A DNA stretch of 32,000 bases. It comes from Candidatus Heimdallarchaeota archaeon (lineage in GTDB: Archaea > Asgardarchaeota > Heimdallarchaeia > Heimdallarchaeales > Kariarchaeaceae). The stretch lies in NCBI GenBank assembly GCA_030149205.1, contig JASBSB010000003.1, positions 120,001 through 152,000 of the forward strand, read 5' to 3'. The translations under genes were made by a program, and so were the position numbers. Positions within the stretch are counted from its first letter, which is position 1. Every line of letters begins with the position of its first letter. Of the stretch, positions 1 to 32,000 are shown one piece after another. Under the pieces are notes generated by a model. The model saw nothing but the letters and a program-made list of their open reading frames with translations. It searched no databases and was not told where the DNA came from.

Positions 1-1
1 T

Positions 2-574
2 AAAGACAAATCAATTGAGAGCATAGAATTTTTAAGCCTATTAGTCGATTATCACCAGACCGTGAGACCCTTTGAAATGCGAACAATTATTTTTAACAAT
101 ATCCCCTTTCAGTACTTGTCATCTGATAAAAACACTATTGTTGTGTTATATTTTTCGGAAACAGAAATTTATGGAACAGCACGATTTACAGAGATCTCTG
201 AGGGTATTATTAAGATAATTTATGATAATTGGAAAGATGCTTCTAAAATAGAACAGTTACATTTGTTCGAGCTATTTGATTTAACTTTGACTAAAAAAAT
301 TCCTTTGGCTTCCATCGAAAAGTATGCACAAATTAGTTTAAGAAGTGAGAGAATTATTCCAACAATAAATCATGACATGCTATTTGATTTAAAAATTGAA
401 ATTGATCCGCTCATAAATTCACAACTTTGGGCCAACCTTAAAAGTCTTAATGGTGAGGAAAGTGTACATGAGCTTACACAAGCCTGGAATAAGAACATAC
501 TACAAACTATTTTATTACTAGAATGGGCAAGGGTACGAAATGTCTTAAGTTACGTGGATAAAGCAAAACGTTAA
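2..574 (+). CDS. Hypothetical protein, 5'-truncated by the window edge; possible C-terminal winged-helix domain
   Basis: The frame is open from position 2 (KDKSIESIEFLSLL...) through the GTG at 62, so the true start lies upstream of the window. The C-terminal LKSLNGEESVHELTQAWNKNILQTILLLEWARVRNVLSYVD has a wHTH-like pattern. Confidence 0.6.
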   Translation, partial: KDKSIESIEFLSLLVDYHQTVRPFEMRTIIFNNIPFQYLSSDKNTIVVLYFSETEIYGTARFTEISEGIIKIIYDNWKDASKIEQLHLFELFDLTLTKKIPLASIEKYAQISLRSERIIPTINHDMLFDLKIEIDPLINSQLWANLKSLNGEESVHELTQAWNKNILQTILLLEWARVRNVLSYVDKAKR

Positions 575-632
575 TCAGTAAAAATTCTAGAAGACTTATT
601 AAGTCTAGAGTTCATTTTTAGATTTAGGTTAT

Positions 633-1604
633 ATGGGTAGTCTAGAGAAATTACCGACTAATTTGAAGATTGCTGTAATTCAGTATTGTAAGTGGTTAAT
701 GAAGCATAAGCTAGATACACCAATGGAAACCCCTGCAATGATAGGCAAAATCTTTTACGAGAAAAATTGGTCAGATAAATACATTCCAGTTGTAGAATAT
801 ATCTTCAAATTTTTGGTTCTATTTGAAATTCTTGAAGAATCCGGTGATATGTTTTCTTTGAGGGTACAAAACTTAAATTTGTTAATTGATAGATTGTACA
901 CAAGTATTAGTATTAAAATCGTGGTGGATCAGCAACCTGTATATGTCTTTATTGAACTACTCCTGAATTCCTTAGATGTTGAACTAGATTGGGACCAATC
1001 AATTGTTGACATTGAACAACACTCACTTCTTTGGGAAAGTGTTATTGACCCTTATGCAGACTCAATTGCATTAGTTGCCCATGAAAAATTAATTAATAAA
1101 AATTCGATAACTGATGATATTTCTGTGTGCATAATTGGTGAAAATCTCTACAAAATAATTGAAGCAATTGCAAGTACAACTATGTACCCCGAAAACGTCG
1201 ATATTGTAGTCCCAAATAAATTAAGGAAGGATCAATTAATATCACAAATAGAGTTAAATTCTGAGCTAAGTGATTATTTACCTCGTATTAAGTTGTATGA
1301 GGACGATTCATCAAAGAGTTACGAGGTGATTGTTGCATTCTGTTATTTTGGGTTATATCTTGAAGAATCTAATGCTTTTAATCTTATAAGAGCAAGATCA
1401 CATCCAGGAACTGAAGTGTTGTTTCAGATTTGTAGTACTGACCAACCTACCTTTGGATTTGAACCACTTCTCAAACTAATCAAACAGTGGAGATTTGCAC
1501 TATCAACAAGCAATTTTAAAACCAAATTTTCAAATTTGGGTTATTCCAAAATAGAAACCGCTGACGATGACAAGAAAATATTTACAATGGAATTTTCACC
1601 CTGA
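633..1604 (+). CDS. Hypothetical protein; probable degenerate class I SAM-methyltransferase fold with N-terminal helical/wHTH region
   Basis: 323-aa ORF. SYEVIVAFCYF...AFNLIRARSHPGTEVLF resembles MTase motifs IV-VI (FDxVhs...hxxhhxxLKPGG). Motif I is degenerate (VCIIGENLY). Confidence 0.45.
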   Translation: MGSLEKLPTNLKIAVIQYCKWLMKHKLDTPMETPAMIGKIFYEKNWSDKYIPVVEYIFKFLVLFEILEESGDMFSLRVQNLNLLIDRLYTSISIKIVVDQQPVYVFIELLLNSLDVELDWDQSIVDIEQHSLLWESVIDPYADSIALVAHEKLINKNSITDDISVCIIGENLYKIIEAIASTTMYPENVDIVVPNKLRKDQLISQIELNSELSDYLPRIKLYEDDSSKSYEVIVAFCYFGLYLEESNAFNLIRARSHPGTEVLFQICSTDQPTFGFEPLLKLIKQWRFALSTSNFKTKFSNLGYSKIETADDDKKIFTMEFSP

Positions 1605-1612
1605 ACTTCATA

Positions 1613-2287
1613 TCATTCTCCTAAATTGTTGATATAAAACGCAAGAGCAGCTAACAACAATGTTAATCCTGCTACCCAACTAAGTGGAAGAAGTGTGTCA
1701 ACACCCAACTTGCCTTTTAGAATAATTCCAAACAGAGTAACTTCGAAAGTTGCTCGCATGACTGCAGCAAATAGTAAAAATTTTGTATTGATTTCTACTG
1801 CATTGATAAAATAGAAAATGGAGAAAGATTCTATGAATACTATACTTAAATAAAAAATACCCACGTTTATCTCCATCTGATAAAATGGCAAATGAAGTAA
1901 TACCTCAATCAAACTCCATAATATAACAGTTGCAAAAAATTCCTCTTTGTTAAAAGTACTCTCTCCATAATCGTAAAGAATTAACCATTGCGACCCAACA
2001 ATAACAAATCCAACAAAGACAAGAGAAAAGAAGGTCACAATATCATGATTGTAAATGTTTTGAATTTGGAAATTGAAGTTTCCAAAAAGCGAGAAATAAA
2101 TAAGTTCTAAAACTCCAAAAGATAGAGAAAATCCTATCGAAGCAATCAAGAGTGTCAAAGAAGTTAACCTCAATAACCAATTACTGGGTTCAACATGGAA
2201 TAATTTTACAAAGATCACTATGATTATTGAAATGATTCCAACAAGAAACACACTCGGATCAAATAGGAAAACCACATTTTCACTCAA
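1613..2287 (-). CDS. Multi-pass integral membrane protein, function unknown
   Basis: 224 aa with about 6-7 hydrophobic segments; TTG start. Confidence 0.7.
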   Translation of the reverse strand: MSENVVFLFDPSVFLVGIISIIIVIFVKLFHVEPSNWLLRLTSLTLLIASIGFSLSFGVLELIYFSLFGNFNFQIQNIYNHDIVTFFSLVFVGFVIVGSQWLILYDYGESTFNKEEFFATVILWSLIEVLLHLPFYQMEINVGIFYLSIVFIESFSIFYFINAVEINTKFLLFAAVMRATFEVTLFGIILKGKLGVDTLLPLSWVAGLTLLLAALAFYINNLGE

Positions 2288-2379
2288 GATTCACCTATAA
2301 AAAAATGATTCATCTAGAATTACAGAATGAAGATAAATATTGGAAATCTTTTATTTATTCATATGTTTTGATGAAATAA

Positions 2380-3084
2380 GTGAAGCAGCATGAAAGCAAC
2401 CAAAAATTTAATGATACTTGGTTTAGGGACTTTCTAATTATAATTTTGTTAGCCCCCATATTATCAGGATTTTTTTACCTATACCAAGAGAACACCTCAT
2501 TCGGATTGATAGAGGGGAATGTATTTCGTGCCTCTCGAATGTTAATAATATATGTCATTCCGACACTAATTTTCGCCAGAAGACATGCCATACCATTCAA
2601 AAATTTAGGATTTAGATTTGACAAACCGAAGTTAAACTTGTTGGTTTCACTTATTGGAGGGATAGTATTATACTATATTGCTGGGTTGGTTTTTGTAAAA
2701 GACAATATCTTTTTTGGTGGTTGGAGTTCTGTTTCAGAGATCGATGCTTGGACTTCCCTGGGGTTAATTGGAATAATGGCGGGAGTTACAGATTATTGGA
2801 CAAGGGGATTTATTCTGTTATCACTTACAAGGAAATACAACTATTATGTTGGGATAACAGTTCAAAATTTAACTTGGTTTATAATACATATTTACGAGAT
2901 CGTTTTATTAATCCCATTTATAGGTTTAACAGGGGCTATATTACTAACATTATTCCTTGGCATAGTTGGAGATATTATTGCACTTGAGAGTGAGAATATT
3001 ATTGGACTTATTTTTGGTCACATACTCTTGAACATGATGGTTATGTTAACAGCAAGAGGGGTTGTAAATTTTGTTTTCTTCTAA
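2380..3084 (+). CDS. CPBP (CAAX protease/Abi) family intramembrane glutamic protease-like protein
   Basis: Multi-TM protein with motif 2 WFIIH and motif 3 GHILLN. The motif 1 position reads GVTDYWTRG instead of EExxxRG. Confidence 0.75.
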   Translation: MKQHESNQKFNDTWFRDFLIIILLAPILSGFFYLYQENTSFGLIEGNVFRASRMLIIYVIPTLIFARRHAIPFKNLGFRFDKPKLNLLVSLIGGIVLYYIAGLVFVKDNIFFGGWSSVSEIDAWTSLGLIGIMAGVTDYWTRGFILLSLTRKYNYYVGITVQNLTWFIIHIYEIVLLIPFIGLTGAILLTLFLGIVGDIIALESENIIGLIFGHILLNMMVMLTARGVVNFVFF

Positions 3085-3117
3085 TTACCTCTTTCAAAAA
3101 ACCTTGAGGAACCTACC

Positions 3118-3861
3118 TTAAAATTTAATTTCCATGTCATCTTCTGCAAGTTGAAAGTTCTTTTGAAAAGAAAGTGTATTTGAACTTACACTTGAGTCAA
3201 CATGAGATACAAAAAAAGAATTTGGTCTATTAATCCCCACCTCTAAAAGGTCTTTAATGGTTGTGTGATTAGGTATCACAAGATCAAAAGTACTTGCTTC
3301 ATGAATTACAATCTTACAAGTCAATAAAACATTGAGACTTTCTAGCACCAAAGATGTATCTCCTGAGTATCCCAAGCTGAAAGCGCCTTTAATTGCAACC
3401 ATCCGAGCGTTAGCAGTGTGTTCTGCCCTTAGAAATTGGAAGTGGAGAGAGAAAAGATTATATTCAGATCCTGGCTCGGTCTCGATAAATTCATAAGTTT
3501 CTGGTAATACTTCTGCTTCATCTTGAGAGTATATTGTTTCACAAATTGTGCGTAGAAATTTTTGGGTACCAACCGGACATATCAATTTGATAGGGTTACT
3601 CAACTTACTTATCCATTTATTGTCTAGGACAAGTAAAGCTAAACCTAACATGTGGTCTGGATGTAAATGGCTTATATAAATCAGGTCGAGGTCTCCTAAA
3701 GAATATCCTTTCTTATGTAGAGCAGGGAGTGTTGATGGCCCACAATCCATCATCATGAGTCTGTGTTTTCCTTTATCCTCAAATTCAATAAGGTAAGAGG
3801 AGTGTCTTCTTCCATCATGGCCAAAGGCATTACCTGATCCTAAAAATATTAATTTTGACAA
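3118..3861 (-). CDS. Metallo-beta-lactamase fold hydrolase, RNase Z/BN-like
   Basis: FLGSGNAF, MDCG, HLHPDH (HxHxDH), AEH, YSGDT, HEAST and SH motifs. Confidence 0.85.
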   Translation of the reverse strand: MSKLIFLGSGNAFGHDGRRHSSYLIEFEDKGKHRLMMMDCGPSTLPALHKKGYSLGDLDLIYISHLHPDHMLGLALLVLDNKWISKLSNPIKLICPVGTQKFLRTICETIYSQDEAEVLPETYEFIETEPGSEYNLFSLHFQFLRAEHTANARMVAIKGAFSLGYSGDTSLVLESLNVLLTCKIVIHEASTFDLVIPNHTTIKDLLEVGINRPNSFFVSHVDSSVSSNTLSFQKNFQLAEDDMEIKF

Positions 3862-3974
3862 TAAAAGAATTTTTTAAGATATTTTATAAGCTCATCACTC
3901 TATAACTCAAATTCTTGTTGATTTTTTATCGGTCACCAAATTAAGAATTTATTATTGTCTTTCTACAAATTAGA

Positions 3975-5051
3975 TTGATGACCGATGTCAACTTTGAGGA
4001 ATATTACTCAAGACATTTCCCCTTAAAATCCCTGGGTAAACTTAACCAACAATTACTCCAAGAAAGTCATGTGCTCATAGCTGGTGTTGGTGGCTTAGGA
4101 ACTCATTCAGCAGAACTATTAGCTTCTTTGGGTGTTGGTGAACTAACCCTTGTGGATTTTGATGTGATTGAGGCCTCAAATCTACCTAGGCAGGTTCTCT
4201 ATACTGTTGATGATATTGGTAAAGCAAAAGTTGATGTTGCACGAGAAAGAATCGAAAAAAGAAATCCCTTTATAAAAATCAACACATCCACCTATTCCAT
4301 TGATGGATTATCTATTCAAGACCTAATTCAAGGAGTTGATATAATTGTGGATGGATTAGACACTTTTTCGACTCGGAAAATAGTACATTATCATGCCCTT
4401 AGAAACAATATCCCATTTGTGTTCGCTGGTGCTACCGGTGAAAGTGGAAATCTTATGAGCTTTGATTTTAAGAACAACCATCCTTGTATGGAATGTGTGT
4501 TTGGTGATGTTCAAGATAATAAGAATTTTTCTTGTGAGGTTAGAGGAATTCATCCTATAATCTTGAATTTAATTGCTTCTGCACAGGCCTTAGAGGTGCA
4601 GAAAATGTTACTTGGACAAGACCCCAACTTTTGTGAGTCACTCCTTCTTGTTGATCTTGAAAAGTTCAAATTTACAAGAGCAAAGGTAAAGAAAAATCCA
4701 ACTTGTCCCACTTGTTCTAAATATGAATTTAATGATCCCACCAGTAGAACGTATGATATTGAAACAAAATTAGGGAAGGTTCATATTACTTCGTTATGTG
4801 GACGTGGTGCTTTTATTTTTAAACCACAAAATAAAATGGATATCAATCTTAAGACTATCGTTCAATTTTTGGAGGAGACAAACTCAACGATCAAAGTAAG
4901 AGGAGCAAGTGCGGTATCCTTTGTGAAAGAGAATATAGAGGTAAGTGTGCTCAATTCTGGAATTGTTACCATTCGTAAAGTTAGTAACCTTAAACTTGCT
5001 GAATATATATATGAAGGTTTAGTTGATTCTATGTTAAGTGCAAACCTATAA
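3975..5051 (+). CDS. ThiF/MoeB/E1-like adenylyltransferase with C-terminal LCGR-type extension
   Basis: GVGGLG nucleotide-binding loop, SNLPRQ, Zn motifs CMEC and CPTC, catalytic-loop SCEVRG, and a C-terminal SLCGR...GIVTIR domain. Confidence 0.9.
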   Translation: MMTDVNFEEYYSRHFPLKSLGKLNQQLLQESHVLIAGVGGLGTHSAELLASLGVGELTLVDFDVIEASNLPRQVLYTVDDIGKAKVDVARERIEKRNPFIKINTSTYSIDGLSIQDLIQGVDIIVDGLDTFSTRKIVHYHALRNNIPFVFAGATGESGNLMSFDFKNNHPCMECVFGDVQDNKNFSCEVRGIHPIILNLIASAQALEVQKMLLGQDPNFCESLLLVDLEKFKFTRAKVKKNPTCPTCSKYEFNDPTSRTYDIETKLGKVHITSLCGRGAFIFKPQNKMDINLKTIVQFLEETNSTIKVRGASAVSFVKENIEVSVLNSGIVTIRKVSNLKLAEYIYEGLVDSMLSANL

Positions 5052-5080
5052 TCGAAGTATGATTAATAAGGTTTAATAAG

Positions 5081-5323
5081 ATGCTAATTTTAATTAATAA
5101 CGTGGCAGGAACTTACAATCCACTTATTTCAGGTCTCTGGTTAAACATATTTACATGGACATTTTTAGTTTTAGGACTAATCAGCTTGATCACATTTGTC
5201 TTATATTATCAAAAGGCCAAGGAGAAAACTATGTTAAGAACCATTATTTGGGCTGTTGTAACAGCATTTTTATTGGCTCTGGGGACTCAGTTCTTTCTCT
5301 TTCAGAATGGTTTAACTTATTAG
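5081..5323 (+). CDS. Small two-helix membrane protein
   Basis: 80 aa with two hydrophobic segments; lies 24 bp upstream of the GT2 gene on the same strand. Confidence 0.6.
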   Translation: MLILINNVAGTYNPLISGLWLNIFTWTFLVLGLISLITFVLYYQKAKEKTMLRTIIWAVVTAFLLALGTQFFLFQNGLTY

Positions 5324-5347
5324 CTCAAGAATTAGTTGGTGGACTAG

Positions 5348-6913
5348 TTGAAAAAGCCCAGTAACCAAACGTTAATCTCCGTGGTTTGGCTCACTATTGT
5401 AGGCTTCTTATTAATTTATTCAATGTCGGACATTCTGAAAATTACATCAGTACTCGAATTTGTTCAATATTTTGTTTTACTTCTTGTATTATCTCAGATT
5501 TTAGCGTTAATTGTTTCAGTGATCTTCCCTTCATCTGAAAGAAAGAAATTACACAGCTCCAGTTCTTCAGAACTCAGTAATATTGATGTTATAGTCCCAA
5601 TCAGGTCTGTTGACCCCTCAGTTTTAGAGTTAACACTCAAAGGAATTAGAGATTCAGACTATCCTCAAGAGTTAATCACTTTGGTTATTGGAGATGACAC
5701 CCCCAATATAAAATTGAGCGAAATTTATTCTAAACTTGCTACTACATACAAGGCTAGATACATTTACTTACCAGAAAACAAAAAATACAAGGCAGGTATG
5801 GTAAATTATTGTCTTCAGGATCTTGACTCCCCCCTTGTATGTCTATTAGATTATGATCAGATACCGACAACGAACTTTTTCAAAATTTGTATACGTGGAA
5901 TACAAGATGAGGATGATATAGCATTTGTTCAACTGATAAAAAGGTTCAGAGACCTAAAATCTATATTTAATAAATGGTCTGCATTATTATATCTGCAATT
6001 TTTTGAAGCTATGCAACGAACTAAAAATGAAAGAGGAACGGTATTATTTGCCGGTTCAACTGGCTGTTTTAGAAGAGAATACCTCAATGAAGTGGGTCTA
6101 TTTTCAGAAGAGACCTTTACTGAAGATGCAGACACATCAATAAAACTCATACTTAAAGGATATAGAGGCTTGTATCTGGATAGTGTAGGGTCATATGGAA
6201 CAGTGCCAAAGAATTATCAAGATCAAATCGCACAGCTTTGGCGTTGGTCACACGGGGGTAGTCACAGCCTTTCTCTTAGGGGCACTCTAATATTAAGGTC
6301 AAAAGAGATAAATCTTTCACAGAAAATTGACTTGCTTGCTACAATCGGAATCACACCATTGTTGGTGTTAATTTATGTATACACTCTAGCAGTTGCGGTT
6401 CTAGTTAATTTTAGATTGGATTATCAAAGCCCAATCCTGCTACCCTCTTCAAGATATTCTGTCTCAATTGCAGGAATTTTACCTTTGCTTGCAATAACGA
6501 CGTACTTACTTGTAGTCAGTTTGGCTTACTATGAAGCCAGAAAAGATCCAGAATTGGAGAAAATCTTTAAATGGCGTTATCTACCAATATTCACTTTGAT
6601 TGGAATTTCAAGCAATGTGTTAATACTCAGCTCGGGAATTACAGGGTTTTTAAGAATATTAGGACCGAACTCTAGATATGGAACATGGAACAGAAAATTT
6701 AACATTTGGTTAGAATCGGGAATTCTTGCTATTATTGGAATATTGGGGATCTATTTCTCAATCTTAATTTCAGATAATTCGAACTGGTTGTTCATATGTT
6801 TAATTTCTGTTTCTTTTGTTGTACCAATCATTGTTACAATTCTCTCTAGCTTACATCTGAAATTTAAGAATGAAGTTTCCAATTCACTGGATACAAAACA
6901 ACACAATTTTTAA
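5348..6913 (+). CDS. Processive GT2 glycosyltransferase (cellulose-synthase-like)
   Basis: D...DD, KAG, DYD (DxD), FAGS, TED and QLWRW (QxxRW) motifs, with N- and C-terminal TM helices. Confidence 0.9.
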   Translation: MKKPSNQTLISVVWLTIVGFLLIYSMSDILKITSVLEFVQYFVLLLVLSQILALIVSVIFPSSERKKLHSSSSSELSNIDVIVPIRSVDPSVLELTLKGIRDSDYPQELITLVIGDDTPNIKLSEIYSKLATTYKARYIYLPENKKYKAGMVNYCLQDLDSPLVCLLDYDQIPTTNFFKICIRGIQDEDDIAFVQLIKRFRDLKSIFNKWSALLYLQFFEAMQRTKNERGTVLFAGSTGCFRREYLNEVGLFSEETFTEDADTSIKLILKGYRGLYLDSVGSYGTVPKNYQDQIAQLWRWSHGGSHSLSLRGTLILRSKEINLSQKIDLLATIGITPLLVLIYVYTLAVAVLVNFRLDYQSPILLPSSRYSVSIAGILPLLAITTYLLVVSLAYYEARKDPELEKIFKWRYLPIFTLIGISSNVLILSSGITGFLRILGPNSRYGTWNRKFNIWLESGILAIIGILGIYFSILISDNSNWLFICLISVSFVVPIIVTILSSLHLKFKNEVSNSLDTKQHNF

Positions 6914-6935
6914 ACTTCAAAGAGACAGAACTTTA

Positions 6936-7355
6936 ATGGCAAAGAAAAAGGCAAGTGCCAAGGAGAAAAAAATTAAGGTTAAACCTGTCAAATGTAAAAA
7001 ATGTGGTCATTCCTTTATGCCGCATGAGGCTCAACCTAAGAAACAATGGACCCTAGTATCACCAATGCCAGACAAAGATGGAAATGTGACGATAACTATG
7101 ATGGCCAGTTGGGACTGTCCAAACTGTGGAAAGAACATTACTGGATCCATGGGGAAAACTAAAGGTGATCAAACAGGTCCATCAAAGAAAGAGTTGATCG
7201 ATGAGAAACTTGCAGCAAAAAGTAACTTTAATATCAATGAATTCGCAAAAAGTTTGAAAGTATCTGAAGAAAACCTCTCTAAGATTCTTAAGGTTCATAT
7301 CAAAAAGGGGAATGTTAAAGCGAAAATAGTAGATTCAGAATTTATTTTTGAATAG
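6936..7355 (+). CDS. Basic Zn-ribbon (Cren7-like) protein fused to a C-terminal winged helix
   Basis: Likely start is ATG 6936 (MAKKKASAK), because the ORF-track start overlaps the GT2 gene. Contains CKKC and CPNC, a PKKQWTLVSP segment like Cren7 PEKVWALAP, and a C-terminal INEFAKSLKVSEENLSKILKVHIKKGNV wHTH. Confidence 0.7.
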   Translation: MAKKKASAKEKKIKVKPVKCKKCGHSFMPHEAQPKKQWTLVSPMPDKDGNVTITMMASWDCPNCGKNITGSMGKTKGDQTGPSKKELIDEKLAAKSNFNINEFAKSLKVSEENLSKILKVHIKKGNVKAKIVDSEFIFE

Positions 7356-7369
7356 AGGGAATTAATTCT

Positions 7370-8137
7370 ATGAGACTATCCAAGGATGTTAACCAAAAAC
7401 TCATAAAGATGAACAAAAATTTTGTGTTCCCCTTGGAGGAGGAAACTTTGAAGAAGCTAACCAATCACGAACACGATTGGTCATCAGTTGAACTAAGAGG
7501 GGTCCTAAGATTATTCTATCTGAATTCCCTTTTCAATATACCTTTGGAAATTTATCACTTTCCGAATGAAATCAGAACTAAAGAATTAGCTGGTTATTTT
7601 GAGGGGTACAAGCAGACAGATATAGAGATCTTTGAAAAGGAAGAATTAGCAATCATTTCCAACTATTTTAAGAGCTCAAGATTGTACGTGGATAGGATCA
7701 CAGCGCCTATCTATTCAGTTGATAGATATTTTTTGTTCTATAAACTTCGAATATTATTGACACCATCACATTTTGATTTCTCACAAAGCAAACTATTTAC
7801 AACTTTGCAATCCACACTTGGATTGAAACAGGTTAGAATTAAATCTCTTAATAACTCTAAATTTTATGGGTCTAATGATTTAATAACAAAATTACGTGTT
7901 GCCACTCTTCAAGAAATTGCTGGGTTTCAGGGCCTTGATTATATAGAATTCAAGGGAGAAAGTGTGAAACATGGCCTTCGGGGACTTCAGGTTCGACAAG
8001 AAATTAAGGTCAACCTTGAAAATATAGGTCCAAAAATTATTGTTGGTGACTCTGACCTTACCCTGAAAGTTGGTTCAACACTTGAGATTCATTCTCTTAA
8101 GGGAATTCAGAAAGCCCATGAACTTTTGATCACATAA
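7370..8137 (+). CDS. Hypothetical protein
   Basis: 255-aa ORF starting 14 bp after the preceding gene; no family recognised with confidence. Confidence 0.7.
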   Translation: MRLSKDVNQKLIKMNKNFVFPLEEETLKKLTNHEHDWSSVELRGVLRLFYLNSLFNIPLEIYHFPNEIRTKELAGYFEGYKQTDIEIFEKEELAIISNYFKSSRLYVDRITAPIYSVDRYFLFYKLRILLTPSHFDFSQSKLFTTLQSTLGLKQVRIKSLNNSKFYGSNDLITKLRVATLQEIAGFQGLDYIEFKGESVKHGLRGLQVRQEIKVNLENIGPKIIVGDSDLTLKVGSTLEIHSLKGIQKAHELLIT

Positions 8138-8248
8138 ATATTTTGAGAAAATCAAGATCATTCAATTCTTATTTCGTTTCGTTTTTGATATAATATTAAC
8201 AGTAAATGAACCACTAATCTTTTGAATAAATATGAGTGTTACCTGTCT

Positions 8249-9793
8249 CTATTCACCAAATTTTATACCTTGGGCCAGAGGTAATTCATCGCTCCAGTTG
8301 ATTGTACTGGTTTGTCTCTTCATGTATTGTTTCCATGCATCAGATCCTGCCTCAACTCCACCATTACCTGTGTCTTTATGACCACCAAATGCTCCACCTA
8401 TTTCTGCACCCGAGGTCCCTATGTTAACATTTGCAATTCCACAGTCACTCCCAATAGTTGAAAGAAACCTTTCACTATATTTCACAGAGTCTGTAAAAAT
8501 AGCAGATGACAATCCCTGAGGTACTCCATTATGAAGTTCAATAGCTTCATCTATTGTATCAAAGGGTATGATATAGAGTAAAGGAGCAAATGTCTCTGTA
8601 CAAACCATTTGAATGTTCCCTGGAGCTTCAGCAATTGCGGGAGTGATATAAAATCCTTTTCGATTTACTCTTTCACCACCATGGATTAGTTTGCCTCCCT
8701 GAGGGGGTAGAGCATTAATTGCATCTAACATATCTTTAATTGCTTGTTGGCTAACAACAGGTCCCATTACTGTGTGCGGGTCTAAAGGATCACCAATTGT
8801 AACTTGCTTGTAAGCCTTGATCAGTCTTTCTTCGACCTCTTTCAATATGCTCCTTTGTACTATAATACGCCTTGTTGTTGTACACCTTTGTCCAGCTGTC
8901 CCCACTGCACCGAAGAGAATAGCACGTATAGCTAGATCTAAGTTAGCGTCTTCCATTAATATTATAGCATTGTTTCCTCCAAGTTCAAGGATAGTTCTTC
9001 CTAATCGCTTTCCAACTACCTCTGCAACTCGAACTCCCATTCTTGTAGAACCTGTAGCAGAGATTAAGGGAACCCTACGATCGTTTAATAATTTCTCTCC
9101 AACCTCCGAACCTCTTCCTATCACCAAGGTAAATACGGATTTTAAACCATGTCTTTTCATAACCCTGTTTGCAATCTTTTGTACAGCGATGGCACAGAGT
9201 GGAGTTTGACTGGATGGCTTCCAAACCATGGTGTCTCCGGTAACAGCTGCAATCATAGAGTTCCATGACCAGACAGCCACTGGAAAATTAAAGGATGTAA
9301 TAATTCCTACGACACCTAAAGGATGATACTGTTCAAACATTCGATGTTTTACTCTCTCCGATTTCATGGTTAGACCATATAACTGGCGGGAAAGTCCCAC
9401 AGCAAAATCAGAGATGTCAATTGCCTCCTGCACCTCTCCTTTTCCCTCTGCAACAATTTTCCCCATTTCAAGTGTTATTAACTGCCCAAGAGCATCCTTA
9501 TATTTACGAAGCTCATCTCCAAAATCTCTAATGATCAACCCACGTTTAGGTGCAGGAATCATCTGCCATGTTTGAAATTCTTCTTGTGCTGCCTTAATCA
9601 CATTCTCATAATCTTCAGAAGTTGCCAAGGCAACTTTGGCTATAACAGACCCATCTATTGGACTTATAGATTCGAGCAGGTCTCTACCTTCTGTAGGTAA
9701 CCAAGTATCGACACCTGAACATGCTCCAGAATTCACCTCTTCAATCCCTAAATCCTTAAGGAATGAATATTTTTGTAATGTCTCATTGAACAT
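8249..9793 (-). CDS. Aldehyde dehydrogenase, ALDH7/antiquitin (alpha-aminoadipic semialdehyde/P6C dehydrogenase) family
   Basis: SFNFPVAV, WKPS, LELGGNNA, GQRCTT, ETFAP, GSDCGIANVNIGTSGAEIGGAFGG and GSDAWKQYM motifs. Confidence 0.92.
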   Translation of the reverse strand: MFNETLQKYSFLKDLGIEEVNSGACSGVDTWLPTEGRDLLESISPIDGSVIAKVALATSEDYENVIKAAQEEFQTWQMIPAPKRGLIIRDFGDELRKYKDALGQLITLEMGKIVAEGKGEVQEAIDISDFAVGLSRQLYGLTMKSERVKHRMFEQYHPLGVVGIITSFNFPVAVWSWNSMIAAVTGDTMVWKPSSQTPLCAIAVQKIANRVMKRHGLKSVFTLVIGRGSEVGEKLLNDRRVPLISATGSTRMGVRVAEVVGKRLGRTILELGGNNAIILMEDANLDLAIRAILFGAVGTAGQRCTTTRRIIVQRSILKEVEERLIKAYKQVTIGDPLDPHTVMGPVVSQQAIKDMLDAINALPPQGGKLIHGGERVNRKGFYITPAIAEAPGNIQMVCTETFAPLLYIIPFDTIDEAIELHNGVPQGLSSAIFTDSVKYSERFLSTIGSDCGIANVNIGTSGAEIGGAFGGHKDTGNGGVEAGSDAWKQYMKRQTSTINWSDELPLAQGIKFGE

Positions 9794-9955
9794 AGTAATA
9801 CAATTCCGTCATGATTTTTATATTCATTCGTAGTTAGAGAAATTTCTTACAATTCTAGCATCTTTGTTTAACTATTACGTAATTTCTTTGCACAGAATGA
9901 ATTGTTAGATAACAAAAATTGAGAACCATTTTAAAGAGTTAAACGCAATAATATT

Positions 9956-11503
9956 GTGGAAAACTCTGATAAGATCCTAGAGTTATTTTCAAGAGGGAAA
10001 AAGCTAGCTAAAGAAAAAATGTATGACGAGGCAATTGCAAACTTTCTTGATGCTGCTGAATTAACAGTACAATATGCAAAAATAAGTACAGAGGAAGACA
10101 AACATAGATATGAACGAATCGCAAATATGATAATTGAAGAGATAAAAGAAACTAAGGCAATAAAGCACCTTACAACCACAAAATCAGTAGAATCTCATGA
10201 AATCGGGAATGATTTAAAACCTGAAGATATTCAGATGAAGGACGAACCTGTTGTTAGTGATTCATCAGCATTGGAAAGAGAAACAAGCAAAGAAAAAGTT
10301 TTGATCCCTGATGTTTTTGAAAATTATGTTCTTGCCCCAAAACAAGACATAGACATCCCACTGGGAGAGACCAAGGAAGGAATCTATCATTGGAAACCAA
10401 GTGAACTAATGAACGGTATAGTGATGATAACTGGAGGAAGTGGCTCTGGGAAGTCTGATACTTTAAAGAGCTTTGCAAAGGAGCTTACAGAAAGAGGATA
10501 CCCAGCGTTGGTGATTGACCTTCATGGTGATTTGACTCTTGAAATTCCAAAAATCGATATTAATTTCACAAGCAAGTTCGGGATTAACCCTCTAGAACTT
10601 TTTTCTGTTTCTTCTCTTGATGGGGGTCCAGAACCTCAGATAAATCGATTAGTCCAGTTATTCGATGATGCTGTTGAAGATGGTTTCTCTTCCACACAAC
10701 TGGCATTTATAAGAAATCTTCTAGGGTATGCCTATCAACAGGCACATATTATACAGGGAAATCCAGAAACTTGGAAGAATAGTCCACCTACCTTTAAGGA
10801 TGTCAAAAACATAGTTTCAACCTATCAGACACTGATAGAGATTGATCCAGAAAATTCGTACTTGGTCTCTCTTAACACAGCAACCAACGCTACACTGAAT
10901 GCTGTAATAAACCGACTTTCCCCAATTTTAAACCATCCAGCTTTTGTGACTAATGAAATGATACCAATCGGAAAATTAACTGAGTTTCCTTTGAGGATTA
11001 ACTTAAAGTCAATTCATACGGTTGATATGCAATATATTGTGGTTGACTCGATTTTGCACCAGCTGTTTTCAAGGTTAAGGTCAAAAGGACATGTTGAGGG
11101 AAGTTCTGATGAGGAAAGATTTCGAATGTTTGTTTTAATTGACGAAGTCAAAATACTTTCAGGGAACAGGGGAGACATTAACGATTCATTTAACATCTTA
11201 AACAGGTTAGCATCTGAGTCAAGAAAATTTGGGATAGGAATGATAGTTGCAAGTCAGGTAATACGACATTTTGGGAGAGATATTCGTTCAAATAGCGCGA
11301 CAAAGATAGTATTACGAGCAATGGACAATGAAGAGGCGAGAGTCAATGCAAAAGAGATTGAAATTGATAATAAATTACTCAAAGCCTTAAGAAAGCCAGG
11401 TTTAGGTTACATCAGGACGACCAATGATATTGTTGCAAAGAAAATACAAATCTTTCCTTTTGTTGACAGACCAATCCATATAGAGGTCCTTGAAGAGGAG
11501 TAA
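9956..11503 (+). CDS. HerA/FtsK-superfamily (DUF87-like) ATPase with N-terminal MIT-like three-helix domain
   Basis: Walker A GGSGSGKS, VIDLHGD, Walker B LIDE, arginine finger ESRKFG, ASQ. The N-terminal 70 aa (FSRGKKLAKEKMYDEAIANFLDAAE...KHRYERIANMIIEEIK) match the MIT pattern. Confidence 0.85.
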   Translation: MENSDKILELFSRGKKLAKEKMYDEAIANFLDAAELTVQYAKISTEEDKHRYERIANMIIEEIKETKAIKHLTTTKSVESHEIGNDLKPEDIQMKDEPVVSDSSALERETSKEKVLIPDVFENYVLAPKQDIDIPLGETKEGIYHWKPSELMNGIVMITGGSGSGKSDTLKSFAKELTERGYPALVIDLHGDLTLEIPKIDINFTSKFGINPLELFSVSSLDGGPEPQINRLVQLFDDAVEDGFSSTQLAFIRNLLGYAYQQAHIIQGNPETWKNSPPTFKDVKNIVSTYQTLIEIDPENSYLVSLNTATNATLNAVINRLSPILNHPAFVTNEMIPIGKLTEFPLRINLKSIHTVDMQYIVVDSILHQLFSRLRSKGHVEGSSDEERFRMFVLIDEVKILSGNRGDINDSFNILNRLASESRKFGIGMIVASQVIRHFGRDIRSNSATKIVLRAMDNEEARVNAKEIEIDNKLLKALRKPGLGYIRTTNDIVAKKIQIFPFVDRPIHIEVLEEE

Positions 11504-11567
11504 CAAAATAACTTACAACAAATAGGTAAGTATATAGTATACCCGCTTGTTTCAATTGGGAGAAATC

Positions 11568-12545
11568 CTAATATTCTAAATCTAAATCAACTTGATTAAC
11601 AAAGTTGTCTCCACCATCTAAAAACATCTTAAGATTTTTTATAACGTCATCCCACCGCTTTATTGAGTCAAACGGTGATGCACCTCTATGTGGGGAAAGA
11701 ATCACATTTTCAAGCTTATAAAATGGATATTTAGTCGCTTCAAAAGGGAATTTCTTATTATTCTCCTCTTTTGGGCTGTAATCATACCAAACATCAATAC
11801 CCGCAGAATCAATTTTTTTAGTCTCTAGTGCATTATAAAATGATTCTTGGTCAATAACATCACCACGGGCAACGTTAATCAAGACCAAATTTGATTTCAT
11901 AATATCAAATTCTCTCTTTCCCAACAATTTGCTTGTTTTCTGTGTTAATGGAACAGCAACAATTAAGGCGTCTAATACCGAAAGAAAATCATCAATTGTA
12001 TCAGGTGTAAATCTACCGATATGATTGTTGATGTTATCATCCTCCCATTTTCTCTTCAAAATAGAAAACTTACAATCAAACCCTTGAAGCATTCTATACA
12101 CATTTTGATTGATTTTTCCAAATCCAAGTAATCCAACATTTAATTCTCTTAAAGGCAAAGATTTTGCGAGTGAATCACCTGTTCGCCAGATACCCTGTCT
12201 CATTGCATTATCATGAATAAATAATCTGGAAGATAGTGCTAACAACATTGCCACTGCATGTTGTGCTGTATAATATGCGTTTCCATGATTATTTACTAAT
12301 ACAGGAGTGATATTAGACGATCTAAAAATAGGTATTAAGTGTTGAACCCCTGCACCAGGGTTAATAAACAATTCTAAATTTGAACATGAATTAAGTAGCT
12401 CTACCGTAGGTCTCCAACCAATCATAACTTCAATTGTAGTTGGATCATAATCCTCTCCGATAATATTAAAATCGGCTTGGGGGATTTGAGATTTAAAGTA
12501 ATCCAGTAGTTGCTTCGAAGGTTCCCAGATTAACAGAACATTCAT
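11568..12545 (-). CDS. D-isomer-specific 2-hydroxyacid dehydrogenase
   Basis: GLLGFGKIN, AVPLTQKT, LINVARGDVID, AGIDVW and ILSPHRG motifs. Confidence 0.9.
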   Translation of the reverse strand: MNVLLIWEPSKQLLDYFKSQIPQADFNIIGEDYDPTTIEVMIGWRPTVELLNSCSNLELFINPGAGVQHLIPIFRSSNITPVLVNNHGNAYYTAQHAVAMLLALSSRLFIHDNAMRQGIWRTGDSLAKSLPLRELNVGLLGFGKINQNVYRMLQGFDCKFSILKRKWEDDNINNHIGRFTPDTIDDFLSVLDALIVAVPLTQKTSKLLGKREFDIMKSNLVLINVARGDVIDQESFYNALETKKIDSAGIDVWYDYSPKEENNKKFPFEATKYPFYKLENVILSPHRGASPFDSIKRWDDVIKNLKMFLDGGDNFVNQVDLDLEY

Positions 12546-12775
12546 TCTTCATTTGCAATCATCATGATTGTACCTTGAATAGCATCTATTTTTCGAATTT
12601 TCTCATTCAAATCAAGATTAATTTCATCAAGATTAGGTGCTTCGATTCTTGCAATAATATCATACACACCATATACGAGATCAATCTCTTTTACCTGTGT
12701 TATACTTTTCAATTCATTTACTACCTCTTCCTCTTTTCCCATCTGAGTATTAATCAATATGAACGCCGTTGCCAT
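12542..12775 (-). CDS. Stand-alone Lrp/AsnC ligand-binding (RAM) domain protein
   Basis: AFILIN...VYGVYDIIARIEA pattern, 77 aa, no HTH; 4-bp overlap with the dehydrogenase gene. Confidence 0.88.
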   Translation of the reverse strand: MATAFILINTQMGKEEEVVNELKSITQVKEIDLVYGVYDIIARIEAPNLDEINLDLNEKIRKIDAIQGTIMMIANEE

Positions 12776-13093
12776 TAGTGAACCTCTTACAATTTGCTTA
12801 GTATTCTAAGACTTTAATAATTTTATTCTTTCGAGAGTTGAAGAAAGGTAAAGAGAAAGAAAATTTATGTCCATCTAGAGTTGAGAATTAATAGAAAACA
12901 AATGGTATTATTGACTTCAATGCTTTTACTTGGAATTTTAGGTTAACTTTTAATAAGTTTTTAGAAAGAAAAAACATAAGTTTAAACAATAATTAGCAAA
13001 TTGATGCAAAAAAAAATTTGTATTTCATCAATACTAAGAAATTACTTCGTATATTTTTTATATAAATAATATATCTTTGGATTACATAAAGAG

Positions 13094-15316
13094 ATGAAAT
13101 TAAAGGAATTAAAAATAGAAAATATTCTTGGATTTCTGGATCCAACTACAATTAAAATTTTAGATGATCTAATATATTTTGTAGGAGAAAATGGATCTGG
13201 TAAAACTAATCTTACTCGTATAATAAATTTTATAATACAGAATTTTGAGCGAGGGTCAGTTGAATATCATAAATTTAGGTTTTGGAATCCCAAAGAAAAA
13301 GCGAATTTTGAAATGATATTTGAACTAAATCAAAATGAACAAATTCTTTGGTCCAAAATAATTAGTTTAAAATTTATAATACTCTTTTCGCATCAATCTT
13401 CTGAACTTAAAATTACGAATGTAGAATTACTTTATAAATTCTATAACTTGTTAAAAAGAGAATTTAATAGCCAAAACGTTTTCAAATATATGATAATTTC
13501 AGGTGAAACAGATGAAAAATCACCTGAAACCATGAAATTTTATGCATCATTTTTAGATGGTAAGAAGAAACTTAAAACTTATATTGATATTTTTGGGATT
13601 GATTCAATCTTTTTTACAAATATACCGCAAATACCACAAGTTCACCAATCTGTGAGGACAATTTATGAAATAAAGCAATTTAATCTAATCTCTTTAAATG
13701 ATGTAAACAAAGTCTTATCAAATCTAGAACTACCAAACTTAATTGGGGGTAATTCAGAAGATGATATTGTAATAAATATTATGAATGGTATTCAAGGAAT
13801 TTTAAGACAAGAAAATAAAGATAATTTAGAATTTTTTTTTCGGACCAATGATTTAGATTATGTTACATTAGAGAAATTTAGGGCAATTAAAGAGTTTAAG
13901 GAAGATATGTTTTCACTTATCGAATTTTTCAGATCGAAGATTCCAAGATTCGACGATGAGAGAAATAATATTAATTTTTATCAATTGATAAACAGAATAT
14001 TAAATAGCAGCATAGATATATTGGTGGAAGATAGGGGATTAATAACAAATTCGGGATATTTTAGTTATTTACGTGGATATACTAAAAACTTAGTTCTTTC
14101 AACTTGTATTAATGATCTAATGAATATGAAAACTTCAATCGATCCAGTTAAGAGAAATCGGTACAATAAAATCAAAAAATCATTTCATAAGTTATTCAAT
14201 GTAGAATTTGAGCTTATCTACGAATATAAAATTCAAGAAGCTGACAATCTTAATCATGACCTACCAATGATGATAAATTTACAGAGTTTGGGAAGAAAAA
14301 TTAATGAATATGATTACATTATTGAATCGATAAACGATAAAAAATTCTATGGGGCTTTTCCAATGGTTGTTTTTATCACTGAAGATGAAACACAGTTTTC
14401 CTTAACCTCTGCACCTGGTGGTTATATTGAAGGTATAATGGTTCTTTACGCTCTTTTTAATTCAGAATCCAACACTGTTGTTTTAGATGAACCTGGAAAC
14501 AGATTTCATACGAAATATTTAATTAAACTAAAGGATTTAATTATTAAAAATCGTAAAAATATCGAGAAAACTTTAATTATCTTTACTCATAGCAAGGAAC
14601 TGATTGATGAGCAAAACTTAAATAATGTAAAAAGAATTATCAGAAAGAATAACAAATCTATTATCAAAAATGTTAATGAATTTATTGATAAATTAAATAT
14701 AAACCAACAAAATAAGATGATAACAAATCTTATTGAACCTTTTTTCTTAGATTTATTCTTCGAAAATAAGGTATTGTTTGTTGAAGGAAAATGGGATTCA
14801 AGGGTATTAACTGCATTAAATTACATATTAGAAAATCCTAAAAATATGAATTTTGATAATTTAAATCCATATGGAAAGATTGTACATACTATCATTAGGT
14901 GTGAAGGAAAGGGTTCATTACTACGAGCTGTACAAGTTTGTAAATTTTTTGAAATCGAATGGTTTGCGATAGTTGATTTTGATGCTATTTGTCAAAATAA
15001 ATTAAAAGAAAGTCAAGAGGTATGGAAAATTCTCGAAGTAGATGGTGTGGAAGACTTAAATGAATCTGTGTTGAGTGACAGCAATACAACCGCAACCCCA
15101 ACAGAAATTCTTGAGTACTGTGAAAATCATAAAATATTTAGTTGGGAAGGTGATTTAGAGAGTTCACTCTCCACTAATAAAGATAAACTTAAGCAGATGT
15201 CAATAACAGAATTAATTGAAAAATTAGAAGAGGAGATTAAAAATAAAAATAAGGAAATGATTAGATTAATTGACTTTCTTAAAGCTAAAGAGTTGTTAAG
15301 AGAACGCATATCATGA
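13094..15316 (+). CDS. OLD-family ATP-dependent nuclease (ABC ATPase + TOPRIM)
   Basis: Walker A GENGSGKT, signature-like SAPGG, Walker B VLDEP, H-switch FTHS, TOPRIM FFENKVLFVEGKWD and DFD, and a C-terminal DLE. Confidence 0.88.
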   Translation: MKLKELKIENILGFLDPTTIKILDDLIYFVGENGSGKTNLTRIINFIIQNFERGSVEYHKFRFWNPKEKANFEMIFELNQNEQILWSKIISLKFIILFSHQSSELKITNVELLYKFYNLLKREFNSQNVFKYMIISGETDEKSPETMKFYASFLDGKKKLKTYIDIFGIDSIFFTNIPQIPQVHQSVRTIYEIKQFNLISLNDVNKVLSNLELPNLIGGNSEDDIVINIMNGIQGILRQENKDNLEFFFRTNDLDYVTLEKFRAIKEFKEDMFSLIEFFRSKIPRFDDERNNINFYQLINRILNSSIDILVEDRGLITNSGYFSYLRGYTKNLVLSTCINDLMNMKTSIDPVKRNRYNKIKKSFHKLFNVEFELIYEYKIQEADNLNHDLPMMINLQSLGRKINEYDYIIESINDKKFYGAFPMVVFITEDETQFSLTSAPGGYIEGIMVLYALFNSESNTVVLDEPGNRFHTKYLIKLKDLIIKNRKNIEKTLIIFTHSKELIDEQNLNNVKRIIRKNNKSIIKNVNEFIDKLNINQQNKMITNLIEPFFLDLFFENKVLFVEGKWDSRVLTALNYILENPKNMNFDNLNPYGKIVHTIIRCEGKGSLLRAVQVCKFFEIEWFAIVDFDAICQNKLKESQEVWKILEVDGVEDLNESVLSDSNTTATPTEILEYCENHKIFSWEGDLESSLSTNKDKLKQMSITELIEKLEEEIKNKNKEMIRLIDFLKAKELLRERIS

Positions 15317-15760
15317 ATTACATAGATTGTTATTTATTAACACAGGGTATTCTATTAGTCATTACAATTATTAATAGTATACCTCTTTAGTGAACTAGGA
15401 AACGAAGTAAGTTTTGATTCTATTAAAAATGAATTTAAAATTCCTTCAATATTTTGATGAAAAATTTTCCACAATTGATTTTAAATATGAGGGAATTAGT
15501 TATAGTAACACTATTCATAAGCAGGCAAGATTAAGAATTGAAAAAAAATACAAGAACAGTTAAAACTGCCATGATTTGTACACCAATCATACAAACCAAT
15601 AGTCAAAGATGTGATAAAAAATTCCACCTGTTAACCCAAATCTTCCATCTGAATTATCAAAAGATGGAATTGTTAAAGGAAAGTTATTTGTCGAATCTCT
15701 TTCACTTCGGTGTAGTTCATTTTGGTATATCCACTTGATATGTCAAAACTATACCTGACT
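15313..15760 (+). pseudogene. Possible frameshifted gene remnant translationally coupled to the OLD gene
   Basis: ATG overlaps the OLD stop (ATGA at 15313-15316). Protein-like fragments continue across frames: ELGNEVSFDSIKNEFKIP / DEKFSTIDFKYEGISY...RIEKK / IQEQLKLP*FVHQSYKPIVKDVIK / KIPPVNPNLPSELSKDGIVKGKLFVE. Confidence 0.3.
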
Positions 15761-16256
15761 CTAGCAACACCAGACTTATCTGAAGATGCATAAATTTCAT
15801 AGATGAATTTCAAGAAATAATGAATGTTTTATGACATTATTCTGGTCACATATTATTAAATTGCTTTATTTTTATTTTTAAGATAAACTTAAAAGATTTG
15901 GTTGGATCAGAATTTTTAGGTGGAATTATCTTAATTCTCACGTCCGAGGTTGTTGAATAATGTGACATAAAAGCCTCAAGTGAACAAAAGATGACTGATG
16001 TTGGTAAGTTTAGATCTTCAGGTCTAGTAAAACTCAGAAAATTTGATACTTAGATAATAAAATTGCCAAAAGAATTTACTAAGGATGCAAAATTTTTGCG
16101 ACTACTAAAAGAACAAATTCAATAATTTTTACTAAAGACAATTACATGTATGGAACTGCTGTAACTGAAGGAAAATTCAGATTGAAATAGCAATATTTAT
16201 CGATATGAAAGAGAGTGACAGAAAAATTTGTATAATATTCAATGAATTGAACACTA

Positions 16257-17282
16257 GTGAGTAGAAGACAAACAAAAATTAATCTAATTGAAAATGGGAT
16301 TCATTCTTTGTATAAGGGTATTTCTCAGTTAGAAAGATATAAACAAAGAGGAAATAGTAGATTTGATTTGAAGGATTCAATTGTTTCAATTCACCATTCG
16401 GTAGAATTATTAATGAAACAAATATTGATTGAGGAGAATGAGCTCCTGATTTTTGACAACCTTACTAAATACCACAATCAATACAAAAACGCGAAAGAAC
16501 AAAATATTGATGTTTTTTCGCTCCAAAAACCACCTTACACGATATCTTTTGATGAAGCAGTTTCAAGGGTAAAATCATTTAAATCTCCAAGAAAACTAGA
16601 TGAACAGTTAGTAGATAAATTGAAAGAATTGAACCAATTAAGAAACAGAATTGAACATTACGAAATTGAGATGGATAAGGACATTGTGGAAACTCTAATA
16701 GCATACATTATAAACCCACTATTAGATCTTTTTAGGACACATATCCAAGATTTTTCGACACATGAAAATCGAATAAACAGTGAACTCCCCTCGCTAAGTT
16801 CTTCCTATAGAAGAATTTCTAATGAAATTATCATGCCAAAGATTAACAAAATATCACAAATAGAGAAGAAGCTTGAATATTTAATTTTCAAATTTGATCA
16901 ACAAAAAATTCAAAATAAACGCTTTGTAAATTTCTCAAATTTGAAAAATGTTCCAAAATACACATCATTGATTCAAAAAAAAATGTATTATAATTTCAAA
17001 TTTGATTATTCCTTTAAATCAAATTCACAATTATGGAGAATTGTTGTTAAAGTGAACCCAAATCAAAATACTTTAATTAATAACATAAATAGGTTTAGCA
17101 AGATCCTAAAACAAGATTCGAAGATTATAATATGGTTAATTTTGGTTTTTGAATTAAGCGATAAATTGTCCAATGCATCCAAGTTATTTTTCAGAAAACA
17201 ATATAAAAAACAAATACCAAACCGACTGTACATCACTTCAATTTCTGATTGGGAACAGTTTGTAGATTATTTCAATAATTAA
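16257..17282 (+). CDS. HEPN-superfamily protein with C-terminal degenerate PD-(D/E)xK-like domain
   Basis: N-terminal SIHHSVELLMK helix and RNRIEH (RxxxxH). The C-terminal FKFDY...WRIVVK resembles a REase core with Glu replaced by Val. Confidence 0.65.
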   Translation: MSRRQTKINLIENGIHSLYKGISQLERYKQRGNSRFDLKDSIVSIHHSVELLMKQILIEENELLIFDNLTKYHNQYKNAKEQNIDVFSLQKPPYTISFDEAVSRVKSFKSPRKLDEQLVDKLKELNQLRNRIEHYEIEMDKDIVETLIAYIINPLLDLFRTHIQDFSTHENRINSELPSLSSSYRRISNEIIMPKINKISQIEKKLEYLIFKFDQQKIQNKRFVNFSNLKNVPKYTSLIQKKMYYNFKFDYSFKSNSQLWRIVVKVNPNQNTLINNINRFSKILKQDSKIIIWLILVFELSDKLSNASKLFFRKQYKKQIPNRLYITSISDWEQFVDYFNN

Positions 17283-17380
17283 TTTTTATTCATTTAAATA
17301 CTCTCTTCCCACATTTATAATATCAAGTGTCAAGGCATCCTATTTCTCCTTATTATTCAATTCACAATCCCATAGAGTTT

Positions 17381-18684
17381 TCAGTACCTCAATCTTGATT
17401 TGACCTTATGCATTAGTTCTATCGGGTTTAAATCAATCTTTACTGTTTTACCTTAAATGGTCTTTACTATTTTCTTTGCAAACTGTACTACGACATCATT
17501 TTACTCACTCGAGAATCAATTCTATCCATGAGCAAATTGTAGAACAGAAATTCAATGAGTGTTACCCCAAATTGCTTAGTAATCTGATCTCTGATGTAAA
17601 TCTTCTCACGCATTGTTTACTATCCTTTAAAATACACCTGGTCAATGATTCTGCTATCCTCATATGCATCAATTAATTCCTACTGTCTCTCACCCAACTT
17701 TTTAGTATTACCCTCATCCTTTTTCGGTAAATTTCTGAGGATATGGCGGATACTATTTTCCATCTTCTTGGTTTGTCCCTTGATATTCTCTGATCATATC
17801 TTGAGCTTTTTATCGAATTTGGGATCAAGTATGGATATAGGTTGAGTCAAATGTGTTATTCCAAGAGAGTGAATATGTCCATTCAAAATCCTCTTGGTTT
17901 TTCCCCTACAACTTGCTGTGAAGACAGTATTTTCATCATATGTACTGTTGGCAAGTTTGCATAATATTCCAAGATATGTTTGGACTTCCTTTCTGGGAAG
18001 TAAAAGATCGAGTGACTTGACAAACCCTCGAAAATCGTCAGCAAATTACTGCCTCACGTCCTCCTTAATCAGAGCTTATTTGGTCTTGACATGCTTTATA
18101 ATATCATAATGCTCGAACAGGGTAACGACAATCATCTGTAAAACTTAATCTACGGGATAATCTCATCAATTGGTATAAGTATATGCTTGAAATCCTGTTA
18201 GTGATAATTTAAGAGAGCTTCTTTCAATGAATTCTTCAAACCAAAATAATCAAATATTGAACCAGAAGCCTTGATATCTCCTTATCTACGATTAACTCGT
18301 GCAATTACCTGAAGGAGGTTATGCTCTTTCTTTCAATGGTTTGCAAGATACATCACCTTCACAATTGGTGCATCAAATCCTGTGAGTAACCTATCACAGA
18401 CGATCAGAATTTTTTTCCCATTCGAGTGAGTTTTCAATTCTCCCTCATTAGCATCTAAGGTATTGTAAGTTTGTACTTTAAAAATTTCATATGTTACTAT
18501 CTTAATACTCTCCTCGTTGATCCAGGGATTGATTCGTGTGATAGCCTCAGATAGTCTTAATCTTTGTAGTGGTTCACTTTCGGTCTCCCGTTTATAACTG
18601 ACATCTGAGGAATCCTTGAAGTTAAATCCAAGATACTTAATCAAACGAAACGCAGATTCTTCGGTTAGAGCCCATTCGCTCTAT
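17381..18684 (-). pseudogene. hsdR: Type I restriction enzyme R subunit pseudogene with large internal deletion, frameshifts and many stops
   Basis: Manual translation gives an N-terminal EWALTEESAFRLIKYLGF...RLSEAITRINP, then directly ILIVCDRLLTGFDAP..MYL/KPLK/HNLLQVIARVNRR*, then a C-terminal region (KSLDLLLP, HIHSLGI, PISILDPKF, MENSIRH) with about ten stops. The start codon is corrupted (ATAG) 1 nt after an AGGAGG Shine-Dalgarno. Confidence 0.9.
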
Positions 18685-18809
18685 TCCTCCTAAAAGCAAA
18701 TTAAAAATTACTAAACTAATGTTTAACTTAGCTAGGAAATGTTGTATGAAGGTAGAAAAAGCATAAGATTTATTGTTCAATTCTTTGGACATCTATATTT
18801 TATGGAAAT

Positions 18810-19802
18810 TTATTTTTTTGCAAATTTTGCAAACTGTGGTTCTGAGAACCACTGTTCTTCGCGATAAAGTTGAAGTTTGTTAATATGATCGATGTAGGGA
18901 CTTCTCAAATAGAAATCATGGGTCTGAGACATTTTTGGAAGAGGTGTAAAAGTAGAGGAGAGTTTCATAATTATTTCTTCTAAAGCTTTCAAAAAAAATA
19001 AGGTCCAATTGGATAGATAGGGTATGACTGAAACCTTCGTCATATTTCCACTTTTAATATGCTTATCTTCAGGCCACAAACCTAGAGATATCTCTTCAGG
19101 TTTCAAATTAAATGCCAATTGATTTTCGTATAGAGATAATTGAAAAAATGAATTTGAGTCGTGGTAAATCTTATCCCTAATATCCTTTAATTTGAAAAAC
19201 ATATCTTTATTGTCTAATAATGCATTGGTCAATATAGTATGAAAATTATATGTAACTCCACCTTCTAGCTTATTCAGGAATCTAGTGAAACTCTTCGGTA
19301 ATGTTTCTTGAAGTTGAATATCTGATAGTTTTTTGATTATACTATAAATTTCATCAAACCCAGACCTGATGACACCAAAGAAATATTCAATATCACTAGT
19401 GTAAAGATCATGGATTTGTCTATCAACAGTTCGACTTTGAAAATAATCCATGTAAAGGAAGTATTTCTCAAATACTGAACAGATCATCTTGATATCATGT
19501 TCTAAACCATTTCTGTCATTAATTAGGGAAAAATATCCAAATTCCTGTCTCAATTGGTCTAATGAATGCAAATATACATCGGATTCAGCTAATTTATTAT
19601 TTTGTGGTGACAAATAAAACGTGGGAAATAAAAATACTGAATGATAGTTAAATCGTTTTTGATTAGGGTCAAACAGTGGCATAATTAGCCTTCCGTCTTT
19701 GTTTACTACATGAAATGATAAAATTGTTTCATCTTCTGGTAAATGGTCTATATACGGTAACTTATTAAATTCTTTATAAAATTGATTTCTTCCAGAACTC
19801 AT
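18810..19802 (-). CDS. HEPN domain protein (Cthe_2314-like), putative RNase toxin
   Basis: DIEYFFGVIRSGFDEI helix and IRDKIYH (RxxxxH) motif. Confidence 0.65.
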   Translation of the reverse strand: MSSGRNQFYKEFNKLPYIDHLPEDETILSFHVVNKDGRLIMPLFDPNQKRFNYHSVFLFPTFYLSPQNNKLAESDVYLHSLDQLRQEFGYFSLINDRNGLEHDIKMICSVFEKYFLYMDYFQSRTVDRQIHDLYTSDIEYFFGVIRSGFDEIYSIIKKLSDIQLQETLPKSFTRFLNKLEGGVTYNFHTILTNALLDNKDMFFKLKDIRDKIYHDSNSFFQLSLYENQLAFNLKPEEISLGLWPEDKHIKSGNMTKVSVIPYLSNWTLFFLKALEEIIMKLSSTFTPLPKMSQTHDFYLRSPYIDHINKLQLYREEQWFSEPQFAKFAKK

Positions 19803-19995
19803 ATATTACTATATCTCTAAGAGTGGTTAATAACTAAACTTAAAACTCATTTCCATATTGAAAAATATTACAACAATATTCATGCAACCTAAAGCTGATT
19901 TCTTTGATCATGTTCTCAACTTTTTTAGAATTTTCTTCATTCATTTTCAACTATTTTAGTTATCATTCTCATGTATTTCAGATTTAGTCATTAAG

Positions 19996-20958
19996 TTATA
20001 ATGTGAGAGGTCTGTCTCGTATTCCATCAGCTGTAATGTAGAAAATTTCTTCAGATTCTGGTTTTCTTGGGCTGTCGAACAGTCTGGCAATTCGAGCAAG
20101 TCCAGGGGATTTTCTGAGAAGTATTCGTGTTTGTGGTCGATGAGCCCAAGCTTGTCCAAGAGCTGGTTGTGACGCACCACCTGTGGCAAAATCATCGACC
20201 CGAGCAACTACCTGATTGGTTACGACCACCGCCATCCCATAGGTAAACGCCAAAGTAGCCAATAGTGACCCTTGTTGCATAATTTTCTGCTGTCTCTCTG
20301 GTAACCTTTCTTTATCAATATAATCAGTTCTAAAGTGTGCAGCCAAGGAATCAACGATAACAAGTTTGATGTTTTCCTCAGTTGCAATTTCTGCTACTTT
20401 TTTAATCAGCTTAAGCTGGTGGTCTGTGTCCAAGGCTTTCCCGACATAAATATTTCTGAGAACCTTTTGTGGATCCATCTCGTTACCTAAAGCCATTTCA
20501 GCAACTCTTTTTGCTGAGAAGGTGCCCTCAGTGTCAATGTAAAAAACCTTTCCCTCAAGTCCCCCTCTATCCTTTGAAAGTTGAGCATTTACAGCAAGTT
20601 GAAAACAGAGTTGTGTTTTCCCTGAAGCAAAGTTACCAGATAACTCTGTTATCTCTTTCTCCCAGATACCTCCTTCTAAAAGAGAATCTAAAGAATTTGA
20701 ACCAGTGGTCAATCTGTTTCTATTGAGCTCATCCTGAAAAATCTCATCAGCTGTCATTGGTTGGATACCGGTTTCTTCTCTGGCAAGTTCTATCATGCTT
20801 TCTGCGAGGTCTATTCCTATATTGAGTTCTGCTGCCAGATCCTCTGGAAAGGACAAAAGAAGAGATTTGACTGATTTGTAACCAGCTTTCTCCATCTTCT
20901 TTCGGATTTCGTCAGAAATTATTGGAGGAAACTCTTCCTTAACTTTCTTCTTTGTCAC
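19996..20958 (-). CDS. radA: RadA/Rad51-family recombinase homolog, probably a paralog rather than the main recombinase
   Basis: N-terminal HhH-like domain, TTGSNSLDSLLEGG, Walker A GNFASGKT, YIDTEGTF, Walker B VIVDS, VVVTNQV. The L1/L2 loops and FxxA motif are altered. Confidence 0.9.
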   Translation of the reverse strand: MTKKKVKEEFPPIISDEIRKKMEKAGYKSVKSLLLSFPEDLAAELNIGIDLAESMIELAREETGIQPMTADEIFQDELNRNRLTTGSNSLDSLLEGGIWEKEITELSGNFASGKTQLCFQLAVNAQLSKDRGGLEGKVFYIDTEGTFSAKRVAEMALGNEMDPQKVLRNIYVGKALDTDHQLKLIKKVAEIATEENIKLVIVDSLAAHFRTDYIDKERLPERQQKIMQQGSLLATLAFTYGMAVVVTNQVVARVDDFATGGASQPALGQAWAHRPQTRILLRKSPGLARIARLFDSPRKPESEEIFYITADGIRDRPLTL

Positions 20959-21024
20959 ATGTAGTGTGTCGGGTAGATGTTTATTAAGAGGTGCATGAGT
21001 AAGAGAACTGTTGAAGATTTCAAC

Positions 21025-21471
21025 CTATTTTATCAAGCTAAGATTAAGTTCCTGAATAATATCAGGATATCTATCGAAAAAAGCTTTTTCCTGCTTTGGG
21101 TCTCTCAGCTCATCAGGATACATGACAGCAATTTCTCGATCAACAATAAAGTATCTTTTTGATGAATCTGTTAAGGTAAAGTACAAGACACCATCAATAA
21201 TCTCCTCTTTCCAGCAGGTTAAGCATTCATCAAATGACACTATTTTTTCGAGCTCATCTTTGGATTTAACCCTTTCATCCTCCTGTAAAGGATTTTCTAC
21301 AAGGTATTTAGATTTTCTTGCACAATAAAATCTGCAAAGAAGTCCAGATTCCTTGTGAGGTATTGGATCGACACTTCTGGTTCTAGTTTCAGATTTTAAG
21401 ACTTTTAGTTGTAAAGGCCACCTTTCTGGCTTGTCAGGATCCGCTAAAACATCTAGCAATCTCAGTTGCAT
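21025..21471 (-). CDS. trm112: Trm112-like methyltransferase activator
   Basis: RLLDVLADP...WPLQLKV, insert CRFYC...CLTC, EEIIDGVL...RYFIVDREIAVMYPDELR; matches the long archaeal Trm112 type. Confidence 0.78.
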   Translation of the reverse strand: MQLRLLDVLADPDKPERWPLQLKVLKSETRTRSVDPIPHKESGLLCRFYCARKSKYLVENPLQEDERVKSKDELEKIVSFDECLTCWKEEIIDGVLYFTLTDSSKRYFIVDREIAVMYPDELRDPKQEKAFFDRYPDIIQELNLSLIK

Positions 21472-21515
21472 AAGTTAAATTATCCTGAATTCTTTTAATT
21501 CTGCTGATTGATTCA

Positions 21516-22649
21516 TTACTCTTGTGGGATGAGTGCTCGAATACTCAGACACATTCTTTCAACAATGGGTTGCAAAAGAACAGCCGTATCATGAGTCTTT
21601 GTGATGACATACATGAAAGAACCTTCATCTATAGCCTCAAATATTGCAAAATAATCTCCAAGCTCCAATATTTTTTCCAATGGCTGAAGATTAAGTATCT
21701 CATAAATAAGATCAGACATTTCAAGAACTGATTTGTTTAAATTTTCGATGATATAATCTGGTAGGGACCCTTCACAGAATGTTTCAATTCCTCTTGAAGG
21801 GGATATGGCTACTACAGTTGTAAGTGAAATATCCGGGAAAGATTGGTTAAACTTTCGTAGCATAAATATTATTGCATTTTGAGGGTTAGATTCAACATCT
21901 TTGATTAACTGTTCATCTGAGGATGTAATTTCGGAATCAAGCGGTGTTGTATCAGATTGTGGGAGGGACACACTAGTCTCACCCTCATTGATATGAGAAG
22001 TAACCTCTTTTTCTGAGGAAAGAACTTCTGTCTCTGAGGATTGCTCTTCTGACACGGTCTCTTCTAGCCCAAGAGGTGTTTGTTCTGTGTAGATATTAGA
22101 CAAGATTTGACTAATTTTTTTGTCAGCATTGTAATAGATCAATTCTAGATCCAAATCAAGCTGAGGACTTGTTCTTACATCTGGTTGTAATTCATCAGAA
22201 GTCAACAGAAAGAGTTTAACAATTGATGTTGCAATCAGATCGTTTTGTGAAATAGACCCATCTGATTCTTCCATTGCAAATGAAATCTTGTAACCATCTA
22301 GAAATTTGTTGATGAAGTTGTTTGTTTCTATAGACTCTTGCTCTCTATCTATAACAAAAACGAATAATATTTCAGATTCACTTGCAAATTTTAGTTCCAT
22401 CTCTTTCATTTTTATCGTACGGATTGTCCTTTTTGTAGGTCTACCAGTAAATTCATTTATAGCAACCACAAGCCCACCTACAGCTTTAAAATCAATACTC
22501 TCCTTAGTAAAATTTACGTAGAGCACGAAGTCTCCGTTTTGGTCATAAACAAGGATACTATGGATAGTGCCTTTCATTGCATTAAGGTACTTTTCAACGT
22601 CACTTGCAGTCGACATCAAGGAGTTCCCCTCTGAAGCAGTGGTTGCCAT
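21516..22649 (-). CDS. Longin-like + roadblock-like two-domain protein with acidic Ser/Thr-rich linker
   Basis: N-terminal bb-a-bbb-a pattern (IHSILVYD-NGDFVLY, GGLVVAINEF, IRTIKM, LFVFVID), a low-complexity S/E/T linker, and a C-terminal a-bb-a-bbb-a domain. Confidence 0.6.
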   Translation of the reverse strand: MATTASEGNSLMSTASDVEKYLNAMKGTIHSILVYDQNGDFVLYVNFTKESIDFKAVGGLVVAINEFTGRPTKRTIRTIKMKEMELKFASESEILFVFVIDREQESIETNNFINKFLDGYKISFAMEESDGSISQNDLIATSIVKLFLLTSDELQPDVRTSPQLDLDLELIYYNADKKISQILSNIYTEQTPLGLEETVSEEQSSETEVLSSEKEVTSHINEGETSVSLPQSDTTPLDSEITSSDEQLIKDVESNPQNAIIFMLRKFNQSFPDISLTTVVAISPSRGIETFCEGSLPDYIIENLNKSVLEMSDLIYEILNLQPLEKILELGDYFAIFEAIDEGSFMYVITKTHDTAVLLQPIVERMCLSIRALIPQE

Positions 22650-22731
22650 AGGTTAACATTTGCAATCAATCCTTTATATCTTTTGGACAGAAGACATATT
22701 GAAAGGGTGAATATTCAGAATGAATGTTCTT

Positions 22732-23463
22732 TCAGGTAAAATTATAATGTTGTTTTTGCCAAGCTGAATGGAATGTCCCAAAGAGCATGAAATAGTAAAT
22801 GTAGAGGGTAAATATCAAACCCAGTGTTGGAAACCAGGAATCTGGTGAATATGTCAACAGAAGCATTAGAACAACACCCAGTACAAAGTGAAACTTATCA
22901 AACAGATTATCAATCTTAGACATTGAAGTAAACGTTAGTGTCGACATCATTAGCAGAGAAATAGTGATAGTTGAAATTGCAATCAGAAAATAGGAGTACC
23001 CAGGGATGAGGTTAAGTGTAAATATGAAAATTGCGGATACAGGAGAAGGCATTCCTGAAAATTGTTTACCCTTACTTTGCATTACAAATCTTGATAACCG
23101 AAATGAAGCCGTTAAAACATACAATCCAGCTGTGATTACACCTATTATTGGGTTAGGTTGTGATAGAATTATGAAAATCGCGGGATAAATTCCAAAAGTC
23201 ATCAAGTCTGCATAGGTATCCATATCAGCCCCAATTTTGTACTTATGTTTGGATTTTCTGGCTAATTTTCCATCAATTGCATCAAAGGATGCACCTAGAA
23301 CTACCAGTCTGGTTAGCCAGATTACTGAATACGTTTCATTAAATATCAGAATTATAGCCCCCACAAATCCAAGTAGAAAGTTCATTGAAGTTGAAAAATA
23401 TGCTAGGACTAACCAACCGTCAACTGTTTTATTAAATATATCAAACTCTTTCTCTAAAATCAT
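22732..23463 (-). CDS. pssA: CDP-alcohol phosphatidyltransferase; phosphatidylserine/archaetidylserine synthase
   Basis: DAIDGKLARK...GADMDTYADLMTFG motif, ASFRLSRF, FSGMPSP; 4-bp overlap with psd. Confidence 0.88.
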   Translation of the reverse strand: MILEKEFDIFNKTVDGWLVLAYFSTSMNFLLGFVGAIILIFNETYSVIWLTRLVVLGASFDAIDGKLARKSKHKYKIGADMDTYADLMTFGIYPAIFIILSQPNPIIGVITAGLYVLTASFRLSRFVMQSKGKQFSGMPSPVSAIFIFTLNLIPGYSYFLIAISTITISLLMMSTLTFTSMSKIDNLFDKFHFVLGVVLMLLLTYSPDSWFPTLGLIFTLYIYYFMLFGTFHSAWQKQHYNFT

Positions 23464-24131
23464 TCACTGACCTCAGCAACAACTGTCAAACCTGCATTAA
23501 CCTTATCTCCGACCTTTATTGCAGGATTTATTTTAATCTTATCAGATTGGATGTATAAGTTTGTCTGGCTTCCGAACCTGATGATCCCCATTTTATCCCC
23601 TTGAAGTACTTTTTCTCCTTTCTTCACCCAAGACTCAATTCTCCTTGCAAACGCACCTGTAAGCTGTAGTACATGATAAACGTTTTCCTTTCCTTTTACA
23701 GAAATTAATTGTTGTTCATTTTTTTCTTCCACGTTACCTAAGAATACATTACTATGTTTACCCGGTTTTTGAATAATAGAAATTACTTCCCCTTCAGCTG
23801 GAGCTCGATTTATATGTACATTAAAGGCATTCATTCGTATCGCAATTTTAAGATCATACTGTTTTGGGGCTAGAGATTTAGGAGATGGGTGATTAACTGT
23901 CTCAACTTCAATTACAGTTCCATCTGCTGGAGCATAGAACTTTTTAGGGTTAATAATAATATCTCTTTTTGGGTCTCTAAAAAACCAAATCATGAAAATA
24001 CCAAATCCAACCGCACAAGCTACCACAATCTCTAATATGAGCCTAATATAACCTGAAATGGGGAGAAATAGCACCACAGGAGTAAGTAGAAAGGGAACAA
24101 TTATTCGCAAGGAACGTGGGGCTACTTTCAC
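23460..24131 (-). CDS. psd: Phosphatidylserine/archaetidylserine decarboxylase proenzyme (short type)
   Basis: FFRDPKR, APADGTV, FNVHINRAP, NEQ, GAFARRI and the FGSQT self-cleavage motif. Confidence 0.92.
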   Translation of the reverse strand: MKVAPRSLRIIVPFLLTPVVLFLPISGYIRLILEIVVACAVGFGIFMIWFFRDPKRDIIINPKKFYAPADGTVIEVETVNHPSPKSLAPKQYDLKIAIRMNAFNVHINRAPAEGEVISIIQKPGKHSNVFLGNVEEKNEQQLISVKGKENVYHVLQLTGAFARRIESWVKKGEKVLQGDKMGIIRFGSQTNLYIQSDKIKINPAIKVGDKVNAGLTVVAEVSE

Positions 24132-24367
24132 ACTTGCAATTTGTACTGAGGTTATAACAATCTTTTCAAATATGTCTCCTTATTCTGATATCTATTATAT
24201 AATCAGAAAATTCACTTTGCTTAAAAATTTGCATAATTTTGATAATTTTTCAATTTAGAGAGACTAAACACCACGAATTAACAAGTTGGTTTAGAATTAA
24301 ACCTATACAAAAACACTATTAAGACCATAAAAATTATAGGCTTATACTTAAAGAGTAGGAGAGTCGT

Positions 24368-25411
24368 ATGTCTGTCGGAATTGAAGGGTATGGAGTATAC
24401 ATCCCGTATTTTAGGATAACAGTAAAAGAAATTGCGAGAATGTGGAATGATGACCACAAAACCATCTCAAAGGGAATTAATGTTATTGAAAAAGCAGTTC
24501 CTGATATGGATGAAGACACTGCAACTATCAGTGTAAATGCAGCAAGAAATGCATTGAACCATTCAGGCATTGACCCAAAGAATCTCGAAGCTATTTATGT
24601 AGGCAGTGAATCCCACCCTTATGCAGTAAAACCCACAGCTGTTACAGTGGCTGAGGCGATTGGGGCGACTCCTTATATGACAGCGGCAGATTTAGAATTT
24701 GCCTGTAAAGCAGGTACAGCTGGAATGCAGATGGTCTTTGGTTTAGTAAAAGCTAATGAAATAAAATATGGGTTAGCTATTGGAACGGACTGTGCTCAAG
24801 GTAGACCTGGAGATGCACTAGAGTATACTGCAGGAGCTGGTGGTGCAGCTTTCATAATTGGGAATGAAGCACCTATTGCAACATTAGAGGGAATGGCATC
24901 ATTCACAACAGATACCCCAGATTTTTGGAGAAGAGAAGGAGCAAGGTATCCCTCACATGCAGGCAGGTTTACCGGAGAACCCTCATATTTCCGACACACA
25001 ATATCAGCAACTGAGAGATTGTTAAACAAGCTCAATTTGAATGTAGAAGATTTTGACAGAATTTCATTTCATCAACCAAATGGGAGGTTCCCGTTATCAG
25101 CAGCAAAAATTCTAAACATTCCAAGAGAAAAAGTTGAAGACAGCCTTTGTGTCGTAAAAGTTGGCAACACCTATAGTGCGGCATCAATGGTAGGGTTCGC
25201 GAGACAATTGGATCTTGCTAAACCTGGAGAGAGGATTCTTTTGGTAAGTTATGGATCTGGAGCAGGCAGTGACGCATTTTCCTTTGTTGTTACTGACGAG
25301 ATTGAAAACAAAAGAGATAGAGCGGTTTTAGTTGATCAATACATTTCAAGAAGGAAAGAACTGGATTATGCGATGTATGCTAAACACCGTGGAAAATTTG
25401 TAATGGAGTGA
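24368..25411 (+). CDS. hmgB: Hydroxymethylglutaryl-CoA synthase, archaeal type
   Basis: DEDTATISV, GSESHPYAVKP, EFACKAG (catalytic Cys), FHQPNG, GNTYSA and VSYGSGAGSD motifs. Confidence 0.95.
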   Translation: MSVGIEGYGVYIPYFRITVKEIARMWNDDHKTISKGINVIEKAVPDMDEDTATISVNAARNALNHSGIDPKNLEAIYVGSESHPYAVKPTAVTVAEAIGATPYMTAADLEFACKAGTAGMQMVFGLVKANEIKYGLAIGTDCAQGRPGDALEYTAGAGGAAFIIGNEAPIATLEGMASFTTDTPDFWRREGARYPSHAGRFTGEPSYFRHTISATERLLNKLNLNVEDFDRISFHQPNGRFPLSAAKILNIPREKVEDSLCVVKVGNTYSAASMVGFARQLDLAKPGERILLVSYGSGAGSDAFSFVVTDEIENKRDRAVLVDQYISRRKELDYAMYAKHRGKFVME

Positions 25412-26589
25412 ATCAAATGAAGCAAAGACAGAAAGTGGCAATTATTGGAACAGGAATGACAGCATTTGGGGACCTCTATGAATACGAAATAACAGATATT
25501 TCTAATCTGGCAATTTTTGAAGCATTAAGGTCGTCAAAAGTATCGAGGAAATTGATAGAATCCCTGTATGTCGGAAATATGGGGTCGAATGTTTTTGAAA
25601 ATCAAGAAAATCTGGGAAATTTAATTTCTACATACTCAGGGATCAAAAGTCCAAGTTTTAAAATTCAGGCAGCTGAGGCATCAGGAGCTGTTGCACTAAG
25701 AACTGCATATAAAAATATTTTATCAGAATCTAAGGACATTGTGATGGTTCTTGGGGTTGAGAAAATGACTGAAACCACAAAACAACCAGAACTACAGCAT
25801 GCCTTGGCAACTGGACTGGATACTATGTGGGAAACCAAAATGGGTGCAACCATGGGTGCATTGTTTGCAATCATGGCAAAGTCACATATGAAAAAATATG
25901 GTACAACACGTGAACAGATCGCACAAGTTGTGGTAAAGAACCACAACAATGGGGCAAAAAACCCAAAAGCACAATTTCACAACAAGTTAACCATAGAGAA
26001 AGTTATGAATTCTAAACCTGTGGCTACCCCTCTAAATCTTTTTGACGCTTGTGCTATGAGTGATGGAGCTGCCTCGGTGATCCTAGCAGCAGAAGATGTG
26101 GCATATTCTTATGATAGTGATCCAATTTTCATAATTGACTCAAAACAAGGATTTGCTCCTATAGCTTTACACCAAAGAGATTCATTAACTGAATTTTCGG
26201 GTACAAAATTCGCCGCTGAAAAACTATACAAAGATCATAGCATCTCGAACAAGGACATCTCGTTTGCTGAGGTTCATGATATATTTAGCATTTCAGAGAT
26301 TATTGCAATTGAGTCTTTGGGTTTGGTTCCTGTAGGAGAAGGAGGTAAAGCCACCGAAGAAGGGGTCACATCACTTGATGGAGAAATTCCAATTAATACA
26401 AGTGGAGGCCTAAAAGCTCGTGGAGCCCCATTAGGAGCTACGGGAATAGCTCAAGCGATTGAAGTTTATGAACAATTTAAGGGGTCTGCTGAAAAAAGAC
26501 AAGTTAAAGACATAAATTATGCGATGTCTCATTCTATGGGTGGTTCAGGGGGAACATCAGTAGTAACTTTGTATGGAAGAGGTAATTAA
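25408..26589 (+). CDS. Thiolase-fold (acetoacetyl-CoA thiolase-like) protein lacking canonical catalytic residues
   Basis: Thiolase fold motifs are present (GTGMTAFG, GVEKMT, KNHNNG, SDGAASV, AEVHD, NTSGGLKA), but ACASG reads AEASG, HDCF reads HDIF and GHP reads GAP. Confidence 0.88.
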   Translation: MNQMKQRQKVAIIGTGMTAFGDLYEYEITDISNLAIFEALRSSKVSRKLIESLYVGNMGSNVFENQENLGNLISTYSGIKSPSFKIQAAEASGAVALRTAYKNILSESKDIVMVLGVEKMTETTKQPELQHALATGLDTMWETKMGATMGALFAIMAKSHMKKYGTTREQIAQVVVKNHNNGAKNPKAQFHNKLTIEKVMNSKPVATPLNLFDACAMSDGAASVILAAEDVAYSYDSDPIFIIDSKQGFAPIALHQRDSLTEFSGTKFAAEKLYKDHSISNKDISFAEVHDIFSISEIIAIESLGLVPVGEGGKATEEGVTSLDGEIPINTSGGLKARGAPLGATGIAQAIEVYEQFKGSAEKRQVKDINYAMSHSMGGSGGTSVVTLYGRGN

Positions 26590-26590
26590 T

Positions 26591-26992
26591 ATGGGTGTAG
26601 CACAATCTTGGAGAACTCAATCCTCTCGCTATAGGTTAGCGGGAAGTAAATGTAATGAATGTAAAAACTATTATTTTCCAGTAACAGTTGTCTGTTCTAA
26701 CTGTGAGAGTGATAATCTGGAAGTAATTAACTTCAAAGGAACTGGAAAGTTGGTCGAATGGACAAGAGTTGATGAAGGCGCATCTGGTTTTGACCATGTG
26801 GTGCCTTATTATTTTGCTATCATACAACTAGATGAAGGAGTTAGGCTTTCTGCTCAATTGGTATCTGTGATGGATGAATCAAAAATAACAGATGGGATGC
26901 CAGTAAGGATGACATTTAGAAAACTTATGGAATCAACCAGAGAAGGAATAATTGAATATGGATTCAAGGCTGAACCTGTAAATCCTATCTAA
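26591..26992 (+). CDS. DUF35-family Zn-ribbon/OB-fold protein (thiolase/HMGCS scaffold subunit)
   Basis: CNECKNYYFP..VCSNC, GKLVEWT, PYYFAIIQLDEG, GMPVRMTFRK, IEYGFK; likely start is ATG 26591. Confidence 0.9.
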   Translation: MGVAQSWRTQSSRYRLAGSKCNECKNYYFPVTVVCSNCESDNLEVINFKGTGKLVEWTRVDEGASGFDHVVPYYFAIIQLDEGVRLSAQLVSVMDESKITDGMPVRMTFRKLMESTREGIIEYGFKAEPVNPI

Positions 26993-27125
26993 AAATAGTT
27001 GTTAATAAATTTAAAAATTAATTAACTGGTTTTTATGACTCCCAAGTTTGAATATTAATCTAATTTGGGTTAATAGGAATTATTTGTATTGGTTATATTC
27101 TAAGGATTGTATCTAACAGATATAT

Positions 27126-28220
27126 TCAGTGGGATTTTAAATTAAGAACACCATATCCACTTTTCAGATGCTCAACCTGCAGGTACCTCTCATAAACTTC
27201 AAAGCAATCACAATGGATTTTAGAAATGTGATTCATATTTTGCGTTCCAGAAAATTTCTTTAGGTTTTCTCGGAACAGACTATCACATTTCCCACAGTTC
27301 TGAGGTCCTCTTTCCTTCCCTGCAGCGACTGGATCTGTAATCACTATTACATCCTCACCGACCATCCTCTTAATTTTCTTCGTTACTTCTAACACTGTCC
27401 ATAACCAAGGGGGTCTATATGAACCAGATTGAAACAATTCCTCCATTAAGGTACCTTTACCAATATAACAGGGATTAATTGAGATCCCAGTTACACCTAA
27501 GTCATACATATTCTTGGCTGTTAACAGGGCATCCTTGTATGCTTGGATCTCAGATACAAAAATCGGTTTTAGTAATACATATCCCTTAACCTTTATATCA
27601 TAGCTTTGCAATAAGTTTACAGCTCTCCTAAATTGTTTAAAGCTGTGACCCTTATTGTTTGCTCTTTCATTTATCTCATCGTTGGTTGTTTCCTGTCCAA
27701 TAGCTACAATGAGTTTTTGAGGATCCACAACATCGAGTGTAGATTTAATATGTTTCTTTATGACATACTCACACCTTGTTTCAATGACAATCTCATCGAC
27801 AATTGGTACAAACAACCTTAATAGTTCCTGTTTTGTTTCTGTAGGTAATTCCCAAGGGTCAAGAAAACTACCTGATGTGTAAAATTTAACCGCTCTTAGT
27901 TCGGGGTCTTCTTTTTGTTTTCGTTGAAATATCTCTATTGCATGAGATGGTATCCTTTTGATCATCTCTTCTGTAGGATTATAGGGGTTGTCAGTAGGCA
28001 GCGTACAGAATGAACACCCCCCATGTTTGGCTCTTGCATATTTGCACGCCCTGGTAGGCAAAACCATTGCTAAAGAAGAACCTTGTTTTCCATTACCAAA
28101 ATAATGCTGATCCTTCCAATTAATAATCCTCTCATGTTCTTTTCTGGTTTGATCACTCAGAACTCTTAGGGTTCCAATTTTTTGTGTAATTAGTTTAGAT
28201 TTAGTAAAATCAGCTCTCAT
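27126..28220 (-). CDS. raSEA: Archaeosine biosynthesis radical SAM protein RaSEA
   Basis: LPTRACKYARAKHGGCSFC cluster motif, KFYTSGSFLD, IETRCEY, GQET, LLKP, YRPPWLW, GPQNCGKC; overlaps arcS by 4 bp. Confidence 0.9.
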   Translation of the reverse strand: MRADFTKSKLITQKIGTLRVLSDQTRKEHERIINWKDQHYFGNGKQGSSLAMVLPTRACKYARAKHGGCSFCTLPTDNPYNPTEEMIKRIPSHAIEIFQRKQKEDPELRAVKFYTSGSFLDPWELPTETKQELLRLFVPIVDEIVIETRCEYVIKKHIKSTLDVVDPQKLIVAIGQETTNDEINERANNKGHSFKQFRRAVNLLQSYDIKVKGYVLLKPIFVSEIQAYKDALLTAKNMYDLGVTGISINPCYIGKGTLMEELFQSGSYRPPWLWTVLEVTKKIKRMVGEDVIVITDPVAAGKERGPQNCGKCDSLFRENLKKFSGTQNMNHISKIHCDCFEVYERYLQVEHLKSGYGVLNLKSH

Positions 28221-30073
28221 GCAATCACCTCCTCTGGTATGCTCTTGAATTTTGAGTGAACTTTTGCCACTGCACCATTCATTACCCGATTCATTGAATA
28301 ACCGCTTATCAAAGCCTTTCCGATTCCTAAAGGTTTCTCCCTATTTTTTGAATAAATTATAACCTCATCTCCTGGGTTAATTTCCTCTGATGCCTTTGTT
28401 ACACCAACGGAAAACAATGTGCTTCCTTTCAACTCATCACCATCTAGTTCGACCCATGAGATTGAATTTTTATTTGACAACATAAAACAATTAGGAAATA
28501 GTTTAATCCTACCCTCTGAATCATTCCATGAAAGAATTTGACTTTTTCGTTGATAAACTGTAATCGTATAGGGTAATCTCCCTCTAAACATTATGTTTTC
28601 AAGATCTACCTGAAATTCTGACCCATGATTCCATTGTAATAGTGCAATCATTTTTCTAATCCATTTCTGATTCTTCGTTGACTCAAAATTTTGTGAAGAG
28701 TCAGCGCAAACCTTCAATTTATTCAATAATACACTTCTAGCATCTGAGCCAAGTGGAGAATCATCAATCCAACTGACATCCAAGTTAATCTCCTTCTGTA
28801 TTTGCGAGATCATCTTTTGGTAACCTTTCGAAGTATGAGCCAAAATTTTCACATCTTTTGGTACTTTTTTTAACAGATTAACAGCGAACTTTGATGTTAC
28901 ATTGACTTCTAACTCACTCCAATCACCTGAAACTGGTATGTCATAAGAAGATACAGGATATATCGATTCCAATTCTGAGGGAACGAGTCCTAATGGTGAT
29001 GTCAATGACCAAATGCTTATTATGTCTTTCTTTTTTCTGAAAGCCTTGTTTATTAGGCTTTGATATGTCTGGTGGGTTTTAGACAAGTGATATGGCTTTT
29101 TTGATGAACAGGGAACCAGAAGGATGTATTTAATACCCTCTGGGAAGTTGTACCTTTCCAATGTTCTCTTCTGGTATAGTTGGACCGATGGATGAAACAA
29201 TGATTCATCTCCAATAAAATACAGCGGATTTTTCTTGTCTACTGCAAATTTTGATAGATTCAGGGAAGAAAAATCAAATTTTTTGATGAGGGTTGCAACG
29301 GAAGGGTTTGAATGCATATCACGATAAACTCTTTCCCAAAGGTCTCTAACTTTTAAAGTTGATTCAATTAATCTAAAGTCTAAATCTACAAAACTTTGAT
29401 TGATTTTAATGAGAACCTCTGTTTTAAGATCACTCTGCTTAACCATGAAGTCGTCAAATGATAAACCTTGAAATGCTGAAAATGCAGAAACAGAATCATC
29501 TAAAATATCTACACCTAGAGCAACAAGGAGACTCTGAAGACCAACTGATACACCGCCAGGCAAATACAGAGCAATATTGGGGGAAATTAAATTTCTCAAA
29601 TTCATTATTTTCTCAAGAAGAGGTAAGATTGAGTAACTGTTCAAATGACTTGTTCTAAGCGCAAAAATAGATGGATTAAATTTGAGCATCTCTCTTAATA
29701 TGCTTTCAGGAAGAGTGAACGGGTCAAAAATAAAACCAAAGGGAATATTATAATCAATTTTCTCGAGTCTGTCAAGCATTAAATTATATTCAAATTCCAG
29801 AGATTCTTGAAATTCTGGTGCTGGAGCTAATACAGGCGAAATGATTGACCAATGGGGGATTTCATTTAATGGATTAATTTCATTAATATCTAAAGAAACA
29901 ATTTCATTCTCAGCTAAGTATATTTGTGATAAAGAGAGGTCGTCAAGCCTAATCCCATCATTTGTTACTTTGAAAAGCCAAGGTGTTGGTTTTATAGAAC
30001 TGCCTCTAATAGAAAGCTTTCGAACATTACCGTCTTCTTTCTCAATTTGAAAAACCGTCAATAATTCTACCAC
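28217..30073 (-). CDS. arcS: Archaeosine synthase subunit alpha (ArcS): TGT-like, DUF5591-like and PUA regions
   Basis: LVALGVDILD, LLVPCSSKKPYHLSKTH, TSPLGLVPSELE..YP...YDIPVSGDW, and a C-terminal PUA domain (LFSVGV...INPGDEV...GIGKA). Confidence 0.88.
   Translation of the reverse strand: MVELLTVFQIEKEDGNVRKLSIRGSSIKPTPWLFKVTNDGIRLDDLSLSQIYLAENEIVSLDINEINPLNEIPHWSIISPVLAPAPEFQESLEFEYNLMLDRLEKIDYNIPFGFIFDPFTLPESILREMLKFNPSIFALRTSHLNSYSILPLLEKIMNLRNLISPNIALYLPGGVSVGLQSLLVALGVDILDDSVSAFSAFQGLSFDDFMVKQSDLKTEVLIKINQSFVDLDFRLIESTLKVRDLWERVYRDMHSNPSVATLIKKFDFSSLNLSKFAVDKKNPLYFIGDESLFHPSVQLYQKRTLERYNFPEGIKYILLVPCSSKKPYHLSKTHQTYQSLINKAFRKKKDIISIWSLTSPLGLVPSELESIYPVSSYDIPVSGDWSELEVNVTSKFAVNLLKKVPKDVKILAHTSKGYQKMISQIQKEINLDVSWIDDSPLGSDARSVLLNKLKVCADSSQNFESTKNQKWIRKMIALLQWNHGSEFQVDLENIMFRGRLPYTITVYQRKSQILSWNDSEGRIKLFPNCFMLSNKNSISWVELDGDELKGSTLFSVGVTKASEEINPGDEVIIYSKNREKPLGIGKALISGYSMNRVMNGAVAKVHSKFKSIPEEVIA
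28225..28234 (-). promoter_or_regulatory. Shine-Dalgarno site for raSEA
   Basis: GAGGAGGTGA 4 nt upstream of the ATG at 28220, inside the arcS 3' end. Confidence 0.6.
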
Positions 30074-30212
30074 TCAGTTAGAGAAATAAACACTGTTATT
30101 GATTTATGATAAAGAACAAATCCAAAACAAAAGTCAGGTGTGAATTTAGAAATTTTGGGACGTGTAACCAAATGATTAATATTCTATAAGCCATTATAAA
30201 TAATAGGCTAGT

Positions 30213-31082
30213 ATGGATATAGAATTTTATGAGGTTCTTGAAGAAGGAAACATGAACCCTAAGGATTCCTTCAATCGGGAAACTGACAAAGTGTATATTG
30301 TCATTGACAACAAAAAAAGAAATATATTTCTTTGGAAAGGCTCGGCAGCAGGAGTCAGATTAAAGTTTATAGGATCTCGTGCGATGGGTGAAAAGAGACA
30401 GGAACTAGGGTTCCATTATCAAATTCATGTATTAGATCAGGATGATGAAAATAATGCGTTTCTCTCTCTTTTTGATGATTCCATTGAGGATTCATCACCT
30501 ACTCACCAACCTAAGATTTTTACGGTTGAGGCAGAGTCTCCCCCTAACCTTGAGGAATTAGCCAAAGCACAAGGTGTTTCAATTGAGGAAGCGACCCGAG
30601 AATTTGAAGCAAATCAAGAACACCTCGAGGGAAAGGTTGCTAGTATGGGTGGAATAAGTAATCGACCAAAACGAACCTTATTAACAGAGTTGGACAGTCC
30701 AGACACCATTCCAGCACCAAAGAAAGAAATACACAAGAAAAAAGAACCTCCCAAACCTCGCAGTTCTCAGAGAGACCTTGTAAAAGAAGCACAAGATATT
30801 ATCAAAGAACTTGGTGACCTAAAGGGATATTCAAGAGAGATGGTTGTCATTGGTGAATTAGTCTATCGGGTAGGACAGGATGGAACAAGTCTTGAAGACT
30901 TAGACACACCATTGGAAGGTATCTTCAAAGTTGATGAGTATGTTCCACGTTTGATTTGTGAATCCGGAAAAGTGAAACTAATTGAATTGCTTAAACAAAC
31001 AGGTTCATCAGATGACCTTGATGAAAAACTTACACAGAACCTCTCTGACCTAACTAGTATGTTTATGATTGAAATCGAATAA
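30213..31082 (+). CDS. Asgard gelsolin-domain protein (single gelsolin repeat plus C-terminal domain; 1DGelX-like)
   Basis: DKVYIVID...IFLWKGSAA.VRLKFIGSR...DQDDENNAFLSLF gelsolin repeat, a Pro/Lys-rich linker, and a C-terminal REMVVIGELVY...RLICESGKVKLIELLK domain. Confidence 0.75.
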   Translation: MDIEFYEVLEEGNMNPKDSFNRETDKVYIVIDNKKRNIFLWKGSAAGVRLKFIGSRAMGEKRQELGFHYQIHVLDQDDENNAFLSLFDDSIEDSSPTHQPKIFTVEAESPPNLEELAKAQGVSIEEATREFEANQEHLEGKVASMGGISNRPKRTLLTELDSPDTIPAPKKEIHKKKEPPKPRSSQRDLVKEAQDIIKELGDLKGYSREMVVIGELVYRVGQDGTSLEDLDTPLEGIFKVDEYVPRLICESGKVKLIELLKQTGSSDDLDEKLTQNLSDLTSMFMIEIE

Positions 31083-31156
31083 TAATTTAACATCTAAGTA
31101 AGCTTATCATCATTTACATTAATAAATGAAGAAATATACTAATAGTATAGAGAATA

Positions 31157-31558
31157 ATGTCGGTCAGAGTAAACAAACTTATCGCTGCAGATTTAGCAAA
31201 GGAGCTTAGGTCAATCACCCAAGAAGCAAAAATAGACACTTTAGCAGTTATTACAAAAACAGGTGCAAGAGTTGCTTTCTTCACCAAATCTAGTGCTGAT
31301 GCCTCTGAATTTTCAGCAATCAGTGCATCTCTCCAAAATTCTGGCGCCTTAGCAGTCCAAAAACTTGGGTTAGGAGATACTACAGATATAATGGTAAGGG
31401 GAAAAAATGGTTTTATGATCCTCAGAAATCTAGACAGATTTATCCTAGTTGCGGGTGCAAGAAACATTGAAACTTTTACATCTAGTGCCTCGATATTGGT
31501 AAAGCATGCGCCTAAACTTAACACAATTTTAGAAAACATTCCAGATGACCAATATTAG
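31157..31558 (+). CDS. Roadblock/LC7 (MglB-like) domain protein
   Basis: LAVITKTGARV, FSAISASL, IMVRGKNGFMIL, ILVAGA; roadblock topology. Confidence 0.85.
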   Translation: MSVRVNKLIAADLAKELRSITQEAKIDTLAVITKTGARVAFFTKSSADASEFSAISASLQNSGALAVQKLGLGDTTDIMVRGKNGFMILRNLDRFILVAGARNIETFTSSASILVKHAPKLNTILENIPDDQY

Positions 31559-31750
31559 CTTTTGTTTTACAAATGTGCTATAAAATCGTAAAAATGTTCA
31601 ACCATATCTCAATTAATGGTGCACTTCTAAAATATGTATGTTGTTAAAATAGATAGATTAGTTTCTTGTGCTAGAGCTTTTATTCTATTAATGTATAATG
31701 AATTATTGGCTTCTCGAGAGTGGAGAACTTAGTTTATTTTGGTGAAAACA

Positions 31751-32000
31751 ATGACAGAAAATGTTTATGATGAAACCTCAATTAAAGTCTTAGAAGGTAT
31801 TGAGGGGGTTAGAAGAAGACCTTCTATGTACATTGGTGATGTAGGTTCCAGGGGTCTTCACCATCTGGTGTTTGAGGTTGTCGACAACAGTGTTGATGAG
31901 GCAATGGCAAACAGGTGTAGCGAGGCAGAGATAATAATTTACGAGGATAACTCGATATCAGTCCGAGATGATGGGGCAGGAATACCCTCAGATATTCATC
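31751..32000 (+). CDS. gyrB: DNA gyrase subunit B, 5' part (runs off window)
   Basis: Manual translation [53 protein letters not shown]...[16 protein letters not shown] at 31741. Not in the ORF track because there is no stop in the window. Confidence 0.93.

Follow-up and report, generated by a model that had tools for sequence, protein, structure and literature searches.

A candidate DNA-organising protein of Heimdall-group Asgard archaea with a Cren7-like zinc ribbon and a winged helix

Introduction

Crenarchaeota contain an abundant chromatin protein, Cren7 (Pfam PF11520; Sso6901; PDB 3KXT, 3LWH and 2JTM). According to earlier work, Cren7 and its zinc-retaining relatives are restricted to Crenarchaeota and Bathyarchaeota (PMC5906684). 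A short gene in a Heimdall-group Asgard genome raises the question of whether this superfamily extends to another phylum and what its member might do there. The gene lies in a 32,000-nucleotide stretch of contig JASBSB010000003.1 (the window), and a sequence-only reading had proposed that it encodes a Cren7-like chromatin protein. Here, we examined the gene, its homologs, its predicted structure and its distribution. The protein is a candidate DNA-organising protein of Heimdall-group Asgard archaea.

Results and Discussion

Gene and domain organization

The open reading frame at 6936..7355 on the + strand translates as MAKKKASAKEKKIKVKPVKCKKCGH...QPKKQWTLVSPMPDKDG...WDCPNCGK, with a helical domain at the C-terminal end. 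The gene and its immediate surroundings comprise the following features.

6907..6914, + strand: TATA-like box TTTTTAAA, centred about 26 nt before the ATG (read from the sequence)
6936..7355, + strand: whole coding sequence, 139-aa protein and stop codon (translation, homologs)
7355..7359, + strand: GAGGG, Shine-Dalgarno-like, 11-15 nt before the next ATG (read from the sequence)
7370..8137, + strand: downstream 255-aa gene, a conserved same-strand neighbour (comparison of loci)

An alternative longer frame is available from the ATG at 6870 in the ORF list, but 6936 is the likely start because a MAKKK-type start is common to all homologs. The 19 close homologs are 40-66% identical, conservation spans classes, and C20, C23, C61, C64, K36, W38, P43, P45, D46, K47, G49, T52, I53 and T54 are invariant among them. 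The gene is real; the homologs and intact copies exclude a chance reading frame. Internal stops flagged in some family copies were boundary stops, and recoding was ruled out.

The TATA-like box shares nucleotides with the stop codon of the glycosyltransferase gene upstream. Given the usual archaeal spacing from TATA to start, it suggests that the 139-aa gene is transcribed from a promoter of its own and that the mRNA is leaderless or nearly so. The GAGGG motif likewise suggests that the downstream gene is co-transcribed with it. This 255-aa gene follows directly or almost directly in all seven loci of the window's order (7/7) and is also downstream at one locus of another class. Its product has no Pfam or NCBIfam match and only four relatives besides itself in a protein collection search. 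On a ribosomal-protein scale, the 139-aa gene reaches the 72nd percentile for codon usage, and 6 of 8 ribosomal proteins of the same genome lie at or above the 98th; there is therefore no sign of very high expression.

Within the protein, which has an overall pI of 9.7, the parts are assigned as follows.

6936..6989, + strand: Lys-rich N-terminal tail, residues 1-18 (composition; predicted disordered)
6990..7163, + strand: putative zinc-ribbon, Cren7-like beta domain, residues 19-76 (hhalign, HMMER, model)
6993..7007, + strand: putative first zinc knuckle C20-K-K-C23-G, replacing the beta1/beta2 turn of Cren7 (hhalign)
7041..7055, + strand: strand beta3, K36-Q-W38-T-L40, matching Cren7 K24, W26 and L28 (hhalign)
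7059..7097, + strand: long beta3-beta4 hairpin, S42-P-M-P-D-K-D-G-N-V-T-I-T54 (conservation, hhalign gaps)
7116..7133, + strand: putative second zinc knuckle C61-P-N-C64-G-K66, replacing the beta4/beta5 turn D-P-E-T-G-K of Cren7
7164..7181, + strand: flexible linker, residues 77-82 (residues 77-80 with pLDDT below 50)
7182..7352, + strand: predicted C-terminal winged helix, residues 83-139 (model secondary structure, VIA matches)

The translation and the model thus bear out the earlier description of a Lys-rich tail, a four-Cys zinc ribbon and a winged helix. The tail carries eight K/R against one D/E (pI 10.5), residues 1-11 have pLDDT below 50 in the predicted model, and its length among homologs ranges from 0 to about 25 residues. 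C20, C23, C61 and C64 are invariant in 42/42 sequences. The S42-T54 hairpin is nearly invariant and exceeds the APKGRKG loop of Cren7 by about six residues; it forms a signature common to the Asgard proteins and crenarchaeal zinc-ribbon paralogs. The whole-protein pTM was 0.36, therefore pointing to two independent domains.

Relationship to the Cren7 superfamily

The Cren7 motifs that the sequence-only reading had quoted were correct against fetched Cren7 genes, and the K-x-W-x-L segment and the second turn aligned with Cren7 by hhalign as it had proposed. A HMMER family profile built from 19 members and searched over 1.8 billion proteins found stand-alone crenarchaeal and bathyarchaeal proteins (E 3.6e-12 to 3.5e-09), two of which, from Fervidicoccus and Ignisphaera (E 3.6e-12 to 4.4e-10), carry the name 'chromatin protein Cren7' in UniRef or NCBI. 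Paralogs of Cren7 of this kind, the Cren7Znr type, have been described from Crenarchaeota and Bathyarchaeota by Kaur, Iyer, Subramanian and Aravind in 2018, with APE_2454.1 as exemplar (PMC5906684). The Cren7Znr set used here (Fervidicoccus fontis WP_014557275.1, Ignisphaera aggregans ADM27988.1, 80 genomic loci) was equated with the published family from its description in that paper.

In hhalign comparisons, the N-terminal domain matched 87 crenarchaeal zinc-ribbon paralogs at 99.9% (E 2.6e-31) and four-Cys proteins with Pfam Cren7 scores of 47-58 bits at 97.4% (E 1.2e-11). With the Cys columns masked, the match still reached 99.5%. When reversed sequences served as controls, the Cren7 sets gave E values of 0.27-0.93 and the reversed Cren7Znr set an E value of 0.0093. 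The match to 29 Cys-less Cren7 sequences was weak (11%, E 0.0026; reversed controls E 0.4-0.9) and stood at 45% (E 2.2e-4) with the Cys columns masked. By sequence, the strong link to Cren7 appears to run only through four-Cys intermediates.

The Pfam Cren7 profile (PF11520, gathering score 25 bits), put forward as a check by the sequence-only reading, gave no match to the 139-aa protein even at E ≤ 10, and the same model found no canonical Cren7 in the window's genome at E ≤ 0.001 or E ≤ 10. Positive controls from Sulfolobus and five crenarchaeal genomes scored 99-114 bits. Tree building grouped the zinc-ribbon proteins of Asgard archaea and Crenarchaeota in one cluster apart from Cren7 (SH-aLRT 99).

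Altogether, sequence comparison identifies the N-terminal domain as a homolog within the Cren7 superfamily and places it in a long-loop clade of paralogs rather than beside the chromatin protein Cren7 itself. The proposed Cren7 identity thus held at the level of the superfamily, through HMMER, hhalign and the predicted fold, but not as canonical Cren7, given the Pfam result, the tree and the weak Cys-less match. Zinc-bound relatives of Cren7 had already been published (PMC5906684).

Predicted fold and putative DNA-binding residues

The N-terminal domain model (m70cb535843f9) had a pLDDT of 74, and its input alignment was free of any Cren7 sequence. In a structure search with this model, Cren7 ranked first among 48,161 representative chains (Z 4.3). 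In a second comparison, Cren7 structures took ranks 1-11 with Z scores of 4.3-5.0, rmsd values of 2.8-3.4 Å and 47-53 of 53-60 residues aligned; the best matches had a Z of 5.0 over 52 of 56-60 residues at 2.8-2.9 Å. Foldseek ranks 1-8 were also all Cren7 (TM 0.51-0.59 normalised to Cren7, E 0.06-0.5). The next fold after Cren7 was the NrdR zinc ribbon (Z 3.6-3.8). Cren7 is thus the nearest solved fold to the predicted model by two aligners, with scores that are modest in absolute terms, and the small five-stranded SH3-like fold expected of a Cren7 relative is present in the prediction.

The residues that would face DNA are also conserved. K36 occurs in 41/42, W38 in 42/42 and K66 in 38/42 sequences, and position 40 is I, L, M, F or V in 41 of the 42. 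By hhalign these positions align with Cren7 K24, W26, K48 and L28, respectively, which contact or intercalate DNA, L28 being the intercalating residue (PMC5042384, PMC8927968). The equivalents of Cren7 K42 and R51 are mostly lost, with D60 and, in most members, T69 in their places.

From these analyses, we give roughly an even chance to the prediction that the 139-aa protein is a two-module architectural DNA-binding protein of the Cren7 superfamily. DNA binding as such is predicted and likely, and a chromatin role is a speculative candidate function. In the proposed mechanism, zinc would tie together the two hairpin turns, where Cren7 uses hydrophobic packing instead, and the three-stranded sheet would sit in the DNA minor groove. 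K36 and K66 would contact the backbone as K24 and K48 do in Cren7, and W38 and the hydrophobic residue at position 40 would act as a wedge, as do W26 and L28. With a wedge and backbone contacts like those of Cren7, the DNA would be bent and unwound. The Lys-rich tail would contribute non-specific affinity, and the winged helix could provide a second, bridging DNA contact or a docking site for a partner protein. Given these contacts, an architectural DNA-binding protein would be the most likely reading, and its binding could be either genome-coating or site-specific.

Several observations weigh against this architectural reading. The SPxPDKxG-x-TIT hairpin is almost invariant from Asgard archaea to Crenarchaeota and includes an invariant Asp, which would be easier to explain by a specific partner than by non-specific DNA contact. 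The similarity of the winged helix to protein-binding PCI and DDRGK1 domains is at least as good as its similarity to DNA-binding types, and the module is found joined to J domains. Codon usage is ordinary, and the K42 and R51 equivalents are lost. The lack of a Pfam Cren7 match, the weak match to Cys-less Cren7 and the modest structural scores also count on this side.

The C-terminal winged helix and other proposed roles

The model of the C-terminal domain contains helices at residues 84-93, 100-106 and 111-123 and a beta hairpin, and the domain has a pI of 9.3. Its VIA matches to winged helices range from Z 9.3 down to 6.1; the best is the DDRGK1/UFL1 winged helix (Z 9.3), and PCI-type and bacterial repressor winged helices follow at Z 7-8. 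No Pfam family reached its cut-off for this domain (FeoC E 0.014, E3_UFM1_ligase E 0.069). The module is also joined to J domains in sister genera.

These features bear on a second, somewhat unlikely explanation, that the protein tethers instead of packaging DNA: the zinc ribbon would hold DNA or another conserved ligand, the winged helix would dock a protein partner, and the role would lie in a specific process such as chromosome segregation or cell division. As part of this explanation, and just as tentatively, the Asgard winged helix would replace the acidic C-terminal tail of the crenarchaeal proteins as the partner-binding end. Roles in segregation or division have been predicted for Cren7 relatives with intact zinc ligands, and fusions of Cren7 relatives to CdvA-like and FtsZ domains have been reported (PMC5906684). 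The top winged-helix matches are protein-binding (DDRGK1/UFL1, Z 9.3; PCI domains of COP9, eIF3 and the proteasome lid, Z 7-8), although MarR/HTH_11 DNA-binding winged helices score almost as high. PCI-domain proteins are also among the distant sequence matches of the winged helix, and targeting modules typically show the kind of fusion seen in sister genera, where the winged helix is joined to DnaJ J domains. The extreme conservation of the hairpin suggests a specific ligand, and low copy number and ordinary codon usage fit a low-abundance factor. The conserved 255-aa gene immediately downstream is a further point in favour of a tether; however, that neighbour is conserved only in the window's order and one other lineage, and cell-division genes are absent nearby, both at this locus and beside the crenarchaeal counterpart.

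A zinc ribbon with a winged helix-turn-helix is also a layout comparable to that of MqsA, NrdR or TFE-type factors, and a sequence-specific transcription regulator was considered an improbable third explanation. It draws on a sub-threshold match to TIGR03830 (CxxCG_CxxCG_HTH, MqsA family; E 4.5e-06, 26.5 bits where the cut-off is 61.8), on NrdR zinc ribbons as the second-best fold class for the N-terminal domain (Z 3.6-3.8) and on a weak likeness of the C-terminal domain to FeoC- and DeoR-type HTH domains. However, every regulator match is below its family cut-off, and the homology to the Cren7 superfamily is far stronger. Furthermore, paralogs are few in this family, whose members remain 40-66% identical across classes, without the usual paralog expansion or variable recognition helices of regulators, and its most conserved surface is the beta domain, not a recognition helix. 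An MqsA-like antitoxin was rejected, as the TIGR03830 match is below the cut-off. That match is limited to the second knuckle, the linker and a portion of the helical domain.

Pfam and NCBIfam scans of the 139-aa protein returned only sub-threshold zinc-ribbon noise. One single-sequence and two profile searches of the PDB sequence library gave no real match; the top hits, designed Kelch 'SAKe' proteins, were spurious and came from a short, repeated W-x-x-V-A-P-M motif summed over six blades.

Distribution among Asgard archaea and candidate chromatin role

Intact copies were found in 95/301 genomes of the phylum. The family is present in most Heimdall-class genomes and in some other Asgard lineages. 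Most genomes have one match and about ten have two. In the same 301-genome survey, no copy turned up in f11, f14 and f17, which are large Asgard families.

This absence would be odd for a core ribosomal protein and counts against an RNA-binding or ribosome-associated role, which we consider very improbable. Small ribosomal proteins usually combine a basic tail with a zinc ribbon, and the winged helix is reminiscent of eS25. The small size, basic charge and conservation of the 139-aa protein point the same way, it matches the zinc ribbons of eS31/S27ae and L32 weakly (E 0.006-0.2), and a ribosomal winged helix, 9e7f_BW, is among the structural matches (Z 6.4). In addition, a bathyarchaeal relative carries the JGI label 'predicted RNA-binding Zn-ribbon protein involved in translation (DUF1610 family)'. 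However, the genome encodes its own eS25 elsewhere, the gene lies outside any ribosomal gene cluster, and its codon usage differs from that of this genome's ribosomal proteins. The Asgard and crenarchaeal profiles also match no chain of the PDB library, where crenarchaeal ribosome and RNA polymerase chains would be expected, beyond noise. A divergent eS25 or other ribosomal protein was rejected on the separate eS25, the lack of a PDB match and the codon usage.

The window's genome, which is 93.5% complete, had no match to seven chromatin-protein Pfam families, including histone, Alba, HU, MC1, DUF1931 and Cren7. Since no known chromatin-protein family was found in this genome, the conserved basic Cren7-like protein is a testable candidate for part of the missing chromatin. 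Canonical histones occurred in 7 of 43 sampled genomes of the window's order, which thus appears to be largely histone-less. This agrees with a 2026 preprint (10.64898/2026.07.02.735847) on a cultured Heimdall-class strain that is reported to lack canonical histones. In family f5, all 21 genomes (21/21) keep the protein, and most of those sampled have 5-12 histone genes (range 2-12). Because f5 combines many histones with the protein, the latter is not simply a histone substitute, and strict mutual exclusion with histones is ruled out.

By sequence homology, the Asgard protein extends the Cren7 superfamily to a new phylum with a new domain fusion, an architecture conserved across whole Asgard classes. 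We regard it as doubtful that, in the window's order, the zinc-bound Cren7-like/winged-helix protein is a principal chromatin-organising protein. If this were true, it would mean non-histone packaging within Asgard archaea, the archaeal phylum closest to eukaryotes, by a protein descended from the zinc-ribbon stock that also gave the Cren7 of Crenarchaeota. The family also offers a handle on the function of the crenarchaeal Cren7Znr-type paralogs, which are genetically tractable in Sulfolobus.

Comparison with known systems

The C-terminal domain resembles PCI, DDRGK1/UFL1 and MarR/HTH_11 winged helices in its predicted three-helix bundle and beta hairpin wing, with VIA Z scores of 9.3 for DDRGK1, 8.2 for CSN and 7.6-7.8 for BirA, PurR and NiaR. 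This likeness in the model is compatible with either DNA or protein binding and does not decide between them.

Cren7Znr proteins, like the Asgard protein, have four zinc-ligand cysteines at the beta1/beta2 and beta4/beta5 hairpin turns. Both share the core K-T/E-W-x-hydrophobic-V-S-P-x-P-D-x-x-G-R/N-I-T-I-T-x-M with the long beta3-beta4 hairpin, and a basic K-x-K-x-G stretch follows the domain in both. However, the crenarchaeal form is a stand-alone protein of about 100 aa whose acidic C-terminal tail (...DLDEIL.EEE) carries an invariant Asp and Glu, whereas the Asgard protein has a winged helix there and does not carry the acidic-motif extension. Cren7Znr coexists with canonical Cren7 in five crenarchaeal genomes, whereas the window's genome lacks canonical Cren7. 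The gene neighbourhoods also differ. A signal peptidase gene follows the crenarchaeal counterpart in 75/80 loci, with enolase and topoisomerase IA nearby, and this context gave no functional lead in the 80 loci.

Cren7 itself, the nearest solved fold to the Asgard N-terminal domain (Z 5.0, 52 residues, 21% identity), has the identical strand order, with hairpin turns where the Asgard zinc knuckles sit, and both proteins have a basic N-terminus. In contrast to Cren7, the Asgard protein has putative zinc ligands, an invariant hairpin about six residues longer and an extra winged helix, belongs to a different phylum, gives no Pfam Cren7 match and has mostly lost the equivalents of K42 and R51.

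Four-Cys Cren7 homologs from a phylum-level sample of Thermoproteota (for example loci L137-L140) pass the Pfam Cren7 cut-off and, like the Asgard protein, have two knuckles, in their case CPxCG...CPxCG, with the core K-T-W-x-L-A-P. Unlike the Asgard protein, they have the short APKGRK loop, are about 50 aa long and are without a C-terminal extension or winged helix. In hhalign they match the Asgard domain at 97.4% and the crenarchaeal zinc-ribbon paralogs at 99.2%. These sequence comparisons indicate that the four-Cys Cren7 homologs bridge canonical Cren7 and the long-loop clade to which the Asgard domain is assigned.

Gene and domain organization

The gene and its flanking signals are arranged as follows.

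6907-6914: TTTTTAAA, putative TATA box
6936-7355 (+): gene of the 139-residue protein P0001
7355-7359: GAGGG, putative signal for the downstream gene
7370-8137 (+): gene of 255 aa, with its ATG at 7370

Translation of the P0001 frame gave the same protein that had been quoted in the sequence-only reading. The ORF listing showed the frame open further upstream to an ATG at 6870, in an extension that overlaps the upstream glycosyltransferase gene; the start at 6936 is likely because a Lys-rich MAKKK-type N-terminus begins every homolog. Inspection of the sequence placed TTTTTAAA approximately 26 nt 5' of the ATG at 6936, which is the usual position of an archaeal TATA box, and GAGGG 5' of the neighboring gene. 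By alignment, the gene is conserved: 19 close homologs showed 40 to 66% identity, with C20, C23, C61, C64, K36, W38, P43, P45, D46, K47, G49, T52, I53, and T54 invariant. The protein is basic (pI 9.7), as are its tail (pI 10.5) and its winged helix (pI 9.3) taken separately.

An AlphaFold2 model of the whole protein, run on the family alignment (pLDDT 69, pTM 0.36), showed residues 1-11 as a disordered tail, followed by a beta domain, a linker of low confidence (residues 77-80), and a C-terminal three-helix domain with a beta hairpin, which is predicted to be a winged helix. In VIA-align, this domain matched the winged helices of DDRGK1/UFL1 (Z 9.3) and COP9 PCI (Z 8.2) and the DNA-binding winged helices of BirA, PurR, and NiaR (Z 7.6-7.8). 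Sequence, model, and VIA-align agreed on the layout first read from the sequence, namely, a Lys-rich tail, a Zn ribbon, and an appended winged helix. In sister genera of the same family, proteins of 140-157 aa combine a DnaJ J domain (PF00226, E 1e-27) with a winged helix of the P0001 type (P0048, P0049, P0050, P0054, and P0074; for example, G145:C19:17123-17314). This fusion suggests that the winged helix serves as a targeting module that can be joined to different proteins.

Homology of the N-domain to the Cren7 superfamily

No curated family profile matched P0001 at cut-off, and the Pfam Cren7 profile (PF11520), with which the sequence-only reading had proposed to check its Cren7 assignment, left the protein unmatched even at E<=10. 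When 1.8 billion representative proteins were searched with a HMMER profile built from the family, the matches were stand-alone proteins of 70-110 residues (E 3.6e-12 to 3.5e-09) from Fervidicoccus fontis and Ignisphaera aggregans, which are named "chromatin protein Cren7" by their sources, and from Bathyarchaeota. The matched proteins share the core C-P-x-C-G...K-T-W-x-L-V-S-P-x-P-D-x-x-G-R-I-T-I-T-V-M-G-x-x-x-C-P-x-C-G, and the crenarchaeal zinc-ribbon proteins have an acidic tail at the C-terminus. Among the genomes of 80 fetched loci of the crenarchaeal family (Sulfolobales, Desulfurococcales, Pyrodictiaceae, Ignisphaera, and Fervidicoccaceae), five also had a canonical Cren7 gene at a separate locus (99-114 bits on PF11520), so the zinc-ribbon proteins are Cren7 paralogs. 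This set matches the Cren7Znr family of Kaur et al. (PMC5906684), with which it was equated by the paper's description. In addition, 121 sampled Thermoproteota genomes contained 4-Cys proteins of ~50 residues (loci L137-L140), whose scores of 47-58 bits with the Pfam Cren7 profile exceed its cut-off.

Table. Profile-to-profile comparisons (hhalign) of the Asgard N-domain, with reversed sets as controls
Compared set; probability; E
Crenarchaeal zinc-ribbon paralogs; 99.9%; 2.6e-31
Pfam-positive 4-Cys Cren7; 97.4%; 1.2e-11
Cys-less Cren7 only (weak match); 11%; 0.0026
Crenarchaeal zinc-ribbon paralogs, Cys columns masked; 99.5%; 2.3e-23
Cys-less Cren7 only, Cys columns masked; 45%; 2.2e-4
Reversed Cren7 sets (controls); E 0.27-0.93
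Reversed Cren7Znr set (control); E 0.0093

Thus, homology of the N-domain to the Cren7 superfamily is well supported through intermediates, and its direct link to the Cren7 chromatin protein itself is weak. In a maximum-likelihood tree on 61 columns, a short alignment that resolves only the shallower groupings, a single branch (SH-aLRT 71) set all Asgard proteins apart from the others, and they clustered with the crenarchaeal zinc-ribbon paralogs, apart from Cren7 (SH-aLRT 99). The proposed Cren7-like N-domain held at the superfamily level in HMMER, hhalign, and the tree, but not at the level of PF11520, and it clustered with the zinc-ribbon paralogs.

Predicted fold of the N-domain

For a second model (pLDDT 74), the input was restricted to residues 9-80, with an alignment of 79 sequences that included no Cren7. 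Among 48,161 representative chains, the best VIA-align match was Cren7 (4r55_A; Z 4.3, rmsd 2.8 A, 47/53 residues aligned). In a second look, the top eleven matches were Cren7 entries (Z 4.3-5.0, rmsd 2.8-3.4 A, 47-53 of 53-60 residues, identity 19-23%), and the next fold was that of NrdR zinc ribbons (Z 3.8). Foldseek also ranked Cren7 first to eighth (E 0.06-0.3; TM 0.51-0.59 normalised to Cren7). Such modest scores are to be expected when a domain has 55 residues, yet the methods agree with each other, and the Cren7-like fold anticipated from the motif was the top match of both. Separately, profiles A1 and A3 matched designed six-bladed "SAKe" proteins in the PDB (summed E 1e-8 to 1e-9); the blades of Kelch repeats have a motif similar to the conserved W-x-x-V-[SA]-P-M-P of the hairpin, and the match was judged a repeated-motif artefact.

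Distribution and genomic context

Of 301 genomes sampled across the phylum, 95 had the Asgard family, mostly in single copy, and every full-length copy included the winged helix. By genome family, it was found in f1 (9/10), f2 (27/29), f5 (21/21), f7 (2/2), f21 (5/5), and f24 (5/7) and in none of the 19 genomes of f17; matches in f11 (1/76) and f14 (2/68) were weak and covered the winged helix only. Named members come from Kariarchaeaceae, Heimdallarchaeaceae, Heimdallarchaeota AB_125, and Hermodarchaeota MAGs. Our literature search found no paper describing this family or its zinc-ribbon/winged-helix fusion.

The 255-aa gene, 14 nt 3' of the P0001 gene, was the same-strand downstream neighbor at 7/7 loci from the window's order and at one locus from a different class; neighbors differ in other lineages. 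Its product matched no profile in Pfam or NCBIfam, and a search of 5.8 billion proteins found only four relatives. The neighborhood of the crenarchaeal zinc-ribbon paralogs (L022-L101, gene at ~3001-3300) is strongly conserved, with a signal peptidase (S26) 3' on the same strand (75/80 loci), a divergent enolase upstream (64/80), and a convergent topoisomerase IA downstream (46/80). One crenarchaeal-type copy (L077:1003-1212), 66% identical over 70 residues, was found on a contig from a Methanobacteriota-labelled MAG, outside the lineages otherwise carrying this family, and could reflect a binning error or gene transfer.

Other genes in the window include the following.

3975-5051 (+): ThiF/E1-like protein
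9956-11503 (+): HerA/FtsK-like ATPase (DUF87, TrwB_AAD_bind)
13094-15316 (+): OLD-family nuclease (AAA_21 + OLD-like TOPRIM)
19996-20958 (-): RadA

The pairing of a HerA/FtsK-like ATPase with an OLD-family nuclease is common in defence islands.

Chromatin proteins and putative function

The source genome (G000; completeness 93.5%, 12 contigs) had no match at E<=0.001 to histone (PF00808 or PF00125), DUF1931 (PF09123), Alba (PF01918), HU (PF00216), MC1 (PF05854), or Cren7 (PF11520) profiles, to which control genomes responded. The window's order is histone-poor: PF00808 was found in 7/43 of its sampled genomes versus 21/21 (f5), 66/76 (f11), and 68/68 (f14) in other Asgard families. Counts for f1, f2, and f4 were 2/10, 3/29, and 1/3, and DUF1931 gave borderline matches only, confined to part of f2. 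A 2026 preprint (10.64898/2026.07.02.735847) describes a Heimdall-class strain in culture that lacks canonical histones. Together, the missing chromatin families and the histone-poor order make P0001 a candidate for part of the chromatin of this order. This candidacy is weakened by the histone-rich f5, which also retains the protein. Codon usage of the gene was ordinary (72nd percentile; 62nd among short genes) on a ribosomal-protein-based scale that placed 6/8 G000 ribosomal proteins at or above the 98th percentile (leave-one-out), which also counts against it; this is weak evidence, since a short gene was scored against a small reference set (1,247 codons). The main rival explanation, in which P0001 would be scarce in the cell and would tether a specific partner, fits this ordinary codon usage, but we consider it rather unlikely. 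We favor, at an even chance, a function in which the zinc-ribbon domain would bind DNA as an architectural element and the winged helix would provide either another DNA contact or a docking site for a partner. The zinc-retaining Cren7 paralogs have been proposed to act in chromosome segregation (PMC5906684).

Comparison with Cren7

Cren7 kinks DNA by ~50 degrees through L28, which intercalates on the minor-groove side; K24 and K31 touch DNA, and the interface is flanked by K42 and K48 (PMC5042384, PMC8927968).

Table. Cren7 residues and their equivalents in alignments of 42 family sequences
Cren7; P0001; conservation
K24; K36; kept 41/42
W26; W38; kept 42/42
L28; position 40; I/L/M/F/V in 41/42
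K48; K66; kept 38/42

K36, W38, and position 40 alternate on one strand, so their side chains would point to the same side. The K-x-W-x-L alignment noted earlier was borne out, and the N-domain is predicted to retain the core of the DNA-contacting strand. Homology and predicted fold place P0001 in the Cren7 superfamily; it is not a canonical Cren7 and goes with the zinc-retaining long-loop paralogs. Compared with Cren7, the beta3-beta4 hairpin of the Asgard family is ~6 residues longer and carries a nearly invariant S-P-M-P-D-K-x-G-N-V-T-I-T with an invariant Asp, and D and T mostly stand where Cren7 has K42 and R51.

Follow-up and report, generated by a model that had tools for sequence, protein, structure and literature searches.

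A MIT-like helical bundle fused to a HerA/FtsK-class ATPase in one family of Heimdallarchaeota: a candidate DNA translocase that may dock on ESCRT-III

Here, we describe a gene, P0001, in which a MIT-like domain is joined to a motor of the DNA-translocase class. The gene lies within a 32,000-nucleotide stretch of Heimdallarchaeota DNA (the window), and its product is predicted to have three parts: an N-terminal three-helix bundle, a disordered linker, and a complete HerA/FtsK-superfamily ATPase that lacks a HAS barrel. We found no description of such a fusion in the literature searched, in keeping with an earlier, sequence-only reading of this DNA, to which no characterisation of it was known. 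We tentatively interpret P0001 as a domesticated ring-shaped DNA translocase, derived from a mobile element, whose MIT-like adaptor would dock on ESCRT-III; we put the probability of this interpretation at roughly 0.4.

Results

Gene and protein layout

The P0001 reading frame is genuine, as judged from its translation and from the aligned N-termini of 19 homologues, which match its GTG start. There are 22 near-full-length homologues, and the named ones all come from Heimdallarchaeota or Kariarchaeaceae. Each motif quoted in the sequence-only reading is found in the protein, and an alignment of 20 sequences of the P0001 family (A1) shows most of the motif residues to be invariant. No N-terminal membrane segment is seen in the protein sequence. 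The features of the gene, by position in the window, are as follows.

9930 to 9936, plus strand: TTTAAAG, read from the sequence as a putative archaeal TATA-like box, 20–26 nt upstream of the GTG
9956 to 11503, plus strand: whole gene P0001, MIT-like/linker/HerA-FtsK-class ATPase fusion, 515 aa, GTG start (open reading frame list and translation)
9956 to 10189, plus strand: MIT-like three-helix bundle, residues 1–78, with helices 2–19, 23–43 and 46–77 (AF2)
10190 to 10312, plus strand: charged, disordered linker, about residues 79–119 (pLDDT <50 for residues 76–116, full-length AF2 model)
10313 to 11470, plus strand: HerA/FtsK-superfamily P-loop ATPase of the DndH-C/MAD8 type, about residues 120–505 (PADLOC, Pfam, fold match)
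10433 to 10456, plus strand: Walker A, GGSGSGKS, residues 160–167 (G160 to K166 invariant in A1)
10628 to 10930, plus strand: all-helical insert in the P-loop domain, about residues 225–325, six helices (DSSP on the AF2 model)
11135 to 11146, plus strand: Walker B, LIDE, residues 394–397 (I395, D396 and E397 invariant in A1)
11219 to 11257, plus strand: SRKFG (422–426) through ASQ (432–434), with R423 as candidate arginine finger and Q434 as sensor-1 (both invariant in A1)

If TTTAAAG does act as a TATA-like box, its distance from the start codon would imply that the mRNA is possibly leaderless.

The motor domain

The sequence-only reading had proposed a full HerA/FtsK motor without the usual HAS barrel, and this is borne out by the invariant motifs, the Pfam and fold matches, and the AF2 model. 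Besides the Walker motifs, P0001 carries DLHGD at residues 188–192. Core strand 4 corresponds to residues 427–433 of the AF2 model, with R423 upstream of it and Q434 at its end; an arginine finger upstream of core strand 4 together with a sensor-1 glutamine is diagnostic of the HerA/FtsK clade (PMC10853773). Among PADLOC families, the motor matches DndH best (1.7e-24), followed by mad8 (3.1e-22), and its Pfam matches are TrwB_AAD_bind, DUF87 and HerA_C, the first of which arises from the region of the all-helical insert. The best fold match is the C-domain of DndH (7es4; E 7e-16, TM by target 0.76); HerA (4d2i and 9x1m), VirB4 (4ag5) and TrwB (1e9s) come next, all with probability 1.00. Between linker and P-loop, the AF2 model contains no HAS barrel, just two short strands before the Walker A strand. 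By analogy with these relatives, the motor would be expected to assemble as a ring of six subunits around a central pore, and DNA would be its probable substrate.

The N-terminal bundle

The N-domain is predicted to have a MIT-type fold. Modelled alone with AlphaFold2 on the family alignment, it reaches a mean pLDDT of 92.1 and a pTM of 0.81, and MIT domains make up most of its 50 best Foldseek matches in the PDB (TM 0.7–0.85, E 0.02–0.5), among them those of Vps4, MITD1, NRBF2, katanin p60 and Sulfolobus CdvC (2w2u). A shape search of the Atlas likewise returns mostly MIT domains (KATNA1_MIT, NRBF2_MIT, Vps4 and MITD1; TM 0.75–0.93). By these three lines of evidence, the N-domain is predicted to have the fold that defines a MIT domain, an isolated asymmetric three-helix bundle of ~70–80 residues with TPR-like packing. 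VIA-align also places katanin and Vps4 MIT domains at the top (Z 11–12.5), with the TPR of NASP, SRP68 and designed bundles at Z 11–12, within 1 Z unit of MIT; because of these ties, Z alone does not discriminate.

By sequence, the N-domain is also TPR-like and resembles single TPR units. When its profile is aligned by hhalign to those of 27 Heimdall Vps4 MIT domains, the match extends over 69 columns and all three helices (88% probability, E 3.2e-6); the best TPR matches reach 57–75% over 36–49 columns and cover helices 1–2 only. The likeness to Vps4 MIT over three helices is thus suggestive of homology, without being decisive. The family stays far below the cut-off of the Pfam MIT model (PF04212, which belongs to clan TPR), with a best score of 13.8 bits (E 0.066) versus 30, and a Pfam scan of 20 family members finds MIT in 3 and TPR_2 in 4 at E <= 10; in the scan of the window's own genome, the MIT match of the N-domain has an E of 0.35. 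Searched by sequence against PDB chains, the N-domain profile picks up TPR proteins as well as designed helical repeats but not a single MIT chain, so sequence alone cannot separate MIT from TPR for this domain. A search of a large database of longer proteins, with its reach limited by a word index, recovers the fused family and two TPR proteins, and neither Vps4 nor new architectures. The earlier assignment of a MIT domain therefore stands in part: structure prediction, which had been suggested as a check, yields a bundle that matches mainly MIT domains, and the Vps4 profile match agrees; against it are the sub-threshold Pfam score and the TPR-like sequence.

Conservation differs between the two ends of the protein, with identities to the window's copy of 12–32% for the N-domain versus about 48% for the motor. 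The linker differs in length and sequence among homologues, with gaps at A1 columns of about 90–195. Since residues 76–116 have pLDDT below 50, we estimate the linker at about 40–55 aa, which replaces the earlier figure of roughly 60 aa.

The N-domain profile also matches proteins of 236–277 aa that have no ATPase, found in 8 of the 12 genomes of the GTDB family to which the window's genome belongs. These separate carriers indicate that the N-domain acts as an independent module, and its presence on a second protein family of the lineage suggests a small adaptor system peculiar to that lineage. The 236-aa paralogue matches no Pfam family, has no homologues by word search, and has matches in the Atlas that are all sub-threshold.

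Distribution and origin of the fusion

The fusion is confined, among 400 Asgard genomes, to the GTDB family of the window's genome. Seven of the 12 genomes of this family have it, two of them with a second copy; the five without it are 68–89% complete. The survey that the sequence-only reading had called for thus finds the fusion within one family and, among the genomes covered, in no other. From such a distribution, an accessory role seems likelier than a core one in division.

Outside the fused clade, the nearest sequence relatives are bacterial and share 35–38% identity across the whole motor. They are about 410–830 aa long and occur in integrase/AlpA/Rep islands. Their N-termini are short or of the Rep or DndH-like kind: the motors are either fused to a YagK/YfjJ Gp2-type Rep or DndH-like part, or encoded behind the genes for integrase, AlpA and Rep. 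In a phylogenetic tree, 23 fused sequences form a single clade (SH-aLRT 100) on a long stem, with the window's sequence branching near the base, and ATPases of bacterial integrative elements lie in the same radiation. The fusion arose once. The sequence-only reading had held that a conjugative or defence affiliation with sporadic spread would refute its proposal. Such an affiliation is seen in part, in the kinship to DndH-C/MAD8 and to bacterial integrative elements and in the restriction to 7 of 12 genomes of one family; against it are the monophyly of the fused clade and the finding that no integrase or replication-initiator domain is annotated alongside in the four contexts described below.

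Genomic neighbourhood

In the window, P0001 is flanked by genes for an aldehyde dehydrogenase, a 2-hydroxyacid dehydrogenase, an AsnC-type regulator and a glycosyltransferase (Pfam scan). As the sequence-only reading had noted, none of the window neighbours scanned is nurA, mre11 or rad50. Nor were DndF or DndG domains, a methyltransferase or other MADS components found among them. We compared four contexts, namely the window neighbours (Pfam scan) and those of three homologues (precomputed Pfam annotation). No neighbour of the fusion is conserved across the four, and no integrase, Rep/replication-initiator, nuclease or methylase domain is annotated beside it, where several adjacent genes have no Pfam match. 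Two congeneric genomes lack the gene; with these, synteny extends to the aldehyde dehydrogenase alone, all other neighbours being different.

At a distance of 1.6 kb from the P0001 gene is a low-GC stretch that includes an OLD-family nuclease (13094–15316). The GC content of P0001 is about 0.37, as in the core genome, that of the islet is 0.24–0.29, and two housekeeping genes lie between them. Linkage of an OLD-family nuclease to the fusion is not seen in the three homologue contexts.

ESCRT-III as a candidate partner

The window's genome encodes a canonical Vps4 and two ESCRT-III proteins, with the Vps4 gene beside ESCRT-III; this locus is on another contig, not near P0001. A DUF87 match at 4 kb from the ESCRT cluster of this genome turned out to come from a MeaB GTPase. 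Both ESCRT-III proteins end in a MIM1-like amphipathic helix, S-E-L-E-K-E-I-E-x-L-R-K, and that of ESCRT-IIIA is kept in 10 genomes of the family.

Complex prediction, another check proposed by the sequence-only reading, gives weak support for an N-domain/ESCRT-IIIA pair: with the 45-aa ESCRT-IIIA tail, the score is 0.44, versus 0.01 for the best of 3 controls. At least 59% of contacts are common to the runs, and the pLDDT of the partner is at least 53. Of 80 solved complexes, 58 reach the mark used for a pass, as do 2 of 110 mismatched pairs; only 7 of those 80 reach it with a score at or under 0.60, and so do both passing mismatches. One caveat is that MIT–MIM1 complexes have already been solved, so that a pass at 0.44 may reflect likeness to these, or memory on the part of the predictor, rather than binding. 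ESCRT-III is, tentatively, the best single candidate partner of the N-domain.

A hint of an independent link between HerA-type motors and ESCRT-III in Asgard archaea comes from gene order in another family of the same class (f7). All 12 genomes of f7 encode an unrelated 888-aa HerA-type ATPase, and in at least 6 of them its gene precedes a same-strand ESCRT-III gene by 1.3–2.9 kb. No phmmer match links this protein to the P0001 motor at E <= 10, and a search of the window's family for it at E <= 1e-20 finds no copy. We therefore rejected the idea of a 'Rosetta stone' relation between P0001 and this ESCRT-linked HerA. Nor are the two distributions cleanly complementary: at these thresholds, families f3–f6 have neither, except for a partial match to the f7 HerA (38% identity) in one f5 genome.

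Discussion

MIT domains are the standard route of recruitment to ESCRT-III in eukaryotic and archaeal proteins, and FtsK clears DNA at the bacterial septum. To our knowledge, Vps4/CdvC is the only MIT carrier described in archaea. We propose that the motor module entered the ancestor of one Heimdall family (Kariarchaeaceae in the records of the homologues) from a bacterial mobile-element lineage, and then fused once to a MIT-like three-helix bundle via a flexible linker of 40–55 residues. In a hexamer, six docking domains would grip with avidity a polymer that displays many short helical motifs, and the likeliest target would be the MIM1-like C-terminal helix of the genome's ESCRT-III subunits. 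This could gather the motor at membrane necks coated with ESCRT-III, where it would pump double-stranded DNA, either clearing it from a closing neck, as FtsK does, or moving it through the neck. Taken to its full extent, the proposal would make P0001 a second, DNA-directed client of ESCRT-III, in which six MIT-like domains dock a mobile-element pump that clears or drives chromosomal, plasmid or viral DNA at a neck; we regard this extended version as rather unlikely.

It is also quite possible that P0001 is a DNA motor, domesticated or still engaged in conflict, that uses a generic TPR-type adaptor to bind another partner, and that ESCRT-III is uninvolved. Defence systems have repeatedly captured HerA/FtsK motors (PMC10853773). 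In such a case, a single TPR-like unit plus a capping helix might bind the motor itself or another protein, such as a nuclease, a sensor or a mobile-element protein, and P0001 would serve to defend against foreign DNA or to maintain it, as in proposed 'HerA/FtsK capture' systems. DndH-C and mad8 are indeed the best PADLOC families and the DndH C-domain the best fold match; the nearest relatives are bacterial Rep- or DndH-like fusions or members of integrase/AlpA/Rep islands; the spread is narrow and patchy, with a second copy in two genomes; the N-domain profile matches TPR proteins by sequence; and a low-GC stretch with a nuclease lies close by. However, defence ATPases of the HerA/FtsK class usually have fixed partners, whereas no nuclease, methylase, integrase or Rep is annotated adjacent to the fusion in the four contexts, several adjacent genes there being without a Pfam match. 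The GC content of the gene is that of the core genome rather than that of the islet, with housekeeping genes between the two. A fused clade of single origin, with a long stem and the window's sequence near its base, also speaks against this alternative, as does the full three-helix profile match, which is to Vps4 MIT and not to TPR.

Two other possibilities leave DNA or the partner out. The N-domain might be a regulatory or assembly part of the motor, such as an autoinhibitory cap or an aid to oligomerisation, with no external partner, and its likeness to MIT might reflect a common bundle geometry. Helical bundles do score high against many unrelated folds, as in the VIA-align ties at Z 11–12, and the N-domain is far less conserved than the motor; yet the same profile is found in the ATPase-less proteins of 8 of the 12 family genomes, and the linker, disordered and variable in length, is more in keeping with a tethered docking domain than with a fixed cap. 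We find this explanation improbable. Even less probable, in our view, is a second ESCRT-III remodelling motor that acts on protein, in which the MIT-like domain would take hold of the tails and an FtsK-like ring would thread or strip the polypeptide. The MIT/linker/ring-ATPase layout is that of Vps4, and EccC ATPases, which are FtsK/SpoIIIE-type motors of type VII secretion, recognise the C-terminal tails of their protein substrates; weak NCBIfam matches to EccCb (2.5e-5) and EccCa (1.7e-3), among many FtsK-class ones, and the weak ESCRT-IIIA tail score, with the caveat of likeness to solved MIT–MIM1 complexes, would agree with this. But the EccC matches are far under their cut-offs, the closest characterised relatives (DndH-C, HerA, TrwB and VirB4) work on DNA or DNA–protein complexes, and a normal Vps4 is kept beside the genome's ESCRT-III genes.

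If our preferred reading of P0001 as an ESCRT-III-docked DNA translocase is true, it would extend the list of Asgard ESCRT-III clients to DNA handling, and supply a concrete candidate for keeping DNA out of, or moving DNA through, necks cut by ESCRT. In the extended, rather unlikely version, it would also represent a functional analogue of septal FtsK, independently built in the archaeal lineage closest to eukaryotes. Even with a partner other than ESCRT-III, P0001 would be a clean case in which an archaeon has taken over the motor of a bacterial mobile element and equipped it with a new targeting domain. Its importance is limited by its narrow spread (7 of 12 genomes of one family).

Like Vps4/CdvC, katanin p60 and spastin, P0001 is predicted to have the order MIT-type bundle, flexible linker, ring P-loop motor, and MIT structures of Vps4/CdvC superpose on its N-domain (Foldseek, VIA-align). 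Against docking on ESCRT-III, the folds closest to the N-domain include the MIT domains of katanin and NRBF2, which are not known to bind ESCRT-III, and the gene has neither a conserved neighbour in the four contexts nor a place near the ESCRT locus. The motor of Vps4/CdvC is AAA+, whereas that of P0001 is of the HerA/FtsK class, and its gene lies outside the ESCRT cluster. The septal DNA translocase FtsK/SpoIIIE is another ring DNA pump of this superfamily, and the proposed logic is common to both, with an N-terminal targeting part and a long linker placing the motor at the division apparatus. FtsK/SpoIIIE has a membrane anchor and a gamma (KOPS-reading) domain; P0001 lacks both, and its targeting would use the soluble MIT-like domain instead. 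FtsK proper was rejected as an identity for P0001, which has no match to FtsK_SpoIIIE (PF01580) at E <= 1, no anchor and no gamma domain.

DndH-C is the best match of P0001 by fold and by PADLOC, and the sensor-1 glutamine and upstream arginine finger are common to the two. The N-terminal ~1300 residues of DndH (inactive helicase half, TRDs, inactive methylase and REase) are absent from P0001, which has the MIT-like bundle in their place. P0001 is not a DndH: its 515 residues match just positions 1280–1655 of a profile of 1715, and no DndF or DndG was found among the neighbours scanned. The PADLOC profile of MAD8, from the methylation-associated defence system (MADS), covers residues 132–492 of P0001 at nearly full profile length; MAD8 lacks a MIT-like N-domain, its profile beginning at the motor. 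MAD8 is encoded in a multi-gene MADS locus alongside a methylase and the MAD3–MAD4 nuclease module. An assignment as MAD8 of a MADS was also set aside, the flanking genes being metabolic, with no methyltransferase among the neighbours scanned. The integrative-element ATPases of bacteria share their islands with integrase and AlpA genes, whereas the P0001 family is archaeal, has the MIT-like domain, and has no integrase or Rep annotated around it.

Finally, P0001 shares its P-loop core with archaeal HerA (DUF87, HerA_C) and is structurally similar to the Sulfolobus and Thermococcus proteins. It is not a canonical HerA of the HerA–NurA helicase, having no HAS barrel, an NCBIfam HerA score of 43 bits versus a cut-off of 970, and no nurA, mre11 or rad50 neighbour. 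The ESCRT-linked HerA-type ATPase of other Asgard lineages, f7 among them, is a further HerA/FtsK-superfamily motor associated with ESCRT-III in Asgard archaea, in its case by gene order. It belongs to a different clade and is longer (888–1000 aa), and its link is one of neighbourhood; P0001 instead has the MIT-like fusion.

The fused gene and its surroundings

The gene under study encodes an N-terminal domain (N-domain; residues 1–78), a linker and a motor. A search of 5.8 billion proteins recovers 22 near-full-length relatives, and those that are named all come from Heimdallarchaeota or Kariarchaeaceae metagenome bins. The gene and catalytic motifs proposed in the sequence-only reading stand, and the GTG start agrees with the N-termini of homologues in an alignment of 20 sequences (A1). 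The sole correction concerns the linker, put earlier at ~60 residues and disordered over ~40–55 in the full-length model.

Fused gene, its motifs (most residues invariant in the 20-sequence alignment) and a nearby nuclease
Window 9956–11503, + strand: fused ATPase gene, one open frame of 515 codons, GTG start
Residues 160–167: GGSGSGKS
Residues 188–192: DLHGD
Residues 394–397: LIDE
Residues 422–426: SRKFG
Residues 432–434: ASQ
Window 13094–15316, + strand: OLD-family nuclease, 740 aa, OLD-like TOPRIM plus AAA_21/AAA_15

Some length variation is evident among the homologues. In one subclade (P0011, P0012, P0015, P0018, P0023), which includes the Heimdall LC_2 protein, A1 columns ~570–604 hold an extra conserved C-terminal tail of ~40 aa, absent from the window's protein; in another (P0017, P0019, P0021, P0022), the linker is far longer.

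Among the flanking genes, that for an aldehyde dehydrogenase is divergent, those for a 2-hydroxyacid dehydrogenase and an AsnC-type regulator are convergent, and another encodes a glycosyltransferase; a Pfam scan bears out the earlier statement that nurA, mre11 and rad50 are absent among them. Downstream of the glycosyltransferase lie two ORFs, at 6870–7355 (+, 161 aa) and 7370–8137 (+, 255 aa), with no Pfam match at E ≤ 0.001. The GC content of the fused gene (~0.37) is at core-genome level. Two genes away begins a stretch of lower GC (window ~13000–17300; 0.24–0.29, against 0.32–0.39 elsewhere), which contains the OLD-family nuclease, followed by a 341-aa ORF (16257–17282) with no Pfam match, and looks like a small defence islet.

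The N-terminal domain

In an AlphaFold2 model based on the family alignment, residues 1–78 form three helices (2–19, 23–43 and 46–77; mean pLDDT 92). In a Foldseek search of the PDB, MIT domains make up the majority of the best 50 matches (TM 0.7–0.85, E 0.02–0.5), including those of yeast and human Vps4, MITD1, NRBF2, katanin p60, calpain-7 and Sulfolobus CdvC; the modest E-values are to be expected with a helical domain of this size. Searching the ESM Atlas by shape brings up KATNA1_MIT, NRBF2_MIT, Vps4 and MITD1 clusters (TM 0.75–0.93), and VIA-align, run against 48,161 chains, places katanin and Vps4 MIT domains at Z 11–12.5, tied with NASP TPR, SRP68 and designed bundles. We consider the MIT-type fold of the modelled domain to be established.

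The domain scores just 13.8 bits with Pfam MIT, where the cut-off is 30; Pfam TPR_2 scores about equally, and the best matches of the domain profile, among PDB sequences and in a large protein database, are TPR proteins. The best of these cover helices 1–2 only (57–75%); a profile of 27 aligned Vps4 MIT domains, drawn from genomes within the class, matches over 69 columns and all three helices (88% probability, E 3.2e-6). Hence the MIT domain claimed earlier holds as a fold and is ambiguous as a family assignment, for which the sequence evidence is suggestive but not proof. Our reading is that of an MIT-type bundle, related to TPRs as MIT domains are.

The N-domain profile finds ATPase-less proteins of 236–277 aa as well, in eight of the 12 genomes of the window's family (Kariarchaeaceae), and such proteins are present in the two congeners that have no fusion. 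Occurring on separate proteins too, the domain behaves like an adaptor module that can be reused. One of these proteins, P0187, is encoded in the window's own genome. Its N-domain is followed by a proline-rich linker and a ~130-aa, alpha/beta-looking C-terminal domain, a layout reminiscent of MITD1, in which MIT is joined to a second domain. Pfam, a word search and the Atlas return nothing for this 236-aa protein, and similar ORFs of 241–277 aa occur in seven other genomes of the family. In f7, another family of the class, a Vps4 MIT query also matches second ORFs of 266–305 aa (E 2e-9 to 1e-5), so MIT-bearing proteins besides Vps4 may exist in other Heimdall lineages.

Further N-domain and MIT matches
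Own genome, contig 1, 133092–133313 (locus L024:1501–2211): second N-domain protein (P0187), 236 aa; family profile E 1.4e-4, Pfam MIT E 0.044 (weak)
f7 genome G075, C11:74693–74902, − strand: short ORF with Vps4 MIT match
f7 genome G076, C393:1778–1987, − strand: short ORF with Vps4 MIT match

The motor and its origin

Residues ~120–505 form a P-loop ATPase (Pfam TrwB_AAD_bind and DUF87). The full-length model (pLDDT 81) best matches the DndH C-domain (7es4; E 7e-16, TM by target 0.76), followed by HerA, VirB4 and TrwB. PADLOC likewise returns the C-terminal part of DndH (1.7e-24), along with MAD8 (3.1e-22); in NCBIfam, the CedD, HerA and CedB matches are weak and lie far under their cut-offs. 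A comparative study of Dnd systems places the DndH motor in the HerA/FtsK class, members of which have been captured repeatedly from cellular and mobile sources (PMC10853773). R423 and Q434, the candidate arginine finger and sensor-1 Q diagnostic of that clade, are invariant, with a modelled strand (427–433) between them. The model contains a six-helix insert (residues ~225–325) inside the P-loop domain and, as stated in the sequence-only reading, no HAS barrel. Lacking that barrel and scoring far below the NCBIfam HerA cut-off, the protein is not HerA proper; FtsK proper, DndH and a MADS component were also rejected as identities.

Searched exhaustively with HMMER, 1.84 billion representatives yielded 1081 motor relatives, with a sharp fall outside the fused family (E 1e-104 to 1e-59). 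The next relatives share 35–38% identity over the motor only, and their N-termini differ widely, being DndH-like (~1570–1740 aa), YagK/YfjJ Gp2-type replication-initiator domains, or ~60 residues only. Those with a taxonomic name are all bacterial (Burkholderia, Agitococcus, Fluviicoccus, Pseudanabaena, Blastocatellales), and two short bacterial forms sit in islands with the order integrase, AlpA, (Rep), ATPase. A quick maximum-likelihood tree built from 101 motor domains groups the 23 fused sequences in a single, long-stemmed clade (SH-aLRT 100), with that of the window branching near the clade's base. A survey across Asgard lineages, proposed earlier, places the fused gene in one GTDB family only, that of the window, where seven of 12 genomes carry it and two of these have it twice; it is absent from all 71 other genomes of the class and from the remaining genomes among the 400 Asgard searched. 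The five family genomes without it are 68–89% complete. Across four genomic contexts (the window and three homologues), there is no common neighbour and no annotated integrase or Rep domain (Pfam scan for the window, precomputed annotation for the homologues). The simplest history would be that a bacterial mobile-element motor was acquired once, was fused once to an MIT-like domain, and has since been inherited mostly vertically as a non-essential gene.

ESCRT-III as a candidate partner

The canonical ESCRT cluster of the window's genome lies on a different contig from the fused gene. The two ORFs ahead of Vps4 are putatively of ESCRT-II type, and the ESCRT-IIIA and ESCRT-IIIB genes abut, one base apart.

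ESCRT-associated loci
Own genome, contig 8, ~41100–45800 (L064:3157–7823): ESCRT cluster, with Vps4 (381 aa), Vps25-like ESCRT-II subunit (229 aa; Pfam ESCRT-II), ESCRT-IIIA (206 aa) and ESCRT-IIIB (223 aa)
f7 genome G072, contig 10 (L058:9557–12223), − strand: example of the 888-aa f7 ATPase

Both ESCRT-III C-termini contain an amphipathic helix fitting the MIM1 pattern S/D-L-E-x-E-I/L-E-x-L-R/K-K, and that of ESCRT-IIIA is kept in ten genomes of the window's family. MIM1-like, Ile-substituted motifs have been reported for Asgard Vps2/24/46-type subunits (PMC7240154). Complex prediction, a check suggested in the sequence-only reading, combined the N-domain alignment with a 45-residue ESCRT-IIIA tail alignment and gave a weak pass, 0.44 versus 0.01 for the best of three controls; at least 59% of contacts are shared between runs, and partner pLDDT is at least 53. 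Of 80 solved complexes, 58 attain the mark, as do two of 110 mismatched pairs; at 0.60 or under, it is attained by only seven of those 80 complexes and by both mismatches that passed. Because MIT–MIM1 complexes are solved, the weak pass may reflect likeness, not binding. The prediction favours N-domain/ESCRT-IIIA binding by a small increment only.

In f7, all 12 genomes encode an 888-aa DUF87/HerA_C ATPase. In at least six, its gene shares a strand with one of the two ESCRT-III genes and lies 1.3–2.9 kb upstream of it; at the one locus inspected, a ~280-aa gene that belongs to no known family separates the two. The two f7 ESCRT-III genes are non-adjacent, in contrast to those of the other families of the class. 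This ATPase has no phmmer match to the motor of the fused protein (E ≤ 10), and a search of the window's family does not recover it (E ≤ 1e-20). It provides an independent hint that ring motors of the HerA/FtsK superfamily work with ESCRT-III in Asgard archaea, and is not evidence about the fused protein.

Discussion

The MIT-like–HerA/FtsK fusion is a new architecture inside the HerA/FtsK superfamily. Full-text literature searches that paired MIT with HerA or FtsK, in an Asgard or ESCRT context, returned nothing, and the most comprehensive survey of ESCRT systems (PMC10936438) makes no mention of HerA, DUF87, translocase or P-loop, in agreement with the earlier view that the fusion is uncharacterised. 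How much weight the protein carries depends on the putative binding of its N-domain to ESCRT-III.

The best single explanation, with a probability of about 0.4, is that the fused protein translocates DNA and is recruited to ESCRT-III polymers, where the N-domain would dock and so bring in the tethered ring motor. The main alternative, tenable if doubtful, keeps the DNA motor and takes the N-domain as an adaptor of generic TPR type that serves some other partner, in a defence or mobile-element role. The relatives of the motor favour this alternative, as do the distribution, which is patchy and narrow, the TPR-like signal in the N-domain sequence, and the presence of katanin and NRBF2 domains among the nearest MIT folds; to our knowledge, the katanin and NRBF2 MIT domains do not bind ESCRT-III. 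A purely intramolecular role for the N-domain seems unlikely, and a protein-directed remodeller of ESCRT-III slightly more so. With its docking bundle, floppy tether and ring motor, the fused protein has the layout of Vps4, katanin and spastin, in which several weak MIT contacts lead to avid polymer binding.

Follow-up and report, generated by a model that had tools for sequence, protein, structure and literature searches.

A class-wide RadA paralog family of Heimdallarchaeia as a possible archaeal relative of the eukaryotic RAD51 paralogs

The analysed window, that is the whole 32-kb stretch of DNA, contains a gene for a 320-aa protein of the RadA family, which together with its close homologs is labelled here the PALG family. 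The PALG family is a class-wide, single-copy RadA paralog family of Heimdallarchaeia, and the protein is very likely a non-canonical, putative mediator-type RadA paralog. Because of shared signatures and the grouping in the better-fitting trees, the family may be the archaeal relative of the RAD51 paralogs of eukaryotes. The probability that it represents the archaeal sister or ancestor of RAD51C, XRCC3, RAD51D and their kin is put at about 0.6. The RAD51 paralogs mediate recombination in an essential role and act as tumour suppressors in humans; their origin is an unsettled question on which the PALG family bears. Heimdallarchaeia have been proposed as the class closest to eukaryotes (Eme et al. 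2023).

The 320-aa protein was compared with the available profile models. The Pfam Rad51 model gave 242 bits and the NCBIfam RadA model NF003301 gave 324 bits, above its cutoff of 259. The scores for TIGR02236 (290 bits, cutoff 361) and for the RadB model TIGR02237 (125 bits, cutoff 172) were under the respective cutoffs, and the RAD51 and DMC1 models remained far under theirs. The NF003301 match covers residues 12-315 and model positions 11-315 of 316, which bears out the full N-terminal helical domain claimed in the original prediction for this gene. The features of the gene and protein are collected in Table 1.

Table 1. Location of the PALG-family gene and of its encoded features in the window
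Feature	Position (nt)	Strand	Basis or remark
PALG-family gene (320-aa RadA-family paralog)	19996..20958	-	GTG start, TAA-type stop inside the coordinates; ORF list and translation
N-terminal helical (HhH-type) domain, residues 8-62	20773..20937	-	aligned to S. solfataricus and P. furiosus RadA
Linker PMTA replacing the FxxA polymerisation motif (Phe to Pro), residues 67-70	20749..20760	-	alignments
Walker A GNFASGKTQ, intact	20611..20637	-	alignment
YIDTEGTF block with catalytic Glu, intact	20518..20541	-	alignments to RadA and RAD51
Walker B strand KLVIVDS, intact	20347..20367	-	alignments
L1 region HFRTDYIDKERLPERQQ, GRG lost, two arginines kept	20287..20337	-	alignment
L2 loop of RadA length, PD..FFGDPT replaced	20167..20208	-	alignment
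Post-L2 signature PALGQAWAHRPQTRILL, common to RAD51C, RAD51D and XRCC3; trans-acting His kept	20116..20166	-	

As judged from the alignments, the ATPase site comprising Walker A and B, the catalytic Glu and the trans-acting His is intact, and the AHQL that follows Walker A in RadA and RAD51 reads CFQL. The change of FxxA to PMTA, which had been described beforehand, was recovered by alignment with PMTA lying opposite F-K-T-A of S. solfataricus RadA. The change of the L1 GRG to DKE was likewise located, at residues 215-217 (nt 20308-20316) of the L1 region given in Table 1, where the site reads YIDKERL in this protein against YPGRENL in RadA and YSGRGEL in RAD51. The RadA-type ERQQ is still present in L1, and the two arginines kept there align as the equivalents of R229 and R241 of RAD51; PMC7618403 lists the arginines through which RAD51, XRCC3 and RAD51C contact DNA. 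The L2 loop aligns as VDDFATGGAS followed by PALGQAWAH, and the post-L2 change, QPALGQAWAHRPQTRILL, which turns the canonical PxGGxxxAH into PALGxxWxH, occupies residues 264-281 (nt 20116-20169), at the position first claimed. In the aligned rows of canonical RadA and RAD51, the Phe of FxxA, the GRG of L1, the GG of L2 and PD..FFGDPT are near-universal.

The conservation of these features in the family was analysed. All of the 120 nearest database homologs (44-67% identity) carry PALGxxWxHRP and none of them (0/120) has the L1 GRG. The linker of nearly all 120 has P instead of F with P-x-[TS]-A as the norm, and one subgroup of the family reads QFSA. The database search with the protein as query retrieved its own family only, and the family shows deep internal divergence. 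A strong match to the PALGxxW motif, one per genome, was found in 76 of the 82 Heimdallarchaeia genomes, and the motif was also found in 3 Asgard genomes outside the class, which belong to two other families. The remaining scanned Asgard families gave weak matches at most, and those inspected lay on the tail of canonical RadA.

The post-L2 signature was compared with that of the RAD51 paralogs and other groups. In the 135-row alignment, P-A-L-G-x-x-W occurs only in the PALG family and in RAD51C, RAD51D and XRCC3; xGG is kept in RadA of all archaea, in RAD51, in RadB and in every other Heimdall paralog, the five RadB sequences having PxGG in the form P[LIV]GG. The eukaryotic motifs given in the original prediction agree with actual sequences: those of RAD51D and RAD51C with the printed human proteins, PALGITW of XRCC3 with the gar protein (LPALGITWANQ), and that of RAD51B with a Nematostella fragment carrying a RAD51B-type motif, IAALGNTWSHAVNTRL. 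About 90% of the 150 RAD51C/RAD51D cluster representatives have (P/A)(A/S)LGxxW, the rest being mostly fragments or near-variants. At the level of sequence, the post-L2 resemblance between the PALG family and the RAD51 paralogs exceeds chance, because a 31-column profile of the region run against 177,635 PDB sequences ranked RAD51D first (21 bits, E 0.0016) and RAD51C next; RAD51 and DMC1 matched this profile with their LRKGRG tail only. The XRCC3 linkers of gar (EPPVTALQLL) and Fundulus (RPPVTALQL) match the pattern PP[VILM][TS]A..LL of the PALG family. Cryo-EM has shown that S304 of RAD51C and L264 of RAD51D touch the ssDNA backbone in a non-triplet binding mode (PMC7618403); in the printed sequences S304 falls in PALGESW and L264 lies at most one residue from the motif Leu. 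The whole-sequence PDB bit scores of the protein were 251 for RadA, 202 for RAD51, 110 for RAD51C and 94 for RAD51D, and a 65-aa comparison also ranked RadA and RAD51 above the paralogs; these rankings were set aside for ancestry because evolutionary rates differ greatly. A full-text literature search for the motifs gave no match.

The likeness could also have been reached twice. An Asgard-internal RadA duplicate could have repacked its post-L2 strand in the same way and lost the polymerisation Phe on becoming accessory, while the eukaryotic RAD51 paralogs arose from a divergent archaeal paralog, whether RadB-like or of another kind, or from an early eukaryotic duplicate. Such convergence is considered unlikely. 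In its favour, the strictly conserved derived columns shared by the PALG family and RAD51C number only three, and the four changes in the motif swap, by turns along a single strand, a large residue for a small one and a small one for a large one, so that they could be one coupled structural switch and not four independent events. Independent origin has, however, to account for the return of the very same residues (A, L, A/S, W) alongside a linker that, like that of XRCC3, has Pro for Phe, and for a motif whose strong Asgard matches are almost confined to one class. If it nevertheless took place, accessory RecA-fold proteins would have reached one structural solution twice, which would itself be striking.

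Profile competition was used to compare the groups over the core of the protein. The PALG-family core profile scored best for 140/140 RAD51C representatives, for 10/10 RAD51D and for XRCC3, with a median of 165 bits against 126 or less for the competing profiles. Masking removed the linker, L2 and motif columns, about 40 columns including the trait itself, and the masked profile was still the best for 139/140 RAD51C, 8/10 RAD51D and 1/1 XRCC3, a preference that convergence does not readily explain. The controls (RadB, other Heimdall paralogs and RAD51) did not share this preference, as the PALG-family profile was beaten there by the profile of canonical RadA or of another paralog; for RadB and L005 targets it was another paralog's profile that won. 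A profile of the N-terminal domain only was best for 70/114 RAD51C representatives. In the reverse direction the masked scores were tied, RAD51C profiles giving 184 bits for the PALG family and 183 for canonical RadA, as convergence would have it. Outside the motif, the profile scores favour the link with the RAD51 paralogs only modestly.

The phylogeny was then considered. The name RADbeta is used for the eukaryotic RAD51 paralogs (RAD51B/C/D, XRCC2/3 and Rad55/57), of which RAD51C, RAD51D and XRCC3 were sampled in the trees. Eukaryotic seeds were 50-aa pieces from the supplement of PMC6168637 and PDB alignments, and a profile search with these yielded the 150 cluster representatives. The sample is broad for RAD51C and comprises plant sequences only for RAD51D, one XRCC3, and animal and fungal RAD51; RAD51B, XRCC2, Rad55/57 and DMC1 are outside it, and RadB is represented by five sequences from euryarchaeal genomes. 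The main tree was computed in IQ-TREE under the site-heterogeneous model LG+C20+F+G4 (PMSF) on 79 rows and 254 columns. With all core columns, the PALG family and RAD51C/RAD51D/XRCC3 formed one clade (100/100, stem 0.47), and the same clade was obtained at 100/100 without RadB. RADbeta was monophyletic (99/99) with the PALG family outside and not nested within it. The AU test on the unmasked alignment rejected RADbeta and RAD51 as one clade (dlnL 46, p = 0.0046); an origin of the sampled RADbeta members from within the RAD51 lineage is rejected. When RadB was forced together with RADbeta, the whole group stayed nested in the PALG family, and the AU test of this pairing is uninformative as evidence on ancestry because the constrained tree keeps both nested there. 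The long RadA form groups with RAD51 in some trees.

The dependence of the clade on data and model was also assessed. With masked columns and RadB omitted, the PALG family and RADbeta were separated from the 42 other rows at 88/100, and RADbeta joined the PALG family and not the longer L005 or L006-type branches, which speaks against convergence. With masked columns and RadB present, RADbeta adjoined RadB and the PALG family fell within a RadA polytomy, which is the arrangement expected from independent origin. The masked AU test did not separate the hypotheses (p = 0.32 for the PALG family with RADbeta, p = 0.12 for RADbeta with RAD51). The simpler models did not recover the clade, the base being unresolved under LG+G4 and RADbeta being placed next to RadB by FastTree; both are treated as more prone to long-branch attraction than the mixture model but are counted as evidence against the clade. 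When the PALG family was left out, RADbeta grouped with RadB, L005 and L004-type paralogs at 97-99% support, a result that again suits independent origin and at the same time indicates that the position of RADbeta is labile and prone to long-branch effects. The signal for the clade of the PALG family with RADbeta comes mainly from the L2, motif and linker columns. The claim of the original prediction that the protein is a candidate archaeal representative of the mediator-paralog lineage, for which it had called for a phylogeny, is upheld in part: the mixture model and the unmasked AU test agree with it, and the masked trees containing RadB and the two simpler methods do not recover the clade.

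The other RadA-like genes of the genome bear on the function of the protein. Seven Rad51-fold genes were found in this genome, which probably comes from Kariarchaeaceae or a near relative: the PALG-family gene, two of canonical RadA type and four others resembling RadA. The canonical genes are long forms with FxxA, GRG and GG, at G000 C2 and C8, so that a canonical radA is present elsewhere in the genome, as had been anticipated, and the PALG-family gene is not its sole RadA. It could still be argued under either evolutionary history that the PALG-family protein is a fully active recombinase, a main or specialised strand-exchange RadA with unusual DNA-binding loops which forms filaments despite its Pro-for-Phe linker. 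The intact ATPase motifs and trans-acting His, both L1 arginines, the full N-terminal domain and the score above the NF003301 cutoff are consistent with this, and so is the regular presence of one motif match per genome in the 76 genomes of the class against a variable number of 3-6 other RadA-like matches in each related genome; the QFSA of one subgroup could also still serve as an FxxA motif. The idea is nevertheless improbable, as the Phe of FxxA, the GRG of L1, and the GG and PD..FFGDPT of L2 are all replaced family-wide, canonical-type RadA genes are present in every genome examined, and the TIGR02236 score is under its cutoff. The same substitutions moreover mark the eukaryotic RAD51 paralogs, which do not act as the main recombinase. 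These paralogs act on RAD51 filaments as caps or mediators (PMC7618403).

Horizontal transfer of a eukaryotic RAD51C/XRCC3-like paralog into the ancestor of Heimdallarchaeia would explain the common motif and linker and the range of one archaeal class plus two other families, but it is very improbable because of the tree topology, with the PALG family outside a monophyletic RADbeta, and it also disagrees with a protein that resembles RadA far more closely than does any RADbeta member (ERQQ, L1 and L2 of RadA length, 251 bits to RadA) and with a gene that is single-copy, near-universal in the class and deeply diverged.

On the best-supported reading, with the PALG family as archaeal sister or ancestor of the RAD51 paralogs, a RadA duplication would have occurred before the eukaryotic lineage left Heimdallarchaeia, with the recombinase and a mediator-type partner already separate. 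The recombinase role in this genome would fall to the two long RadA forms. The PALG-family protein is predicted to bind ATP and ssDNA; its linker has no donor Phe and would not allow growth of a homopolymer. The protein may instead dock on or cap filaments of canonical RadA and may assist their nucleation or stability, in the manner of XRCC3-RAD51C and Rad55-Rad57 acting on RAD51. A stronger form of the proposal, given slightly better than even odds, is that the entire RADbeta lineage has its direct archaeal ortholog or ancestor in the PALG family. Heimdallarchaeia would then have a two-tier system of a RAD51-like recombinase and a RAD51C/XRCC3-like cap or mediator, both inherited vertically by eukaryotes, where the mediator gave rise to RAD51B, RAD51C, RAD51D, XRCC2 and XRCC3. 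In that case RadB would not be the relevant archaeal counterpart.

The protein was further compared with the known systems. It shares with RAD51C and XRCC3, and also with RAD51D, RAD51B and Rad57, a RecA-fold ATPase with an N-terminal helical domain, and with RAD51C and XRCC3 the PALG[E/Q/x][A/S]W[x]H after L2, the loss of the polymerisation-motif Phe and the two kept L1 arginines, the XRCC3 linker PPVTALQLL being close to that of the family. It differs from RAD51C in having diverged far less from RadA (251 bits to the S. solfataricus protein against 110 to RAD51C), from RAD51C and XRCC3 in keeping ERQQ and an L1 of RadA length, and from the RAD51 paralogs generally in being single-copy with no sign of a multi-paralog complex. 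Its architecture and length are those of RadA and RAD51, to which it is 40-50% identical along its full length, and its ATPase site is intact, whereas FxxA has become PxxA, GRG is lost, PD..FFGDPT and PxGG of L2 are replaced and AHQL has become CFQL. RadB is usually described as euryarchaeal, whereas the PALG family is Heimdallarchaeial. Both are accessory RecA-fold paralogs alongside RadA, but RadB has about 230-250 aa without the N-terminal domain and P[LIV]GG, against 320 aa with the full domain and PALGxxW in the PALG family. RadB, which is commonly taken as the counterpart of the RAD51 paralogs in archaea, has been modelled as a filament cap and used as their archaeal stand-in in recent structural work (PMC7618403).

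The existence of Asgard RadA paralogs, noted in the original prediction, is established in the literature. A second clade of RadA, present in Heimdall-, Njord- and Gerdarchaea and separate from the other paralogs of the same MAGs, was reported by Matsuo et al. (Genome Biol Evol 2025, PMC12722695), and Ferlez et al. (10.1101/2025.02.19.639135) set aside Asgard groups without canonical L1 or L2 motifs. Compared by description, the 'RadA paralogue' clade of the former and the groups dropped by the latter are probably the same gene family as the PALG family. RAD51B/C/D and XRCC2/3 are absent from both studies, and no mention of the PALGxxW signature was found in their accessible portions. The literature search found no link between the published Asgard RadA paralog clade and the RAD51 paralogs. 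The gene surroundings in the window and in three homolog contigs, in which no conserved recombination neighbour was found, gave no clue to function.

The main reading, if true, has several consequences. Older phylogenies, among them that of Lin et al. (2006), are generally read as setting the paralogs apart from RAD51/RadA already before archaea and eukaryotes diverged, and as linking them to RadB. An origin of RADbeta from or beside the PALG family would date the split of recombinase and mediator to the archaeal ancestors of eukaryotes and would add the recombination mediators to the eukaryotic signature proteins. The slowly evolving, single-copy protein would also offer a simple system with one paralog for the study of capping and nucleation of the RAD51C/XRCC3 type. 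For annotation, four genes of this single genome exceed the NF003301 RadA cutoff, the PALG-family gene among them.

The protein encoded by the window gene is a conserved single-copy RadA paralog of Heimdallarchaeia, which carries two signatures of the eukaryotic RAD51 paralogs (RADbeta; sampled here as RAD51C, plant RAD51D and one XRCC3) and coexists with canonical RadA. It matched the Pfam Rad51 model with 242 bits and the NCBIfam RadA model NF003301 with 324 bits (cutoff 259); TIGR02236 gave 290 bits against a cutoff of 361, and the RAD51, DMC1 and RadB models all scored far under their own cutoffs. The closest PDB sequences were S. solfataricus RadA (251 bits, residues 9-316), P. furiosus RadA (225) and human RAD51 (202), with the RAD51 paralogs far behind (RAD51C 110, XRCC3 109, RAD51D 94, RAD51B 92). 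The alignment confirmed the three departures from canonical RadA named in the original prediction, in the linker, in L1 and after L2, and the full N-terminal helical domain claimed there is kept. Walker A, the Glu of DTEGTF, Walker B and the His of the final AH are intact, from which the protein is predicted to be ATPase-competent. The missing donor Phe of the linker together with the altered loops suggests a putative capping or mediator role.

Positions of the window gene, its altered motifs, its neighbours and the canonical RadA genes of the source genome (G000; C2 and C8 are contigs, L001 and L002 retrieved loci)
Feature	Position	Strand	Remark
RadA-family ATPase gene	19996-20958	-	open frame, 320 codons, GTG start
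PMTA linker motif	residues 67-70	-	RadA reads F-K-T-A here
L1 YIDKERL	window gene	-	RadA/RAD51 read Y-x-G-R-G/E-x-L here
QPALGQAWAHRPQTRILL post-L2	residues 264-281, nt 20116-20169	-	canonical P-[IV]-G-G-[HN]-x-x-A-H
OLD-family nuclease (AAA ATPase + TOPRIM, 740 aa)	13094-15316	+	just downstream of window gene
Phosphatidylserine decarboxylase + CDP-alcohol phosphatidyltransferase pair, adjoining HMG-CoA synthase + thiolase pair	22732-24131; 24368-26589	-; +	
Long-form RadA genes	G000 C2:572847-574145 (L001:907-2205); C8 (L002:1489-2706)	+; -	432; 405 aa

The 120 best database matches, 44-67% identical to the window protein, are annotated as RadA from Heimdallarchaeota, Kariarchaeaceae or 'Asgard group'. 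PALGxxWxHRP occurs in all 120, none has GRG in L1, and nearly all carry the linker P-x-[TS]-A; these homologs are termed the PALG family. A motif profile scanned over 400 genomes of the phylum gave strong matches (52-71 bits), exactly one per genome, in 76 of 82 genomes belonging to the same class and, beyond it, in three genomes from two other families. The remaining families showed no match or 22-25 bits only, and these weak matches, where checked, were tails of canonical RadA (e.g. G368, a Thorarchaeota chromosome). The copy of one family-mate genome was nearest to proteins named Kariarchaeaceae, and family f5 contains sequences almost identical to 'Hodarchaeota' RadA, therefore the family includes Hodarchaeales. 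One related genome holds the motif (G064:C1:2979485-2979571) inside an open frame of 1964 aa against the usual 315-345 aa, which could reflect inteins, fusion or read-through.

The source assembly (93.5% complete) contains seven Rad51-fold genes, the number in forty related genomes being 3-6. Two of the seven are long-form RadA proteins with FxxA, GRG and GG (NF003301 358 and 353 bits); the canonical radA sought elsewhere in the genome is thus present, and the window gene is not its only RadA. The other five are the window gene, a form of 307 aa that lacks the N-terminal domain, two more divergent genes and a 269-aa protein without Walker A. The long forms (L001-type) are extended at the N-terminus by some 100 aa that look like a duplicated HhH module, and in several trees they pair with RAD51 of eukaryotes (FastTree, 84; masked tree without RadB, 96/88). 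They would fit the Heimdall 'group 12', which Ferlez et al. (10.1101/2025.02.19.639135) report to be nearest to RAD51/DMC1. The 269-aa RadA/RadB-like protein (contig C4, L007:1324-2133, minus strand), best matched by the RadB model at 31 bits, may represent a pseudo-ATPase paralog, resembling degenerate members of the Shu-complex or XRCC2-like kind. Among the seven are three further paralog types, on C1 (L004, without N-terminal domain), C4 (L005, 280 aa) and C2 (L006, 423 aa with an acidic C-terminal tail), which have relatives in other Heimdall genomes.

The motifs of the eukaryotic paralogs named in the original prediction proved real in PDB and UniProt sequences, the latter taken from the supplement of PMC6168637. 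A 25-residue query around the motif had human RAD51D as its sole match in the entire PDB, and a 31-column profile of the region (17 family members) ranked RAD51D top (E 0.0016) and RAD51C second, the match of RAD51 and DMC1 being restricted to the downstream LRKGRG tail. The same supplement prints the motif in human RAD51C, in rice and sunflower RAD51D (KPALGESWK), in insect XRCC3 (PALGATW, PALGLSW), in a sequence identified afterwards as gar XRCC3 (LPALGITW) and, as the RAD51B-type AALGNTW, in a Nematostella fragment. Among 150 RAD51C/RAD51D cluster representatives drawn from a library of 1.8 billion proteins, about 90% read (P/A)(A/S)LGxxW, most of the others being incomplete or close variants; RAD51C has the consensus VPALGESW[GAS]H. 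In the cryo-EM study of Greenhough et al. (PMC7618403), where RadB is taken as archaeal paralog, RAD51C S304 and RAD51D L264 contact the ssDNA backbone, and by the sequences compared here both fall within or beside PALGxSW.

An alignment of 135 rows was prepared (26 PALG family, 20 other Heimdall paralogs, 42 canonical RadA from named Asgard and non-Asgard archaea, 5 RadB, 9 RAD51, 25 RAD51C, 7 plant RAD51D, 1 XRCC3). PALGxxW was exclusive to the PALG family, RAD51C, RAD51D and XRCC3; xGG was kept in RadB and in every RadA, RAD51 and other paralog. With GG also present in the RadB outgroup, the derived state is PALGxxW. RecA, outside the alignment, reads TGGNALKF at this site. The XRCC3 linker (E/R)PPVTALQL, set against PP[VILM][TS]A(A/D)(D/E/Q)LL of the family, is a second shared oddity, and RAD51C has also lost the Phe. 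ERQQ and an L1 of RadA length, however, are kept by the family and absent from RADbeta, and a strict consensus scan found 3 columns of 'family = RAD51C, not alpha' against 10 of 'family = alpha, not RAD51C'.

The trees were built from one alignment of the core domain. With LG+C20+F+G4 (IQ-TREE, PMSF; 79 rows x 254 columns) the PALG family was sister to RADbeta at 100/100 (stem 0.47), RADbeta (99/99) lying in a polytomy with PALG sub-lineages; leaving out RadB gave 100/100 again. In FastTree (LG+CAT, 135 rows) RADbeta fell next to RadB at the root and the family lay basal on the RadA side, and LG+G4 left the base unresolved. RADbeta with RAD51 as one clade was rejected by AU (dlnL 46, p 0.0046). 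Forcing RADbeta and RadB together cost only 5 lnL, RadB shifting into RADbeta beside plant RAD51D and all staying nested in the PALG family, so these data do not fix where RadB lies relative to the paralogs of eukaryotes. The support for joining the PALG family and RADbeta depends on columns of the trait itself. When the linker and L2-plus-motif columns were masked (213 columns left) and RadB was present, RADbeta went back to RadB and the PALG family (99/97) fell within the RadA polytomy, the original grouping not being rejected by AU (dlnL 10.5, p 0.32). Masked without RadB, the two stood together against 42 others at 88/100 (stem 0.31), RADbeta joining the family in preference to the L005 and L006-type branches, which are longer; here RADbeta with RAD51 was worse by 22 lnL and not rejected (p 0.12). 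On omission of the PALG family, RADbeta clustered with RadB, L005 and L004-type paralogs; the latter two may be part of a wider RADbeta-like assemblage or may be long-branch artefacts.

HMMs built for the core domains of eight groups were compared on 151 RADbeta sequences. The PALG profile was best for all 151 (RAD51C median 165 bits against at most 126) and, masked, for 148 (128 against at most 111). It was never best for the controls (RadB, other Heimdall paralogs, long RadA forms, RAD51, Hod-type RadA), thus the preference is specific to RADbeta. An N-terminal-domain profile without the linker gave a weak signal, best for 70 of 114 RAD51C, the controls preferring canonical profiles. In reverse, RAD51C/RAD51D/XRCC3 profiles scored PALG members highest over all columns (218 against 190), but about equal to canonical RadA when masked (184 against 183). 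The family is the archaeal group most similar to these paralogs in forward profiles and ties canonical RadA in the masked reverse, so the signal outside the motif is real but modest. The predicted kinship was seen in the signatures, unmasked mixture-model trees and forward profiles, but not in the masked trees with RadB or the masked reverse profiles. Common ancestry of the PALG family and RADbeta is, from the sequences, the somewhat favoured reading (probability roughly 0.6): in its favour stands a distribution that matches the organisms proposed to be closest to eukaryotes, and against it the reliance of the grouping on the motif columns and the unstable placement of RADbeta. Within the library searched, no paper connects RAD51B/C/D or XRCC2/3 with a protein from Asgard archaea. 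A second clade of Asgard RadA, occurring in Heimdall-, Njord- and Gerdarchaea, was described by Matsuo et al. (PMC12722695), whose analysis took in RAD51 and DMC1 only, and Ferlez et al. dropped Asgard groups with non-canonical loops.

No conserved recombination-gene neighbour was seen at the window locus or on three homolog contigs, whose neighbours were unrelated. Upstream of the window gene lie two unassigned ORFs and phospholipid genes; the block of the phospholipid pair and the HMG-CoA synthase + thiolase pair recurs close to the homolog of a JGI contig of 1.1 Mb (L134), so within the family-level group the local gene order is conserved. The OLD-family nuclease lies in an AT-rich stretch (about 12000-18000, 28-30% GC) that looks like a defence islet. 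On a Heimdall-type contig, an Arf/Ras-like small GTPase gene (L135:8108-8647, minus strand) stands 2 kb from the PALG gene; it encodes a eukaryotic-signature-type protein, probably unrelated to the finding.

Follow-up and report, generated by a model that had tools for sequence, protein, structure and literature searches.

A thiolase-like protein without the catalytic cysteine, encoded between HMG-CoA synthase and DUF35 genes in a Heimdall archaeon, is probably a structural partner of HMG-CoA synthase

The accepted rationale of the archaeal complex of thiolase, HMG-CoA synthase (HMGCS) and DUF35 protein is that channelling of acetoacetyl-CoA into HMGCS pulls the unfavourable thiolase condensation. 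What, then, is the use of a thiolase that is encoded between the HMGCS and DUF35 genes and has no nucleophile? Such a gene is present in the stretch of 32,000 nucleotides analysed here (the window; positions 120,001 to 152,000 of contig JASBSB010000003.1), which comes from a Candidatus Heimdallarchaeota archaeon. Is the sequence itself at fault? Or has the protein been kept as a structural partner, acquired another activity, or become a regulator? The features of the locus, in window coordinates, are:

24368..25411, + strand: archaeal-type HMG-CoA synthase, 347 aa (TIGR00748, 535 bits against a cut-off of 353)
25408..26589, + strand: thiolase-like open reading frame, orthologous to the acetoacetyl-CoA thiolase associated with HMGCS and of thiolase fold, with the nucleophile missing
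25675..25677, + strand: GAG, Glu90 at the CxS nucleophile position (HMMER alignment and codon reading)
26275..26283, + strand: His290-Asp291-Ile292, the HDxF motif; His-Asp is kept and x is Ile (ATA, 26281-26283) instead of Cys
26425..26427, + strand: GCC, Ala340 at the GHx histidine position (HMMER alignment and codon reading)
26573..26992, + strand: DUF35 scaffold protein with zinc ribbon and OB fold (Pfam zf-ChsH2 and OB_ChsH2_C; 92 bits to 6ESQ_E)

The thiolase-like frame is open throughout and encodes 393 aa from a GTG start, with a 4-nt overlap into the HMGCS stop; counted from the ATG at 25417 instead, the protein has the 390 aa of the recorded form. In the HMMER alignment to 6ESQ_A, the thiolase of M. 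thermolithotrophicus, Glu stands against the Cys of aaCasg, Ile against the Cys of evhdCf and Ala against the His of GHalgatg, which together with the codon reading confirms the three replacements described in the original prediction. The codons GAG, ATA and GCC are each 2–3 base changes away from TGY or CAY. Contigs of a second metagenome (X2), from a hydrothermal vent and a different study, are 95–99% alike and identical at all three codons, and the congeners have G or D at position 90 with I and A at 292 and 340, as in the window protein. Sequencing error had been thought unlikely because of the multi-base changes and the intact frame; since the independent contigs carry the same codons, with no Cys or His, and the congeners are likewise without these residues, an assembly or sequencing artefact is ruled out.

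The three replacements do not weigh equally. Most Asgard HMGCS-linked thiolases with the nucleophile in place have Ser as the x of HDxF, and 7YVY, the thiolase of P. furiosus, has Ala there; this position is therefore unreliable as a catalytic marker. The exchange of Cys for Ile is real, but Ile292 alone says little, and the weight falls on Glu90 and Ala340. These two residues imply that no acetyl-enzyme intermediate is formed and that acetoacetyl-CoA is neither made nor cleaved by the thiolase mechanism.

In its fold the protein is a thiolase. It matches Pfam Thiolase_N (PF00108) and Thiolase_C_1 (PF22691), the N and C domains of the five-layer thiolase fold, and its AlphaFold model (pLDDT 90) superposes on 6ET9_C with a TM of 0.94 and an rmsd of 1.5 Å. 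It passes the broad subfamily model NF004720 (440 bits, cut-off 420) and falls below the equivalog cut-off of NF053570 (AcCoTHIOL_METTL, archaeal acetyl-CoA acetyltransferase) at 410.5 versus 600 bits. Among the residues that mark archaeal acetyl-CoA acetyltransferases, the CxS Cys is replaced by Glu90, the GHx His is replaced by Ala340 and the HDxF His is present as His290. In an archaeal complex the H284A mutation of the HDxF His abolishes HMG-CoA formation (PMC12960953).

Might the protein still be a thiolase that uses a relocated nucleophile? The candidate would be Cys215, its sole Cys, which adjoins the canonical Cys214 position and is present in six of the eight family-f1 orthologues. 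No Cys column, however, is conserved across the Cys-less clade of the Heimdall order in the orthologue alignment, the activating GHx His is also gone, and the score lies below the equivalog cut-off just given. A relocated nucleophile is thus very improbable.

The loss extends well beyond this genome. Among 40 relatives of the Heimdall order, Cys is absent from all 29 readable HMGCS-adjacent thiolases, with G, D, E, N or T in its place, and position 340 is Ala in the genus and Y, H or D elsewhere in the order. Fixation of the Glu/Ile/Ala combination in the clade, which the original prediction had raised, was not found, Glu90 being specific to the species of this genome. The variety of residues at position 90 is as expected for a former catalytic site that is no longer constrained. 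In the tree, the Cys-less thiolases of the order form one clade (SH-aLRT 95) with the window protein inside it, and the losses in Thermoplasmatota and other Asgard families are placed elsewhere. A minimum of seven changes between Cys and no Cys is needed, four of which are forced by the starred branches, and on this tree the loss appears to have arisen independently at least four to seven times.

The gene has not been left to drift. For unsaturated pairs its dN/dS is 0.07–0.145, similar to the 0.06–0.16 of HMGCS; these values come from closer pairs in the sister family, synonymous sites being saturated within the window's own genus. In the Cys-less clade the thiolase-like protein evolves 1.7 times as fast as HMGCS, against 1.03 times in canonical lineages. 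Judged by these rates, the gene is relaxed but clearly constrained, under strong purifying selection (dN/dS of about 0.1). A decaying pseudogene is ruled out by this selection, by the intact orthologues in 29 relatives and by the confident full-length predicted fold; the probability of artefact or decay taken together is negligible.

What has been conserved? The canonical enzymes have 142 columns with a conservation of 90% or more; 64 of these are still conserved in both large Cys-less clades, and the other 78 are relaxed. H290 and D291 are at least 90% conserved in both, and Asn330-Lys336 and other pocket-type motifs are also conserved in the Cys-less clades. The persistence of these motifs counts against a purely structural role, and ligand binding or residual chemistry is possible.

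The protein might, for example, have been neo-functionalised into an enzyme whose chemistry in the old pocket does without cysteine, and so take a catalytic part in HMG-CoA formation or in some side reaction. His290-Asp291 may enolise or decarboxylate an acyl-CoA, or the protein may have lyase, hydrolase or transferase action. In independent Cys-less clades the HDxF His-Asp and the NxSGGLK segment have indeed stayed conserved, and in the sister family f2 most genomes are without any other thiolase. Thiolase-fold enzymes without a nucleophile also exist, namely the aldolases Ltp2 and Sal and the decarboxylase TbSLP (PMC12329534). Against this, the former catalytic positions are unfixed (G/D/E/N/T at 90; A/Y/H/D at 340), and the Tyr-Asp motif and second catalytic residue of the aldolases and TbSLP are absent, His290 being kept next to Ile292 and Ala340 being present. 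Nor did the two large Cys-less clades reveal any convergent new polar residue, their shared shifts being only V114, F212, T316, R338 and T380. The new chemistry that had been offered originally as one option for this subunit gained no positive support, and we consider it unlikely.

A ligand-sensing regulatory partner, which would bind CoA thioesters and tune HMGCS activity or complex assembly to the acyl-CoA supply, would explain the conservation of pocket-type motifs without catalytic residues. It would also suit the recurrence of the loss in heterotrophic lineages with several acyl-CoA pathways. However, sequence alone cannot separate regulation from a plain structural role, and we regard this reading as rather improbable.

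The partners of the thiolase-like protein are unaltered. The catalytic tetrad of HMGCS (Glu81/Cys113/His235/Asn267) is intact, all four motifs being aligned in the match to 6ESQ_I (433 bits), in agreement with the claim that the neighbouring synthase keeps its catalytic residues. The same E-C-H-N tetrad is kept in 29/29 relatives of the order and in 20/20 Thermoplasmatota partners. HMGCS is single-copy, with one match in the genome; repurposing of the whole operon is rejected, since this only HMGCS is canonical. In the DUF35 protein the four zinc Cys are kept and are invariant in the orthologue alignment. Its start overlaps the thiolase-like stop by 17 nt, and an alternative ATG lies at 26591, 2 nt past that stop.

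The 29 relatives share the gene order HMGCS/thiolase-like/DUF35 with dozens of further archaeal loci, a sample drawn from a scan of genome contigs with at least 80 loci among the matches listed. As in a subunit of the complex, the thiolase-like gene lies between HMGCS and DUF35, overlaps both neighbours, and is placed in the tree among HMGCS-linked thiolases. Operon conservation and purifying selection suggest that its product may associate physically with HMGCS and DUF35. A complex prediction for HMGCS, DUF35 and the thiolase-like protein, each with its own alignment, speaks neither for nor against such an association, since a control in which another protein took the place of HMGCS reached almost the same score; the trio also resembles a solved complex.

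If this subunit does not make acetoacetyl-CoA, where might it come from? The inventory of other thiolases in the genome yielded potential suppliers: four canonical Cys-Cys-His thiolases, each beside its own DUF35, and four 3-hydroxyacyl-CoA dehydrogenase (3HCDH) homologues. Counting the individually examined genomes with a Cys-less HMGCS-linked thiolase, apart from the f2 family scan, 15 of 16 encode a Cys-bearing thiolase at another locus. The complementary case is seen in five genomes whose canonical HMGCS-linked thiolase is their only one. Of 31 genomes in sister family f2, 27 contain no further PF00108 match of thiolase size, and in g7 genomes a second KAS III-like gene is missing as well. 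The order in general therefore cannot rely on a paralogous thiolase for its acetoacetyl-CoA, and the subunit may be more than an inert part. Mevalonate entry without a thiolase nucleophile could depend on an obligate feed from C4 acyl-CoA catabolism (3-hydroxybutyryl-CoA to acetoacetyl-CoA). Alternatively, HMGCS and the Cys-less subunit could carry out both condensations by an as yet undescribed mechanism, with the His-Asp pocket presenting the second acetyl-CoA. We put forward this pair of routes for the order as a doubtful proposal.

For the window protein we favour, with some reservation, a non-catalytic structural partner of HMGCS, with acetoacetyl-CoA made elsewhere. This is the scaffold or CoA-binding pseudoenzyme of the original prediction, and it fits best with the variable position 90, the purifying selection, the conserved operon and HMGCS tetrad, and the presence of other suppliers; from these we infer complex formation, the sharing of a CoA site and the supply route. 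Archaeal HMGCS are 50–100 residues shorter than other HMGCS, and complex formation creates a CoA site common to thiolase and HMGCS (PMC11522927). The thiolase-like protein would have been retained as a structural subunit that, with DUF35, holds the short HMGCS in the complex and contributes its own half of the CoA-binding site shared with HMGCS. Acetoacetyl-CoA would be produced elsewhere, the candidate sources being the four stand-alone Cys-Cys-His thiolase/DUF35 pairs or 3-hydroxybutyryl-CoA oxidation, and would enter HMGCS as a free substrate.

Across the Heimdall order the genes of the complex have been kept and the thiolase disarmed, and the same has happened independently in Methanomassiliicoccales-type Thermoplasmatota and in several Asgard families. 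The first step of membrane-lipid (isoprenoid) synthesis would consequently be supplied and regulated differently in these lineages. The value of the complex would then extend beyond channelling and probably lies in structural support that the truncated HMGCS of archaea requires. Routine annotation of such proteins as acetyl-CoA acetyltransferases leads to misleading metabolic reconstructions of Asgard archaea. A literature search, with most subscription journals outside its coverage, found no description of Cys-less HMGCS-linked archaeal thiolases.

Among the closest known systems is the thiolase/HMGCS/DUF35 complex of M. thermolithotrophicus, which has the same three genes in the same order and includes 6ET9_C, the chain matched by our model. 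In the solved archaeal complex, as cited in PMC11522927 and PMC12960953, a Cys/Cys/His thiolase makes acetoacetyl-CoA that is channelled to HMGCS. With the nucleophile and the GHx His gone, channelling from acetyl-CoA cannot work in this way in the window protein. Loss of the nucleophile has a parallel in ST0096 of Sulfolobus tokodaii (4YZO), an SCP2-type thiolase homologue (228 bits, TM 0.85–0.96) for which the HMMER alignment shows Thr in place of the CxS Cys and Met as the x of HDxF; it differs in keeping the GHx His, and no functional paper on it was found in the literature search. A more distant parallel is the chain-length factor (KS-beta) of type II polyketide synthases, a Cys-less thiolase-superfamily subunit that is the obligate partner of a catalytic subunit. 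It belongs to another branch of the superfamily and has its own paralogue as partner in a heterodimer. A conserved Gln has replaced its Cys, at a position that is variable in the window protein and its relatives.

The steroid aldolases Ltp2-ChsH2(DUF35) and Sal-Shy(DUF35), together with TbSLP (6OK1, 9MYR, 5AB6), share the thiolase fold, the DUF35 partner and the absence of a nucleophilic Cys (Gly in Sal). Their catalytic residues are a Tyr-Asp-x-Phe/Tyr motif and a second Tyr or Cys (PMC12329534). The window protein differs in having His-Asp, Ile and Ala, and its identity to them is only 18–24%; an Ltp2/Sal-type aldolase was rejected on the retained His290 and on Ile292 and Ala340 at the other positions.

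The same tripartite architecture with one disarmed thiolase-superfamily subunit retained is found in PhlABC (5M3K), MucABC/SmaATase (9VBO) and the PfACAT/HMGS-DUF35 complex of P. fluorescens. In the bacterial HMGS/ACAT/DUF35 complexes the HMGS-like unit has lost E-C-H-N, and catalysis falls to the ACAT-like unit, which retains its Cys (PMC12960953). The likening of the window operon to a mirror image of PhlABC is thus supported by the published complexes, in which the HMGS is dead and the thiolase live: in the window operon the disarmed subunit is the ACAT one, next to an intact HMGCS. A Friedel-Crafts acyltransferase of the PhlC/MucB type was rejected on this opposite pattern, Cys being lost, the HD kept and the tetrad of the partner intact. 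Because it contains the sole HMGCS of the genome, the operon, unlike the bacterial complexes, belongs to primary lipid metabolism.

HMG-CoA synthase (HMGCS), thiolase-fold and DUF35 genes are closely packed on the + strand of the window:

24368-25411, + strand, HMGCS (archaeal equivalog TIGR00748, 535 bits against a cut-off of 353)
25408-26589, + strand, thiolase-fold gene (Thiolase_N and Thiolase_C_1 matches)
26573-26992, + strand, DUF35 gene (ChsH2 zinc ribbon and OB fold)

The GTG start of the thiolase-fold gene shares 4 nt with the HMGCS stop, with an in-frame ATG at 25417, and the DUF35 start overlaps the thiolase stop or, alternatively, is ATG 26591. Aligned to the solved thiolase/HMGCS/DUF35 complex of M. 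thermolithotrophicus, the HMGCS (433 bits to 6ESQ_I) has its whole Glu-Cys-His-Asn tetrad, which bears out the original prediction that Glu, Cys and His are kept, and the DUF35 protein (6ESQ_E) has the four zinc cysteines. The thiolase-fold protein is above only the broad 'thiolase domain-containing' model NF004720 (440 against 420) and below the archaeal acetyl-CoA acetyltransferase equivalog NF053570 (410 against a cut-off of 600). Directly upstream, divergent on the - strand (22732-24131), are a phosphatidylserine decarboxylase (23460-24131) and a CDP-alcohol phosphatidyltransferase (22732-23463), so that lipid head-group and isoprenoid-entry genes are neighbours. Downstream, also on the - strand, a radical SAM protein (27126-28220) adjoins a DUF5591 and PUA domain protein (28217-30073).

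A residue-wise HMMER alignment of the window thiolase with the solved thiolase 6ESQ_A (262 bits) shows three differences. The CxS region reads AAEASG against aaCasg (Glu90, codon GAG at 25675), the HDxF region VHDIF against vhdCf (Ile292, ATA at 26281) and the GHx region RGAPLGATG against aGHalgatg (Ala340, GCC at 26425). All three residues are lost as first described, in an otherwise intact thiolase, but the x of HDxF cannot be relied on as a catalytic marker in this family, since most Asgard HMGCS-linked thiolases with an intact nucleophile carry Ser there and the Pyrococcus enzyme 7YVY carries Ala. Could these substitutions be an artefact? Each codon is two or three base changes from a Cys or His codon, and a 75x contig from the probable source sample matches the gene exactly. 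In a hydrothermal-vent metagenome from a separate study, contigs of a 95–99% identical strain have 12 differences in the gene and none in the three codons. These independent contigs uphold the earlier view that sequencing error is unlikely, and the chance of an artefact is negligible. The AlphaFold model of the protein (pLDDT 90) superposes on 6ET9_C with a TM of 0.94 and an rmsd of 1.5 Å.

Is the E-I-A state fixed in the clade, as had been asked? Glu90 is found only in the window genome among the aligned relatives of its order; it is the loss of Cys that is order-wide. The triad is missing from all of the closest database relatives (55–73% identity; Heimdallarchaeota and Kariarchaeaceae where named), which have G, D or A at 90, I, V or M at 292 and A or Y at 340. 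HMGCS is present in 34 of 40 relatives of the same order, and the nucleophile Cys is absent from all 29 readable HMGCS-adjacent thiolases among them. States are G/D/E - I/V - A/Y/H in the window's family, E-S-Y in a second and N/T - S/A - D in a third. One complete single-contig genome of the order (G015, contig C1) has two HMGCS and Cys-less thiolase pairs about 4 kb apart (1296100-1297703 and 1300285-1301888; L210, L214).

In a maximum-likelihood tree of 157 thiolases, all 31 sequences of the order form one clade (SH-aLRT 95). A separate clade holds 21 Cys-less HMGCS-linked thiolases of Thermoplasmatota, each encoded in the same three-gene operon; among their sources are Methanomassiliicoccus, Methanomassiliicoccales, Methanomethylophilaceae and Thermoplasmata MAGs, and their states include G-N-D, G-N-Q and G-S-D. 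Other Asgard families have further losses (E-S-H, D-S-H, G-A-H), and C-C-H or C-S-H is retained in methanogens, Micrarchaeota, Hadesarchaea and several Asgard families. The tree requires at least seven changes of Cys state, four of them forced by well-supported branches. The Cys-less HMGCS-linked thiolase is genuine and conserved, and it has arisen repeatedly.

Most Asgard HMGCS-linked thiolases with the nucleophile Cys (L146-L166, L169, L172 and others; families f10, f11, f16) are C-S-H, and these evolve 1.3–1.5 times as fast as their own HMGCS. They may represent a transitional step in relaxation, or the HDxF Cys may be dispensable in the complex. No archaeal-type HMGCS was found at E<=1e-40 in family f5 of the same class (L224-L227) or f13 of the same phylum (L222-L223); in f5 the only homologue is 34% identical and lies in open frames of ~560 aa, and in f13 there is a PF01154 match in frames of ~550 aa; these may be fused or different-type HMGCS.

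Substitution patterns indicate that the Cys-less gene is still functional. In unsaturated sister-family pairs its dN/dS is 0.07–0.145, against 0.06–0.16 for HMGCS. The thiolase rate relative to HMGCS rises from 1.03 in canonical lineages to 1.16 in the Thermoplasmatota clade and 1.70 in the order, which points to constraint that is relaxed in the order but far from lost. Canonical HMGCS-linked thiolases have 142 columns with conservation of 90% or more, and 64 of these stay at that level in both large Cys-less clades, including His290-Asp291, Asn330-Lys336, Glu118-Lys119 and Asn178-His179. Relaxation affects the CxS Cys, the GHx His and many further columns, among them the Cys-Ser-Pro motif at 214-216. 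The window thiolase's one Cys, Cys215, is common to six of eight family members, and no Cys column is conserved order-wide in HMGCS-linked thiolases; that the nucleophile has been relocated is very improbable.

Where would the acetoacetyl-CoA come from? The inventory of other thiolases proposed in the original prediction gives six further family members in the window's genome (G000, 93.5% complete), alongside four 3-hydroxyacyl-CoA dehydrogenase homologues. Four of the six, one of them adjacent to an enoyl-CoA hydratase, are of the canonical C-C-H type, and a separate DUF35 gene follows each. The others are a degenerate tandem thiolase-like pair followed by two DUF35 genes (L006:332-2709 and downstream; contig C8, ~110.6–114.8 kb). 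At CxS/HDxF/GHx the pair reads VGGGT/YDPFN/VGNPI and TITGD/DDTYA/MGNGH, its YDxF being reminiscent of Ltp2/Sal aldolases and TbSLP, and such sets also occur in other Asgard genomes (L197, L216, L219) and one Thermoplasmata genome (L134).

Another nine Asgard genomes combine a Cys-less HMGCS-linked thiolase with a C-C-H thiolase elsewhere; one more with the Cys-less gene, G012, has no C-C-H thiolase. The sole other thiolase of four Methanomassiliicoccales-type genomes is a classical CGS/NEAF/GHP enzyme, and a fifth Thermoplasmatota genome (G044) has one plus further SCP2-type thiolases. Conversely, five genomes with a canonical HMGCS-linked thiolase have no other. Counted as about five or six comparisons, relatives not being independent, this complementary pattern agrees with a transfer of the catalytic role to another enzyme.

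Takeover by a paralogue is not the whole story for the order, since 27 of 31 genomes of the sister family f2 (e.g. L206, L231; G012, G032) have no thiolase-size PF00108 match beyond the Cys-less gene. A canonical thiolase query found no additional thiolase in them, and two genomes of one genus (g7) had no second KAS III-like gene. The remaining PF00108 matches of f2 are ketosynthase domains in megasynthase frames. Many f2 genomes have such frames (1400–3500 aa) similar to one of 3309 aa with a ketosynthase-like match, 32 kb past the window (G000 contig C7, ~183750; L143). One 3-hydroxyacyl-CoA dehydrogenase was present in each of five f2 genomes tested, so acetoacetyl-CoA could arise there without a thiolase, by oxidation of 3-hydroxybutyryl-CoA. 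The f2 gap does not touch the window's own genome; it keeps alive a non-inert role of the Cys-less subunit. That the protein is an acyl-CoA-sensing regulatory subunit is in our view unlikely.

Why keep a thiolase body without its nucleophile? Thiolase and HMGCS share a CoA-binding site created on complex formation, DUF35 bridges both, and archaeal HMGCS is 50–100 residues shorter than the bacterial and eukaryotic enzymes (PMC11522927; PMC12960953). So short an HMGCS would rely on both partners for assembly and CoA binding, a reliance that would preserve the thiolase body once its own chemistry was dispensable, and acetoacetyl-CoA would come in from solution. We think it probable that the Cys-less thiolase is kept in this way, for HMGCS assembly and CoA binding.

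Among known systems the M. thermolithotrophicus complex comes closest; the putative complex of the window differs from it by the disarmed thiolase and is a variant of it, with the thiolase misannotated as acetyl-CoA acetyltransferase. A disarmed thiolase contradicts the channelling rationale for such complexes. H284A in HDxF abolishes the activity of the archaeal complex (PMC12960953). We found no published description of archaeal mevalonate operons with a Cys-less thiolase subunit, within incomplete literature coverage, and no functional paper on S. tokodaii ST0096 (PDB 4YZO, 'thiolase-like protein'), an archaeal relative of known structure that is likewise without the Cys in alignment. Chemistry independent of Cys is a rather doubtful alternative: Ltp2/Sal aldolases and TbSLP likewise have no nucleophile, but their defining Tyr-Asp motif is missing from the window thiolase.
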